From assembly GCA_041609735.1 (NCBI GenBank), contig JBFIQH010000001.1, forward strand, positions 1-51,202: a stretch of 51,202 nt of DNA, read 5' to 3'. Position numbers and translations under genes: made by a program. This stretch comes from Woeseiaceae bacterium. GTDB lineage: Bacteria; Pseudomonadota; Gammaproteobacteria; Steroidobacterales; Woeseiaceae. Position 1 is the first letter of the stretch; each line of letters begins with the position of its first letter. Shown here one piece after another: positions 1-51,202 of the stretch. The notes beneath the pieces are model-generated. The model searched no databases. It was not told where the DNA came from and saw nothing but the letters and a program-made list of their open reading frames with translations.

Positions 1-1
1 A

Positions 2-487
2 ATCTGCCTCGGTGCGCAACTGCTGGCTAAAGCGCTGGGCGGCACCGTCGAGCGAAACCCGCAGCGCGAAATCGGTTGGCATGACGTCGAACTGACGGCG
101 GCGGGCAGGGACGATCCGGTTCTGTCGACGTTTGCATTGCGGCAGCGTGTATTCCAGTGGCACGAAGACGGCATCGGCATCCCGGACGGCGTCGTGCACC
201 TTGCGCGATCGCCGTTGAGTCCGGTACAGGCCTTTCGCCACGGCGAGCACGCTTACGGATTCCAGTTTCACCTCGAGGTGAATGCATCGCTGATCGAGCG
301 CTGGCTGACGGTTCCGGACAACCAGGCCGTACTGCGTGACGAGGCCGGCAATGTCGACCCGGAACGAATTCGGGCGCAAACCCGTGACCAGATCGCGGCG
401 CTGGAAGCGCTTAGCAACGAAACGTTTTCACGCTGGATCGCACGCTTCGACACAAGCGGCCGACGCCGGGCGCTGCCGTCGCGATAA
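2..487 (+). CDS. class I glutamine amidotransferase-like protein, 5' end cut by window edge
   Basis: Frame is open from base 2. Translation starts ICLGAQLLAKALGG (G-x-C-x-G nucleophile elbow of GATase1) and contains FQFHLE (His/Glu triad region). Listed ORF 137..487 is its C-terminal part. Stop TAA 485-487. Confidence 0.75.
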   Translation: MCLGAQLLAKALGGTVERNPQREIGWHDVELTAAGRDDPVLSTFALRQRVFQWHEDGIGIPDGVVHLARSPLSPVQAFRHGEHAYGFQFHLEVNASLIERWLTVPDNQAVLRDEAGNVDPERIRAQTRDQIAALEALSNETFSRWIARFDTSGRRRALPSR

Positions 488-493
488 GGCGAC

Positions 494-1495
494 CTAGTAG
501 TCGAGCCACTCCAGCGGCGCTTCCTGCATCAAAGCGACCTGCTCGCGAAGCGACAGAACCTGCTCATCCCAGTACCGGCGGCTATTGAACCACGGGAAAG
601 CCTGCTTGAATGCCGGATCGTCCCAGCGGCGAGCGAGCCACGCCGAGTAGTGCAGCAGCCTTAAACTGCGTAGCGCTTCGACCAGGTGCAGCTCTCGTGC
701 ATCGAACCGGCGGAACTCCTGGTAGCCCTCGAGGATCGCCGCAAGCTGTGGCGTTTGTTCGTCGCGATTGCCGGACAGGAACATCCAAAGGTCCTGCACG
801 GCCGGCCCCGTGCGCGCGTCGTCGAGGTCCACGATGTGCAGCGCATCGCCGGCAACCAGCACGTTGCCGGGATGAAAGTCACCGTGCAGTCGAATTTCGC
901 GCACAGAACCCAGCCGCTCGTAACAATCCTCGACCCCGTCGATGACCAGTTCCGCGGTGCCCTCGTAAACGTCGCGCATTTCTTCCGGGATGAAATTTTC
1001 GGTCATCAGGTACTTGACGGAATCCCGCCCGTAAGTGTCGATAGCGATACGCGGGCGATGCCGGAATGTATCCGTCTCGCCTACGGTATGAATACGTGCG
1101 ACGAAGCGGCCGAGCTGCCGCTGCAGGTCGTAGTTGTCGAGATCCGGCGCGCGTCCTCCGCGACACGGATAGATCGCGAGCCGGAACGGGCCTGACGTGA
1201 ACAACGACTCGCCATCGATGACGATCGGCGCGATGACGGGAATGTCCTGTGCCGCAAGATCGGCGGCGAACCGGTGTTCCTCGACGATCGCTTTGTCGCT
1301 CCAGCGGCCCGGGCGGTAAAACTTGACGACAACGTCGTCACCGTTTTCCTGGCCGAGCTTGTAGACCCGGTTCTCGTAGCTGTTCAGCGCGAGCAAACGG
1401 CCATTGCAGATGAAGCCCAGCTCGTCGAGCGCATCAAAGATGTCGTCCGGCTGTAAATTCGTAAAGGCGAGGGTGAAGGAGTCGACGCGTGCCAT
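494..1495 (-). CDS. srkA: stress-response Ser/Thr kinase SrkA (YihE/RdoA family)
   Basis: ORF 494..1543 has motifs LNSYENRVYKL, VVKFYRPGRWS, HGDFHPGNVL and IVDLDD. Start placed at internal ATG 1495 (MARVDSFTLAFTNLQPDDIFDAL) by recalled N-terminal similarity to E. coli SrkA. Confidence 0.85.
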   Translation of the reverse strand: MARVDSFTLAFTNLQPDDIFDALDELGFICNGRLLALNSYENRVYKLGQENGDDVVVKFYRPGRWSDKAIVEEHRFAADLAAQDIPVIAPIVIDGESLFTSGPFRLAIYPCRGGRAPDLDNYDLQRQLGRFVARIHTVGETDTFRHRPRIAIDTYGRDSVKYLMTENFIPEEMRDVYEGTAELVIDGVEDCYERLGSVREIRLHGDFHPGNVLVAGDALHIVDLDDARTGPAVQDLWMFLSGNRDEQTPQLAAILEGYQEFRRFDARELHLVEALRSLRLLHYSAWLARRWDDPAFKQAFPWFNSRRYWDEQVLSLREQVALMQEAPLEWLDY

Positions 1496-1559
1496 TTGAT
1501 GAAATCGAAAGGGGAGGCGCATTATAGGGACTTCGCCTCGCAAATGGTTCGAACAGTCT

Positions 1560-1902
1560 GCAAAAGATCCTGCCGTCGCTCTTGTGTGCGGTTGCGGCCC
1601 GCGTGCCGACCATGCTGGAGCTGCCTATGCGGCAGAAATCGCCGCCTGGCGCGATGGCCGGCTCAGCTGCCTCAAAGCGTCGTTCGGCGACCTGAATCTC
1701 GTCGGGCTTTAGCGGCTCGAAGAGGAATGCGTGACCTTCGGTGGTGATGCCGGCAGCCAGCTGCGGTTGCCCGGCGTCGCCTGCTGGCTCGAATTTTCGA
1801 GTGGACCGACGCTGGCGTCAGACTAACCGTCGAAGACGACGTCGCCGCTTGCCGAAAGCGATTACCGCCGGCGAGAAGCTCGCGCCCGGGCTGTATGCCG
1901 GT
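1560..1902 (+). pseudogene. possible decayed DUF1684-like gene remnant
   Basis: The frame with codons starting at 1560 reads ...AVALVCGCGPRADHAGAAYAAEIAAWRDGRLSCLKASFGDLNLVGL*RLEEECVTFGGDAGSQLRLPG.... It has in-frame stops TAG 1710-1712 and TAA 1824-1826, and no ATG/GTG/TTG start in frame. The pattern WR..RL..L.A..G.L.LVGL..L......FG......L.LP matches my recollection of DUF1684 N-termini. Confidence 0.35.
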
Positions 1903-3144
1903 TCAGGCTGAGTGGTCGAGAACGTCGAACGTCAGTCCTGCACTTTGCTGCAGTCTCGAAAGTAGCGCATCGCCCATGGCAACGGCTGGCGTAAGGATGC
2001 CGCCCGGCGACGGCAGCTCGTCCTTCGCCAGGCATACTGCGCATTCTGACAGCATCTTGCTTGTCGAGCCGTAGCCCGGGTCCCGGTCCCCGGTGGTCTT
2101 GCCACGGATGACCGTGCCGTCGGCAAGTACGCCCCAGGTTCTGAGGTCGAAAAAACCGTTTTCTCGGGCTTCTTCATCCGGGCCTTCGCCGGGCGCCGGC
2201 AGCACGAAGCGCTCAAGGGCGCTGCGCGACAGGTCGAACGCGGCGGCCGCGACGAATGCGCCGATGCCGGCTGTCAACATGTTCGCTTTGACGCGACCGG
2301 CGGCACCGCGGCCGGCCACGACGGCTTCGTGATAGCGGAATTCCCGGCCATACGGATAGCCCTGCAGGGCATGGCTGCGCCGCACTACCCGGGTATTGAT
2401 GCCGGCCATGACGAACGGCGCCGTCCAGTAGCCCGAGGCGTCGTGGAGTTCCGCGCTTTTCTGATCGCGTCGCTCCGGCCCTTCGCGTTCGCCCGGCGGG
2501 TTCAACGTATACGGATTCGCAAGCGCACGAGCGATACTGCGGTCGGCACGGCTTTCCCGGATGATGTTTAGCATGCTGGCAAACGTGCCGCCGCTGGCGC
2601 CGCCTTTCATGGCTTTGACCAGCATCGTAATCGAGCGGCAATAGTTGCCATGGCGTGCCTTCGCTTGCTGCTGCAGGTACCAGACGCTCATGTCCGAGGG
2701 CACCGAGTCGAAACCGCAGCAGTGCACGATGCGCGCACCGGATGCCGCGGCTGCATCGTGATGCTCGTCAATCATTTTCTGTATCCACTGTGCTTCGCCG
2801 GCGAGGTCGCAGTAATGCGTCGCGTTGCGCACGCAGGCTGAGACCAACTTGCTGCCGTATTTCGCATACGGGCCTACCGTCGTGAGAACGACCCGCGTGC
2901 GGCGAGCCAGTGCATCGAGCGATGACTCGTCGTTGCTGTCAGCGAGGATCGTCGCCAACGACGCCGCGCCGGCCCCGAGCGATTCCTTGAGCCCCATGAG
3001 TTTTTCCTCGTCCCGCGCCGCGAGCGCCCAGCGCACACTGCCGGCGGCGCCGTAAGCATCGAGCAGGTATTTCGCAACAAGGGAACCGGTGAACCCGGTT
3101 GCGCCCCAGACAACGACGTCGAATTCGCGCGTTTCATTCATCAA
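1903..3144 (-). CDS. saccharopine dehydrogenase family NAD(P)-binding protein
   Basis: 413-aa ORF with N-terminal Rossmann motif VVVWGATGFTGSLVAKYL and overall resemblance to saccharopine-dehydrogenase-like oxidoreductases. 4-nt overlap with the upstream GNAT gene. Confidence 0.8.
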   Translation of the reverse strand: MMNETREFDVVVWGATGFTGSLVAKYLLDAYGAAGSVRWALAARDEEKLMGLKESLGAGAASLATILADSNDESSLDALARRTRVVLTTVGPYAKYGSKLVSACVRNATHYCDLAGEAQWIQKMIDEHHDAAAASGARIVHCCGFDSVPSDMSVWYLQQQAKARHGNYCRSITMLVKAMKGGASGGTFASMLNIIRESRADRSIARALANPYTLNPPGEREGPERRDQKSAELHDASGYWTAPFVMAGINTRVVRRSHALQGYPYGREFRYHEAVVAGRGAAGRVKANMLTAGIGAFVAAAAFDLSRSALERFVLPAPGEGPDEEARENGFFDLRTWGVLADGTVIRGKTTGDRDPGYGSTSKMLSECAVCLAKDELPSPGGILTPAVAMGDALLSRLQQSAGLTFDVLDHSA

Positions 3145-3629
3145 AGCTTCTTCTCCAGCAGCGCAACCTGTTTGGCGCCGCCCTCGGTGGCCTGTGTGCC
3201 TACCTGGCGAAAGCCCAGGCGGCGGTGAAATATCATTGACGATTCGTTGGGCGGTTTCAGGTTGACTTCGCAGGTCATAACGCCAACCGTGGCCGGCAAC
3301 GTTGACCGGAAATCGTCGTAAAGCCGCGTCGCGAGTCCGTGACGCCGCGCATTGATCGCGACCGCGACGCGATCGATGTAACCGAAATCGTCATAGTTTT
3401 GACAAAACCAGGCGTAGTTGGGGCTGTCATAGCCGGTGCCGGGCCGCATGCCGATCAGGAAAGCGCCCAGCACATCGCCGTCGACGCAAACGCGAAAGTA
3501 CGTGGCATTGTCGGCGAACCAGCGCATTTTTTCGATCGACAGGCTATTGACGGCCGGCGTCGACGCCTCGTTGAGACTGAGTACGGCATCAAGCTCGTCA
3601 TGAAGGACGTCGCGTATCGTGTAGCTCAC
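3141..3629 (-). CDS. GNAT family N-acetyltransferase
   Basis: 162-aa ORF with a GNAT motif-A-like stretch, IDRVAVAINARRHGLATRLY (R-x-x-G-x-A). Its stop overlaps the start of the downstream dehydrogenase gene (ATGA). Confidence 0.75.
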   Translation of the reverse strand: MSYTIRDVLHDELDAVLSLNEASTPAVNSLSIEKMRWFADNATYFRVCVDGDVLGAFLIGMRPGTGYDSPNYAWFCQNYDDFGYIDRVAVAINARRHGLATRLYDDFRSTLPATVGVMTCEVNLKPPNESSMIFHRRLGFRQVGTQATEGGAKQVALLEKKL

Positions 3630-3861
3630 CGGACGAGTGTAGGTGGAATCGCCGCAACCCGCAAAAGCCGGGTGTCGTCGCGCGGCGTATTTGTCTATAC
3701 TCTGCCGAAACGGCGTTCGGCGTCAGTCGAAATCCAAGACCGTTTGCTTGACCGATTTGAAAATCGCATTACTCGCCAGGTACCGAGCACTGCCAGCCCG
3801 CTGACAGCGTTCGATTGCGAATCCATTGATCATCGGGGCACGATCCCTTAAGGAAGAAACC

Positions 3862-5598
3862 ATGCCACTTACAGTACTTCGTCGGGCCGGCGCGCTCGTT
3901 GTCTTGTCATTCATCAGTCTCGTTGCCTGCAAGGAAGGTGGCTCCACGGACGATTTCGCCGCCGAGGACGACCTGCTGCGATTCGTGCCGGCAGATACGC
4001 CGTACCTGTTTGCGACCGGGGCGCCGCTGCCGGACGACCTGCTCGACAAGTTCGAGCCGCGCGTCGACAAGGTCTTGCAGTCGTACCAGATCGTCGTTCG
4101 GGAGGTAGCCCGTTCCGCGATGGCCAAGAACGCCGACACGAAGGATCCGGCTGAGCTCGCGCGCATGTCCGCAATCGTAGATGAGCTTACAACGCTCTTG
4201 TCAATCGATGGCATGCGTTCGGCAGGGTTCGAGCGGGATTCGAGTGTGGTTTTCTTCGGTAACGGATTGCTGCCCGTCATGCGTATTTCGCTCAGCGATC
4301 CGAAGCTGTTCGACGCGGCGATTGCGCGGATCGAGGCGGCTGCGGATGCATCAATGGACATCGGTGAAATCGACGGCAAGCCGTATCGATACGTTGGCGA
4401 CGACGAAGGTAGCCTCGTCATTGCGACGCTCGAGGACAACGCAGTGTTTGCGTTCGTACCGGGCAACTTCGGCGATGCCGAAAAACGTGAGCTGCTGGGG
4501 CTGACGCTGCCGGCCAAGAATATCGCGACGACCACCATCCTGTCGGACATTGCAAGCACTTACGACTTTACCGCTCATTACATCGGATTCGTCGACACGC
4601 AACGTATAGCATCCGCCTTTGTCGACGGCCCTACCGGACTCGACGTGGCGTTGTTCGACGCCATGGACGGTGAAACCCCAGATTTGTCGGCGGTCTGCAA
4701 GCAGGAAATGCGCGAGGTCGCCGGCATCATGCCGCGTCTGGTTTTCGGCTACGACGAGGTCAGCGAGGAGGCGATGAGCGGCAGCTTCGTTTTCGAATTG
4801 CGCCAGGACATCGCGAAAGGACTGATGCCGATTTCGGCTCTGGTGCCGGGCCTCGGTGTCGACGCGGGCGGACTCCTGTCGATGGGCTTTAGCTTCAATC
4901 TCCTCGAGATTCGCAATTTTTACGAAGGCCGGCTGGACGCGATGGAGAACGACCCTTACGAATGCGAGTATTTTGCCGAGCTGCAGGCGGGCGTCGCGAA
5001 AGGTCGCGAGATACTGAACCAGCCGGTACCACCGTTCGTGTACAGCATGCGTGGTTTCAACGCGATCGTCGACGATATCGGCGATTTCGACCTGGCCAGC
5101 AATCAGCCGCCGGAGGACATCGATGCGAGCCTGGTGTTTGCGATGGACGACGCGCAGACGATGGTTGCGATGGGCGCCATGTTCAGCCCGGAGCTGGCGA
5201 ACCTGAACCTGCAGCCGGATGGCAAGGCCGTGCTGATCGATGTCGCACAGGTCAGGGCGACCGGCAAGGATGTGTATGCAGCGATGATCGAGGATGCGCT
5301 TGCTATTTCTATTGGCGCGAATGCCGAGAGCCGGGTGGCGTCCGTTTTGACTGCACGATCGGCCGAGCCGCCGCCGGTGTTCAGCATGACGATGGATGCG
5401 GGTCGTTATTACTCGCTGATCGGCGAGACGATGGTGCTCGAGCAGGACGAGGAGGCCGCCGAGCTGTCGCTCGAGGCCCGCGAAGCGCTGCGCGATGCGA
5501 TGCTCGCCATCGGCGAGCTGTATGATCGCATGGCTGTCGATCTGCGATTCACCGCGAATGGCGCCGAGTTCGATTCGCGCGTCACGCTGAAAGACTGA
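3862..5598 (+). CDS. hypothetical lipoprotein (acidic, Ala-rich, ~578 aa)
   Basis: ORF 3826..5598. Start moved to ATG 3862, which has AAGGAAG about 8 nt upstream. N-terminus MPLTVLRRAGALVVLSFISLVAC is a signal peptide with lipobox L-V-A-C. I recognise no family. Confidence 0.7.
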   Translation: MPLTVLRRAGALVVLSFISLVACKEGGSTDDFAAEDDLLRFVPADTPYLFATGAPLPDDLLDKFEPRVDKVLQSYQIVVREVARSAMAKNADTKDPAELARMSAIVDELTTLLSIDGMRSAGFERDSSVVFFGNGLLPVMRISLSDPKLFDAAIARIEAAADASMDIGEIDGKPYRYVGDDEGSLVIATLEDNAVFAFVPGNFGDAEKRELLGLTLPAKNIATTTILSDIASTYDFTAHYIGFVDTQRIASAFVDGPTGLDVALFDAMDGETPDLSAVCKQEMREVAGIMPRLVFGYDEVSEEAMSGSFVFELRQDIAKGLMPISALVPGLGVDAGGLLSMGFSFNLLEIRNFYEGRLDAMENDPYECEYFAELQAGVAKGREILNQPVPPFVYSMRGFNAIVDDIGDFDLASNQPPEDIDASLVFAMDDAQTMVAMGAMFSPELANLNLQPDGKAVLIDVAQVRATGKDVYAAMIEDALAISIGANAESRVASVLTARSAEPPPVFSMTMDAGRYYSLIGETMVLEQDEEAAELSLEAREALRDAMLAIGELYDRMAVDLRFTANGAEFDSRVTLKD

Positions 5599-5607
5599 GG
5601 GGGCCAA

Positions 5608-6153
5608 ATGTCTAAGACAAAGATCGCCAGCCTGCTTCTGCTGGTTTCGGCAGCGGCGCTGGCGGATGACAATGCCGCTGCGGTCGTCGATTCGCTGCAT
5701 GTCGAGTCATCGGAGGTCAAAGCGGCAGGGCAGGTTCGACCGGTCGGCGGAATAACATCCTCCGGCCAGCCGGACGAGCGCGCGCTGCAAGTTTATGCGG
5801 ACAGCGGTTACCGCGCGGTCATCGACCTGCGAGGTGCTGCGGAATCGCGCGGGCTCGACGAAGCATCGGTCGTTGAAAGCCTCGGCATGTCCTACGTGCC
5901 GTTCCCGATCAGCGGCGCCGAGGCGATCAATTTTGACAATGCGGCGAAGCTGACGGCGCTGATCGAGGCACAGGACGGCCCGGTGCTCGTCCACTGCGGT
6001 AGCGGCAATCGCGTGGGCGCGCTGCTGGCACTCGCCAAGGCGCTGGATGGCGCGGATGCCGAACAGGCGATAGCGGCCGGCCGGGAAGGCGGTTTGAGCC
6101 GGCTGGAGCCGGTCGTTCGTGAACGTCTCGCCGAGCGCGAGAAAAACGAGTAA
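5608..6153 (+). CDS. exported DUF442/TIGR01244-like (phosphatase or sulfur-transferase-like) protein
   Basis: Signal peptide MSKTKIASLLLLVSAAALA. Motif GPVLVHCGSGNRVGAL (Cys-x4-Arg P-loop) as in the DUF442 family. GGGGG Shine-Dalgarno upstream. 9-nt gap after the lipoprotein gene suggests one operon. Confidence 0.7.
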   Translation: MSKTKIASLLLLVSAAALADDNAAAVVDSLHVESSEVKAAGQVRPVGGITSSGQPDERALQVYADSGYRAVIDLRGAAESRGLDEASVVESLGMSYVPFPISGAEAINFDNAAKLTALIEAQDGPVLVHCGSGNRVGALLALAKALDGADAEQAIAAGREGGLSRLEPVVRERLAEREKNE

Positions 6154-6163
6154 GACTGCCGGG

Positions 6164-6198
6164 AAAAAAAACGGCCGCCCAAAAGGCGGCCGTTTTCA
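6164..6198. terminator. bidirectional rho-independent terminator between the DUF442 gene and ssrA
   Basis: AAAAAAAA-ACGGCCGCC-caaaa-GGCGGCCGT-TTTT: a 9-bp GC stem flanked by an A-run and a T-run, so it is usable from either strand. Confidence 0.65.
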
Positions 6199-6201
6199 CA
6201 T

Positions 6202-6565
6202 TGGTGGAGGTGGCGAGAATCGAACTCGCGTCCGCAAGCCCTCTGCTTTGAGCTCTACATGCTTATACCGTCTTTAGATCTCGCTGGCGGCTACCCGACG
6301 GGCAGGGAAGACCGACAGCCAGTTCGGTAAGGATTTAACGGATCCGGCCCCGAACGAGCCATCACCGCGGTTCCGTGTGGATGACTCCCGGGACCCGAAC
6401 GCACGGACACGTATCGGCCGGAAGGCACTAACGCTGGTTTTTAAGCAGCGAGTGCGTAGTTGTCGTCGTTGGCAACTATAGGTTTTACAGGTGGATTTAC
6501 GAGGTGATCTGTCCCTCGGCATGCACTCAAAGGTTCGCGACCCACGTCGAAGCCATGTCACCCCC
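6202..6565 (-). ncRNA. ssrA: tmRNA (SsrA)
   Basis: The minus strand reads 5' GGGGGTGACATGGCTTCGACGTGGGTCGCGAACC ... GCGAGTTCGATTCTCGCCACCTCCACCA 3' (tRNA-Ala-like acceptor/T-arm with CCA). The tag reading frame at 6441..6473 encodes ANDDNYALAA followed by TAA. It lies immediately downstream of smpB. Confidence 0.95.
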
Positions 6566-6575
6566 AAGAGTGTCC

Positions 6576-6603
6576 AGTGTAGGGGCGGCTACAGAAAATA
6601 CAA
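6576..6603 (-). promoter_or_regulatory. candidate sigma70 promoter for ssrA
   Basis: Minus strand: TTGTAT (6603..6598), 16-nt spacer, TACACT (6581..6576), about 10 nt before the mature tmRNA 5' end. Matches are weak. Confidence 0.3.
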
Positions 6604-6679
6604 TGACCCCGCTCCCGGAATGCGCGCAGCTCGTAAGCAGTATTTACTTTAATTAAATAAAATAAAATATTGTTTTAAT

Positions 6680-7153
6680 TCAGCTTTTTAATATGCGTTC
6701 CTTTTGGCGTTGCCAGTCCTGTTCCTTCTTCGCCGCGCGTTTGTCATGCTGCTTCTTGCCCTTCGCGAGCCCGATCTCGAGCTTGGCGCGGCCTTTCGAC
6801 CAGTGCAGGTCCAGCGGCACCAGCGCATAGCCCTTACGTTCGACCTGTCCGGTCAGCCGATCGAGTTCGCGCCGATGCAATAGCAGCTTGCGACTGCGGG
6901 TGGGGTCGGCCCGGACGTGTGACGAAGTGGTCGTCAAAGGCGAAAAATGTGCACCGATCAGCCAGGCCTCGCCGTTCTTGACGTGTACATAGGCCTCGGT
7001 CAGCTGCGCGCGTGCAGCACGCAGGCTTTTCGCTTCCCAACCCTCGAGCGCAAGGCCCGCCTCGAACGTATCCTCGATGAAATAGTCGTGGCGCGCGCGC
7101 CGATTGACGGCGATGACCCGGTTTTTCGGTTTGTCGGACTTTTTCGTGGTCAT
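6680..7153 (-). CDS. smpB: SsrA-binding protein SmpB
   Basis: 157-aa [32 protein letters not shown], typical SmpB. Adjacent to ssrA. Confidence 0.95.
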
Positions 7154-7234
7154 CGCTACAGTTGGGAGTCGCTCGGCGGGCGACGCATTATACGGATTCC
7201 GCGGACCACGACAGCGTACAGACGCCCGATATTA

Positions 7235-7263
7235 TTGTCAGTCTGCTCGATTTATACGAGAAT
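7235..7263 (+). promoter_or_regulatory. candidate sigma70 promoter for the SNF transporter gene
   Basis: TTGTCA (7235-7240), 17-nt spacer, GAGAAT (7258-7263), about 30 nt upstream of ATG 7294. Confidence 0.35.
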
Positions 7264-7293
7264 CGCCGCTTTCAGCGCCCTGAGAGAATAAGA

Positions 7294-8664
7294 ATGCTGA
7301 GTCATCAGTCGCAGGACGGGGGCAAACGGACCTCTTTGCACGGCCACTGGTCGTCGCGCATGGCCTTCATCTTCGCGGTGACCGGATCCGCGGTGGGCCT
7401 TGGCAATATCTGGAAATTTCCGTATGTGGCCGGCGAGAACGGCGGTGGCGCGTTCGTGCTGGTTTATTTGTTCTGCGTCGTGCTGATCGGCATGCCGGTC
7501 ATGATGTCCGAAATCCTCATCGGCCGGCGCGGAAGACGCAACCCGATCGCGACGATGGCGCTGCTCGGGCAGGAGGAGGGGCACTCGCGTCACTGGCAGT
7601 GGGTCGGCGCTCTCGGGGTCATTGGCGGTGTACTGATTCTTTCGTATTACAGTGTCATCGCGGGCTGGGTGCTTGCCTACGTGGTCAAGAGCGCCAGCGG
7701 CGTATTCGCCGGTGCGTCTCCCGAACAGGTCTCAGAAATATTTGCCGAGTACTCGGGTAGCTGGACGGCGGTCGCCATCAGCCACACGGCGTTCATGGCC
7801 GTGACGATTTTCGTCGTGGCGCGTGGCGTCGAACGCGGCCTCGAGCAGGCGGTGCGACTGATGGTACCCGCATTGCTGCTGTTGTTGCTGTTGCTGCTGG
7901 GCTACGCAATGAGTTCGGGGTATTTCATGGCCGGGGTGGAATTCATGTTCACCCCCGATTGGGAGAAGCTGACCTGGAACAGTGTCCTGGTCGCGCTGGG
8001 GCAGGCGTTTTTCACGCTCAGTATCGGCATGGGCGCGATCATGGCCTACGGTGCCTACCTGCCCGAGGAAACCTCGATTACCAGTGCGTCTGGCGCTGTG
8101 GTCGCAGCCGATACCGGGATCGCGATGCTTGCGGGCCTCGTCATTTTTCCCCTGGTGTTCGCTAACGGGCTAAGCCCGGATGAAGGCGCGGGCCTCGTGT
8201 TCGAAACGCTGCCGCTGGCCTTCGGCAAGATGGCAGCCGGGACCGTGTTTGCGACGGTGTTTTTCGTCTTGCTGTCGTTTGCGGCGTGGACCTCGGCCAT
8301 CGGCCTCGTCGAGCCGTCGGTCGCGTGGCTCGTCGAGCAGTTTGGCCGCACCCGCGCGCAGGCGACCATCATCATCGGCATCATTATCTGGGGTGTCGGA
8401 CTCGGTTCGGTACTGTCATTCAACGTGTTGGCCGACTTCATCGTCTTCGATCGAACGATATTCGGTAACGTCGACTATCTGACCAGCAACATCATGCTGC
8501 CGCTGGGCGGCCTGTTGATTACGGTCTTCGCCGGCTGGGTCATGTGCCGCAATTCATCGGCCGACGAGCTTGGCGGGGCGGGCGCCGCCTACAAGGCCTG
8601 GCGCGTGCTCGCGCGCTTCCTGGCACCGATTGGTATCCTGATCATTCTCGTCAACAATATCTGA
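7294..8664 (+). CDS. sodium-dependent transporter, neurotransmitter:sodium symporter (SNF) family
   Basis: ORF 7162..8664. Start moved to ATG 7294 (MLSHQSQ...). Motif FAVTGSAVGLGNIWKFPY and a multi-TM hydrophobic profile. Confidence 0.85.
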   Translation: MLSHQSQDGGKRTSLHGHWSSRMAFIFAVTGSAVGLGNIWKFPYVAGENGGGAFVLVYLFCVVLIGMPVMMSEILIGRRGRRNPIATMALLGQEEGHSRHWQWVGALGVIGGVLILSYYSVIAGWVLAYVVKSASGVFAGASPEQVSEIFAEYSGSWTAVAISHTAFMAVTIFVVARGVERGLEQAVRLMVPALLLLLLLLLGYAMSSGYFMAGVEFMFTPDWEKLTWNSVLVALGQAFFTLSIGMGAIMAYGAYLPEETSITSASGAVVAADTGIAMLAGLVIFPLVFANGLSPDEGAGLVFETLPLAFGKMAAGTVFATVFFVLLSFAAWTSAIGLVEPSVAWLVEQFGRTRAQATIIIGIIIWGVGLGSVLSFNVLADFIVFDRTIFGNVDYLTSNIMLPLGGLLITVFAGWVMCRNSSADELGGAGAAYKAWRVLARFLAPIGILIILVNNI

Positions 8665-8698
8665 CGCCGCTCGGCGTCGCCGGGGCCAGACACGCACC

Positions 8699-9133
8699 AT
8701 GCGAAGAGTCAATCGCAGCGCGCTCGTGCCGTATTCGGCGGCTGAAATGTATGCGCTGGTGGACAACATCGAGACCTACCCGGAATTCCTGCCGTGGTGC
8801 GCCGCGGCAACCGTTCACAAGCGCAGCGGCGACATCGTCGAGGCAACGCTGGAGATTCGACGTGCGGGCATCCACAAATCGTTTATGACTCGCAATCGCG
8901 TCAAGGCAGACGAGCGCATCGACATCACGCTGATCCGCGGGCCGTTTCGGCAACTCGCAGGGGGCTGGCGCTTCGAGGCGCTGGACGAGCGCGCGTGCAA
9001 AGTGTCATTGCGACTGGAGTTTGATTTCGAACATGCGATCGCCAGCCTGTTTTTCGGGCGGGTCTTCGAAGAAATCAGCCGCTCTCTCGTCGATGCCTTT
9101 ACGAAAAGGGCTGACGACGTCTATACCGGGTGA
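8699..9133 (+). CDS. ratA: SRPBCC-family ribosome-association protein RatA (YfjG/Coq10-like)
   Basis: MRRVNRSALVPYSAAEMYALVDNIETYPEFLPWC aligns closely with my recollection of E. coli RatA. The conserved ratA-rnfH-bamE neighbourhood is present. Confidence 0.85.
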   Translation: MRRVNRSALVPYSAAEMYALVDNIETYPEFLPWCAAATVHKRSGDIVEATLEIRRAGIHKSFMTRNRVKADERIDITLIRGPFRQLAGGWRFEALDERACKVSLRLEFDFEHAIASLFFGRVFEEISRSLVDAFTKRADDVYTG

Positions 9134-9149
9134 TGCCAGGGAAGCTGCC

Positions 9150-9431
9150 GTGCGAATCGAAGTCGTTTACGCAACAAAGTCTCGCCAGGAACTCGTGGAA
9201 CTTTCCGTCGAAGTCCCGCCAACGGTCGCTGAAGCGATCCGCCTGTCCGGCATCGGGGCACGAGTTCCCGACACCGACCTCGATGCACTCGACGTCGGCA
9301 TCTGGGGCCGCGTCGTGTCTCGCGAGACGATCGTCAGTGATGGTGACCGAATCGAGATCTATCGGCCGCTGCAAAGGGATCCGCGGGAAGCACGGCGATT
9401 GCGAGCCGCACAGACGGATAGTCATGGATAG
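9150..9431 (+). CDS. rnfH: RnfH family ubiquitin-fold protein (YfjF/RatB)
   Basis: C-terminal part of ORF 9021..9431: VRIEVVYA...GIWGRVVSRETIVSDGDRIEIYRPL. The only in-frame start after the ratA stop is GTG 9150. Confidence 0.75.
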   Translation: MRIEVVYATKSRQELVELSVEVPPTVAEAIRLSGIGARVPDTDLDALDVGIWGRVVSRETIVSDGDRIEIYRPLQRDPREARRLRAAQTDSHG

Positions 9432-9466
9432 AGCGCCATCGATGCCGTGGCGCGGGGAAATCGGCG

Positions 9467-9790
9467 TCAAAGATCGGGGTTAAGCTGCAGATCCTTTCGG
9501 ATCTCGGACACCCGGTCGTTTTCGAAAAAGATCGAAACCCAGCGCTCGAACGACGCGTCTTCGCGTCCGATTTTCATGTAATAAACATAGTCCCAGCGAT
9601 TCGCGTGAAACGGGTCGTCGATCAAGGGTGTGCCGAGAAGGAAGCGAACCTGGCTGCGCGTCATGCCGAGCGTGACCTGTTCGAGTTCTTGCTGCTCGAT
9701 CAGGTTGCCCTGCGAGATACTCGCACGGTAGACACATCCGGCCGAAACCAGCGTCGTACAAAGTACAACTATCAGCAATAGTCGGTTCAT
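9467..9790 (-). CDS. bamE: outer membrane protein assembly factor BamE (SmpA/OmlA)
   Basis: MNRLLLIVVLCTTLVSAGC has a lipobox. LGMTRSQVRFLLGTPL and FHANRWDYVY are typical BamE. An alternative upstream ATG at 9811 is possible. Confidence 0.85.
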   Translation of the reverse strand: MNRLLLIVVLCTTLVSAGCVYRASISQGNLIEQQELEQVTLGMTRSQVRFLLGTPLIDDPFHANRWDYVYYMKIGREDASFERWVSIFFENDRVSEIRKDLQLNPDL

Positions 9791-9935
9791 TGCAAAGCTT
9801 GGAGTACGCATCGGGCTCCCGGGTTCCTCGGATCTGCGGTAGTCCGCAGACAGCATCTACGTCATAATAGGCGCGCATCATACCGTTTGAATTCCGATCA
9901 CGATACCCGCAGACCTGCCGGGGGCGAGGCGCTCA

Positions 9936-10346
9936 ATGGAGCAACGCAAGGAACTACGAAAAGCCGGGCTCAAAGTCACGCTGCCGCGGCTGAAGATCCT
10001 GGAAATCCTCGAAGACTCCAAGCTCCGGCACATGAGCGCCGAGGACATCTACAAGGATCTGATCGAGTCCGAGGAGGATATCGGGCTCGCGACGGTATAC
10101 CGGGTCCTGACCCAATTCGAGTCTGCCGGCCTCGTGACGCGGCACAATTTTGAAGGCGGCCACTCGGTGTTCGAGCTCGACGACGGCGAACATCACGACC
10201 ACATGGTGTGTGTCGACAGCGGCGAGGTGGTCGAATTCGTCAGCGAGGAAATCGAGCGCCTGCAGAAAGAAATTGCCGCGAAACACGGCTTCGAGCTGCT
10301 CGACCACAGCCTGGTTCTTTACGTTAAACCGTTAAAAAACACCTAG
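9936..10346 (+). CDS. fur: ferric uptake regulator Fur
   Basis: LKVTLPRLKILEIL, ATVYRVLTQFESAGLV, HHDHMVCVDSGEVVEF. Divergent from bamE, as in many gammaproteobacteria. Confidence 0.95.
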   Translation: MEQRKELRKAGLKVTLPRLKILEILEDSKLRHMSAEDIYKDLIESEEDIGLATVYRVLTQFESAGLVTRHNFEGGHSVFELDDGEHHDHMVCVDSGEVVEFVSEEIERLQKEIAAKHGFELLDHSLVLYVKPLKNT

Positions 10347-10439
10347 GAGGGCCTTCAGGCCCGATACAACAACGGCTCGCCAGGACCGTGGGCGGAACCT
10401 GGTCACGGCTATTCCTGGTAGGAGAGACCAGGGCCGCTC

Positions 10440-12128
10440 CTACATTGCCAGCTTATTCTTCGTTTTCGTCGACAACATTTCGGCCGCATGCTCGCGCGTT
10501 TTCCGTGTGATCTTGACGCCGCCGAGCATGCGCGCGAGCTCGTCGATGCGCTCGCTGTCGTCCAGCGGATCGACCTGGGTCCGGGTCGCTTTTCCGTCGG
10601 TAACCTTCGCAATGCGGAAATGTTGTGCTGCGAGACTTGCGACTTGCGGCAGATGGGTGACGCACAGCACCTGGCGCGTTTCGCCGAGTTCCGCGAGGCG
10701 TCGCCCGACCATTTCCGCGACCCCACCGCCAACGCCACTATCAACCTCGTCGAAAACCATCGTCGGGATCGAGCTGCCGTCACTGGCAATAACCTGGATC
10801 GCGAGGCTCATGCGTGACAGTTCGCCACCGGAGGCAACACGCGATAAGGGCATCAGCGGTTGTCCGGGATTGGCGGAAATCATGAACGTGATGTCGTCGA
10901 GTCCGTGACTGCGCGCTTCGTCCTCGTCGCGTCGCCGAAGTTCGATCTCGAACGTACCGCCCGGCATACCCAGGCCATGCATTGCGTCCGAAACTGCAGC
11001 CGCCAGTTTTTTCGCCGCAGCCTTGCGCCGGGCGGACAGGTTGCTGGCGAGCGCCAGGAAACTCTCACGCGCCGCATCCAGCTGCTGCTCGAGCTCGCGG
11101 CTGCGTTCGCCGGCGTTCGTCAGCTCCTCAAGCTCAGCGGCAAGGCGCTGCGTCAGCTCGGGAAGCTCCGCCGGCTCGACGCGATGCTTGCGGGCCAGCG
11201 AGCGTACCGCATCCAGCCGCTCTTCAACCTCGTTCTGACGTCCGGGATCCATATCGATATCGGCCGCATAACGGCGCAATTCATCCGCCGCTTCGCCAAT
11301 CTGGATGCCGGCGCTTTCCAGCAGCTCGGATACTGGCGACAGTGCGGCGTCGAATTCGGTCAGCGTGCCGACGGCGCGCGCGGCGTCGGCAACCAGGTGG
11401 CTCGCGTTGCGTTCGTCGTCATCGGACAGCGCCTGCAGCGCCTGCGCGACACCGTCCGCCAATCGGCCGCTGTTGGCGAGCTTCTGCCGCTCTACGCGCA
11501 GTTCCGCAATTTCATCGGCTGAAATCGCCAGCGCGCTGAGTTCGTCGTATTGAAAGGTCAACAGGTCGATCCTGGCGGCACGATCCGCTTCGTCGCCCGT
11601 TAACTTGCGAAACCGCTGCGCGAGCTCGTGCCATTGCTCATAAGCGACCGCCGTCTGCTCGCGGTCTTTTTGCAGGCCGCCAAAAAAATCCAGCAGGTTG
11701 CGCTGGACGTTACGTCTGCCCAGTGACTGGTGAAAATGCTGTCCATGGATATCGACCAGGAACTCACCGAGCACCTTGAGCTGCTGCACAGGCACAGCGT
11801 TACCGTTAATAAACGCTCGTGAACGGCCATCGGCGTTGATAACCCGTCGCAGCAGGCAGTCGCCATCGGCGTCGAGCGACTGTTCGTCGAGCCACTCGGC
11901 AACCTGTGGCATCGCGGTAATATCAAACTCGGCGCTGAACTCGGCCCGTTTGGCGCCGCTTCTCACCATCTGTGCGCTGCCGCGTTCGCCGAGCACGAGG
12001 CCGAGCGCGTCGACGAGGATCGACTTGCCTGCGCCGGTCTCGCCGGTTAGAACCGTCATGCCGGATTCGAACGCGACCGCGATGCGATCGACGATCGCGA
12101 AGTCACGAATGCGAAGGTCCGTCAGCAT
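10440..12128 (-). CDS. recN: DNA repair protein RecN
   Basis: 562 aa with N-terminal Walker A GETGAGKSILVDAL, a long coiled-coil middle and a C-terminal SGGELSR signature. Confidence 0.95.
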   Translation of the reverse strand: MLTDLRIRDFAIVDRIAVAFESGMTVLTGETGAGKSILVDALGLVLGERGSAQMVRSGAKRAEFSAEFDITAMPQVAEWLDEQSLDADGDCLLRRVINADGRSRAFINGNAVPVQQLKVLGEFLVDIHGQHFHQSLGRRNVQRNLLDFFGGLQKDREQTAVAYEQWHELAQRFRKLTGDEADRAARIDLLTFQYDELSALAISADEIAELRVERQKLANSGRLADGVAQALQALSDDDERNASHLVADAARAVGTLTEFDAALSPVSELLESAGIQIGEAADELRRYAADIDMDPGRQNEVEERLDAVRSLARKHRVEPAELPELTQRLAAELEELTNAGERSRELEQQLDAARESFLALASNLSARRKAAAKKLAAAVSDAMHGLGMPGGTFEIELRRRDEDEARSHGLDDITFMISANPGQPLMPLSRVASGGELSRMSLAIQVIASDGSSIPTMVFDEVDSGVGGGVAEMVGRRLAELGETRQVLCVTHLPQVASLAAQHFRIAKVTDGKATRTQVDPLDDSERIDELARMLGGVKITRKTREHAAEMLSTKTKNKLAM

Positions 12129-13024
12129 CAGCCGCTGCCTGTCGGAACACGCACCCGGTTATCCCGGCCCCACAACAATTTCGATCGCAGGATGCTGTAG
12201 TAGTCGTAACCGGGCGGGTGGATCAATGTCAGGCGGCGCTCGGCTGCCGAAATTGTCAGCGTGTGTGTGGGCAGAATCTCCCCCATCGACAGGCCGTCGA
12301 CCGTAATTTCAGCTTTGGTTTCATCTCGCTCGAGTACTCGCACGTCAATCGCCTTCTGTGCCGGAATCACGAGCGGCCGGTCGGTCAGCGTGTGTGGGCA
12401 AACAGGGACGACGACCAGCGCGTCGAGATGCGGCTGGATGATGGGGCCGCCGCAACTCAGCGCATACGCTGTCGATCCGGTCGGCGTCGCGACGACGAGC
12501 CCGTCGCCCGAGTGCGTGTTGACGTAGCGGTCACCGATGCGAGTTTCGAAGTCGACCATGCGGCCGGTCTCGCGCCGCTGCAGGACGACGTCGTTCAGCG
12601 CAATCGCCACCAGCGTTTCTTCGCCGGGCCTTTGCAGTGATGCCGTCAATTTCAGTCTCGAGTCACGGGTATAGTTGCCGCGCAGCACGTGATCGACGCT
12701 GTCCAGCATCTCGTCCGGCGTGATGTCCGCGAGAAAGCCAAGACGGCCGCGGTTGACGCCGAGCACCGGCGTATCGGTATCGCCTGCGATCCGGGCCGCG
12801 TACAGCATCGTTCCGTCACCGCCAATCGCAATAATCAGGTCCGCCTTGTCGGTCAGCCTGGACTCGCCGGTGCGGGTGACGTCGATGTCGAGTTCGTTGG
12901 TTTCGGCGGCGAGCACGTCGACGCCGACTTTTGTCAAATGGCCAACCAGCACCGCCATCGGTTCTGCTACCCGAATGTCGTCGTGGCGCCCAATGACGGC
13001 GATTTTCTGAAAGGCGTGCCCCAT
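12128..13024 (-). CDS. nadK: NAD(+) kinase
   Basis: Real start is ATG 13024 (MGHAFQKIAVIGRH...), inside the 493-aa ORF 12128..13609. GGDGT motif (IAIGGDGTMLYAAR). Stop TGA overlaps the recN ATG by 1 nt (TGATG). Confidence 0.9.
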   Translation of the reverse strand: MGHAFQKIAVIGRHDDIRVAEPMAVLVGHLTKVGVDVLAAETNELDIDVTRTGESRLTDKADLIIAIGGDGTMLYAARIAGDTDTPVLGVNRGRLGFLADITPDEMLDSVDHVLRGNYTRDSRLKLTASLQRPGEETLVAIALNDVVLQRRETGRMVDFETRIGDRYVNTHSGDGLVVATPTGSTAYALSCGGPIIQPHLDALVVVPVCPHTLTDRPLVIPAQKAIDVRVLERDETKAEITVDGLSMGEILPTHTLTISAAERRLTLIHPPGYDYYSILRSKLLWGRDNRVRVPTGSG

Positions 13025-13192
13025 GCGTGAACGGTGGTGCGGCTCCGGCGATAGTATGGTCAGGCATTGTTGCAGACCCCCGACCGACCGCCAAGCGGTT
13101 GCCTGTGCCCGGACAGGGTGATATTGATGGCGTACTATTGAGTTTGACACTATCACAGCCAGGCGCACTGGCACTCCAGGTGTTTTCGGCAA

Positions 13193-14254
13193 ATGGCGGC
13201 AGACGCGATCACCAAGGCTCCGAACGAACGCGCACAGCACCTGCTGCGCGTACTGATCCAGCGTTATATCCGTGACGGCCAGCCGGTCGGGTCGAGGACG
13301 CTGTCCAGGGATTCCGGTCTCGACCTGAGCCCTGCAACGATTCGCAACGTCATGTCCGATCTCGAGGACATGGGTCTGGTCAGTGCCCCACACACGTCCG
13401 CGGGCCGCGTTCCGACGCCAAAGGGGTATCGCCTGTTCGTCGATACGCTGGTGCGCTACAGGGAGCCTCGCGGCGGCGACATGGAGAAGCTGAAGTCGCA
13501 GCTGACGGGCGCTGCCGACGACCCGACATCGCTGATCAACTCGGTGTCGCGCATGCTGTCGGACGTCACCAGCCTGGCGGGTGTCGTGTCGGTGCCGAAA
13601 GGTCAGCATGCAATGTTGCGGCAGATCGAGTTCCTGCCGCTATCTGATTTGCGCATCCTGGCCATCCTTGTCATTAACGACCGCGAAGTACAGAACCGGA
13701 TCCTGCACGTCGACCGCGAGTATTCGTCGTCGGAGCTGACGCAGGCTGCCAACTTTATTAACGAACACTACGCCGGTGTCGAGCTTGCAGACTTGCGGGA
13801 CAAGCTTGTCGACGATCTCGATAAACTGCGAGAGTCGATGAACCAGGCGATGGTCGACATCATCGCTGTCGCCCAGTCGGCGATGGACGGCACGACGGAC
13901 GCCAATAGCGACTTTGTGCTGGCCGGCGAGACGAACCTGATGGGCTTTGCCGAGCTGTCGGATATCGAAACGCTGCGCCGGCTGTTCGAGGCGTTCTCGA
14001 AGAAGCGGCTGATCCTGGATCTGCTGAACCGCAGTATTCATGCGGACGGCGTGCAGGTCTTCATCGGCGAGGAATCCGGCTACAAGATTCTCGATGACTG
14101 CAGCGTCGTCACGGCGCCGTATCATCTTGACGACGGCACGATCGGCGTGCTCGGCGTCATTGGGCCGACGCGTATGGCCTATGACCGGGTCGTGCCGATC
14201 GTCGATCTGACCGCGCGCTTGCTACGGTCGGCCATTGGCCACAGAAACGCCTGA
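13193..14254 (+). CDS. hrcA: heat-inducible transcription repressor HrcA
   Basis: LLRVLIQRYIRDGQPVGSRTL, ATIRNVMSDLEDMGLV, HTSAGRVPTPKGYRLFVD. Lies upstream of grpE-dnaK-dnaJ. Confidence 0.9.
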   Translation: MAADAITKAPNERAQHLLRVLIQRYIRDGQPVGSRTLSRDSGLDLSPATIRNVMSDLEDMGLVSAPHTSAGRVPTPKGYRLFVDTLVRYREPRGGDMEKLKSQLTGAADDPTSLINSVSRMLSDVTSLAGVVSVPKGQHAMLRQIEFLPLSDLRILAILVINDREVQNRILHVDREYSSSELTQAANFINEHYAGVELADLRDKLVDDLDKLRESMNQAMVDIIAVAQSAMDGTTDANSDFVLAGETNLMGFAELSDIETLRRLFEAFSKKRLILDLLNRSIHADGVQVFIGEESGYKILDDCSVVTAPYHLDDGTIGVLGVIGPTRMAYDRVVPIVDLTARLLRSAIGHRNA

Positions 14255-14280
14255 GCCCGCCAAAAAAACGCCGTCGAGGG

Positions 14281-14307
14281 TTGATATTTCTGATCCGGGC
14301 CCCAGAC
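14281..14307 (+). promoter_or_regulatory. candidate sigma32 (RpoH) promoter for grpE
   Basis: TTGATA (14281-14286), 13 nt, CCCCAGAC (14300-14307). Same geometry as the stronger dnaK site. Confidence 0.35.
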
Positions 14308-14377
14308 TTCGCCCGCGAGGGGCGTTATACCCGCTAATGTTGACGATAATGATTTTCAAGTCGGAGCAAAAAAAACG

Positions 14378-14971
14378 ATGACTGGGCAAGCGCGGCACCC
14401 GGCCGACGACAACGGCGACACGACAGACGGCAGCGTCGAGGCTGGCCAGGACGCGGACGCCTCGCCGGAAATCGGCGACGCGCCGGATATCGCGGCGGCC
14501 CTCGCGGCTGCCGAAGCCAAGGCGGCCGAGAATTGGGATCGCTACCTGCGCGCTGTCGCCGAAGCGGACAATATTCGCAAGCGCGCCGCTCGCGACGTCG
14601 AGAATGCACGCAAATACGGGCTGGAGAATTTTGGGCGCGACCTTCTGGCCGTGCGCGACAGTCTCGAGATGGGCATCCAGGCGGCCGAGAATGCGGATGT
14701 CGAAACGCTGCTCGAGGGCAAGGAGGCCACGCTGAAACTGTTGACGACCACTCTCGAGCGCTTCGGTATCGAGGAAGTCGATCCGGTCGGGCAGCCATTC
14801 GATCCGGAGTTTCACGAGGCCATGACGATGCAGCCGTCGACCGAGGCCGAGCCCGGGTCCGTGCTGACGGTGATCCAGAAAGGTTACTCGCTCAATGGCC
14901 GTCTGCTGCGCCCGGCGATGGTCGTCGTGGCCGCAGAACCGGCCGCCGACGACGCCGCCGGCAGCAAATAA
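14378..14971 (+). CDS. grpE: nucleotide exchange factor GrpE
   Basis: 197 aa. YLRAVAEADNIRKRAARDVENARKYG and FDPEFHEAM are typical GrpE. Acidic N-terminal extension. Confidence 0.95.
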   Translation: MTGQARHPADDNGDTTDGSVEAGQDADASPEIGDAPDIAAALAAAEAKAAENWDRYLRAVAEADNIRKRAARDVENARKYGLENFGRDLLAVRDSLEMGIQAAENADVETLLEGKEATLKLLTTTLERFGIEEVDPVGQPFDPEFHEAMTMQPSTEAEPGSVLTVIQKGYSLNGRLLRPAMVVVAAEPAADDAAGSK

Positions 14972-15003
14972 TGCCCGTACCGGCGCCGAAAGCCCTGCCG
15001 GCG

Positions 15004-15031
15004 CTTGAAATGGGCCGTCGTGTCCCCACCT
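15004..15031 (+). promoter_or_regulatory. sigma32 (RpoH)-type heat-shock promoter for dnaK
   Basis: CTTGAAA (15004-15010), 13 nt, CCCCACCT (15024-15031). Compare the consensus CTTGAAA-N13-15-CCCCATNT. Lies 42 nt upstream of the dnaK ATG. Confidence 0.6.
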
Positions 15032-15072
15032 AGACAAACAACGTTTTACACCCGATTTTTGGAGCAGAAACA

Positions 15073-17001
15073 ATGGGAAAAGTGATTGGTATCGACCTGG
15101 GTACCACGAACTCCTGCGTAGCAGTCATGGAGGGTGACAAGCCCAAGGTCATCGAGAATTCCGAGGGCGACCGTACGACCCCGTCGATTGTCGCGTTCAC
15201 CAAGGACGACCAGGTACTGGTCGGCCAGTCCGCGAAGCGCCAGGCGGTAACGAACCCCGAGAACACGCTGTTTGCCGTCAAGCGCCTGATCGGCCGCCGT
15301 TTCGAGGACGACGTCGTGCAGCGCGACATCAAGATGGTCCCGTACAAGATCGTCAACGCGGACAACGGCGATGCCTGGGTCGAGGCCCAGGGCAAGCAGA
15401 TGGCGCCGCCCGAGATCTCTGCGCGCGTGCTGATGAAGATGAAGAAAACCGCCGAGGACTACCTCGGTGAGGAGGTCACCGAGGCCGTCGTCACCGTGCC
15501 CGCATACTTCAATGACTCGCAGCGTCAGGCGACCAAGGACGCCGGCAAGATCGCAGGTCTCGACGTCAAGCGCATCATCAATGAGCCGACCGCGGCAGCG
15601 CTGGCGTACGGCATGGACAAGAAGCGCGGTGACAAGAAGATCGCCGTGTTCGACCTCGGTGGCGGTACGTTCGACGTGTCGATCATCGAAATCGCGGAGG
15701 TGGACGGCGAACACCAGTTCGAAGTGCTCGCGACCAACGGCGATACGTTCCTCGGTGGTGAGGACTTCGACCTGCGCGTCATCGAATACCTGACGTCCGA
15801 GTTCAAGCGCGAGAGCGGTGTCGACATCACGAAAGATCCGCTCGCGATGCAGCGCCTGAAAGAGGCCGCTGAAAAAGCCAAGATCGAACTCAGCTCGCAA
15901 CAGCAGACAGAAGTAAACCTGCCTTACATCACGGCGGATTCCACCGGTCCGAAACACCTGAATATCAAACTGACGCGGGCCAAGCTGGAGTCGCTCGTCG
16001 ACAGCCTGATCGATCGCACGATGGAGCCTTGCAAAATCGCGCTTCAGGATGCTGGATTGAAGGTCAACGAGATCGATGACGTCATCCTCGTCGGTGGACA
16101 GACGCGCATGCCGAAGGTGCAGGAAGTCGTCAAGAACTTCTTCGGTAAAGAGCCGCGTAAGGATGTGAATCCGGACGAGGCGGTTGCGCTCGGTGCCGCG
16201 ATTCAGGGTGGTGTGCTTGCCGGTGACGTCAAGGACGTGCTGCTGCTCGACGTGACTCCGTTGTCGCTCGGAATCGAGACGCTCGGCGGTGTCATGACGA
16301 AGCTGATCGAGAAGAACACGACGATTCCGGCAAATGCCGAGCAGGTATTCTCGACGGCGGAAAACGAGCAGACGGCAGTCACGATCCACGTGCTGCAGGG
16401 TGAACGCGAACGCGCGGTCGACAACAAGTCGCTTGGTCGTTTCGACCTGACAGATATTCCGCCGGCGCCGCGCGGCATGCCGCAAATCGAGGTCAAGTTC
16501 GATATCGATGCCAACGGCATTCTGAACGTATCGGCCAAGGACAAGGCCACCGGCAAGAGCCAGAATATCGTCATCAAGGCCTCGAGCGGGCTGTCGGACG
16601 AGGAGATCGAGCGCATGGTCGCCGATGCCGAGAGCCACGCCGAGGAGGATCGGAAGTTCCGCGAGCTCGTTGACGCACGCAACCAGGCCGACAGCCTGAT
16701 CCATGCCGCGGAGAAGACACTGTCCGATCTCGGCGAGAAGGCAACGTCGGAGGAGCGCATGAAGGTCGAAAGTGCCGTTTCCGACCTGAAGTCGGCGCTC
16801 GAGAAAGACGACAGGGAGGCGATCGAGAAGAAGACGGCTGCGTTGGCCGAAGCGTCCGGCAGCCTGGCCCAGCGCCTGTATGCCGAGCAGCAGGGCGCCG
16901 AAGGACAGGCAGAGGGTTCGGGCGCTGACGGCAGCGGCTCCGAAGACGATGTCGTCGATGCGGAGTTCGAGGAAGTCGACAAGGACGACAAGAAAAGCTA
17001 G
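15073..17001 (+). CDS. dnaK: molecular chaperone DnaK (Hsp70)
   Basis: 642 aa. [36 protein letters not shown]. Confidence 0.99.
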
Positions 17002-17008
17002 GAGTATC

Positions 17009-17031
17009 CGGCCCGGTCAGCGACCGGGCCG
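17009..17031 (+). other. 10-bp perfect GC-rich hairpin just after the dnaK stop
   Basis: CGGCCCGGTC-agc-GACCGGGCCG, with no U-tract. Confidence 0.6.
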
Positions 17032-17050
17032 TACGCTCAATAATCAGTAA

Positions 17051-17077
17051 GGGCGCCGCTTGCGGCGCCCGCGTTTT
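17051..17077 (+). terminator. partial terminator/attenuator hairpin between dnaK and dnaJ
   Basis: GGGCGCCG-cttg-CGGCGCCC followed by GCGTTTT. Confidence 0.5.
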
Positions 17078-17107
17078 GGGGCGCCGGTACGCGCAAATCA
17101 GGGAATC

Positions 17108-18244
17108 ATGGCGAAACGCGACTATTACGAAGTACTCGGTGTCTCGAAATCGGCCTCGGCCGCCGAGATCAAGAAGGCGTATCGCCGACTTGCCATGAAA
17201 CACCACCCGGACCGCAACAAGGACGATGAATCTGCGGCGGCTCGCTTCAAGGAGGCCAAGGAGGCCTATGAAGTCCTCAGTAATGCCGAGAAGCGCGCGG
17301 CCTACGACCAGTTCGGCCACGACGGCCTGCGCGCCAGCGCTCACGGCGGCGGCGGATTCGGCGGAGCCGAGGGATTCGCCGATATCTTCGGCGACGTGTT
17401 TGGCGACATTTTCGGCGGCGGCCGCGGGCGCGGCGGTGCGAGCCAGGTGTTTCGCGGCGCAGACCTCGGTTACGAGCTCAAGCTAGACCTCGAAACTGCG
17501 GTCAAGGGCGATACGGTCACGATCGACGTGCCGACCCAGGTCAGCTGCGAAACCTGTGACGGCAGCGGCGCGCGCAAGGGCACGTCGCCGACCAATTGTT
17601 CGACCTGCCACGGCACTGGCCAGGTGCGCATGCAGCAGGGATTTTTCTCGATCCAACAAACCTGCCCGAACTGTAAAGGGGCCGGCACGATCATCAGTGA
17701 CCCCTGCGGCGATTGCCAGGGCCGGGGTCGGGTGCGCAAGACACGCACCTTGTCGGTCAAGGTTCCCGCGGGCGTCGACGACGGTGACCGGATCCGCCTG
17801 TCCGGCGAAGGTGAAGCCGGACGAAATGGCGGACCGCCGGGCGACCTGTATGTCGAAATCCGGGTCAAGCCGCACAAGCTTTTCGAACGCGCGGGCTCCG
17901 ATCTGTCCTGCGAGGTCCCGGTCAGCTTCGGCAAGGCGACGCTCGGCGGCGAAGTCGAGCTGCCGACGCTCGATGGCCACGTGTCATTGAAGATTCCGGC
18001 CGGCACACAGTCCGGCAAGGTGTTTCGCCTGCGCGGCAAAGGCGTCACGACGGTCCGTGATCCGCGCGTAGGCGACCTGTTCGCCAAGGTCGTCGTCGAA
18101 ACGCCGGTCAACCTGACCAGTGAACAAAAAGCGATACTGGAACAGTTCGAGGCATCGATTCATTCGGGCGGCGACAAGCACAGTCCGCGCGCCGGCGGCT
18201 GGCTCGAGACCGTAAAGCGCTTCTTCGAGCGCATCAGCCAGTAA
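17108..18244 (+). CDS. dnaJ: molecular chaperone DnaJ
   Basis: Start ATG 17108 ([12 protein letters not shown]). HPD motif (KHHPDRN), G/F-rich region and four CxxCxGxG zinc-finger repeats. Confidence 0.97.
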
Positions 18245-18934
18245 GTGGCCGGCGCGATCTCAATGGCGGTGGCAGGCGCCGGGCGAATGGGCCAGGCCAT
18301 TGCCGCGATTGTGGAGACCACGGACGATCTGCAGCTCGCCGGCGTCTGGAAACGCGGCGACGACTTGCAGGCCCTGGTGCATTCGGCTGACGTGCTTATC
18401 GATTTCAGCCTCCCGGGTGGCACGGATCGCGTCCTCGACGTCGTGGCGGCCGCCGGGATTCCGCTGGTCTGCGGGGTAACGGGCCTCGATGACCGCCAGC
18501 TGCAGCGGCTCGATGCCGTCGCCGCTGGAATAGCTGTCGTTTACGACCGCAATATGAGCCGCGGTATCGCAGTGCTCGATGTGGCTTTGCGCCAGGTCGC
18601 GCATGCGCTGCCGGCCGGGTTCTCGGTCGCCGTGACGGAAGTCCATCACGTGCACAAGAAAGATGCGCCGTCCGGCACGGCGTTGAAACTTGCCGAAGCG
18701 CTCGCGGAAGCACGCGGCGTGGCGCTTGCGGATATCGCCATCGCCAGCGAACGACGCGGGGAAGTGCCCGGAGATCATGAGGTTAGCTTCATATCCGAAA
18801 GTGAACGTTTGACGCTGTTGCACAGCGTCACCAGCCGCACCGTGTTCGCCGAAGGCGCCATCGCGGCAGCGCGTTGGATCGTCAATCAGCCAGCAGGGCG
18901 GTATTCGATGCGCCATGTGCTGTTCGGCCACTGA
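18245..18934 (+). CDS. dapB: 4-hydroxy-tetrahydrodipicolinate reductase DapB (short form, 229 aa)
   Basis: GTG start directly abuts the dnaJ stop. AVAGAGRMG Rossmann motif. EVHHVHKKDAPSGTA active-site motif. Confidence 0.85.
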   Translation: MAGAISMAVAGAGRMGQAIAAIVETTDDLQLAGVWKRGDDLQALVHSADVLIDFSLPGGTDRVLDVVAAAGIPLVCGVTGLDDRQLQRLDAVAAGIAVVYDRNMSRGIAVLDVALRQVAHALPAGFSVAVTEVHHVHKKDAPSGTALKLAEALAEARGVALADIAIASERRGEVPGDHEVSFISESERLTLLHSVTSRTVFAEGAIAAARWIVNQPAGRYSMRHVLFGH

Positions 18935-19097
18935 CCGCCAAAAAAATTTTCGACGGGAGTGGCACCGGCCGAACCGCTTCAGTAAACTACGCCGGATCGC
19001 TTACCGGTAAGCGTCGCCATGAGCGGAAGGCACTGTCCTTCCGCTTATTCGCATCTAGCCAGGGCGGTCTCGATTGAACGATTGACGAGGGTCGCTT

Positions 19098-20255
19098 TTG
19101 ACAACGCCTGCGCTACTGGCACTCCAGGACGGCACGATCTTTCACGGCACATCGATTGGTGCCGACGGCCAGACCATCGGTGAGGTGGTCTTCAACACGG
19201 CAATGACCGGGTACCAGGAAATCCTGACCGATCCGTCGTACTGCCGCCAGATCGTCACGCTGACGTATCCCCACATTGGCAATACGGGCACGAACTGCGA
19301 AGACATGGAGTCGTCGAAGGTGCATGCGTCGGGGCTGATCATCCGCGACAGCTCGATGGTGACGTCGAACTGGCGGTCGGACAGGAGCTTCAGCGAATTC
19401 CTGCGCCAGGCGGAGACTGTGGCCATCGCCGACATCGATACCCGTAAATTGACGCGTCTTATTCGGGAGAAGGGTGCCCAATCCGGGTGCATCATGACCG
19501 GTGATGCGAATCCGAAAAAAGCGATCGCGCACGCGAACAAGTTTCCCGGCATTGCGGGCATGGATCTGGCCAAATTTGTCACGACGAAGCGCCGGTACCA
19601 GTGGTGTCACGGTACCGATTTCGGACGCAAGCCGCGTATCCTGAGCCGCCGTATCGCGCCTTACCACGTCGTTGCCTACGATTTCGGCGTCAAGCGCAAC
19701 ATCCTGCGGCTGTTGTCGGATCTCGATTGCCGCATGACGGTCGTGCCCGCGACAACGACAGCCGAAGAAGCGCTGGCGCTGGACCCGGACGGCATCTTCC
19801 TATCCAACGGGCCGGGAGACCCGGAGCCTTGTGACTATGCGATTACGGCCATTCGCGAATTCCTCGACATCGGCATTCCGGTTTTCGGCATTTGCCTGGG
19901 GCACCAGTTGCTCGCGCTCGCTGCCGGCGCGCAGACGGTGAAGATGAAGTTTGGCCATCATGGCGCAAATCACCCGGTGCAGGACATCGCGACCGGCAAG
20001 GTTGCCATTACGAGCCAGAACCATGGCTTCGCGGTCGACGAGGATACGCTGCCGGACAATGTCACGACGACCCACCGGTCGCTGTTCGACGGCACGCTGC
20101 AGGGAATCCGGCTGACCGACAGGCCGGCATTCAGCTTCCAGGGACACCCGGAGGCCAGCCCGGGTCCGCACGATCTCGTGCCGCTGTTCGAGCAATTCAT
20201 CCAGGCCATGGAAGCTCAGAAGCGCCGCGGCCTGTCCAAGGTACTTTCCAGTTAA
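19098..20255 (+). CDS. carA: carbamoyl-phosphate synthase small (glutaminase) subunit
   Basis: TTG start with GAGG 7 nt upstream. [31 protein letters not shown]. Confidence 0.95.
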
Positions 20256-20267
20256 TACTTTAAGTAA

Positions 20268-23200
20268 ATGCCAAAACGTACTGATTTAGAAAGTATTCTT
20301 ATTATTGGCGCTGGCCCGATTGTCATTGGTCAGGCCTGTGAGTTCGACTATTCCGGTGCCCAGGCCTGCAAGGCGCTGAAGGAAGAGGGCTTCCGCGTCA
20401 TTCTCGTCAACTCGAATCCGGCGACGATCATGACCGACCCGGAGACGGCAGACGCGATTTATATCGAGCCGGTTCACTGGACCGCCGTTGCGCGCATTAT
20501 CGAGAAGGAGCGCCCTGATGCGCTGCTGCCGACAATGGGTGGCCAGACCGCGCTCAACTGCGCGCTGGATCTCGCACGCGAGGGCGTGCTCGAGAAATTC
20601 AAGGTCGAGATGATTGCCGCAAAGCGCGAAGCGATCGACATGGCCGAGGATCGGGACCTGTTCCGCAAGGCGATGTCCGAGATCGGGCTCGAAAGCCCAC
20701 GCTCCGACATCGCGCACTCCCTCGAGGAGGCCGTAGAAAAGCAGGAGTCGATCGGTTTCCCGACGATCATCAGGCCGTCCTTCACGCTGGGCGGCACCGG
20801 TGGCGGCATTGCCTACAACCGCGAGGAATTCGAGCGTATCGTGACGCACGGGCTCGAGATGTCGCCGACGACGGAAATCCTGCTCGAAGAGTCGGTCATC
20901 GGCTGGAAAGAATTCGAAATGGAGGTCGTGCGCGACCGCAATGACAACTGCATCATCGTTTGCTCGATCGAGAACTTCGACCCGATGGGGGTGCACACCG
21001 GCGATTCGATCACGGTCGCGCCGGCGCAAACCCTGACAGACAAGGAATACCAGCGCCTGCGCGATGCATCGATCGACGTGCTGCGCAAGATCGGCGTCGA
21101 GACGGGCGGTTCCAACGTGCAGTTCGCGATCAACCCGGAGAACGGTCGCGTCCTGATTATCGAGATGAATCCGCGTGTGTCGCGCTCCTCGGCACTCGCC
21201 TCGAAAGCGACCGGCTTCCCGATTGCCAAGATTGCCGCGAAATTGGCGGTCGGTTACACGCTGGACGAATTGCAAAACGACATCACCGGCGGCACGACAC
21301 CAGCATCCTTCGAGCCGAGTATCGACTACGTCGTCACCAAGATTCCGCGTTTCACGTTCGAGAAGTTCCCTGGCGCCAACGATCGCCTGACGACCCAGAT
21401 GAAATCGGTTGGCGAGGTCATGGCGATGGGCCGCACGTTCCAGGAATCGCTGCAGAAAGCGCTGCGTGGCCTCGAAATCGGCATCACGGGCCTCGACGAA
21501 ATCGCAGGACCGATCATCAACGAGGCCTCGCGAGACCGGGTACGACACGAGATGCGCATGCCAGGCGCTGACCGCTTGCGCTTCGTTGCTGATGCTTTGC
21601 GAAACGAGTTCTTGTTGGACGACGTTGTCGCAATTACGGGTATTGATCCCTGGTTCGTCGCACAAGTCGCCGATCTTGTCGACTGCGAGAAACAGGTTGC
21701 CGAAGCGGGTTTCGACGGACTCGACAAGGGACGATTGCGCACACTGAAACGCAAGGGTTTTTCCGATGCACGCCTGGCGAATTTGCTCGATGTCGCCGAA
21801 TCGAAGATTCGCGAACGCCGTCTCGAGTGGAATATCCGACCGGTGTTCAAGCGCGTCGACACCTGCGCTGCAGAGTTTGCCACGACGACAGCCTACCTGT
21901 ACTCGACGTACGAGGAAGAGTGCGAGGCCGACCCGAGTGAGCGCCGGAAAATCATGATTCTTGGCGGCGGACCTAACCGCATCGGGCAGGGTATCGAGTT
22001 CGACTACTGTTGCGTGCATGCGTCGCTGGCGCTGAAAGAGGCCGGCTTCGAAACGATCATGGTCAACTGTAATCCCGAGACCGTGTCGACGGACTACGAC
22101 ACGTCGGATCGACTGTACTTCGAGTCGCTCACGTTCGAGGACGTCATGGAGATTATCGACCTCGAAAAACCGGAAGGCGTCATTGTCCAGTACGGGGGAC
22201 AAACGCCATTGAAGCTCGCGCGAGACCTCGAGGCGGCCGGGGCACCCATTATCGGCACGTCGCCGGACTCGATCGACCTGGCCGAGGATCGCGAGCGTTT
22301 CCAGGCGCTGGTCGAAAAACTCGGCCTGAAGCAGCCACCGAATCGCACGGCGACCAGCAAGGAAAAGGCCCTGGCGCTTGGCGCCGACGTCGGCTATCCG
22401 CTGGTTGTGCGGCCGTCGTACGTGCTCGGTGGCCGCGCGATGGAGATCGTGCACGGCGATGAGGATCTTGCCGCCTACATGGAGGCCGCGATAAAGGTAT
22501 CAAATGCGAGCCCGGTGCTGCTGGATCGATTTCTCGACCTCGCGACAGAGGTGGACGTCGACTGTATTTGCGACGGCGAGCATGTGCTGATCGGCGGCAT
22601 CATGGAGCACATCGAACAAGCCGGCGTGCACTCCGGTGATTCCGGCTGCTCGCTGCCGCCATTCAGCCTGTCCGACGAACTGCAGGAAGAGATGAAGGAG
22701 CAGGTCCGCAAGTTGGCCAAGGGGCTGAACGTAGTCGGCCTGATGAACACGCAATTCGCCATCCAGAACAACGTCATCTACCTGCTCGAAGTGAATCCGC
22801 GCGCGTCGCGCACCGTACCCTTTGTGTCGAAAGCCATCGGCGTACCGCTTGCGAAAATCGCGGCAAAGGTCATGGTGGGCGAATCGCTGGCGGACCAGGG
22901 CTACCTCAACCAGCGCACGCCGCAGTATTTCTCCGTCAAAGAGGCCGTGTTCCCGTTCATCAAGTTCCCGGGCTCCGATCCGATTCTCGGCCCCGAGATG
23001 AAATCAACCGGGGAAGTCATGGGCGTCGGGCGCTCCTTCGGTGAGGCTTATGCCAAAGCGCAGCTGGCTTCGGGAGTCGTGCTGCCGCGACAAGGCGCGG
23101 CGTTGCTGAGCGTACGGGATCGCGACAAGAACGGCGCGGTGGCACTCGCGAAGATCCTCGAGGAGCGCGGATTCGACATCGTCGCGACGCACGGCACTGC

Positions 23201-23492
23201 ACAGCATCTCGCCAAGGCTGGTGTATCATGTCGGCGAGCGAACAAGGTTCGCGAAGGTCGCCCGCATATTGTCGATATGATCAAGAACGGCGAGATCGAC
23301 CTGATCGTAAACACCACCGAGGGCAAGCAGGCGATCAATGAGTCGCTGTCGATACGTGCAGAGGCCGTTCGACGCGGTGTAACGTATTACACGACGCTCG
23401 GCGCCGCCGTACATACCTGTACCGCTATCGAGCACCTGGACGACGGAGAGGTTAATCGCTTGCAGGATTTACACCAAGAGGTACCGGCGTGA
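20268..23492 (+). CDS. carB: carbamoyl-phosphate synthase large subunit
   Basis: 1074 aa. [30 protein letters not shown], duplicated ATP-grasp halves (second: [19 protein letters not shown]). Confidence 0.99.
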
Positions 23493-23965
23493 ACAAGGTT
23501 CCGGTTACCGTTCGCGGCCATGAACTGATGACCGCGGAGCTGAAGAAATTGAAGTCCGAAGATCGCCCGAATGTAATCAACGCGATTTCGGAAGCGCGTG
23601 CGCACGGCGATCTGAAAGAAAATGCCGAGTATCACGCTGCGAAAGAGCAGCAAGGTTTCATCGAGGGCAGGATCAAGGAGCTCGAGGGCAAGCTGTCAAA
23701 CATTCAGGTTATCGACGTTACGACCATCGATGCGAAAGGTAAAATTATTTTCGGCGCAACGGTCGAATTGCTCGAGGAAGAGTCCGGCAAAGAGACCGTT
23801 TATAAAATTGTTGGAGAAGATGAGGCTGATATCAAGAACGGCCTGCTGTCGTATACCTCGCCGATCGCCCGCGCCCTGATTGGCAAGAACGAAGGCGACA
23901 TCGTCAACTTCCAGGCGCCCGGTGGCGAGAAACAGTACGAAGTTATCGAGGTTCGCTACGAATAG
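23489..23965 (+). CDS. greA: transcription elongation factor GreA
   Basis: 158 aa. [26 protein letters not shown] start overlaps the carB stop (GTGA). Confidence 0.95.
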
Positions 23966-23976
23966 TTCGTCGACCG

Positions 23977-24270
23977 TTACGGCAACTTGATGTTCCGCTT
24001 CTCCGGGTTTTCTTTGTAAAGCAGGGCCATGTTGCCGATGCGCTGCACGAGTGAGGCGCCGCTCCTGTCACAGAGTTCCTCTATCATCGCGTCTCGCGCC
24101 TTCCGGTCGCCGGCGCGCACAGAGACCTTGATCAATTCGTGATGCAGGATGGTCGACAAAAATTCCGCAAAAACGGCGTCGCTGATGCCGCTGTCCCCGA
24201 TCATGACGGCGGGCTTGAGCGCATGTCCGAGCCCACGCAGGTGTTTGTGTTGTCGTTCTGTCAAAATCAT
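23977..24270 (-). CDS. yhbY: ribosome assembly RNA-binding protein YhbY (CRM domain)
   Basis: Start ATG 24270 within ORF 23977..24369. MILTERQHKHLRGLGHALKPAVMIGDSGISD, ELIKV. Divergent from rlmE, as in E. coli. Confidence 0.85.
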   Translation of the reverse strand: MILTERQHKHLRGLGHALKPAVMIGDSGISDAVFAEFLSTILHHELIKVSVRAGDRKARDAMIEELCDRSGASLVQRIGNMALLYKENPEKRNIKLP

Positions 24271-24311
24271 GGCGAGAAGTGTAACAGTGTGTTTTGTGAC
24301 GAGGGCATAAT

Positions 24312-24938
24312 GTGAGCGGGCCGCGACGCAGTGGCGGCTCGTGGCGCGACCGGCAGGAGCGCGACCCATACGTGCTCAAGGCGCGGCGCGACGGCTGGCG
24401 TTCGCGCGCCGTCTACAAGCTGGAGCAGATCGATCGCAAGGAGCGCCTGCTGCGGCCCGGCATGACGATCGTCGACCTCGGCGCGGCACCCGGCAGCTGG
24501 AGCCAGTACGCAAGCCGCCGCCTGGACGGGCGTGGCCGTGTCATCGCCGTCGACCTGCTGCCGGTGGACAGTCTGCCGGACGTGGAATTCATCCAGGGTG
24601 ATTTTACCGACGACGCGGTGCTCGAGCAGGTCCGGGCCGCGGTCGGGGACGGCGGCGCCAACCTTGTAATCAGCGACATGGCCCCCAATATCAGCGGCTT
24701 AAAGGCGGTTGACCAGCCACGAGCGATGTACCTGGCCGAACTCGCGTTTGACCTGTGCCGGCAGCTGCTGACGCCGCGCGGCGACTTCGTCTGCAAGCTG
24801 TTTCAGGGCGAGGGCACGGACGAATTTATTCGCGAGACGAGAGCGGCGTTTACGCGCGTCAAGGTCACGAAACCCGCGGCCTCCAGGGCCGGCAGCCGTG
24901 AGGTCTACTTGGTAGCGAGGAACTATCGAATGGTGTAG
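24312..24938 (+). CDS. rlmE: 23S rRNA (uridine2552-2'-O)-methyltransferase RlmE (FtsJ)
   Basis: GTG start. [12 protein letters not shown] and [13 protein letters not shown] (SAM motif). Upstream of ftsH. Confidence 0.92.
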
Positions 24939-25010
24939 GGTTTCTAAACCAGTATCCCGCCTAAACTCCCGAAGTTACGGGCTTTTCCATCCGAGACCGG
25001 TATCCGAATA

Positions 25011-26933
<1,923 letters not shown>

Positions 26934-26946
26934 TCATCAACGGGCG

Positions 26947-27114
26947 CTAATGTCCTGTCCGCTTAGCTCGCATGATTTCAGAGCCCCCAAAATTCGTCGG
27001 GCCAAGGCGCATTGCGTCGCCAATGGCCCCGGGGCACTTGGCAAGGAGCGCAACGCCGCCACGCGCCTTTTACGGCACGCTGAAATGATCCGAGCTAACC
27101 GGACAGGACACTAG
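26947..27114. repeat. 168-bp element bounded by 35-bp imperfect terminal inverted repeats (MITE-like element or long mRNA hairpin)
   Basis: Left arm 26947..26981 (CTAATGTCCTGTCCGCTTAGCTCGCATGATTTCAG) pairs with right arm 27080..27114 at 31 of 35 positions, counted base by base. The interior has further short helices. The element fills the ftsH-folP spacer and ends 2 nt before the folP ATG. Confidence 0.65.
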
Positions 27115-27116
27115 TC

Positions 27117-27944
27117 ATGCGTATAGGCTCGCTGCTCGTCGATCGCCCGATCGTCATGGGCGTACTCAATGTCACCCCGGATTCCTTTTCGGACGGCGGG
27201 CGTTACGCCGCACGGGATGCTGCGCTCAGGCATGCCGAGGCGTTGCTCGACGATGGTGCGGCCATACTCGATGTCGGCGGCGAGTCGACGCGGCCAGGGG
27301 CCGCCGACGTTGCCGAAAGCGAGGAACTGGATCGCGTGCTGCCGGTCATCGAGGCGCTGACGGACGTTACCGATGTGCCGGTTTCGATCGATACCAGCAA
27401 GCCGGCCGTCATGCGACATGCAGTATCCGCGGGGGCCGCGATGATCAATGACGTCCGGGCCCTTGGCGCAGAGGGCGCGCTGGCGATGGCGGCGAGCCTC
27501 GACGTGCCGGTCTGCCTGATGCACATGCGCGGCCAGCCACGCACGATGCAGGAGGCGCCCGAGTATGAAGACGTAACGGCCCAAGTCGGCGCATTTCTGG
27601 CCGAGCGTCGCGATGCCTGCATCGCCGCCGGTGTGCCGCAGTCCCGGATACTGCTGGACCCCGGCTTCGGATTCGGCAAGCAGCATCGCCACAATGTCGA
27701 GTTGCTCGCGAATCTGCGACAATTGACGGCATTGGGGCAACCGCTGTTGGTCGGGCTGTCCAGGAAGGCGACGCTCGGCGCGCTGACCGGACGCGATGTT
27801 GATGACAGGGTGGCCGCCAGTATCGCGGCGGCGGTAATCGCCGTAATGCACGGCGCACTGGTCGTGCGGGCTCATGACGTTCGCGAGACGGTCGATGCGC
27901 TGACGGTGTTGCGCACAGTCATGGAAAAGGAATCGACGGAATGA
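27117..27944 (+). CDS. folP: dihydropteroate synthase
   Basis: IVMGVLNVTPDSFSDGG, ILDVGGESTRPGA, DPGFGFGK. Confidence 0.95.
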   Translation: MRIGSLLVDRPIVMGVLNVTPDSFSDGGRYAARDAALRHAEALLDDGAAILDVGGESTRPGAADVAESEELDRVLPVIEALTDVTDVPVSIDTSKPAVMRHAVSAGAAMINDVRALGAEGALAMAASLDVPVCLMHMRGQPRTMQEAPEYEDVTAQVGAFLAERRDACIAAGVPQSRILLDPGFGFGKQHRHNVELLANLRQLTALGQPLLVGLSRKATLGALTGRDVDDRVAASIAAAVIAVMHGALVVRAHDVRETVDALTVLRTVMEKESTE

Positions 27945-29275
27945 GCAAGAAATACTTCGGCACGGACGGTGTGCGCGGCACGGTCGGAAAAGATCCTATG
28001 ACGGCCGACTTCGCGATCCGGCTTGCCAGTGCCGCGGCCCGCGTGCTCGTGCCCGAAGGTGGCACGGTACTGATTGGCAAGGACACGCGCCTGTCGGGGT
28101 ATATGTTCGAATCGGCCCTCGAAGCCGGGTTCGTCGCCGCGGGTGCCGACGTGCTGTTGCTCGGGCCGCTGCCAACGCCGGGCATTGCCATGATGACACA
28201 GGACTGCGCGGCGGACCTTGGCGTCGTCATCAGCGCATCCCACAATCCCTATTACGACAACGGTATCAAGTTTTTCGACGGCGCCGGCGCGAAGCTGACC
28301 GACGACGTCGAACTCGCCATTGAGGCCCTCCTCGAAACGCCGGCGATAACGCTCGAGTCGAGAGCGCTCGGCAAGGCCAAGCGCATCGATTCGGCACGCG
28401 TGCGCTACCAGGAATTCTGTGCGGCGACGTTTCCGAAGGATCTTTCGCTCGACGGCCTGAAGGTCGTATTCGACGGCGCGAACGGCGCCGGCTACAAGGT
28501 AGGGCCGCGAACGCTCGCGGACCTGGGCGCCGAAGTCATTCCGATCGGCTGTTCGCCGAATGGCCGCAACATCAACGAAGGTTGCGGCTCGACGCAACCC
28601 GGTCTGCTGACCACGACGGTGCCGGCCGTCGGTGCGGACGTCGGTATTGCGCTGGACGGCGACGGCGACCGTGTCGTCATGACCGACGAGGCAGGCCAAT
28701 TGATCGACGGCGATCAACTCCTATATATACTGGCAACTGCGCGGCAGGCAGACGGGCGGCTGAAGGGCCCCGTCGTCGGCACGGTGATGAGCAATCTCGG
28801 GCTGGAGCATGCATTGCGCGAAAGAAACATCGAGTTCCGCCGGGCGAGCGTCGGCGATCGCTACGTCCTCGAAACGCTGCGCGCCACCGGCGGCGTCATC
28901 GGCGGCGAAACGTCCGGCCACATGATCGTGCTGGACCAGACGACCACCGGCGACGGGCTGATCTGCGCGCTGCAGGTGCTCGCCGTCATGAAACGCACGG
29001 GCAAGCGCCTGTCGGAGCTTGCCGCCGGGATGCCGAAATACCCGCAGACGATGATCAACGTGAAGGTCGAGAAACGCGTCAATCCGGATGACCTGCCGGC
29101 GATACGGGATGCCGTTAGCGACGCGGAGGCGCAGCTCAAGGAGACCGGCCGGATCGTTCTCCGGGCCTCGGGCACCGAACCGGTGATCCGGGTCATGGTC
29201 GAGGGCCGGGACGCCACGCAGGTTGCGGCCCTTGCGGACCGGCTGGCCGCGGTTGTCGCGGAAGCGGCCGGTTAG
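27941..29275 (+). CDS. glmM: phosphoglucosamine mutase
   Basis: YFGTDGVRG, GVVISASHNPYYDNGIK (phosphoserine loop). ATGA overlap with folP. Confidence 0.97.
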   Translation: MSKKYFGTDGVRGTVGKDPMTADFAIRLASAAARVLVPEGGTVLIGKDTRLSGYMFESALEAGFVAAGADVLLLGPLPTPGIAMMTQDCAADLGVVISASHNPYYDNGIKFFDGAGAKLTDDVELAIEALLETPAITLESRALGKAKRIDSARVRYQEFCAATFPKDLSLDGLKVVFDGANGAGYKVGPRTLADLGAEVIPIGCSPNGRNINEGCGSTQPGLLTTTVPAVGADVGIALDGDGDRVVMTDEAGQLIDGDQLLYILATARQADGRLKGPVVGTVMSNLGLEHALRERNIEFRRASVGDRYVLETLRATGGVIGGETSGHMIVLDQTTTGDGLICALQVLAVMKRTGKRLSELAAGMPKYPQTMINVKVEKRVNPDDLPAIRDAVSDAEAQLKETGRIVLRASGTEPVIRVMVEGRDATQVAALADRLAAVVAEAAG

Positions 29276-29349
29276 GGCCCGTTCCGCGTTGATTTCACGG
29301 GTACCGGCCGGTATCCTTGCGCGCCCTTGAGGGCCAGTGGACGGTAAAA

Positions 29350-30117
29350 ATGCGTAAGTTTCTCGTTGCGGGCAACTGGAAAATGAATGGCGACCGGGCG
29401 AGTAATTTGACGCTGGTGTCCGGTATTCTCGGTGGTATGGGCGGCAGTGACCACGTGGATGTGCTGGTCTGCCCGCCATTTCCGTACCTGGCGGCCGTGG
29501 CCGGTCAGGCGGCCGGAACGGACCTGTTGCTCGGCGCGCAAAACGTGTCCGAGCACGCGGCCGGCGCATTTACCGGTGAGGTGGCGCCCGGGATGCTGGA
29601 CGATGTCGGTTGCCGGTACGTCATCGTCGGGCATTCCGAGCGACGTGCACTTTATGGCGAGAGTGACGAGCAGGTTGCGGCCAAGTTCGCCGCGGCTTTA
29701 GCGGCAGGCCTGATCCCGATTCTCTGCGTTGGCGAAACGCTCGATGAGCGCGAGGCCGGCTCCACAGAGGCGGTGATCGGGCGCCAGCTCGACGCAGTCC
29801 TGTCGACGAGCGGCGTTGCGGCCTTTGCGAAAGCCGTCATTGCCTACGAGCCCGTCTGGGCCATCGGCACCGGCAAGGTGGCGACCCCGGAGCAGGCGCA
29901 GGACGTACACCGGCACATTCGCGGCCTGCTGGCGACCCGGGACGCGGACATCGCCGACGGTGTCCAGGTACTGTACGGCGGCAGCATGAAAGGCGAGAAT
30001 GCGCCCGGGCTGCTGGCAATGCCGGATATCGACGGCGGCCTGATCGGCGGCGCGTCGCTGAAGGCGGCCGATTTTCTCGCAATCGTCAACGCGGCAATTG
30101 CGGCGACGAAGGACTGA
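29350..30117 (+). CDS. tpiA: triose-phosphate isomerase
   Basis: Start ATG 29350 (MRKFLVAGNWKMNG) within ORF 29317..30117. VIVGHSERR, AYEPVWAIGTG. Confidence 0.95.
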   Translation: MRKFLVAGNWKMNGDRASNLTLVSGILGGMGGSDHVDVLVCPPFPYLAAVAGQAAGTDLLLGAQNVSEHAAGAFTGEVAPGMLDDVGCRYVIVGHSERRALYGESDEQVAAKFAAALAAGLIPILCVGETLDEREAGSTEAVIGRQLDAVLSTSGVAAFAKAVIAYEPVWAIGTGKVATPEQAQDVHRHIRGLLATRDADIADGVQVLYGGSMKGENAPGLLAMPDIDGGLIGGASLKAADFLAIVNAAIAATKD

Positions 30118-30127
30118 CGAGGAACTG

Positions 30128-30559
30128 ATGGATACAATTCAGAAAACGGTACTGATAATCCACACGCTGATCGCCATACTGATCATTGTGCTGGTGCTGT
30201 TGCAGCGCGGCAAGGGCGCCGACGCCGGGGCAGCGTTCGGTGCCGGCGCATCGGGCACGGTCTTCGGTGCGCGCGGATCGTCGAGCTTTTTCTCCAGGCT
30301 GACGGCAATTTTTGCGACCGCGTTTTTCGCGAGCAGCCTGACGCTGGCCTACCTCAGCAGCCAGCGCGCCGAGGCGCCGTCGAGCATTCTCGAAGGCACG
30401 GCCACAGAGGAAATCGGGCCCGAGGCGTTACCGGCGGGCGACGACGAGCTGCCGCCGATCCCGGAGACACCGGATAGCGACACGTTGCCGGCGGCCAACG
30501 ATTTGCCGTCGATGCCGGCGGATGAAGCGCCCGAAGACGATACCGGCGACGGACAATAA
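30128..30559 (+). CDS. secG: preprotein translocase subunit SecG with acidic/Pro-rich C-terminal tail
   Basis: Start ATG 30128 (MDTIQKTVLIIHTLIAILIIVLVLLQRGKGADAGAAFG). Conserved secG-tRNA-Leu arrangement. Confidence 0.9.
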   Translation: MDTIQKTVLIIHTLIAILIIVLVLLQRGKGADAGAAFGAGASGTVFGARGSSSFFSRLTAIFATAFFASSLTLAYLSSQRAEAPSSILEGTATEEIGPEALPAGDDELPPIPETPDSDTLPAANDLPSMPADEAPEDDTGDGQ

Positions 30560-30573
30560 TTACGTTTGTTATT

Positions 30574-30658
30574 GCTCTGGTGGTGGAATTGGTAGACACG
30601 CTGTCTTGAGGGGGCAGTGGCGCAAGCCGTGCGAGTTCGAGTCTCGCCCAGAGCACCA
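30574..30658 (+). tRNA. leuU: tRNA-Leu (anticodon GAG)
   Basis: GCTCTGG acceptor pairs with CCAGAGC, followed by ACCA. Anticodon stem CTGTC/GGCAG with loop TTGAGGG (GAG at 30608-30610). Long variable arm. T-arm GCGAGTTCGAGTCTCGC. Confidence 0.95.
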
Positions 30659-30724
30659 ACAACGAAATCAGTTTGTAAGCCAAGCGTCGGCGCGCGAAAG
30701 GGGTGTATTCGTGGCGCTGGTGAC

Positions 30725-30733
30725 TGCTACAAT
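30725..30733 (+). promoter_or_regulatory. candidate extended -10 promoter element for the nuo operon
   Basis: TGcTACAAT (TG at 30725-30726, TACAAT at 30728-30733), about 48 nt upstream of the nuoA ATG. No convincing -35. Confidence 0.3.
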
Positions 30734-30781
30734 AATTCGCTGATCCCTTGCGACGCGATGTGCGTCGTCACCTGAGCGAAA

Positions 30782-31138
30782 ATGCTGCAAGAATACATTC
30801 CTGTGTTGATTTTTCTTGGCGTTGCAGCCGCGATCGGCGTCGTCCTCCTGGGCCTCGGTTTTCTCATTGGCAACGGCCAGAAAGACGAGGAAAAGCTGTC
30901 GCCTTATGAATGCGGCTTCGAAGCGTTCGACGATTCCCGCATGAAGTTCGACGTCCGCTACTACCTGGTCGCCATCCTGTTCATCATTTTCGATCTCGAG
31001 ATTGCGTTCCTTTTCCCGTGGGCAGTATCGCTCGACACGGTCGGCGTCTTCGGTCTGATCTCGATGGGTATCTTCCTTGCGCTCCTGGTCGTAGGTTTCA
31101 TTTACGAATGGAAGAAAGGTGCACTGGAATGGGATTAG
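30782..31138 (+). CDS. nuoA: NADH-quinone oxidoreductase subunit A
   Basis: 118 aa. [22 protein letters not shown]. Confidence 0.95.
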
Positions 31139-31659
31139 CGACGACAGCCGATGCGCCGCAGCCCGTGGCCAGGGATGCCGAGCAGGCCGGCAGCAACCTG
31201 CAGGAAAAAGGATTCGTCGTCACCAGTGTCGATGCCGTCATGAACTGGGCGCGCACCGGCTCGCTGTGGCCGATGACGTTCGGGCTCGCCTGCTGCGCCG
31301 TGGAAATGATGCAGGCCGGCGCCTCGCGCTATGACCTCGATCGTTTCGGCATCATTTTTCGCCCGAGCCCGCGGCAGTCGGATTGCATGATCGTCGCCGG
31401 TACGTTGTGCAACAAGATGGCGCCGGCTCTGCGCAAGGTTTACGACCAGATGCCGGAACCTCGCTGGGTCGTCTCGATGGGGTCTTGCGCCAACGGTGGC
31501 GGCTACTATCACTATTCCTATTCCGTCGTTCGCGGGTGCGATCGAATCGTGCCCGTCGATGTGTATGTCCCCGGTTGTCCGCCGACGGCAGAAGCGCTGA
31601 TTTACGGGCTGATACAGCTGCAGAAAAAAATACGCCGTACGAGTACGATTGCCAGGTAA
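31129..31659 (+). CDS. nuoB: NADH-quinone oxidoreductase subunit B
   Basis: Start ATG 31129 within ORF 30910..31659. [25 protein letters not shown] (N2 cluster ligands). Confidence 0.95.
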
Positions 31660-31671
31660 ATAAAAACGAGA

Positions 31672-32367
31672 ATGACTGATCGTTACGAGACATTGGCGGC
31701 TCGCATAGACGAGCGCTTCGGTGAGCAGGTCACACGCGTCGAATCGACGTGCGGCGAACTGACGTACGAGCTCGATAAGGGTGACCTGATCGAGGTTGCT
31801 TCGGTACTGCGAACTGATTTTGCGTTCGACATGCTGATGGATGTCTGCGGTGTCGACTACCTGACTTACGGTACCGACGAATGGAAAGGTGAGGAAGCCA
31901 CGGACACCGGGTACAGCCGCGGCGTTCAGCGCGAGCCGGTCATACTCGACGAATCCGATGAATTTCCGGCGCGACGTTTCGCCGTCGTGTATCACTTATT
32001 GTCGATCCGCGAAAACCTGCGCATGCGTCTGCGGATTTTCACCGGCACCGAGAACCCACCGATTGTGCGTTCCGTCGTGGACATCTGGAACAGTGCGAAC
32101 TGGTTCGAGCGCGAAGCCTTCGACCTGTTCGGCATCCTGTTTGAGGGCCATCCGGATTTGCGCCGTATCCTTACCGACTATGGCTTCATCGGGCACCCGT
32201 TTCGCAAGGATTTCCCGCTCATCGGCAACGTCGAGGTGCATTACGACGAGGAGAAAGGCCGGGTCGCCTACAAGCCGGTCAGCATCGAGCCACGCACGCT
32301 GGTGCCGCGGGTCATTCGTGAGGACAACCGTTATTCGGCCGATCTGAAGGATCGCCTCGATGGCTGA
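31672..32367 (+). CDS. nuoC: NADH-quinone oxidoreductase subunit C
   Basis: [29 protein letters not shown] (30-kDa subunit signature). Separate from nuoD. Confidence 0.95.
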
Positions 32368-33613
32368 GATTCAGAACTACACGATGAATTTCGGTCCGCA
32401 GCACCCGGCGGCGCATGGTGTCCTGCGCTTAGTGCTCGAGATGGATGGCGAGACGATTCAGAAAGCCGATCCGCACGTCGGGCTACTGCATCGCGCGACA
32501 GAAAAGCTGGCCGAGTCCAAGCCGTTCAGCCAGAGCATCGGCTATATGGACCGTCTCGACTATGTCTCGATGATGTGCAACGAGCACGGTTATGTGCTGG
32601 CGATCGAGAAGCTGCTCGGCATAGAGGTGCCCGAGCGCGCGCAGTACATTCGCGTCATGTTCGACGAGATCACGCGTATCCTGAATCACCTGATGTGGCT
32701 CGGGGCGCATGGCCTCGACATCGGCGCGATGACGATGTTCCTGTATTGCTTCCGCGAGCGCGAGGACCTGATGGACCTCTACGAAGCCGTGTCGGGTACG
32801 CGCATGCACGCGACATACTACCGGCCAGGCGGTGTTTACCGCGATCTGCCGGAGTCGATGCCGAAGTACCAGGAATCGAAATTTCGCAGTGCGAAGGACC
32901 TTGAGCGGCTCAATGCGGCGCGCCAGGGTTCGATGCTGGACTTCATCCAGGACTTCACCGAGCGATTCCCGGCCTGCGTCGACGAATACGAAACGCTGCT
33001 GACCGATAACCGTATCTGGAAGCAGCGCACGGTAAACATTGCCGTCGTGTCGCCCGAGCGTGCCATGCAGCTCGGTTTTTCGGGCCCGATGCTGCGCGGC
33101 TCGGGCGTCGAGTGGGACTTGCGCAAAAAGCAACCATACGAGGTCTACGATCGTCTCGATTTCGACATTCCGGTCGGTGTCAACGGCGACTGCTACGACC
33201 GCTACCTCGTGCGCATCGAGGAGCTGCGGCAGTCGAACCGCATCATTCAGCAGTGCGTTGCCTGGCTGCGTGAAAATCCCGGGCCGGTCATGATCGACGA
33301 CCACAAGATCGTTGCGCCGTCGCGCGTCGAGATGAAAGACGACATGGAATCGCTGATTCATCACTTCAAGTTGTTCACCGAAGGCTACAGCGTGCCCGCG
33401 GGCGAGGCCTATGCCGCCGTAGAACATCCGAAGGGCGAATTCGGCGTCTACCTGATTTCTGACGGTGCGAACAAGCCGTATCGCGTCAAGATCCGCGCAC
33501 CGGGTTTCGCGCATTTGTCGGCAATGGCCGAGATGGTCGAAGGACACATGCTCGCCGACGTGGTTGCCGTGATAGGCACCCAGGACATTGTGTTCGGTGA
33601 GGTAGACCGATGA
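32360..33613 (+). CDS. nuoD: NADH-quinone oxidoreductase subunit D
   Basis: [26 protein letters not shown]. Confidence 0.97.
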
Positions 33614-33655
33614 ATCGATTGCACCGTCAGCAATCTGTGCTTCGGAGCCCTGTCG

Positions 33656-34146
33656 ATGAGTGAAGCCGTGCAATTGTCGGATCACGTCAAGGACGAGATC
33701 GAGCACTGGAAGGCGCGCTTTCCGGAGGATCGCAAGCGTTCGGCCGTCATCGGCGCGCTGCACGCAGTGCAGCACGAGATTGGCGGCTACCTGACCGCGG
33801 AACACATGAACGCCGTTGCCGAGTATCTCGAATTGCCGACCATCCAGGTGTACGAGGTTGCGACGTTCTATTCGATGTTCCAGACCAAGCCGGTCGGGCG
33901 GCACAACGTCGCGATTTGCACCAATGTGTCGTGCATGCTGCGCGGCGCCGACGACATCGTCGAGCACGTGCAGAAAAAGCTCGGCATCAAGCTGGGAGAG
34001 AGCACCGAGGACGGGCGCATCTACCTGAAGAAGGAAGAGGAATGCCTGGCGGCGTGCTGTGGCGCGCCGATGATGATGGTCGACCACAAGTACCACGAGA
34101 ACCTGACGAAAGAACGCGTTGACGAAATACTGGACGAGCTGGACTG

Positions 34147-34147
<1 letters not shown>
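33656..34147 (+). CDS. nuoE: NADH-quinone oxidoreductase subunit E
   Basis: [11 protein letters not shown] and [14 protein letters not shown] (2Fe-2S ligands). Confidence 0.95.
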
Positions 34148-35451
<1,304 letters not shown>

Positions 35452-35456
35452 CGACG

Positions 35457-37619
35457 ATGAGTGACGATACGGTAAACATCGAGGTCGACGGCAAGCCGGT
35501 CGAGGCGAAGAAAGGCGAAATGGTCATCCAGGTGACCGATCGCCTCGGCACCTATATCCCGCGCTTCTGCTATCACGCAAAGCTGTCTATCGCCGCCAAC
35601 TGCCGCATGTGTCTCGTCGAGGTGGAAAAAGCGCCGAAGCCCTTGCCCGCGTGCGCGACGCCGGTCGGCGAGGGGATGAAGGTCTTCACGCGCTCGACCA
35701 AGGCGATCGCGGCGCAGAAAGCGACGATGGAATTCCTGCTCATCAATCACCCGCTCGATTGCCCGATCTGTGACCAGGGCGGCGAGTGCGAGCTGCAGGA
35801 CCTCGCAATGGGCTACGGGCGTGACGTTTCTCGCTATAACGACGGCAAGCGCGTCGTCAAGGACAAGGATATCGGCCCGCTCGTCTCCACGGACATGACG
35901 CGCTGCATTCACTGTACGCGCTGCGTGAGGTTCGGCGAGGAAATTACCGGCATGCCGGAGCTCGGCACGACCGATCGCGGCGAGAACATGAAAATCGGCA
36001 CTTACATTGAGAAGAGTGTCGACCACGAGCTTTCGGCAAACATCATTGACCTGTGCCCGGTTGGCGCCTTGAACAACAAACCGTATCGCTACAGCGCCCG
36101 CGCATGGGAGATGCTGCAGCGGGCGACCGTGTCGCCGCACGACTGTGTCGGGTCGAACCTCTATGCACACACGCTGCGAGGCACGATCAAGCGCATCGTT
36201 CCGAGAGAGAACGAAAGCATCAACGAAACCTGGATATCGGATCGCGATCGATTCAGCTACCAGGGTGTCTACTCACCAGACCGTCTGAAAAGGCCTCGCA
36301 TCAAGGAGTCCGGCAACTGGCGCGAGCTCGACTGGGAGGAGGCGCTCGCGAAAGCGGCGGAAACGCTCAAGGACGCCGACGCCGACAAGATCGGCATGCT
36401 CGCGTCTCCGAGCGCGACGATCGAGGAGGCGCACCTGCTCGCACGGCTGGCCGATCATCTCGGCACCAGTAACGTCGACCATCGAATTGCCCGGCGCGAC
36501 TTCAGCGACCAGGCGGCTGACCCGGTGTACCCTTGGCTTGGCTGCGACATCGCCGACATCGAAGAACAGGACTCGATCTTCGTCGTGGGCTCGAACCTGC
36601 GGCGCGAGGCACCGATCCTTGCGCATCGCGTGCGCAAAGCCGCGCTGGCCGGCGCCGCCGTCAGCTTTGCGAACAGCCGCGAACACGAGTATCACTTCAG
36701 AATCGCGAACAGCCTGTCCGGTGCCGGCCTGGTCGAGTTGCTTGCCGGCGTCGCGGTCGCCGCCGGGGTCGAATCCAAAGCGGTCGCAGACCTTTGCAAG
36801 GGCGTTACGGCGAACGCTGAGCAGCGAGCGATCGCGAAGTCGCTTGGCGACGCCGACGACGCATTGCTGTTACTCGGCAACGTCGCCGGCCGCCATCGCG
36901 CATTTTCGGCCGTCCGCGCACTGTCGGCAGCAATTGCCGCGGCAACGGGCGCGAAGATCGGTTACATCTCTGAAGGCGCAAATTCCGCAGGTGCACACCT
37001 CGCGGGTCTGTTGCCGCACCGGTCGACAGCTGGGAAGCCGCGCAAGAAGGAAGGACTCAATGCGGCGAACATGCTCGAGCAATCGCTGGATGCCGTCGTG
37101 CTGCTCAATATTGAACCGGATGCCGACATCCATGCGACCGAAGATGCCGTTCAGAAGCTGTCGAGGCAAACGTTTGTTATTGCGTTGACGCCGTTCGTTT
37201 CCGATGCGTTGCTGGAAGCGGCGGACCTGCTGTTGCCGGTTGGTACGTTCGCAGAAACGTCCGGAACCTACGTCAATGTCGCCGGTACCTGGCAAAGTTT
37301 CGCCGGCGTCGCGAACCCGCTCGGCGAGTCGCGGCCTGCCTGGAAAGTGCTGCGTGTGATCGGCAATCTCGTCGATGCGGATGGCTTCGATTACGTGTCC
37401 AGCGAAGACGTGCGTGACGAGATTCACGAAATTGCTGCCGGTACGCAGCCGACGAATGACTACACGCCAAAAGGCAAGATCGCCGCGCCGAACGGGGCCG
37501 ATTCGCCGGCGGCGGACATCGACATTCCGCTCTACTCGGTGGACCCGGTCGTACGGCGCGCAGAAGCATTGCAGCTGACGCCGGAGGCCCGGCGTTCCCG
37601 GGAGGATAAAGGCGCGTGA
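35457..37619 (+). CDS. nuoG: NADH-quinone oxidoreductase subunit G
   Basis: [52 protein letters not shown]. Confidence 0.96.
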
Positions 37620-38707
37620 AGGCCGTGGTTCCCGACTTTCTGCTGAATTTCTGGGCGTCGTTCCCGCCGCTGCTGCAATACCTGATCAGCACGACGACGG
37701 CAATTCTCGTCGTCACCATCAGCGTGATCCTGGTTGTCGCGTTTTCGACCTACTTCGAGCGCAAGGTCATCGGCAGTATGCAGGCACGCGTGGGACCGAA
37801 CCGCGTCGGCCCGCTGGGACTCGGTCAGCCGTTCGCCGACGTCATCAAGCTCCTGATCAAGGAGATCATTGTCCCGTCGCAGTCGAACAAGTTTCTGTTC
37901 GTCATTGCGCCGCTCCTGTCGCTGATTCCCGCGCTCGCAACCTGGGCCGTCATGCCGCTGCATCCGGGCTTCGTCATTGCGGACATCAACGCCGGCCTCT
38001 TGTATGTGCTGGCGCTGACCTCGGTCGGCGTCTACGGAGTTATCCTTGCGGGTTGGGCAACCAACTCCAAGTACGCGTTCCTTGGCGCGATGCGCTCGGC
38101 CGCGCAAATCGTCGCCTACGAGATAGCGATGGGCTTCGCGCTGGTCGGCGTATTGATGGCGGGCGGCAGCCTGAACCTCGGTGTCATTGTTGCCGGACAG
38201 GAAGGCGGATTTTCGAACTGGTTCCTGATTCCGCTGTTTCCGCTGTTCATCGTTTACTGGATCTCGGGCGTTGCCGAGACGAACCGCGCACCGTTCGATG
38301 TCGCCGAGGGCGAATCCGAGATTGTTGCCGGCTTCCATGTCGAGTATTCCGGCGTCGCATTTGCGCTTTTCTTCCTCGCCGAATACGCGAACATGGTGCT
38401 GATATCCGGGCTAACCGCGATCTTTTTCCTTGGTGGCTGGGCATCGCCGTTCGAGGGCTGGACCTTCCTGCAGGGTATCCCGGTTCTGGAGACGTTGACC
38501 AAGCCGGGATTGCCATGGCTGTTCGCGAAGATCTGCTTTTTCATGTATTCGTTCTTCTGGTTCCGCGCGACGTTTCCGCGCTACCGCTACGACCAGATCA
38601 TGCGGTTGGGCTGGAAGGTATTCATCCCGGTAACGATTGTCTGGATTGCCGTCGAGGGCGTCATGGCCTGGCTCCGGATCGGACCGTGGGAGACCCTGGG
38701 CGCCTAG
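37616..38707 (+). CDS. nuoH: NADH-quinone oxidoreductase subunit H
   Basis: GTG start overlapping the nuoG stop. [44 protein letters not shown]. Confidence 0.96.
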
Positions 38708-38727
38708 TGGCCCGGGAAGGCTGAATT

Positions 38728-39216
38728 ATGAATCGTGCAATCAGTTATCTTAAAACGTTCGCGCTGTGGGAGTTGCTGAAGGGCCTGTCGGTGACGTCGC
38801 GCAACTTCTTCAAAAAGAGCGTGACGATCGAGTACCCGGAGGAGAAGACGCCGCAGTCGCATCGCTTCCGCGGCCTGCATGCCTTGCGGCGCTACCCGAA
38901 CGGCGAAGAGCGCTGCATCGCCTGCAAGCTCTGCGAAGCCGTTTGCCCGGCGCTCGCGATTACGATCGAATCGGACGTTGCCGACGACGGCACCCGCCGG
39001 ACCACGCGCTACGACATCGACCTGTTCAAATGCATTTACTGTGGTTTCTGTGAGGAAGCCTGCCCGGTCGATGCAATTGTCGAGACGCGCATCCACGAGT
39101 ACCACATGGAGGCACCCGGCCAGAACATCATGACGAAAGACAAATTGCTGGCCGTCGGCGACAAGTACGAGGCCATGATCGCCGCCGACAAGGCGGCAGA
39201 CGCGGCGTACAAGTAG
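38728..39216 (+). CDS. nuoI: NADH-quinone oxidoreductase subunit I
   Basis: Two 4Fe-4S motifs, [12 protein letters not shown] and [12 protein letters not shown]. Confidence 0.97.
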
Positions 39217-39224
39217 GGATCGAG

Positions 39225-39830
39225 ATGCTGTTCCAGTCCATACTTTTTTACGTTTTCTCGCTGGTGCTGTTCGGCGCCGCGCTCGGTGTCGTGTTCGCGC
39301 GCAACCCGGTGCATTCGGTCATGTTCCTCGTGCTGACGTTTTTCCAGAGTGCGATGCTGTGGCTGATGGCAGAAGCGGAGTTTCTCGCGATCGTGCTGGT
39401 GCTCGTTTACGTCGGCGCCGTCATGGTGTTGTTCCTGTTCGTCATCATGATGCTCGAGGTTGAGATCGAAGCGGTCAAGGCGGGCCTCGTCCGCTATGCG
39501 CCGCTCGCGATCGTCATTTCCCTGTTAATGGCGTTCGAACTCATCCAGCTTATCTGGTTGCGCGGCCCCGAAGGTCAGTTTGGTACTGCATTCGTGCCCA
39601 ACCCGGAGAACTACGACAACACGAAGGCGCTGGGGGCGGTGCTGTACACCGAACATGTCTACGCGTTTGAAATAGCCGCCGTCGTGCTGCTGCTGGCTAT
39701 CGTTGCGGCCATTACGCTGACGATGCGCAAGCGCCCGGGCCTCAAGGTACAGGACATTGCCAAGCAGGTCGCGGTGCGCGCCAAGGATCGCGTGCGCCTC
39801 GTCAAGATGGATGCGGAGAAGAAACAGTGA
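39225..39830 (+). CDS. nuoJ: NADH-quinone oxidoreductase subunit J
   Basis: 201-aa hydrophobic protein at the nuoJ position. [31 protein letters not shown]. Confidence 0.93.
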
Positions 39831-40132
39831 TCGGCCTGCAGCACTACCTGACGCTGTCCGCAATGCTGTTCGTGCTGAGCATCGCCGGGATCATCATCAA
39901 CCGTCGCAACCTGATTCTGCTCCTGATGTGTATCGAGCTGATGCTGCTGGCGGTCAACTTCAACTTTATCGCGTTCTCGCGCTACCTCGGCGACGAGACC
40001 GGGCAGGTGTTCGTGTTCTTTATTCTAACCGTTGCAGCTGCCGAGGCAGCGATCGGCCTCGCGATACTTGTCGTCCTGTTCCGCAACCGGCGTTCGATCA
40101 ACGTTCAAGAACTGAACACGATGAAAGGGTAG
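39827..40132 (+). CDS. nuoK: NADH-quinone oxidoreductase subunit K
   Basis: GTG start overlapping the nuoJ stop. [33 protein letters not shown]. Confidence 0.95.
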
Positions 40133-40181
40133 TCATGGCGCGACGTTCTGACAAACCTGGTGAGGCGAGGCGATACTGAGC

Positions 40182-42149
40182 ATGTACAACTTTTACCTCG
40201 TCATCGTTCTCGCACCGCTACTTGCCGCGATCGTGGCCGGCCTGTTCGGCCGGCAAATCGGCCGCTCCGGGGCACACACGGTCACGATTTTCGGTGTCGG
40301 TATTTCAACGGTGCTGTCGTTCTACGTGCTGTACCAGATGGTCTGGGGCGGCGCCACGTCGGAAAACATCAGCGTCTACACCTGGGCCGTGACCGACGGC
40401 CTGCACATGGAGGTCGGCTTCCTCGTTGACCGACTGACGGCGCTGATGATGGCCGTGGTGACGTTCGTCTCGCTGATGGTGCACGTTTACACAATCGGGT
40501 ACATGCACGAGGATCCGGGTTACCAGCGCTTCTTCAGCTACATCTCGCTGTTCACGTTCTCGATGCTGATGCTGGTCATGTCGAATAACTTCCTGCAGCT
40601 GTTCTTCGGTTGGGAAGCGGTCGGCCTGGTTTCGTACTTGCTGATCGGCTTCTGGTTCAAGCGCGAAACGGCCATCTTCGCGAACCTGAAGGCGTTCCTC
40701 GTCAATCGCGTCGGCGACTTCGGCTTCATCCTCGGCATCGCCGGCATCGTGCTGTTCACGAATTCGCTGGACTATGCCGAAGTGTTTTCACAGGCGGATT
40801 CGATCGCAAACCAGAGCATCAGCGTCATCGGTTCGCCGTGGAACGCGATGACGGTCATCTGCATCCTGTTGTTCATCGGTGCCATGGGCAAGTCCGCGCA
40901 GGCGCCGCTGCACGTCTGGCTGCCGGATTCGATGGAAGGCCCGACGCCGATCTCGGCACTGATCCATGCTGCAACGATGGTCACCGCCGGCATCTTCATG
41001 GTGGCACGCATGTCGCCGCTGTTCGAACTGAGCATCTCGGCACTGGCCGTCGTTATCGTCATCGGCGCAATCACGGCGTTCTTCATGGGGCTGCTCGGCA
41101 TTGTGCAAAACGACATAAAGCGCGTCGTTGCCTATTCGACCTTGTCACAGCTCGGCTATATGACCGTCGCGCTCGGCGCGTCGGCCTACAGCGCGGCGAT
41201 CTTCCACTTGATGACGCACGCATTCTTCAAGGCGCTGCTGTTCCTGGCCGCAGGCTCGGTCATTATCGCGATGCACCACGAGCAGGACATCCGCAAGATG
41301 GGCGGCATTCGCAAGTACATGCCAATCACCTACTGGACGTCGCTGATCGGGTCGCTGGCCCTGATCGGCTTTCCGGGCTCGGCCGGCTTTTTCTCGAAGG
41401 ACCTGCTGATCGAGGCGGTGGCGCATTCGCACTGGCGCGAGACGGACGCGCTGGTCTACTGGATTGCGTACCTGAGCGTCCTTCTCGGCGTGTTCGTAAC
41501 GGCGCTGTACTCGTTCCGGATGTTTTTCCTCGTATTCCACGGCAAGGAGCGCATGGATGCGGAGACCCGTTCGCACCTGCATGAGACGCCGTGGGTCGTT
41601 ACTGTGCCGCTGGTCCTGCTGGCGATCCCGTCGGCCGTCATAGGCTGGTATACGGTGTCGCCGGTGTTGTTCGGCGACTATTTCGGTGTGGCGATCGCTG
41701 TCGATTCGACGCGCGATGTGCTGGCCGACATGGGCAGGGACTGGCATGGCAGCCTCGGCCTCGTGACCCATGCCATCGTGACGCCCGTCTTCTGGCTGGC
41801 CTTCGCGGGCGTCCTGACCGCCTGGTTCCTGTACCTGAAGCGGCCCGACATCCCCGACGAGATACAAAAGAAGGTATCCGGGCTCTACAACCTGCTCGAC
41901 CGCAAGTACTACTTCGATGACCTGTGGATCAAGGGTTTCGGCGGGGGCGGGCGCCGGCTCGGCAGCTTCCTGTGGCACAAGGGCGACGAGCTGGTCATCG
42001 ACGGCGCGATCGTCAACGGCACGGCTAATTCTGTGGCGCGGCTCGCCGCCGTCATGCGCCACCTGCAGACCGGCTACCTCTACACCTATGCCTTCGCAAT
42101 GATCATCGGCCTGACCGTTTTGCTCGGCTGGCTGATCTGGCTGGATTAG
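40182..42149 (+). CDS. nuoL: NADH-quinone oxidoreductase subunit L
   Basis: FFGWEAVGLVSYLLIGFWF, GKSAQAPLHVWLPDSMEGPTPISALIHAATMV. Confidence 0.97.
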   Translation: MYNFYLVIVLAPLLAAIVAGLFGRQIGRSGAHTVTIFGVGISTVLSFYVLYQMVWGGATSENISVYTWAVTDGLHMEVGFLVDRLTALMMAVVTFVSLMVHVYTIGYMHEDPGYQRFFSYISLFTFSMLMLVMSNNFLQLFFGWEAVGLVSYLLIGFWFKRETAIFANLKAFLVNRVGDFGFILGIAGIVLFTNSLDYAEVFSQADSIANQSISVIGSPWNAMTVICILLFIGAMGKSAQAPLHVWLPDSMEGPTPISALIHAATMVTAGIFMVARMSPLFELSISALAVVIVIGAITAFFMGLLGIVQNDIKRVVAYSTLSQLGYMTVALGASAYSAAIFHLMTHAFFKALLFLAAGSVIIAMHHEQDIRKMGGIRKYMPITYWTSLIGSLALIGFPGSAGFFSKDLLIEAVAHSHWRETDALVYWIAYLSVLLGVFVTALYSFRMFFLVFHGKERMDAETRSHLHETPWVVTVPLVLLAIPSAVIGWYTVSPVLFGDYFGVAIAVDSTRDVLADMGRDWHGSLGLVTHAIVTPVFWLAFAGVLTAWFLYLKRPDIPDEIQKKVSGLYNLLDRKYYFDDLWIKGFGGGGRRLGSFLWHKGDELVIDGAIVNGTANSVARLAAVMRHLQTGYLYTYAFAMIIGLTVLLGWLIWLD

Positions 42150-42155
42150 GCGACG

Positions 42156-43676
42156 ATGGGTCTGTCAACGCACCTTCTTTCGATACTGATCTGGCTGCCG
42201 GTCGTCGGCGGCCTGGCGGTGCTCGCCATCGGCGACGAGGGCGATGCGGCGTCGGCGCGTGCCGGCGCGATGCGCATGACGACGCTGGTCACGTCGTTGC
42301 TGACGCTGGCGCTGTCGATCCTGCTTTATCAGCGCTTCGACGCGGCAGCTACGACGATGCAGTTCGTCGAACGCTTTCCCTGGGTCGACGCCCTCGACGC
42401 CTGGTATTACCTCGGCGTCGACGGAATTTCGGTACCGCTGATACTGCTGACGGCCTTCATCACGCCGCTCGTCGTCATCGCCGGCTGGGACAGCATTCGC
42501 ACCCGACCGGCGCAGTACTTTGCCGCGTTCCTGATCCTCGAGGGCCTGATGATCGGCGTCTTCAGCGCGCTCGACGGCCTGCTGTTCTACGTCTTCTGGG
42601 AATTCATGCTGGTGCCGATGTTCCTGATCATCGGCGTCTGGGGTGGGGACCGGCGCATATACGCAACCCTGAAGTTCTTCCTGTACACGTTCCTCGGCTC
42701 CGTGCTGATGCTGGTGGCGTTCATCTACCTGTACCTGCAGACCGGCAGTTACGACCTCATTGGCTGGATGGACGCGCCACTCGGCATGACGGCCCAGAAG
42801 CTGATCTTCATTGCGTTCCTGCTGGCGTTTGCCGTCAAAGTGCCGATGTGGCCCGTACACACGTGGCTGCCCGATGCGCACGTGGAGGCCCCGACCGGCG
42901 GTTCCGTTATTCTGGCCGCGATCATGCTGAAGATGGGCGGCTACGGATTCATCCGCCTGTCTTTGCCGATCGTGCCCGACGGCAGCGAGTACTTCGCCGG
43001 CCTGATGATCGCGCTGTCGCTGATCGCCGTCGTCTACATCGGCCTCGTCGCGCTGATGCAAAAGGACATGAAGAAGCTGATCGCGTACTCGTCCATTGCC
43101 CACATGGGCTTCGTGACGCTGGGCTTTTTCCTGCTGTACGAGATCGACGGCCCGACCGGCGCCGTGCTCGGCCTGTCCGGCGGCATGGTACAAATGGTGT
43201 CGCACGGCCTGATCTCCGGCGCAATGTTCCTGTGCGTCGGCGTGCTGTATGACCGTGTGCACAGCCGTATGATCGCCAGTTACGGCGGCGTCGCCAACAC
43301 GATGCCGACCTACGCGGCGTTCTTCGTATTGTTCGCGATGGCCAATGCGGGGTTACCCGGCACCTCCGGCTTCGTCGGTGAGTTCATGGTCATCATCGCG
43401 AGCTTCAAGGCGAATTTCTGGTTTGCGTTCTTAGCTGCGACGACCCTGGTCCTCGGTGCCGCGTACACGCTGTGGATGGTCAAGCGCGTCATCTATGGCG
43501 ACATCGCCAATGACGACGTGGCAGAACTCAGTGACCTGAATCGCCGCGAGTTTATTGTTCTCGGCATCCTGGCGCTGTCCGTGCTGTTGGTCGGGCTGTG
43601 GCCGGCGCCTCTGGTCGACATGATGAACGTCACGATTGAACAACTGGTTGAGAGGGTAGGGCTTTCGAAGCTCTGA
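42156..43676 (+). CDS. nuoM: NADH-quinone oxidoreductase subunit M
   Basis: VKVPMWPVHTWLPDAHVEAPTGGSVILA. Confidence 0.97.
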   Translation: MGLSTHLLSILIWLPVVGGLAVLAIGDEGDAASARAGAMRMTTLVTSLLTLALSILLYQRFDAAATTMQFVERFPWVDALDAWYYLGVDGISVPLILLTAFITPLVVIAGWDSIRTRPAQYFAAFLILEGLMIGVFSALDGLLFYVFWEFMLVPMFLIIGVWGGDRRIYATLKFFLYTFLGSVLMLVAFIYLYLQTGSYDLIGWMDAPLGMTAQKLIFIAFLLAFAVKVPMWPVHTWLPDAHVEAPTGGSVILAAIMLKMGGYGFIRLSLPIVPDGSEYFAGLMIALSLIAVVYIGLVALMQKDMKKLIAYSSIAHMGFVTLGFFLLYEIDGPTGAVLGLSGGMVQMVSHGLISGAMFLCVGVLYDRVHSRMIASYGGVANTMPTYAAFFVLFAMANAGLPGTSGFVGEFMVIIASFKANFWFAFLAATTLVLGAAYTLWMVKRVIYGDIANDDVAELSDLNRREFIVLGILALSVLLVGLWPAPLVDMMNVTIEQLVERVGLSKL

Positions 43677-43687
43677 CGGATTCCACT

Positions 43688-45127
43688 ATGCGACTTTCCG
43701 ATTTACTAGCGGCAGCACCGGAGATGACCCTCCTGGGTATGATTTGCGTCGTTCTGGTCGCCGACCTGTTCGTCGACAATAACAAGCGCGCGATCACGTT
43801 CTGGCTGTCGATCGCGGCATTGCTGTTGACGGCCTGGGCACTGGTCGAGACGGCTCCGGTTGGCCGCGCCGTGATCTTCGACGGCAGTTACGTCAGCGAC
43901 GCGCTGTCGCAAGTGCTCAAACTCGGTGTCGTGCTGTTCGTCGGCATTGCGTTTTTCTATTCGCGTGACTACTTGCGCGCCAACGACCTGAACAAGGGTG
44001 AGTTTTACCTGCTGGGGCTGTTCGGCCTGCTTGGCATGATGGTCATGATTTCCGCGAACAGCCTGCTGACGATGTACATGGGGCTGGAGACGCTCGCGCT
44101 GTCACAGTATGCGCTCGTCGCGATCGACCGCACGAACGTGACCTCGGCCGAAGCTGCGATGAAGTATTTTGTGCTCGGCGCGATTGCCTCTGGGTGCCTG
44201 TTGTACGGCATCTCGTGGGTTTACGGCGCCACCGGCACGATCCAGTTCCACGAGATCGCCAACGTCGTCGCGACTCAGCCCGAGGTCAACGCGCTGCCGT
44301 TGTGGTTTGGCCTTGCCTTCCTCGTCGTCGGCATCGCGTTCAAGTTCGGCGCCGTGCCGTTTCACATGTGGGTGCCGGACGTCTACCAGGGCGCGCGCTC
44401 GTCAGTCACGCTGTACGTCGGATCGGCGCCAAAGCTCGCCGCGCTGGCGCTGACACTACGGGTCCTCGTCGACGGGCTCGGCGGCCTGCACGAACTGTGG
44501 TCGGACATGGTCATGATCATCGCGGTACTGTCGCTGCTGCTCGGCAATTTCATCGCTATCGTGCAGTCGAACATCAAGCGCATGCTGGCCTATTCGACGA
44601 TCGGGCATGTCGGCTTCATCCTGCTGGCCGTGTTTACCGGCACCGAGCAGGGCTATGCTGCAGCGCTGTTCTACACGCTGACCTACGTCGTCGCCGCGGC
44701 GGGCGCATTCGGCATGATCATCCTGTTGAGCCGGCGCGGCTACGAAGCGGAAAACCTGTCCGACTTCAAGGGACTGAACGCGCGCAGCCCTTGGTACGCG
44801 GTGCTGATGATGTTCCTGATGTTCAGCATGGCGGGCATTCCGCCGTTCATCGGCTTCTTCGGCAAGCTGAATGCAATCAACGCGGTCCTCGCGATCGGCT
44901 ACACCGAGCTGGCCGTCATCATGGTGCTGGCCTCGGTCGTCGGCGCCTACTACTACCTGCGCGTCATCTGGTACATGTATTTCGAGGACCCGGCCGATCA
45001 GGCCGTCCTGGCAACCAGTACCGACACCCGCCTCGTCATGAGCCTGAACGGCGTTGCCGTGCTGGCGCTGGGCCTGCTGCCCGGCTGGCTTTGGACCTTG
45101 TGCCTGCAGGTGCTCGCCGCGCGCTGA
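43688..45127 (+). CDS. nuoN: NADH-quinone oxidoreductase subunit N
   Basis: FKFGAVPFHMWVPDVYQGA, IKRMLAYSTIGHVGF. Confidence 0.96.
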   Translation: MRLSDLLAAAPEMTLLGMICVVLVADLFVDNNKRAITFWLSIAALLLTAWALVETAPVGRAVIFDGSYVSDALSQVLKLGVVLFVGIAFFYSRDYLRANDLNKGEFYLLGLFGLLGMMVMISANSLLTMYMGLETLALSQYALVAIDRTNVTSAEAAMKYFVLGAIASGCLLYGISWVYGATGTIQFHEIANVVATQPEVNALPLWFGLAFLVVGIAFKFGAVPFHMWVPDVYQGARSSVTLYVGSAPKLAALALTLRVLVDGLGGLHELWSDMVMIIAVLSLLLGNFIAIVQSNIKRMLAYSTIGHVGFILLAVFTGTEQGYAAALFYTLTYVVAAAGAFGMIILLSRRGYEAENLSDFKGLNARSPWYAVLMMFLMFSMAGIPPFIGFFGKLNAINAVLAIGYTELAVIMVLASVVGAYYYLRVIWYMYFEDPADQAVLATSTDTRLVMSLNGVAVLALGLLPGWLWTLCLQVLAAR

Positions 45128-45212
45128 TTCCGCGACCTGCGGAGTTGACATAATGCCGAAATTTCGGGCCGGAATGGCTTAAGAACCGCATTCCGCCGCC
45201 GATCTAACAGGC

Positions 45213-46451
45213 ATGAGTGTTGCGGAAGATCTCAGCGCAGAGCTGCAGCTGCCTGATGAGGCGGCAAGCAGTGCCCCGGTATCCGTGCTGTTGATCGACG
45301 ACGATCCGGCATCCACGCACCTTTGTGCCCGCTACCTCGGGCGCGAAAAGACACACGGCTACGATCTTGTATCGACGGATACCGCGGCGGACGGCGTGGC
45401 CGCAGCCGTTGGCGGTAAATTCGACATCCTGCTCATCGACTATTACCTGCCGGGCTCCAGCGCAATCGAGGTCATCGAGAAGATTCAAGAGCGCCTCGGC
45501 GAAAACGCGCCGCCGGCGATTGTTTTAACCGCCGACGATAGCGCAACGACGGCGACAAAGGCGATGCACGCCGGCGCATCCGATTTCCTCGCGAAAAAAG
45601 CGCTGTCGCCGGAATCACTGTCGCGGTCGATCATGAATGCAGTCGACAAGAGCAAGCTGAAGCAGACGGCAAGGGAACGGCGACAGCAGATTATCGAGAT
45701 GAACGAGCGGCTGGTTCGCAAGGGCCAGGAGCTGCAGCGCTTTTACCAGAGCGTCTCGCACGAGGTGAAAACGCCGCTCGCTGCGGCACGCGAGTTCATC
45801 GCATTGACGCTTGACGGTGTAGCAGGACCGGTCAACGACAAGCAGGTCGAATTTTTGACGTATGCCATCGATTCCTGTGATCAGATCACTGCGCATTTCA
45901 ATGACCTGCTCGAAATGACGCGCCTGGATACCGGCAAGGTTCGGCTGGATCTCGAGTGGGCCGAGTTTGATGCCGTCATCGCACGCTGCCTGGCCTCCGC
46001 GGCTGCAGCTGTCGAGGCTCGCCAGCTGTATGTCCAGCTGCAGAAGCAGGATTCGCTGCCGAAAGTTCGATTTGATATGAATCGCATCGTGCAGGTGGTC
46101 TCGAACCTGCTGAACAACGCGGTCAAGTTCAGTCCTGTCGAAGGCAAGATCGTCATCAATGTGGGACAGACCGAAAACGGTCGTCGCATGCGGATCAGTG
46201 TCGCCGACGAAGGCTGCGGCATACACGAAGACGAACTGCCGCAGGTATTCGAGCGTCTATACCAGGCCAGGGTGGAAGGGGAACAGCAAACAGAAGCGGG
46301 ACTGGGCCTTGGCCTTAGTATCGCCAGGGAAATCGTGCTGCTGCACGGTGGGTCTATTTGGGCAGAGAGTTTTCTCGGTCGCGGGAGTACGTTTTACATC
46401 GAACTTCCCGTCGAAGGGCCTCCGCCATCTCTCACGGAGGTTAAGCAATGA
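45213..46451 (+). CDS. cytoplasmic hybrid protein: N-terminal receiver (REC) fused to a histidine kinase core (HisKA + HATPase_c)
   Basis: REC: LLIDDD, phospho-acceptor Asp in ILLIDYYLPG (D76), VLTADD, FLAKK. Coiled linker, then H-box SVSHEVKTPL (His codon 45759-45761). N box NLLNNAVKF, G1 DEGCGI, F box VFERLYQ, G2 GLGLGLSIA. No TM segment. Confidence 0.88.
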   Translation: MSVAEDLSAELQLPDEAASSAPVSVLLIDDDPASTHLCARYLGREKTHGYDLVSTDTAADGVAAAVGGKFDILLIDYYLPGSSAIEVIEKIQERLGENAPPAIVLTADDSATTATKAMHAGASDFLAKKALSPESLSRSIMNAVDKSKLKQTARERRQQIIEMNERLVRKGQELQRFYQSVSHEVKTPLAAAREFIALTLDGVAGPVNDKQVEFLTYAIDSCDQITAHFNDLLEMTRLDTGKVRLDLEWAEFDAVIARCLASAAAAVEARQLYVQLQKQDSLPKVRFDMNRIVQVVSNLLNNAVKFSPVEGKIVINVGQTENGRRMRISVADEGCGIHEDELPQVFERLYQARVEGEQQTEAGLGLGLSIAREIVLLHGGSIWAESFLGRGSTFYIELPVEGPPPSLTEVKQ

Positions 46452-46855
46452 AAACGGTACTCATGATCGAGGACGACGCAAAGGTCAGCCTGGCGCTGGG
46501 CATTCGGCTCAAGTCGATGGGCTACGAGGTCACAACGGCAGCCGATGCTGTCTCGGCAGTCAGCCAGGCGAGAAAATGTGCTCCCGACGTCATCCTGATT
46601 GATATCAACCTGCCCGGTGGCGACGGGTTCGTTGTCGCTCAGCGCCTGAAGACGCTGGTGCAGACGTCTGCGACCCCAATGATATTTATCACCGCCAGCA
46701 AGAAAGCGGGCTTGAAGGAACGCGCGAAGGAACTGGGCGCAGTCGCGTTTCTCGAGAAGCCGTTTACCGCTACCGAAATGGCCGATGCCATCGAAATGTC
46801 GCTCTACTCAATGAGTACAGAGGAAGGGCAATCCAGCGAAGCGATGATCGGCTAG
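46448..46855 (+). CDS. stand-alone CheY-like response regulator receiver (no output domain)
   Basis: 135 aa. MIEDD, VILIDINLPGGDG (D52), IFITAS, LEKPF. ATGA overlap with the preceding kinase gene. Confidence 0.88.
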   Translation: MKTVLMIEDDAKVSLALGIRLKSMGYEVTTAADAVSAVSQARKCAPDVILIDINLPGGDGFVVAQRLKTLVQTSATPMIFITASKKAGLKERAKELGAVAFLEKPFTATEMADAIEMSLYSMSTEEGQSSEAMIG

Positions 46856-46867
46856 GGAGCGGCGGTG

Positions 46868-47167
46868 ATGAGTGCCGAACCTTCCGACGTCACCAGGGCG
46901 GCGTCGAGGAAGCGTTTTCACGATCTGCGTGCGCCGCTGATAACGATGCAGGGCTTCGGTGATGAACTGGCCAAGGCCTTCGCACGCCTCGCGGAGCTGG
47001 TCGAGGATCATCAGCAAGCGTTACCTGACGACTACCTTGCGTTGACCAGGGAGGTCCTCGAGCGCGACATCAATCCTTGCCTTGGTTATATGCGTTCGTC
47101 GGTCCGTAAACTCGGTGACGCGCTCGATGACCTTGCATCCGACGCGACGTCGGATCCGCGGCGATGA
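46868..47167 (+). CDS. small stand-alone HisKA/DHp-like protein with H-box and no ATPase domain
   Basis: Translation ...SRKRFHDLRAPLITMQGFGDELAKAF... (His codon 46919-46921) matches the HisKA H-box. It is followed by about 70 aa of helix-like sequence and then stops. GGGAG lies 7 nt upstream of ATG 46868 (GTG 46865 is an alternative start). The stop overlaps the start of the CHASE kinase gene (ATGA). Confidence 0.7.
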   Translation: MSAEPSDVTRAASRKRFHDLRAPLITMQGFGDELAKAFARLAELVEDHQQALPDDYLALTREVLERDINPCLGYMRSSVRKLGDALDDLASDATSDPRR

Positions 47168-48981
47168 CAACGTCGGCCGAAAAGCGCTACTCGCGCAAGA
47201 TCGACGAGGAACGTCGCGCACTCGGCGTCGCGGGGCGCCTGCATTGGGTGCACTGGGCGATCGTTATCCTGTCCGCCGGCGCAACTGTCGCCGCGTGGAA
47301 TTTTTCGCGCGGCCAGGTCCAGGAAAAGCAGCAGATTCAGTTCGATCGTGAGGCGCAACAGGTCGTCGAGCTCGTCGCGGAACGCATGAAGAAATACGAA
47401 GATGCGTTGTGGAGCGGCGTGGCGGCCGTGCATGCACTGGAGGGGCAGCTCGACTACGACGAGTGGCGAGCGTTTGCTGCGGCTCTGCAAATCGATACCA
47501 AGTACCCGGGCATCAACGGCATCGGCGTCATCGTACCCGTCGCGCGTCCCGTCCGCGAGACGTTCGAACGCGCGCAGTACAGCTGGCTGCCGGGGTTCAG
47601 GATATACCCGGAGCATGACGAGCCGGGACTGATGCCGATACGGTTTATCGAACCAATCGAGCCGAACCTAAAAGCGGTGGGTCTCGACATGGCCCATGAA
47701 GAAAACCGCTACCGGTCTGCACTGAATGCCCGCCGCACCGGGACGGCGCAAATAACCGGCCCGATCGTTCTGGTTCAGGACGAAGGCAGTACTCCGGGCT
47801 TTCTGTTCTACGCGCCGTTTTATTCCGGCGACGCTGATACCGAATCGGATCGGGTCAGCAACTTTGCGGGCCTTGTCTACGCGCCTTTTGTCGTGCGCAA
47901 GCTGATGGCCGGCACCCTGCAGCAGGAAAAGCGCCGCGTCGGCATCCAGCTGACGGACGGGGAGATCGTAATTTACGGCGACGAGGAAGAATCATCCGCC
48001 GGGCGCAAGTCGCAAGTCTCTTTCTCGCGCACCGAGGCCGTGCCGATGTACGGCAGAACCTGGACGTTCGATATCTGGGCAAAAGACTCTTTTATCGACG
48101 CGACGGCGAACTCACAGCCGGCCCTGATTTTAATCGGCGGCATGACGATCGATGCACTGCTGCTGACGATATTCATTACGCTGTCGCGCACGAACCGGCG
48201 CTCGGTCAAGTTCGCAGAGCGCATGAATCGAGCGCTGATCCGCAAGACCGACGAACTCGCTGAGATGAACGACGATCTCGAGAGCTTTGCCTACATCGCG
48301 TCACATGATCTGAAGACGCCATTGCGAGGCATTACGGATCTGGTCGAGTATGTGCGTGAAGACCTGCGGCCGTACCTCGAGAGCAGTGATGCGAATCCGG
48401 ATATCGAGTACAACCTCGACCGGATCACCCAGCAGACCGATCGAATGGAGCGCCTGATTCGCGGGGTTCTCGACTACTCCGGCGTTGGCAAGCGAGAGGA
48501 ATCCGTCGAGCTCGTCAATCTCGACGCGCTGATAAAGACGCTGGCGAACGAACTCGATGTCGAACCAGGGCAGCTGCGGCTCGACGGCGACATGCGGGAG
48601 TTCCCGACGTATCGGGTACGCCTCGAGCAGGTGCTCGGTAATCTCGTCGGCAATGCATTCAAGTATCACCACGACAGAGACAGCGCCAGCGTTGTTGTTG
48701 CCGCACACGCCGACCGCGACCGTGTCTCGTTCAGTGTCACCGACAACGGCCCGGGCATCGATCCGCGGTTTCACGGCCGGATTTTTGATGTATTTCAGAC
48801 GCTTCAGCCGCGCGACCAGATCGAAAGCACCGGTGTCGGGCTCTCGATCGTCAAGAAAGCCGTCGAGTCGGTTGGCAGCAAAGTCCGAATCAAGTCCACG
48901 CCTGGCGAGGGCACGTCGTTCTCGTTCGAGTGGCCAATCGTGCGGGAGACAGCAGAGCCCCGGGCGGCAGAGGTGGTTTAG
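47164..48981 (+). CDS. membrane sensor histidine kinase with periplasmic CHASE domain
   Basis: TM1 about aa 26-46, TM2 about aa 319-341. Between them, YPGINGIGVIVPV...PIRFIEPIEPNLKAVGLDMAHEENRYRSALNARRTGTAQITGPIVLVQDEGSTPGFLFYAPFY matches the CHASE pattern. H-box IASHDLKTPLRGI (His codon 48304-48306). N box GNLVGNAFKY, G1 DNGPGI, F box IFDVFQT, G2 GVGLSIVKK. Confidence 0.88.
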   Translation: MTTSAEKRYSRKIDEERRALGVAGRLHWVHWAIVILSAGATVAAWNFSRGQVQEKQQIQFDREAQQVVELVAERMKKYEDALWSGVAAVHALEGQLDYDEWRAFAAALQIDTKYPGINGIGVIVPVARPVRETFERAQYSWLPGFRIYPEHDEPGLMPIRFIEPIEPNLKAVGLDMAHEENRYRSALNARRTGTAQITGPIVLVQDEGSTPGFLFYAPFYSGDADTESDRVSNFAGLVYAPFVVRKLMAGTLQQEKRRVGIQLTDGEIVIYGDEEESSAGRKSQVSFSRTEAVPMYGRTWTFDIWAKDSFIDATANSQPALILIGGMTIDALLLTIFITLSRTNRRSVKFAERMNRALIRKTDELAEMNDDLESFAYIASHDLKTPLRGITDLVEYVREDLRPYLESSDANPDIEYNLDRITQQTDRMERLIRGVLDYSGVGKREESVELVNLDALIKTLANELDVEPGQLRLDGDMREFPTYRVRLEQVLGNLVGNAFKYHHDRDSASVVVAAHADRDRVSFSVTDNGPGIDPRFHGRIFDVFQTLQPRDQIESTGVGLSIVKKAVESVGSKVRIKSTPGEGTSFSFEWPIVRETAEPRAAEVV

Positions 48982-49416
48982 ATGGCAATCAAGACAGTAA
49001 GTATTCTGCTCGTAGAAGACAACGACCTGGACGCAGAGAAGCTGCAACGCATACTCGATCGTTTGGGCGACAAGCGTCCGATTACCCGCGCCCGAGACGG
49101 CATCGAGGCGCTGGAACTGCTGCGCGATCCCGAACGACAGCCGAGGCCGCCGTTCGTCATCATCCTCGATCTCAACATGCCGCGCATGAATGGCCAGGAA
49201 TTCCTTGCCGAACTGCGCGCAGATTCGTCATTGAAAGGCCTGCCGGTAGTCGTGCTGACGACGTCGGATCGCCGCGCGGACATCGAGCAGGCCTATTCGA
49301 ACCAGGTCAGCGGTTACCTGACGAAACCGCTCGACCTAGAGGACACGGCCGCGATGCTGCAGTCGATCTGCGAATTCTGGGGTCGCTGCGAGTTTCCCAA
49401 CGCTGGCGTCGTCTGA
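48982..49416 (+). CDS. stand-alone response regulator receiver (Rcp1-like single-domain REC)
   Basis: ILLVEDNDLD, VIILDLNMPRMNG (D63), VVVLTTS, YLTKP. ATG immediately follows the kinase stop (TAGATG). Confidence 0.88.
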   Translation: MAIKTVSILLVEDNDLDAEKLQRILDRLGDKRPITRARDGIEALELLRDPERQPRPPFVIILDLNMPRMNGQEFLAELRADSSLKGLPVVVLTTSDRRADIEQAYSNQVSGYLTKPLDLEDTAAMLQSICEFWGRCEFPNAGVV

Positions 49417-49793
49417 TGACGGCGGAGGGATCTGAGCAGGTTAGCCTCGTCTGTGTCGACGATGATTCGCTAATGCTCGAATTTATCGAGCGCCGCCTCA
49501 GGGACCGACCCGGACATTTGAAGTGCTTTTCTGAGCCAAACGCAGCTATCGATTTTCTGGCCAAAAACGAGGTAAGAACGATTCTGGTCGACCAGCGTAT
49601 GCCGACGATGAATGGCATCGAATTTCTGAAGATTCTGGCCGCCCGCGGCTCCAATGGCGCCGCTCGCAAGATCCTGTTCTCAGCGATCGCGCCGGACCCC
49701 GATACCTGCGACGCTGCCGGCGCGCTGGGGGCAGAAACGCTCGAAAAGGACCGGATCCGGAACCGCGATACACTGCTCGAAATGCTGAACTGA
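49416..49793 (+). CDS. stand-alone receiver-domain protein (third free REC)
   Basis: C-terminal 125 codons of ORF 48930..49793, starting at ATG 49416 (TGATG overlap with the previous gene). VCVDDD, ILVDQRMPTMNG (D59), ILFSA, LEKD. Confidence 0.75.
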   Translation: MTAEGSEQVSLVCVDDDSLMLEFIERRLRDRPGHLKCFSEPNAAIDFLAKNEVRTILVDQRMPTMNGIEFLKILAARGSNGAARKILFSAIAPDPDTCDAAGALGAETLEKDRIRNRDTLLEMLN

Positions 49794-49831
49794 GCGCTGG
49801 ATGTCGTGATTGGCAAGGCCTCGCGCCGGGG

Positions 49832-49860
49832 TTGTCATTTTACGGGCACGTCAGTATAGT
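49832..49860 (+). promoter_or_regulatory. sigma70 promoter for tRNA-fMet
   Basis: TTGTCA (49832-49837), 17-nt spacer, TATAGT (49855-49860), then a GC-rich discriminator TCCCACCC. The tRNA starts 14 nt after the -10. Confidence 0.7.
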
Positions 49861-49874
49861 TCCCACCCTGCCGA

Positions 49875-49951
49875 TGCGGGGTGGAGCAGTCTGGCAGCTC
49901 GTCGGGCTCATAACCCGAAGGTCGCAGGTTCAAATCCTGCCCCCGCTACCA
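49875..49951 (+). tRNA. metY: initiator tRNA-fMet (anticodon CAT)
   Basis: Near-identical in layout to E. coli tRNA-fMet as recalled. A11:U24, three G:C pairs closing the anticodon stem (TCGGG/CCCGA), loop CTCATAA (CAT at 49909-49911), T-arm GCAGGTTCAAATCCTGC, 3' ACCA encoded. Positions 1:72 are unpaired (U:U). Confidence 0.93.
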
Positions 49952-49960
49952 AATGAAGAG

Positions 49961-49986
49961 AGGGCCCCTAATAGGGGCCCTTTTTC
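49961..49986 (+). terminator. rho-independent terminator after tRNA-fMet
   Basis: AGGGCCCCT-aat-AGGGGCCCT followed by TTTTT. Confidence 0.8.
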
Positions 49987-50208
49987 GTTTGGCGGAGTGG
50001 GATCAGGAGGGGAACCTCGTCCAATAAAACGCGCTCGCGTTTTGGACGGCGAGCGAAGCGAGGCCGGGCCGACGGCCTAAGGATCGACCTAAGTCGATCC
50101 GAGTCAATGTTGCCGCCGCTACCAGGATACCGAAAGCCCCGCCTTGTGCCATCTGAGTCGAGAGAGTACTGGCAAGAACTGGACGTGACGCAGGTACCAA
50201 AAAATTGC

Positions 50209-51202
50209 TTACCTCGGTTCAGGCTCGCGATCAATACGCGAAAAGATCGCGCCGTGCGGAATGCTGGCGCCGGTTTTACCATGCGGCCATTGTTCCCGCG
50301 TCATGTCCAGGCCGGGATACGCCGAACCTGGGCTTCGCAGATCTTTAATAATTGTGAGTTTGCCGTTTGTCGGATTTAGCTGCAGCAGCACGACTCTGCC
50401 AGCGAGCCAGCCATTCCTGCCAGTGAGGGCGATGCGGTTGCCACCCAACTCACCCGAAACCCAGTGCGGTCTAACGGGTCCATCGAGAACCAGCTCATCG
50501 ACCTCCCTCGGATGATACGGATCCGATATATCCAGCACGACAAGAGAACTGGCGCCCTCGTTTGTTTGTATCCAGTATTTTCCGATGCGCCAGGGCACGC
50601 TGCATTGATCACCGGCGTCGAAAGATTCGAACGGAAATGATTTCACCAGGGTTGCTTGCGGATTTTCGGTGTCAATGTCCGAAAGAACATACAATCCGCA
50701 GCGAAACGTCGTAACGATGACGGTCTTACCATCATCCAACAAGCGCGCTTCAGCCACGTCCAAATTTTCGTCGCCCCGTGGGCCGGGCGGTAACAACACC
50801 GTGTGCAGGAGTTTCAGGTCGGACATTCTCCATATCTGCACCGAGCGACCTTCCATCTTTGCCCACATGTCGCCGGTTGTTGTCACGACACGGTCCATCG
50901 CTGCAATCGGCGTAACGCTGTATGGCCGGAGCTCCGGGTCCGTTGGGTCCGCGGCGTCGCTGCCGCGAATATAACCACCGGTCGGGTCCAGCTCGACCAG
51001 GCCACCGGCTTCGGAGTCCTTCTCGCCCTTATTGTGAAACGTTGCCAGTACCGTGCCGGTAGGGGTGCGCTCAAAGCTGTGAGGGTAGGTATAAGGCCCG
51101 GCACGATCGAATGCGGATGCCACCACGGGCCGAAGCGGATTCGCCACATTGATGACAAAAGACTTGCCGGTCATGAAACCATTGGCAAAGAACATATCGC
51201 CT
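50209..51202 (-). CDS. beta-propeller-like protein of uncertain family (LVIVD-repeat / selenium-binding-protein-like), 5' end beyond window
   Basis: The frame stays open past the listed ATG 51195 to the window edge. SSLVVLDISDPYHPREV resembles an LVIVD repeat. The layout loosely recalls SBP56-type propellers. No firm family call is possible by eye. Confidence 0.5.
   Translation of the reverse strand, partial: GDMFFANGFMTGKSFVINVANPLRPVVASAFDRAGPYTYPHSFERTPTGTVLATFHNKGEKDSEAGGLVELDPTGGYIRGSDAADPTDPELRPYSVTPIAAMDRVVTTTGDMWAKMEGRSVQIWRMSDLKLLHTVLLPPGPRGDENLDVAEARLLDDGKTVIVTTFRCGLYVLSDIDTENPQATLVKSFPFESFDAGDQCSVPWRIGKYWIQTNEGASSLVVLDISDPYHPREVDELVLDGPVRPHWVSGELGGNRIALTGRNGWLAGRVVLLQLNPTNGKLTIIKDLRSPGSAYPGLDMTREQWPHGKTGASIPHGAIFSRIDREPEPR

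Follow-up and report, generated by a model that had tools for sequence, protein, structure and literature searches.

This locus raises the question of how two histidine kinases and four receivers could be wired together when none of the genes encodes a recognizable output, and what part the 99-aa protein between them plays. The window analysed here is the whole stretch of 51,202 nt from a Woeseiaceae bacterium (contig JBFIQH010000001.1). It carries six ORFs (g1 to g6) on the plus strand at positions 45213-49793, after nuoN, and no other two-component genes were found in the window. g1 and g2 overlap by 4 nt in an ATGA junction, which recurs between g3 and g4, while g2 and g3 are separated by 9 nt if g3 starts at GTG and by 12 nt if it starts at ATG; g4 and g5 follow each other with no gap (TAGATG) and g5 and g6 overlap by 1 nt (TGATG). 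The coordinates, junctions, domain architectures, phospho-acceptor aspartates and kinase boxes given in an earlier note on this DNA were all reproduced. The 85 nt between nuoN and g1 (45128..45212, plus strand) are a possible regulatory region and contain a 7-bp inverted repeat (CGGAATG at 45170-45176, CATTCCG at 45189-45195), which lies in a block kept in the relative L007. A search of this gap for a sigma-70-like promoter or a terminator-like site found neither, and Rfam gave no riboswitch or known RNA within or upstream of the cluster. The linkage to the nuo genes may not be fixed, as a DUF3124 gene is found upstream in L001-L004. Purifying selection acts on each of the six genes, with dN/dS values of 0.05-0.27 in comparison with two relatives.

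Pfam and NCBIfam searches gave no output domain in any of the six proteins and their lengths leave no space for one, as had been claimed before. g1 (45213..46451, plus strand) encodes a kinase of 412 aa with the Pfam domains Response_reg (25-130), HisKA (174-241) and HATPase_c (289-401), and a hydropathy scan showed no hydrophobic segment, in line with a cytoplasmic location. Its receiver carries Asp76, His183 is located in SHEVKTPL with a Thr at position H+4, and the H, N, G1, F and G2 boxes all matched by pattern. The adjoining g2 (46448..46855, plus strand) is a single-domain receiver of 135 aa with Asp52, for which Pfam reports Response_reg only (81.9 bits). Orthologues of g2 with 55-71% identity are present in L017, L010, L012 and L095, in each case directly after the g1 orthologue, and g2 is likely a substrate of g1.

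The second kinase gene, g4 (47164..48981, plus strand), encodes 605 aa with CHASE (95-266, 155.9 bits), HisKA (373-439, 36.1 bits) and HATPase_c (484-592, 89.6 bits) as identified by Pfam. One hydrophobic segment (residues 318-341) was flagged by the hydropathy scan C-terminal to CHASE, and the N-terminal membrane segment ahead of CHASE was read by eye only; with this second segment g4 shows the organization of a CHASE sensor kinase, a membrane-flanked CHASE domain followed by HisKA and HATPase_c. His381 lies in SHDLKTPL. Regarding the claim that both kinases keep all five boxes, H, N, G1 and F were matched by pattern in g4 as in g1, whereas the G2 box of g4 (TGVGLS) was read by eye. The CHASE region matches the solved chain 6k62 (E = 7e-17), and among the solved kinase cores that come closest, ranking after 8f71, are those of bacteriophytochrome kinases. 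More than 1400 homologues of g4 were found. Downstream follows g5 (48982..49416, plus strand), a single-domain receiver of 144 aa with Asp63 (Pfam Response_reg only) of the Rcp type, the nearest solved structures including the phytochrome response regulators RcpB, Rcp1 and RcpA. A CHASE kinase is followed by a g5-like receiver in most of 26 diverse genomes, a pairing that is conserved across phyla and points to g5 as the cognate partner of g4.

The last gene, g6 (49416..49793, plus strand), encodes a divergent single-domain receiver of 125 aa with Asp59 (Pfam Response_reg only, 41.3 bits). Alignment to CheY showed that the switch position on beta5 is occupied by Phe in the g1 receiver and in g2 and by Tyr in g5, whereas g6 has a Thr in place of the aromatic residue; Lys-Pro is kept in g2 and g5, is Lys-Lys in the g1 receiver and is replaced by Lys-Asp in g6. 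Orthologues of g6 are present in L007, L008, L017, L010, L012 and L014, and their alignment shows that the acidic DD pair, the Asp, the Ser and the Lys are kept, with T, M, A or V at the switch position and K-D or K-S in place of Lys-Pro. All four receivers have the acidic pair and the equivalents of Asp57, Thr/Ser87 and Lys109 of CheY. The alignment confirmed the proposed acceptors D76, D52, D63 and D59, and the g1 receiver, g2, g5 and g6 all look phosphorylatable. The FATGUY motif of some shuttle receivers (PMC9981736) is absent from the four, so that roles are not assignable by this motif.

The remaining gene, g3 (46868..47167, plus strand), encodes 99 aa, or 100 aa from an alternative GTG at 46865; the ATG at 46868 is the likely start, as homologues begin MSAEPSD. 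No Pfam family was found at threshold, the match to HisKA (PF00512) reaching 12.9 bits (E = 0.12), below the gathering threshold of 26.9 bits. The first helix carries the H-box HDLRAPL (His18-Asp19), which fits H-[DE]-[LIVMF]-[RK]-x-P-[LIVM]. An exhaustive search with a g3-family profile first brought up about 65 proteins that stand alone; they are 83-133 aa long and fall into at least 65 clusters when grouped at 50% identity or less. Next came the DHp regions of full kinases: in over 80 kinases of full length, profile positions 17-90 match the stretch immediately preceding HATPase_c (E 1e-9 to 1e-6), an architecture confirmed by Pfam on P0167 and P0172. HisKA is matched by 35 out of 61 family members, all below threshold (best E = 4e-4), and the best PDB sequence match of g3 is the PhoR DHp domain 5ukv, a weak match over the H-box (E = 0.32). 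AF2 predicts a hairpin of two helices (pLDDT 93.7). Foldseek with this model against the PDB returned a histidine kinase as top match, non-significant at E = 0.7, and abundant generic hairpins (Esx, ROP, designed bundles). A reading as a WXG100/Esx-like protein was rejected, the sequence signal being that of kinase H-boxes and the neighbours being signalling genes. The profile matches argue that g3 is a DHp domain homologous to those of kinases. An ATP-binding CA domain is missing, the chain ending 17 residues past helix 2 with the CHASE kinase gene next. We also rejected a pseudogene or the remnant of a split kinase, because the stand-alone length holds across the 65 clusters, the residues specific to the family are kept and selection is purifying.

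The g3 family is unannotated, with no Pfam or NCBIfam model and the name 'hypothetical protein' wherever one is given, and a literature search for stand-alone or 'DHp-only' phosphotransferases brought up no account of a family of this kind. A 2026 preprint mentions only that 'incomplete kinases' without HisKA or HATPase exist. A scan of the GTDB species representatives with an alignment of close g3 relatives gave 209 pattern matches and 0 confirmed, so no close relative of g3 is present among these representatives.

The conserved residues of g3 bear on what it might do. Of the 65 family members, 63 have the His at position 18, 64 the Asp at 19 and 61 the Pro at 23, and the His-Asp pair is invariant among sequences of 25-40% identity; H+4 is Gly or Ala in 59/65. 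Phosphatase activity of HisKA proteins requires Thr or Asn at H+4, and an acidic residue at H+1 is required for kinase autophosphorylation (PMC3510030), while HPt proteins are described in PMC6341664 as typically having a small residue at H+4. g3 probably passes phosphate between receivers. It could instead be no onward carrier, acting as a phosphatase or sink-like receiver regulator comparable to the isolated DHp domain of EnvZ or to Spo0E-type proteins, or as a DHp decoy or scaffold that tunes a kinase by binding a receiver or the DHp of g1. A small helical hairpin beside receivers would suit such a role, as would the residues conserved away from the His (Glu33, Asp67, Pro70-Cys71 and Arg85), which point to a kept interaction surface, and the dN/dS of 0.19-0.27, the highest among the six genes. 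We nevertheless consider it quite unlikely: Gly or Ala replaces the H+4 residue that a phosphatase requires (PMC3510030), a pure scaffold has no need of a His-Asp pair invariant at such low identity, and the hairpin exceeds the g1 DHp by about 18 residues, which speaks against heterodimers. Pro70-Cys71 is a signature of the family and rare in related full kinases.

With the acidic residue kept at H+1, trans-phosphorylation by a CA domain is conceivable, and g3 might be a detached phospho-acceptor whose His18 receives phosphate from the CA domain of one of the kinases (g1 or g4), the kinase thereby gaining a second DHp with another receiver specificity, for example towards g6. The near invariance of His18 and the acidic residue (PMC3510030 for its need in autophosphorylation) would be explained, a complete kinase always adjoins g3, and in the window the start of g4 overlaps the stop of g3. 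True kinases of the same subtype, however, have Ser or Ala ahead of the His and are hydrophobic at position 85, whereas the stand-alone family has a hydrophobic residue before the His and Arg at 85; both changes suggest that the CA-facing surface was lost. Moreover, natural fusions join g3-type DHp domains to a receiver and never to a CA domain, and we regard trans-phosphorylation as very unlikely to be the function of g3.

We then asked how far the gene set is conserved. The order of the six genes is retained in L001-L007 and L017, and the Woeseiaceae loci L008 and L015 have all but g2. In Granulosicoccus (L010-L012) orthologues of g1 (40-41% identity), g2 (55-56%), g3 (26-28%), g5 (41-42%) and g6 (32-34%) are accompanied by a g4-like kinase core (35-36%) with a HAMP sensor, not CHASE. 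There the gene order differs, the gaps measure about 40-240 nt and one gene is inserted on the opposite strand, so that the tight coupling from which the earlier note had deduced a fixed stoichiometry is not conserved. The claim that the genes form one functional unit has fared better, the order being kept in relatives and the six orthologues recurring in Granulosicoccus in another order and with another sensor. Neither a cryptic output domain nor scattered genes nor a receiver without its Asp was found. A genome scan with the CHASE kinase gave 80 loci, of which two only (L015, L017) contain a g3 gene. CHASE, replaced in Granulosicoccus, is a swappable input and not a defining part of the system. 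It could still be by chance that two or three separate two-component systems (g1-g2, g4-g5 and orphans) lie side by side here, with no communication between them. The g4-g5 pair does occur alone in many genomes and with other outputs such as REC-GGDEF-EAL, which follows the g4 relatives in Vibrio cholerae and Marinomonas. But six orthologues that travel together in two lineages in spite of reordering, a swapped sensor and only 26-28% identity in g3, together with g5-g3 fusions that adjoin g1 orthologues, make an accidental neighbourhood extremely improbable. The cluster is very probably a conserved functional signalling unit with a stand-alone DHp protein.

Within this unit the closest association is that of g1 and g3. 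In 7/7 divergent lineages sampled (at most 43% identity among g3) the g1 orthologue immediately adjoins the g3-family gene, and g1 orthologues with 37-49% identity over about 380 aa adjoin every g3-family gene examined. The loci L094 and L097 are minimal, with a g1 and a g3 orthologue only and no g5-like receiver nearby. In P0145, P0247 and P0190 a g5-type (Rcp-like) receiver and a g3-type DHp are naturally fused, and P0145 is divergently oriented beside a g1 orthologue (38% identity). The H-box-only protein, which the earlier note had merely listed among the components, is thus placed by the comparative data in an invariant core with g1, and it is the likeliest candidate for connecting g1 with g4. 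This core is not present in every related arrangement: the triads of Nitrospirales (L030/L035; sensor kinase, Rcp-like receiver and REC-kinase) have no g3-like gene, so the signal of a sensor kinase may get to a REC-kinase with no His protein in between.

The direction of flow has to be weighed at this point. The minimal loci imply that the phosphate source of g3 is not always encoded in cis, and g1 could be the donor. The g1-g3 adjacency and the g5-g3 fusions would equally fit a flow from g1 His183 to g1 Asp76, on to His18 of g3 and finally to a terminal receiver (g5, g6 or g2). g1 would then be a hybrid kinase with an N-terminal receiver, g3 its dedicated phosphotransfer protein, and g5 would combine what it receives directly from g4 with what is relayed to it from g1. 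In favour of this, g1 and g3 are the sole invariant pair, the minimal loci contain just these two, and a fusion of g3 with a g5-type receiver could equally represent a phosphotransferase with its acceptor. On the other hand, N-terminal receivers on kinases are usually inputs and not relay intermediates in described systems, and g2, directly after g1, is the better conserved neighbour (55-71%), as expected of a direct g1 substrate. We find g1 unlikely as the donor, and as His-Asp transfers are reversible, the two flows differ mainly in direction. By eye the DHp specificity positions (H+7, +8, +11, +12 and +15) showed no common pattern among g3, g1 and g4, and the partner of g3 is not inferable from them.

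The wiring that we prefer runs from g4 through g5 and g3 to the receiver of g1 and from there to g2, with g6 as sink or shuttle; in its specific form we give it slightly less than an even chance. In the following scheme we infer each transfer and which way it runs, that g3 is a dimer, and what g2 and g6 do. A periplasmic ligand on the CHASE domain would set the autophosphorylation of g4 at His381, and g4 would phosphorylate its cognate Rcp-type receiver g5 at Asp63. Phosphorylated g5 would hand the phosphoryl group to His18 of a g3 dimer, a kinase-less DHp four-helix bundle that would serve as histidine phosphotransferase like Spo0B, ChpT or an HPt domain. g3 in turn would phosphorylate the N-terminal receiver of g1 at Asp76 and thereby switch the g1 kinase, which would phosphorylate g2 at Asp52; g2 may then act on some target by protein-protein contact. 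g6, devoid of the allosteric switch residues, could be a phosphate sink or a side shuttle on g3 or g4, and the output of the relay would be encoded outside the cluster. A precedent was demonstrated with RedD and RedE, where a receiver passes its phosphoryl group to a kinase-like protein that does not autophosphorylate (PMC2755868). The earlier suggestion that the CHASE kinase feeds a receiver-gated second kinase is compatible with these data and keeps the standing of a suggestion.

More generally, we tentatively propose that the g3 family is an undescribed minimal class of histidine phosphotransferases, a bare DHp hairpin dimer that routes Rcp-type receivers into receiver-gated kinases. Single-domain receivers are a large share of bacterial response regulators; to our knowledge their targets are mostly unknown beyond chemotaxis and a few cell-cycle systems, and the path downstream of Rcp-type receivers is likewise largely unknown. 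The conserved gene set, the fusions and the strict pairing point to one such route, from Rcp-type receiver to DHp-only protein to receiver-gated kinase. If g3 is a phosphotransferase, a DHp hairpin alone suffices for His-Asp shuttling, phosphorelay intermediates extend beyond HPt and Spo0B/ChpT, and a family with no Pfam or NCBIfam model gains a function. In that case g1 and g3 together would make up a portable module, a 'second-stage kinase', into which CHASE, HAMP plus binding protein, or PAS sensors plug; this would illustrate how one two-kinase cascade can serve a variety of sensors, and the Pro-Cys of the family might add redox control.

Among known systems, the 'four-component' RedCDEF system of Myxococcus xanthus (PMC2755868) resembles the cluster in combining several kinases and receivers in one operon with no output domain; there the receiver protein RedD phosphorylates the non-autophosphorylating kinase-like RedE, and a single-domain receiver is the effector. 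In contrast to the cluster, RedE is a full-length kinase-like protein, RedD has two receivers, and a DHp-only protein, a REC-kinase and a CHASE sensor are missing; the likeness drawn here is at the level of shared domains. PhyT/SdrG of Sphingomonas and MrrA/LovK/PhyK of Caulobacter (PMC5898713, PMC5964349) likewise have single-domain receiver hubs, and kinase-like proteins serve as phosphotransferases between receivers, as proposed for g3. These proteins differ in being of the HWE/HisKA_2 type, partly membrane-bound and equipped with CA-like domains; the output is PhyR with a sigma factor, and the shuttle receivers have the FATGUY motif, unlike g2, g5 and g6.

Pairs of a phytochrome kinase and an Rcp receiver (Cph1-Rcp1, RcpA, RcpB; PDB 1i3c, 1k66, 1k68) are related through g5, whose nearest solved relatives include Rcp. 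They use a bilin-binding photosensory module where g4 has CHASE, and the cluster differs from them in encoding a candidate downstream path (g3, g1) in cis. The CHASE kinases PcrK of the Xanthomonas PcrK-PcrR system and AHK4 of plants (PMC7072313) share with g4 an extracytoplasmic CHASE domain and a HisKA-HATPase core, but the receiver to which PcrK signals has phosphodiesterase activity (PMC7072313). The g4 relatives of Vibrio cholerae and Marinomonas are followed by REC-GGDEF-EAL, in contrast to the relay and second kinase in the lineage of the window.

HPt proteins (Ypd1, ArcB-HPt, ShpA; PF01627) perform the His phosphotransfer between receivers that is proposed for g3. They are monomeric four-helix bundles unrelated in sequence, whereas g3 has two helices with a HisKA H-box and must dimerise to form a bundle, and no Pfam HPt match was obtained for g3 or among the 61 family members. 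The closest parallels are the DHp-type histidine phosphotransferases of Spo0F-Spo0B-Spo0A in Bacillus sporulation and of CckA-ChpT-CtrA/CpdR in Caulobacter (PMC3433190, PMC9981736). In Spo0B and ChpT, as proposed here, a dimeric DHp-related hairpin with a phosphorylatable His shuttles phosphate from receiver to receiver and does not autophosphorylate, and a single-domain receiver acts as an intermediate. Unlike g3, which is the hairpin alone in 99 aa, both retain a C-terminal pseudo-CA alpha/beta domain, and neither SPOB_a nor HPTransfase is among the leading Pfam matches of the 61 family members; moreover, the proposed acceptor is the receiver of a second kinase and not a transcription factor. 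The cluster could thus be described as a Spo0B/ChpT-type relay minus the pseudo-CA domain, and the fusions with g5-type receivers and the adjacency to g1 lend indirect support to a transfer role of this kind for g3.

We found all six phosphorelay genes (g1 to g6) on the plus strand where the earlier note had placed them, starting directly downstream of nuoN (43688–45127). They comprise g1 (45213–46451), g2 (46448–46855), g3 (46865/46868–47167), g4 (47164–48981), g5 (48982–49416) and g6 (49416–49793), and are joined in this order by ATGA, a 9- or 12-nt gap, ATGA, TAGATG and TGATG, the junction types that had been claimed. Homologues of g3 begin with MSAEPSD, so that ATG 46868, giving a protein of 99 aa, is the likely g3 start. 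The cluster is bounded downstream by a tRNA-Met gene (CAT, 49875–49951) with its own promoter-like site (49832–49860) and a strong terminator-like hairpin (49961–49981), while a weak terminator-like hairpin (49817–49833) lies downstream of g6. The nuoN-g1 intergenic region (45128–45212) carries a 7-bp inverted repeat (CGGAATG 45170–45176, CATTCCG 45189–45195, 12-nt spacer) within a block kept in the close relative L007. Neither a sigma-70-like promoter nor a terminator-like site was found between nuoN and g1, and the cluster may therefore be transcribed by read-through from the nuo operon or from another promoter type. No further two-component genes were found in the rest of the window, which is made up of housekeeping genes (tmRNA, recN-like, NAD kinase, dnaK, carB, ftsH, glmM-like, nuo operon); tmRNA, dnaK, carB, ftsH and the nuo operon mark the window as core chromosome. 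The tmRNA gene (6202–6565, minus strand; Rfam 229.6 bits) encodes the tag peptide ANDDNYALAA. Beyond the tRNA gene, a 328-aa ORF (50209–51195, minus strand) lacks any Pfam match at E ≤ 1e-5.

Pfam searches returned the architectures that had been read from the sequence, REC-HisKA-HATPase for g1, CHASE-HisKA-HATPase for g4 and Response_reg alone for g2, g5 and g6, and gave no match for g3. The proposed absence of an output domain was borne out, as Pfam showed none, NCBIfam added no domains to those of Pfam in the six proteins, and the protein lengths are too short for one. Aligned with CheY, the four receivers share its acidic pair, phospho-acceptor Asp (D76 in g1, D52 in g2, D63 in g5, D59 in g6), Thr/Ser and Lys, and the H, N, G1, F and G2 boxes are present in both kinases (the G2 of g4 was read by eye). 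All six genes are under purifying selection when compared with two relatives, with dN/dS values of 0.05–0.11 in five of them and 0.19–0.27 in g3. The small cluster components change much faster than the flank: in L007, where nuoN also lies upstream and is 99% identical in protein, identity falls to 77% for g6 and 66% for g3.

A word-indexed search yielded only seven close relatives of g3, each 99 aa long, without a Pfam domain and without a name. An exhaustive HMMER search with a profile of these seven gave 660 proteins at E ≤ 1e-3, of which the top 40 measure 85–133 aa, except for one 238-aa fusion; among the top 150 there are 65 with a length below 135 aa. Most of the remaining matches are full-length kinases. 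In these, profile positions 17–90 align about 230 residues before the C-terminus, and in the two kinases checked Pfam assigns this stretch to the HisKA region immediately preceding HATPase_c. Pfam HisKA is matched below threshold by 35/61 members of the small family of stand-alone proteins. Among PDB sequences, the best match of g3 covers the H-box of an isolated PhoR DHp domain (5ukv) and is non-significant at E = 0.32. Given the family alignment, AlphaFold2 predicts two long helices (5–47 and 54–94, pLDDT 93.7); a fold search with this model was uninformative because hairpins are common. The kinase DHp matches, the sub-threshold HisKA matches and the two-helix model together indicate that g3 is a DHp domain on its own.

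That g3 is a fragment of a kinase is ruled out by the small family's own residue signature. His18 (63/65), Asp19 (64/65), Pro23 (61/65), Glu33 (63/65) and Asp67 (63/65) are highly conserved in the alignment, followed by Cys71 (58/65), Pro70 (52/65) and Arg85 (45/65). The residue preceding the His, hydrophobic in the small family, is Ser/Ala in 83 kinases that share the long DHp subtype; positions 70–71 are Glu-Ala/Ser in these kinases, with Cys in just 6/83, and position 85 is hydrophobic. The Pro70-Cys71 codons of g3 (47075–47080) fall on helix 2, and Pro-Ile replaces Pro-Cys in the Granulosicoccus group; the Cys might be a redox-sensitive or interface residue. In HisKA kinases an acidic residue at H+1, counted from the phospho-accepting His, is needed for kinase activity, and Thr/Asn at H+4 for phosphatase activity (PMC3510030). 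The H+4 residue is Thr in both g1 and g4 but Gly/Ala in 59/65 small-family proteins, which argues, though not decisively, against g3 being a phosphatase. A detached kinase substrate is likewise disfavoured, again short of a decision, by changes in g3 at positions that in kinases are turned towards the CA domain. The His-Asp pair is retained even between sequences of only 25–40% identity, which argues for phosphochemistry by g3 without being decisive.

Gene contexts were compared across 13 distinct relatives' loci. The six-gene order is kept on three contigs of close relatives (L001, L003 and L007, g3 66–77% identical), and shorter contigs of this type are truncated on one side or on both. The flank varies, as a DUF3124 gene replaces nuoN directly upstream of g1 in L001–L004. 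A gammaproteobacterial MAG (L017, g4 58% identical) has all six genes, and a Woeseiaceae MAG (L008/L015, g4 56%) has g1, g3, g4, g5 and g6 and lacks g2. Granulosicoccus (L010–L012) carries orthologues of g1 (40–41%), g2 (55–56%), g3 (26–28%) and g6 (32–34%) in a row, followed by an opposite-strand binding-protein gene, a HAMP kinase with a g4-like DHp-CA core (35–36%) and the g5 orthologue (41–42%). Since the same six components persist here with a different order, wider spacing and another sensor, a chance juxtaposition, which the earlier note had named as the alternative, is excluded. The translational coupling it described holds in the window; the wider spacing and changed order in Granulosicoccus make it a local feature. 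In L095 (1124–3954) a small Ras/Roc-like GTPase (169 aa) is encoded upstream of a Granulosicoccus-type cluster, with one PAS kinase gene in between; the three genes that flank the GTPase gene have no Pfam match.

In most of 26 species-representative genomes that carry a full-length g4 relative, a g5-like receiver gene comes immediately after it. Of the 26, only the two closest, the gammaproteobacterial and the Woeseiaceae MAG, contain g3. In Vibrio cholerae (L027 8808–10505) and Marinomonas profundimaris (L019 8866–10566) a REC-GGDEF-EAL gene follows a CHASE kinase 40–42% identical to g4. These associations indicate that g4-g5 is an old, widespread pair using other outputs elsewhere, and the same sensor family is predicted to drive c-di-GMP turnover there. 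For g5, the closest solved relatives include RcpB, Rcp1 and RcpA, which are response regulators of phytochromes, and for the g4 kinase core they include bacteriophytochrome kinases. Pacificibacter maritimus (L009 6452–7993, L013) shows another unusual split arrangement, with a 227-aa receiver carrying an unassigned 90-aa C-terminal extension upstream of the CHASE kinase and a divergent 230-aa protein consisting of a DHp-like H-box region and HATPase_c alone. Orthologues of g6 (L007, L008, L017, L010, L012, L014) keep the phosphorylation residues, with T/M/A/V in place of the beta5 aromatic switch residue and Lys-Asp/Ser in place of Lys-Pro. Variability at the switch position has been tied to lost allosteric signalling in intermediary receivers (Brüderlin et al., PMC9981736), and these substitutions suggest that g6-type receivers are a non-allosteric shuttle or sink.

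We sampled seven g3 lineages of ≤43% identity (window type, L008, L017, L010/L012/L095, L094/L097, L096 and the L093 fusion), and in 7/7 a g1 orthologue (37–49% identity over ~380 residues) directly adjoins g3. The exhaustive search also yielded three receiver-DHp fusions (P0145, P0247 and P0190), with an N-terminal receiver closest to g5 (28–47%) and a C-terminal part closest to g3 (26–36%); P0145 adjoins a g1 orthologue in divergent orientation. The simplest reading that accounts for g4 being paired with g5, g5-type receivers being fused to g3-type parts and g3 adjoining g1 would be a His-Asp-His-Asp relay from g4 His381 through g5 Asp63 and g3 His18 to Asp76 in the receiver of the second kinase, g1. 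In turn, g1 His183 would phosphorylate g2 Asp52, with g2, possibly also g5, as protein-binding output and g6 as a sink or side shuttle. The sequences themselves show no more than which parts are present, how they are related and how their genes are associated; we infer every transfer and its direction. Counting against the relay ending at g1 is that the same pairing, fusion and adjacency fit a flow in the reverse direction, from g1 outwards. Also counting against it are the minimal loci of g1 and g3 without a g5-like gene, the pair being all that is found in L094 and L097, and two Nitrospirales MAGs (L030, L035) in which a sensor kinase, a 150-aa Rcp-like receiver and a REC-HisKA-HATPase repeatedly occur as triads. 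These triads contain no g3-like gene, and similar cascades thus exist that lack the DHp-only component.

With regard to known systems, g3 is not an HPt domain. It does not belong to the Spo0B or ChpT family either, having no pseudo-CA domain and no match to their Pfam models among the leading matches; it is a sub-threshold relative of HisKA. The literature searched yielded no account of a DHp family whose stand-alone members act as phosphotransferases, and databases record only 'incomplete kinases'. In its proposed function, g3 comes closest to the DHp-type phosphotransferases Spo0B and ChpT (PMC3433190, PMC9981736), and is also close to the RedD-to-RedE step of the Myxococcus RedCDEF system (PMC2755868) and to PhyT and MrrA of the alphaproteobacterial stress response (PMC5898713, PMC5964349).

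Follow-up and report, generated by a model that had tools for sequence, protein, structure and literature searches.

The window analysed here is a stretch of 51,202 nucleotides from a Woeseiaceae bacterium (GCA_041609735.1, JBFIQH010000001.1:1-51202), a core chromosomal region carrying recN, dnaK/dnaJ, carB, ftsH and nuo genes. It also encodes the tmRNA tag ANDDNYALAA, which we take to be similar to the tag of E. coli, as would suit a gammaproteobacterium. On the 3' side of nuoJ-N lies a signalling operon that contains two kinases, four receiver domains and a protein of 99 amino acids, the last of which is the subject of this work (Table 1). Every junction between these genes is an overlap or a gap of at most 12 nt, and we therefore regard the six genes as one tight operon. 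The start of REC1 overlaps the stop of the receiver-kinase gene by 4 nt, REC2 begins at the first base past the stop of the CHASE kinase, and REC3, the final gene, overlaps the stop of REC2 by a single nucleotide; an orthologue of REC3 with the same length of 125 aa was called at two other loci, L005 and L006. A terminator-like hairpin and then a tRNA-Met gene mark the downstream end of the operon. An earlier note on this DNA had counted four receivers around the small open reading frame, and the Pfam domains bear this out, one being the N-terminus of the 412-aa kinase and the other three being REC1, REC2 and REC3.

Table 1. Features of the signalling operon and its borders, in positions of the window.
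Feature	Position	Strand	Evidence or remark
nuoJ-N	39225-45127		Pfam annotation; 5' of the signalling operon
Receiver-kinase, REC-HisKA-HATPase_c, 412 aa, H-box SHEVKTPL	45213-46451	+	Pfam domains
REC1, single-domain receiver, 135 aa	46448-46855	+	Pfam Response_reg
GGGAG ribosome-binding site	46855-46859	+	Sequence reading; 8 nt 5' of the ATG
Stand-alone DHp (HisKA-like) helical-hairpin protein, 99 aa	46868-47167	+	Translation, homologues, dN/dS, AF2, family profile
H-box and helix 1 core, F17-HDLRAPLITMQGFGDEL-34	46916-46969	+	Conservation among 67 family members
Codon of His18	46919-46921		In the 99-aa protein
Helix 2 motif, D67-INPCL-72	47066-47083	+	Conservation among 67 small proteins
Codon of Cys71	47078-47080		In the 99-aa protein
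CHASE-HisKA-HATPase_c sensor kinase, 605 aa, H-box SHDLKTPL	47164-48981	+	Pfam domains
REC2, single-domain receiver, 144 aa	48982-49416	+	Pfam
REC3, single-domain receiver, 125 aa	49416-49793	+	Pfam and NCBIfam receiver matches
Terminator-like hairpin	49817-49833	+	3' end of the operon
tRNA-Met	49875-49951	+	After the terminator-like hairpin

Translation of the small open reading frame gives exactly the 99-aa sequence quoted in the earlier note. The ribosome-binding site of its own that had been described is present, and so is the overlap with the CHASE kinase gene (ATGA), in which the TGA stop at 47165-47167 runs into the ATG at 47164-47166. A GTG at 46865 is likewise in frame, but since the homologues all begin with MSAEP, translation probably starts at the ATG at 46868. 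The H-box of the protein is HDLRAP (residues 18-23), with the histidine, the acidic residue and a proline at H+5, and the two motifs with which it had been compared, SHDLKTPL of the CHASE kinase and SHEVKTPL of the receiver-kinase, were both found. The protein ends 10 residues past helix 2, and neither HATPase_c nor any other domain follows the hairpin, in agreement with the description of a protein lacking a catalytic domain.

Among 5.8 billion proteins searched, eight close homologues of the 99-aa protein were found, all from metagenome sources, with 56-78% identity and every one of them 99 aa long. On their contigs the receiver-kinase, REC1, the small open reading frame, a 605-aa CHASE kinase, REC2 and REC3 follow one another in the same order as in the window. 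Pairwise dN/dS values were 0.16-0.27 for the small frame and 0.03-0.10 for the neighbouring genes, which shows that the frame is under purifying selection, weaker than that on its neighbours; the small protein accordingly evolves faster than the proteins around it. In an exhaustive search of 1.84 billion representative proteins the family profile gave 892 matches at E<=1e-3. Among the best 150 of these, about 60 are small proteins of 83-119 aa, corresponding to about 60 clusters at 50% identity, and these representatives are likewise without HATPase_c. The frame could have been the relic of a truncated kinase, with full-length kinases as its homologues, but we rejected this because the length is constant, the dN/dS values are low and the family is wide, and on the same evidence we rejected a chance open reading frame on the wrong strand. 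Whether orthologues are always about 100 aa long and always precede a CHASE kinase had been put forward as a check; the length was 99 aa in the close relatives and 83-119 aa in the distant ones, and in distant relatives the CHASE kinase is replaced or absent.

Family members that carry organism names come from marine Gammaproteobacteria (Woeseiaceae and Granulosicoccus). A scan of the GTDB species representatives with the close family gave no match. With the wider alignment we obtained 80 loci, of which 78 were full-length kinases, and the only true small homologue among these species representatives was that of a Woeseiaceae MAG (L010). Another locus (L036) has a 163-aa open reading frame with HisKA only, followed by an unassignable frame, and was taken for a broken kinase and not for a member of the family. 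Similarly, a protein of 89 aa (P0040) that scores above the HisKA threshold and has no cysteine looks like a kinase fragment, and it was omitted from the family alignment. We found no Pfam or NCBIfam model for the small-protein family, whose members, where named at all, are called 'hypothetical protein', and full-text literature searches turned up no described member.

The relationship of the protein to histidine kinases is not evident from a single comparison. Direct scans of the small open reading frame against Pfam and NCBIfam gave no significant match, and the HMMER comparison with HisKA (PF00512), which had been put forward as a check on the H-box assignment, gave only 12.9 bits (E=0.12), short of the gathering score of 26.9. 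The best close family member reached E=0.025 and the distant small members E values from 6e-4 to 0.055, with HisKA ranking as the top Pfam family for 14 of the 19 members scanned (5 of 9 close and 9 of 10 distant). Since the direct score is below threshold, the DHp homology rests on the family profile matching real kinases. Residues 17-90 of this profile align to the DHp of genuine kinases with E values down to 5e-10 in the search of 1.84 billion proteins; the long proteins matched are genuine in that Pfam places HisKA at the same position and HATPase_c after it. For example, the profile matches residues 271-345 of P0053, where Pfam HisKA covers 263-346, and residues 316-387 of P0055, where it covers 307-394. 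When the 67 small proteins were compared by hhalign with the DHp regions of 84 kinases, the probability was 99.8% over 88 columns, with an E value of 6.5e-29 that is inflated because the kinases were picked with the same profile. The best match of the profile among PDB sequences was 5ukv, an isolated kinase DHp (E=0.08), and here both the H-box and helix 2 were matched in order.

Following these comparisons, we take the 99-aa protein to be a complete DHp hairpin, unusually long, derived from a HisKA subtype with the motif SHDLR[SA]PLVN.xGF. The two kinases encoded beside it are, on the same kind of comparison, not its closest relatives. When a nine-sequence alignment of the family was compared with their DHp domains by hhalign, only the 9-14 residues of the H-box were aligned, with a probability of 1-6%; these domains belong to other subtypes and have shorter hairpins. 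The family HMM found no other match anywhere in the 51-kb window.

The structure prediction that had been suggested, with a helical hairpin as the expected outcome, gave such a hairpin. The AF2 model of the 99-aa protein (pLDDT 84) has helices at residues 5-19/21-47 and 54-92, with a kink at residue 20 of the first helix, adjoining His18. Hydrophobic stripes read from the sequence (a/d positions plus flanking ones) are compatible with a four-helix bundle. A Foldseek search against the PDB returned generic helical hairpins (ROP, EsxA and designed bundles), all with E>0.3, and kinases appeared only from rank 13 down with E>1, a result that is uninformative for so simple a fold. HPt (PF01627) did not match the 99-aa protein even at E<=10, and the protein is predicted to have two helices only.

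Conservation was counted in 67 small proteins, with 22-77% identity to the window protein, and in 86 related kinases. The core of the H-box is nearly invariant in the small family, with His18 in 65 of 67, Asp19 in 66 and Pro23 in 63, and all three are present in 86 of 86 kinases. Conservation of at least 90% was also found for Gly29, Glu33, Asp67 and Cys71. It has been reported that HisKA kinases need an acidic residue at H+1 for kinase activity, that is, for ATP-dependent autophosphorylation, and a Thr or Asn at H+4 for phosphatase activity (Willett and Kirby, PMC3510030). At H+4, which is Ala22 in the window protein, the small family has Gly in 37, Ala in 25 and Ser in 2 of the 67 members and Thr or Asn in none, and the related kinases have Ser in 43, Ala in 32 and Thr in 8. 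The retention of His, Asp and Pro together with the absence of Thr or Asn at H+4 suggests that the family has kept the phospho-acceptor chemistry without the phosphatase residue, and such a composition would suit a carrier that holds a phosphoryl group and hands it on. Two further positions set the small proteins apart from the kinases. Position 71 is Cys in 61/67 of the small family and in only 6/86 kinases, which otherwise have Ala or Ser, and the column of Ala85 has Arg in 43/67 small proteins where 75/86 kinases have Leu, Met or Ile. Both features point to a family that has long evolved on its own, with no CA domain attached.

We then compared the genomic contexts of about a dozen family members. 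In the Woeseiaceae MAG (L010, 42% identity) the order is receiver-kinase, small gene, CHASE kinase, REC and REC, and the stop of the small gene overlaps the start of the CHASE kinase as TAATG. The contigs of Granulosicoccus type (L090-L092, 25-30% identity) have receiver-kinase, REC, small gene and REC, and further 3' there are genes for a divergent solute-binding protein, for a HAMP kinase and for another REC. In L094 a PAS kinase lies 5' of the receiver-kinase; L097 has receiver-kinase, REC, small gene and REC without a sensor kinase, and L093 only the receiver-kinase and the small gene. By BLASTP, orthologues of the receiver-kinase adjoin the small gene in L010, L090, L093, L094, L097 and L098, with 38-48% identity over the full length and an identical SHEVKTPL H-box, and orthologues of REC1 (55-57% identity) lie directly 5' of the small gene in distant loci. 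The orthologous receiver-kinase, usually with REC1, is therefore adjacent in all contexts examined except L096, where the small gene stands alone and two-component genes are absent from its surroundings. The receiver-kinase also seemed to be missing in L007 and L009. Both of these, however, are parts of L006 (99.9% identity), and the absence is an artefact of the contig ends.

Thus the receiver-kinase and REC1 flank the gene even where the small proteins are only 25-42% identical, whereas the sensor kinase varies. The constant unit therefore consists of the receiver-kinase, the small DHp protein and, in most cases, REC1, and the CHASE kinase with REC2 is one of several interchangeable input modules. 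The coupling to the CHASE kinase emphasized in the earlier note was confirmed by overlapping genes here and in L010; it is not a property of the family as a whole, in which a HAMP or PAS kinase or nothing takes that place. Two proteins of the family, P0039 (238 aa) and P0090 (203 aa), are fusions in which a receiver of REC2 type is joined to the small domain. Their receivers are 37-47% identical to REC2 by BLASTP (E values of 3e-25 and 8e-21), and P0039 adjoins an orthologous receiver-kinase.

From these findings we propose, with a probability of about 0.55, that the 99-aa protein works as a dimeric histidine phosphotransferase made of a DHp alone, a relay step resembling Spo0B and ChpT without their pseudo-catalytic domain. 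Three roles had been suggested before, a phosphotransferase shuttling phosphate among the receivers, a decoy subunit forming heterodimers with a kinase DHp and a substrate phosphorylated in trans by a neighbouring CA domain, and the first is the best fit. The argument is that a DHp which keeps His-Asp-x-x-x-Pro and has neither the phosphatase residue nor an ATPase is encoded between single-domain receivers and is occasionally fused to one. The orphan gene in L096, the faster evolution of the protein and the HisKA score below threshold count against this reading.

The hairpin would most likely pair with a second copy to form a four-helix bundle, and in a multi-step phosphorelay the protein would take the place of the histidine phosphotransfer step (H2). 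A phosphorylated single-domain receiver would hand its phosphoryl group to His18, and His18 would pass it to another receiver. The receiver-kinase would form the conserved core together with REC1 and the small protein, in most cases joined by one further receiver, and interchangeable sensor kinases would feed this core, in the window the periplasmic CHASE kinase with the adjacent REC2. In one plausible flow, a periplasmic signal would activate the CHASE kinase, which would phosphorylate REC2; from REC2 the phosphoryl group would move to His18 and from there either to REC3 or to the receiver domain within the receiver-kinase, and the receiver-kinase would phosphorylate REC1. A flow from the receiver-kinase (H1) through REC1 (D1) and His18 (H2) to REC3 (D2) is equally possible, and the arrangement of the genes as kinase, receiver, small protein and receiver mirrors an H1-D1-H2-D2 scheme. 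That the protein dimerises, that His18 becomes phosphorylated and that the phosphoryl group travels in a given order and direction are inferences. Because the receivers of the operon are all single-domain proteins, the sequence shows no output and does not tell which way the phosphoryl group flows.

Perhaps the hairpin is instead a non-catalytic regulator, a decoy, anti-kinase or scaffold that would tune signalling by binding to a receiver or to the DHp of a kinase without itself being phosphorylated. Such a role would agree with the translational coupling of a small hairpin to the CHASE kinase here and in L010, and with a protein that evolves faster than the enzymes around it. Small helical kinase inhibitors exist, Sda for example, and they provide a precedent. 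However, if no phospho-chemistry took place, it would be difficult to see why His18, Asp19 and Pro23 stay nearly invariant among sequences with as little as 22% identity, and the CHASE kinase is not a constant partner, so that we consider this explanation unlikely. A decoy acting on the CHASE kinase was rejected for the latter reason. Heterodimers with the neighbouring kinases are also unlikely because the DHp domains of these kinases are of other subtypes with shorter hairpins, and the decoy role proposed in the earlier note is disfavoured by this dissimilarity as well as by the conservation of His, Asp and Pro.

A further explanation, which we hold to be quite unlikely, is that of a split kinase, in which a neighbouring CA domain phosphorylates His18 directly from ATP. 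The most plausible source of the CA domain would be the receiver-kinase, with the small protein serving as an extra, detachable phospho-donor for the receivers. Asp19, the residue needed for HisKA autophosphorylation (PMC3510030), is kept in 66 of 67 members and fits phosphorylation in trans, and a complete kinase adjoins the small gene in all contexts but one. On the other hand, both neighbouring kinases have an intact DHp of their own with its histidine, and neither of these domains resembles the small family. The hydrophobic position in helix 2, which presumably contacts the CA domain in kinases, is now Arg or polar, as it would be after loss of that domain, and the fusions of a receiver to the DHp point to chemistry from receiver to histidine. 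The remaining alternative, a dedicated phosphatase in which the DHp by itself would bind to phosphorylated receivers and speed their dephosphorylation in the manner of bifunctional HisKA kinases or Spo0E-type hairpins, draws on the DHp being the phosphatase-competent part of HisKA kinases, on the presence of several receivers nearby and on the role suggested for archaeal HisKA proteins without HATPase (PMC5847659), but is highly improbable given that the Thr or Asn needed at H+4 (PMC3510030) is absent in 67 of 67 members and replaced by Gly or Ala in 62.

Returning to the phosphotransferase reading, the histidine carrier of textbook phosphorelays is an HPt domain or a pseudo-kinase (PMC9981736). 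Among the latter, Spo0B carries the phosphoryl group from Spo0F to Spo0A and ChpT from the receiver of CckA to CtrA and CpdR (PMC3433190, PMC9981736), and both keep a C-terminal CA-like alpha/beta domain (PMC3433190). Like Spo0B of Bacillus subtilis and ChpT of Caulobacter crescentus, the 99-aa protein has a DHp-type hairpin with a histidine and is encoded separately, surrounded by single-domain receivers, although the four-helix dimer and the phosphotransfer known from those proteins are proposals here. It differs from them in having no CA-like domain and ending after helix 2, and the small family derives from a specific HisKA subtype, recognizable by the motif given above; a PDB sequence search with the family profile gave no significant similarity to Spo0B or ChpT. 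The proteins of the HPt group (PF01627; Ypd1, ShpA, HptB) would share with it the place of a histidine carrier between two receivers in an H1-D1-H2-D2 relay. However, they are monomeric four-helix bundles with a different histidine motif, whereas our protein is predicted to have two helices.

The kinases closest in sequence to the family, such as P0053, P0055 and P0060, are homologous over the whole DHp and have the long hairpin, an LP motif at the turn and D-[IV]-x-x-x-L in helix 2, and their H+4 residue is mostly Ser or Ala and not Thr. Unlike the small proteins they have sensor domains and a HATPase_c, extending about 165-175 aa past the match, with Ala or Ser in place of Cys71 and a hydrophobic residue in place of the Arg. 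Proteins classed as 'HisKA, no HATPase' or 'possible incomplete histidine kinase' are uncharacterised (P2CS; archaeal census, PMC5847659), and it has been suggested that they serve as phospho-acceptors, in phosphotransfer or as phosphatases (PMC5847659). They share with the small family a HisKA without an ATPase domain, but they are mostly larger, archaeal and equipped with PAS, GAF or REC domains, in contrast to a bare hairpin of about 100 aa in a conserved bacterial operon.

The nearest published precedent is HmrB (CCNA_03325) of Caulobacter crescentus, a 108-aa helical hairpin encoded beside a hybrid kinase and proposed to be an 'atypical HPT' (PMC11481889). AF2-multimer predicts a dimeric four-helix bundle for HmrB, the evidence being genetics and modelling only; it is reportedly limited to Caulobacteraceae, and its candidate histidines are H50 and H74 (PMC11481889). 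Both proteins are helical hairpins of about 100 aa, putative phosphotransferases with a kinase gene adjacent. The 99-aa protein, which we could compare with HmrB by description only, differs in having its histidine in an N-terminal H-box. The idea of a minimal phosphotransferase of about 100 aa therefore fits the family well, but it has in HmrB a published, though unproven, forerunner (PMC11481889).

More tentatively, at a little under even odds, the family may represent a third class of histidine phosphotransfer proteins, consisting of a bare dimerising DHp hairpin that carries phosphate between receivers and forms, with a receiver-activated kinase and REC1, a portable conserved core with swappable sensor kinases. 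It would stand beside the monomeric HPt domains and the pseudo-kinases (Spo0B, ChpT), and the sensor kinases plugged into the core would be of CHASE, HAMP with solute-binding protein, or PAS type. The relay could in addition be redox-sensitive through Cys71, the family-specific and nearly invariant residue, which lies level with the surface where receivers are predicted to dock.

The small family has kept the catalytic His-Asp-Pro core and fixed partner genes and is sometimes fused to a receiver, all without a model in Pfam or NCBIfam. This exposes a gap in classification, given that censuses set 'HisKA without HATPase' aside as incomplete kinases (PMC5847659). The operon, with its two kinases, three single-domain receivers and candidate carrier, is cleanly delimited and thus directly testable in vitro. 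If the proposed role is confirmed, the DHp hairpin alone would be sufficient for phosphotransfer, and the protein would offer a minimal model of the recognition between DHp and receiver and a compact part for synthetic phosphorelays. It would also change how the wiring of orphan receiver-kinases and single-domain receivers is annotated.

The receiver-kinase gene that opens the signalling operon belongs to a family with orthologues in L010, a Woeseiaceae MAG, and in the loci L090-L094, L097 and L098. Members of this family carry a receiver at the N-terminus, have no sensor domain, and share the H-box VSHEVKTPL. In the window and in all of these loci the small DHp protein is a constant companion of the receiver-kinase. 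A further orthologue, in the metagenome contig L006, has a garbled C-terminus and overlaps the REC1 call, which is itself shortened. This anomaly lies close to the 3' end of the kinase gene and is likely a frameshift or an assembly error.

Residue counts in the family alignment set the stand-alone proteins apart from the related kinases at one position of helix 2. Cys71 is conserved in 61 of the 67 stand-alone members, whereas only 6 of 86 related kinases have a cysteine there, with Ala or Ser found instead. Judged by position, Cys71 lies at the level of G29/F30, beneath His18, and it could be a redox-sensitive residue or an inter-subunit contact. One candidate for the small family was set aside, a 163-aa ORF of the Desulfomonilaceae MAG locus L036 with a HisKA match above threshold and no HATPase_c. 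The 127-aa ORF that follows it has no Pfam match. The 163-aa ORF resembles a disrupted kinase more than it does the small family.

The gap between nuoN and the receiver-kinase gene is just 85 nt long, and a search of it turned up no promoter-like site. The nuo and signalling operons may share one transcript. Among relatives the genes upstream of the signalling operon vary, with DUF3124, for example, found there in the metagenome contigs L001 and L002.

Elsewhere in the window we noted a tmRNA gene, a 328-aa ORF downstream of tRNA-Met, and two long ORFs overlapping on opposite strands. The 328-aa ORF has no Pfam match, and in NCBIfam it resembles methanethiol oxidase only very weakly (E=0.003); the minus-strand ORF of the overlapping pair also has no Pfam match.

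Locations of the features discussed
Feature	Locus	Coordinates (strand)	Description
tmRNA gene	window	6202-6565 (-)	tag peptide ANDDNYALAA
Overlapping ORF	window	4351-5700 (-)	449 aa
Overlapping ORF	window	3826-5598 (+)	590 aa
nuoN/receiver-kinase gap	window	45128-45212	
Receiver-kinase	window	45213-46451	
Cys71 codon	window	47078-47080	helix 2, motif D-x-x-P-C-L
REC2	window	48982-49416	
328-aa ORF	window	50209-51195 (-)	
Receiver-kinase orthologue	L006	405-1718	437 aa
HisKA-only ORF and the ORF after it	L036	7854-8691	163-aa, then 127-aa ORF
P0039	L098	7001-7717	REC2-type receiver + stand-alone DHp

Two proteins from the profile search, P0039 and P0090, are natural fusions in which a REC2-type receiver is joined to a stand-alone DHp domain. 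P0039 is encoded next to an orthologous receiver-kinase, in divergent orientation, and the receiver of P0090 is apparently truncated past beta3 (about 90 residues). In the window, the first base of REC2 directly follows the stop of the CHASE kinase. Its motif pattern (ILLVEDN..D, LDLNMP, LTTS, KP) is one that we take to be that of Rcp1-like receivers, the partners of phytochrome-type kinases, and REC2 is probably the direct partner of the CHASE kinase.
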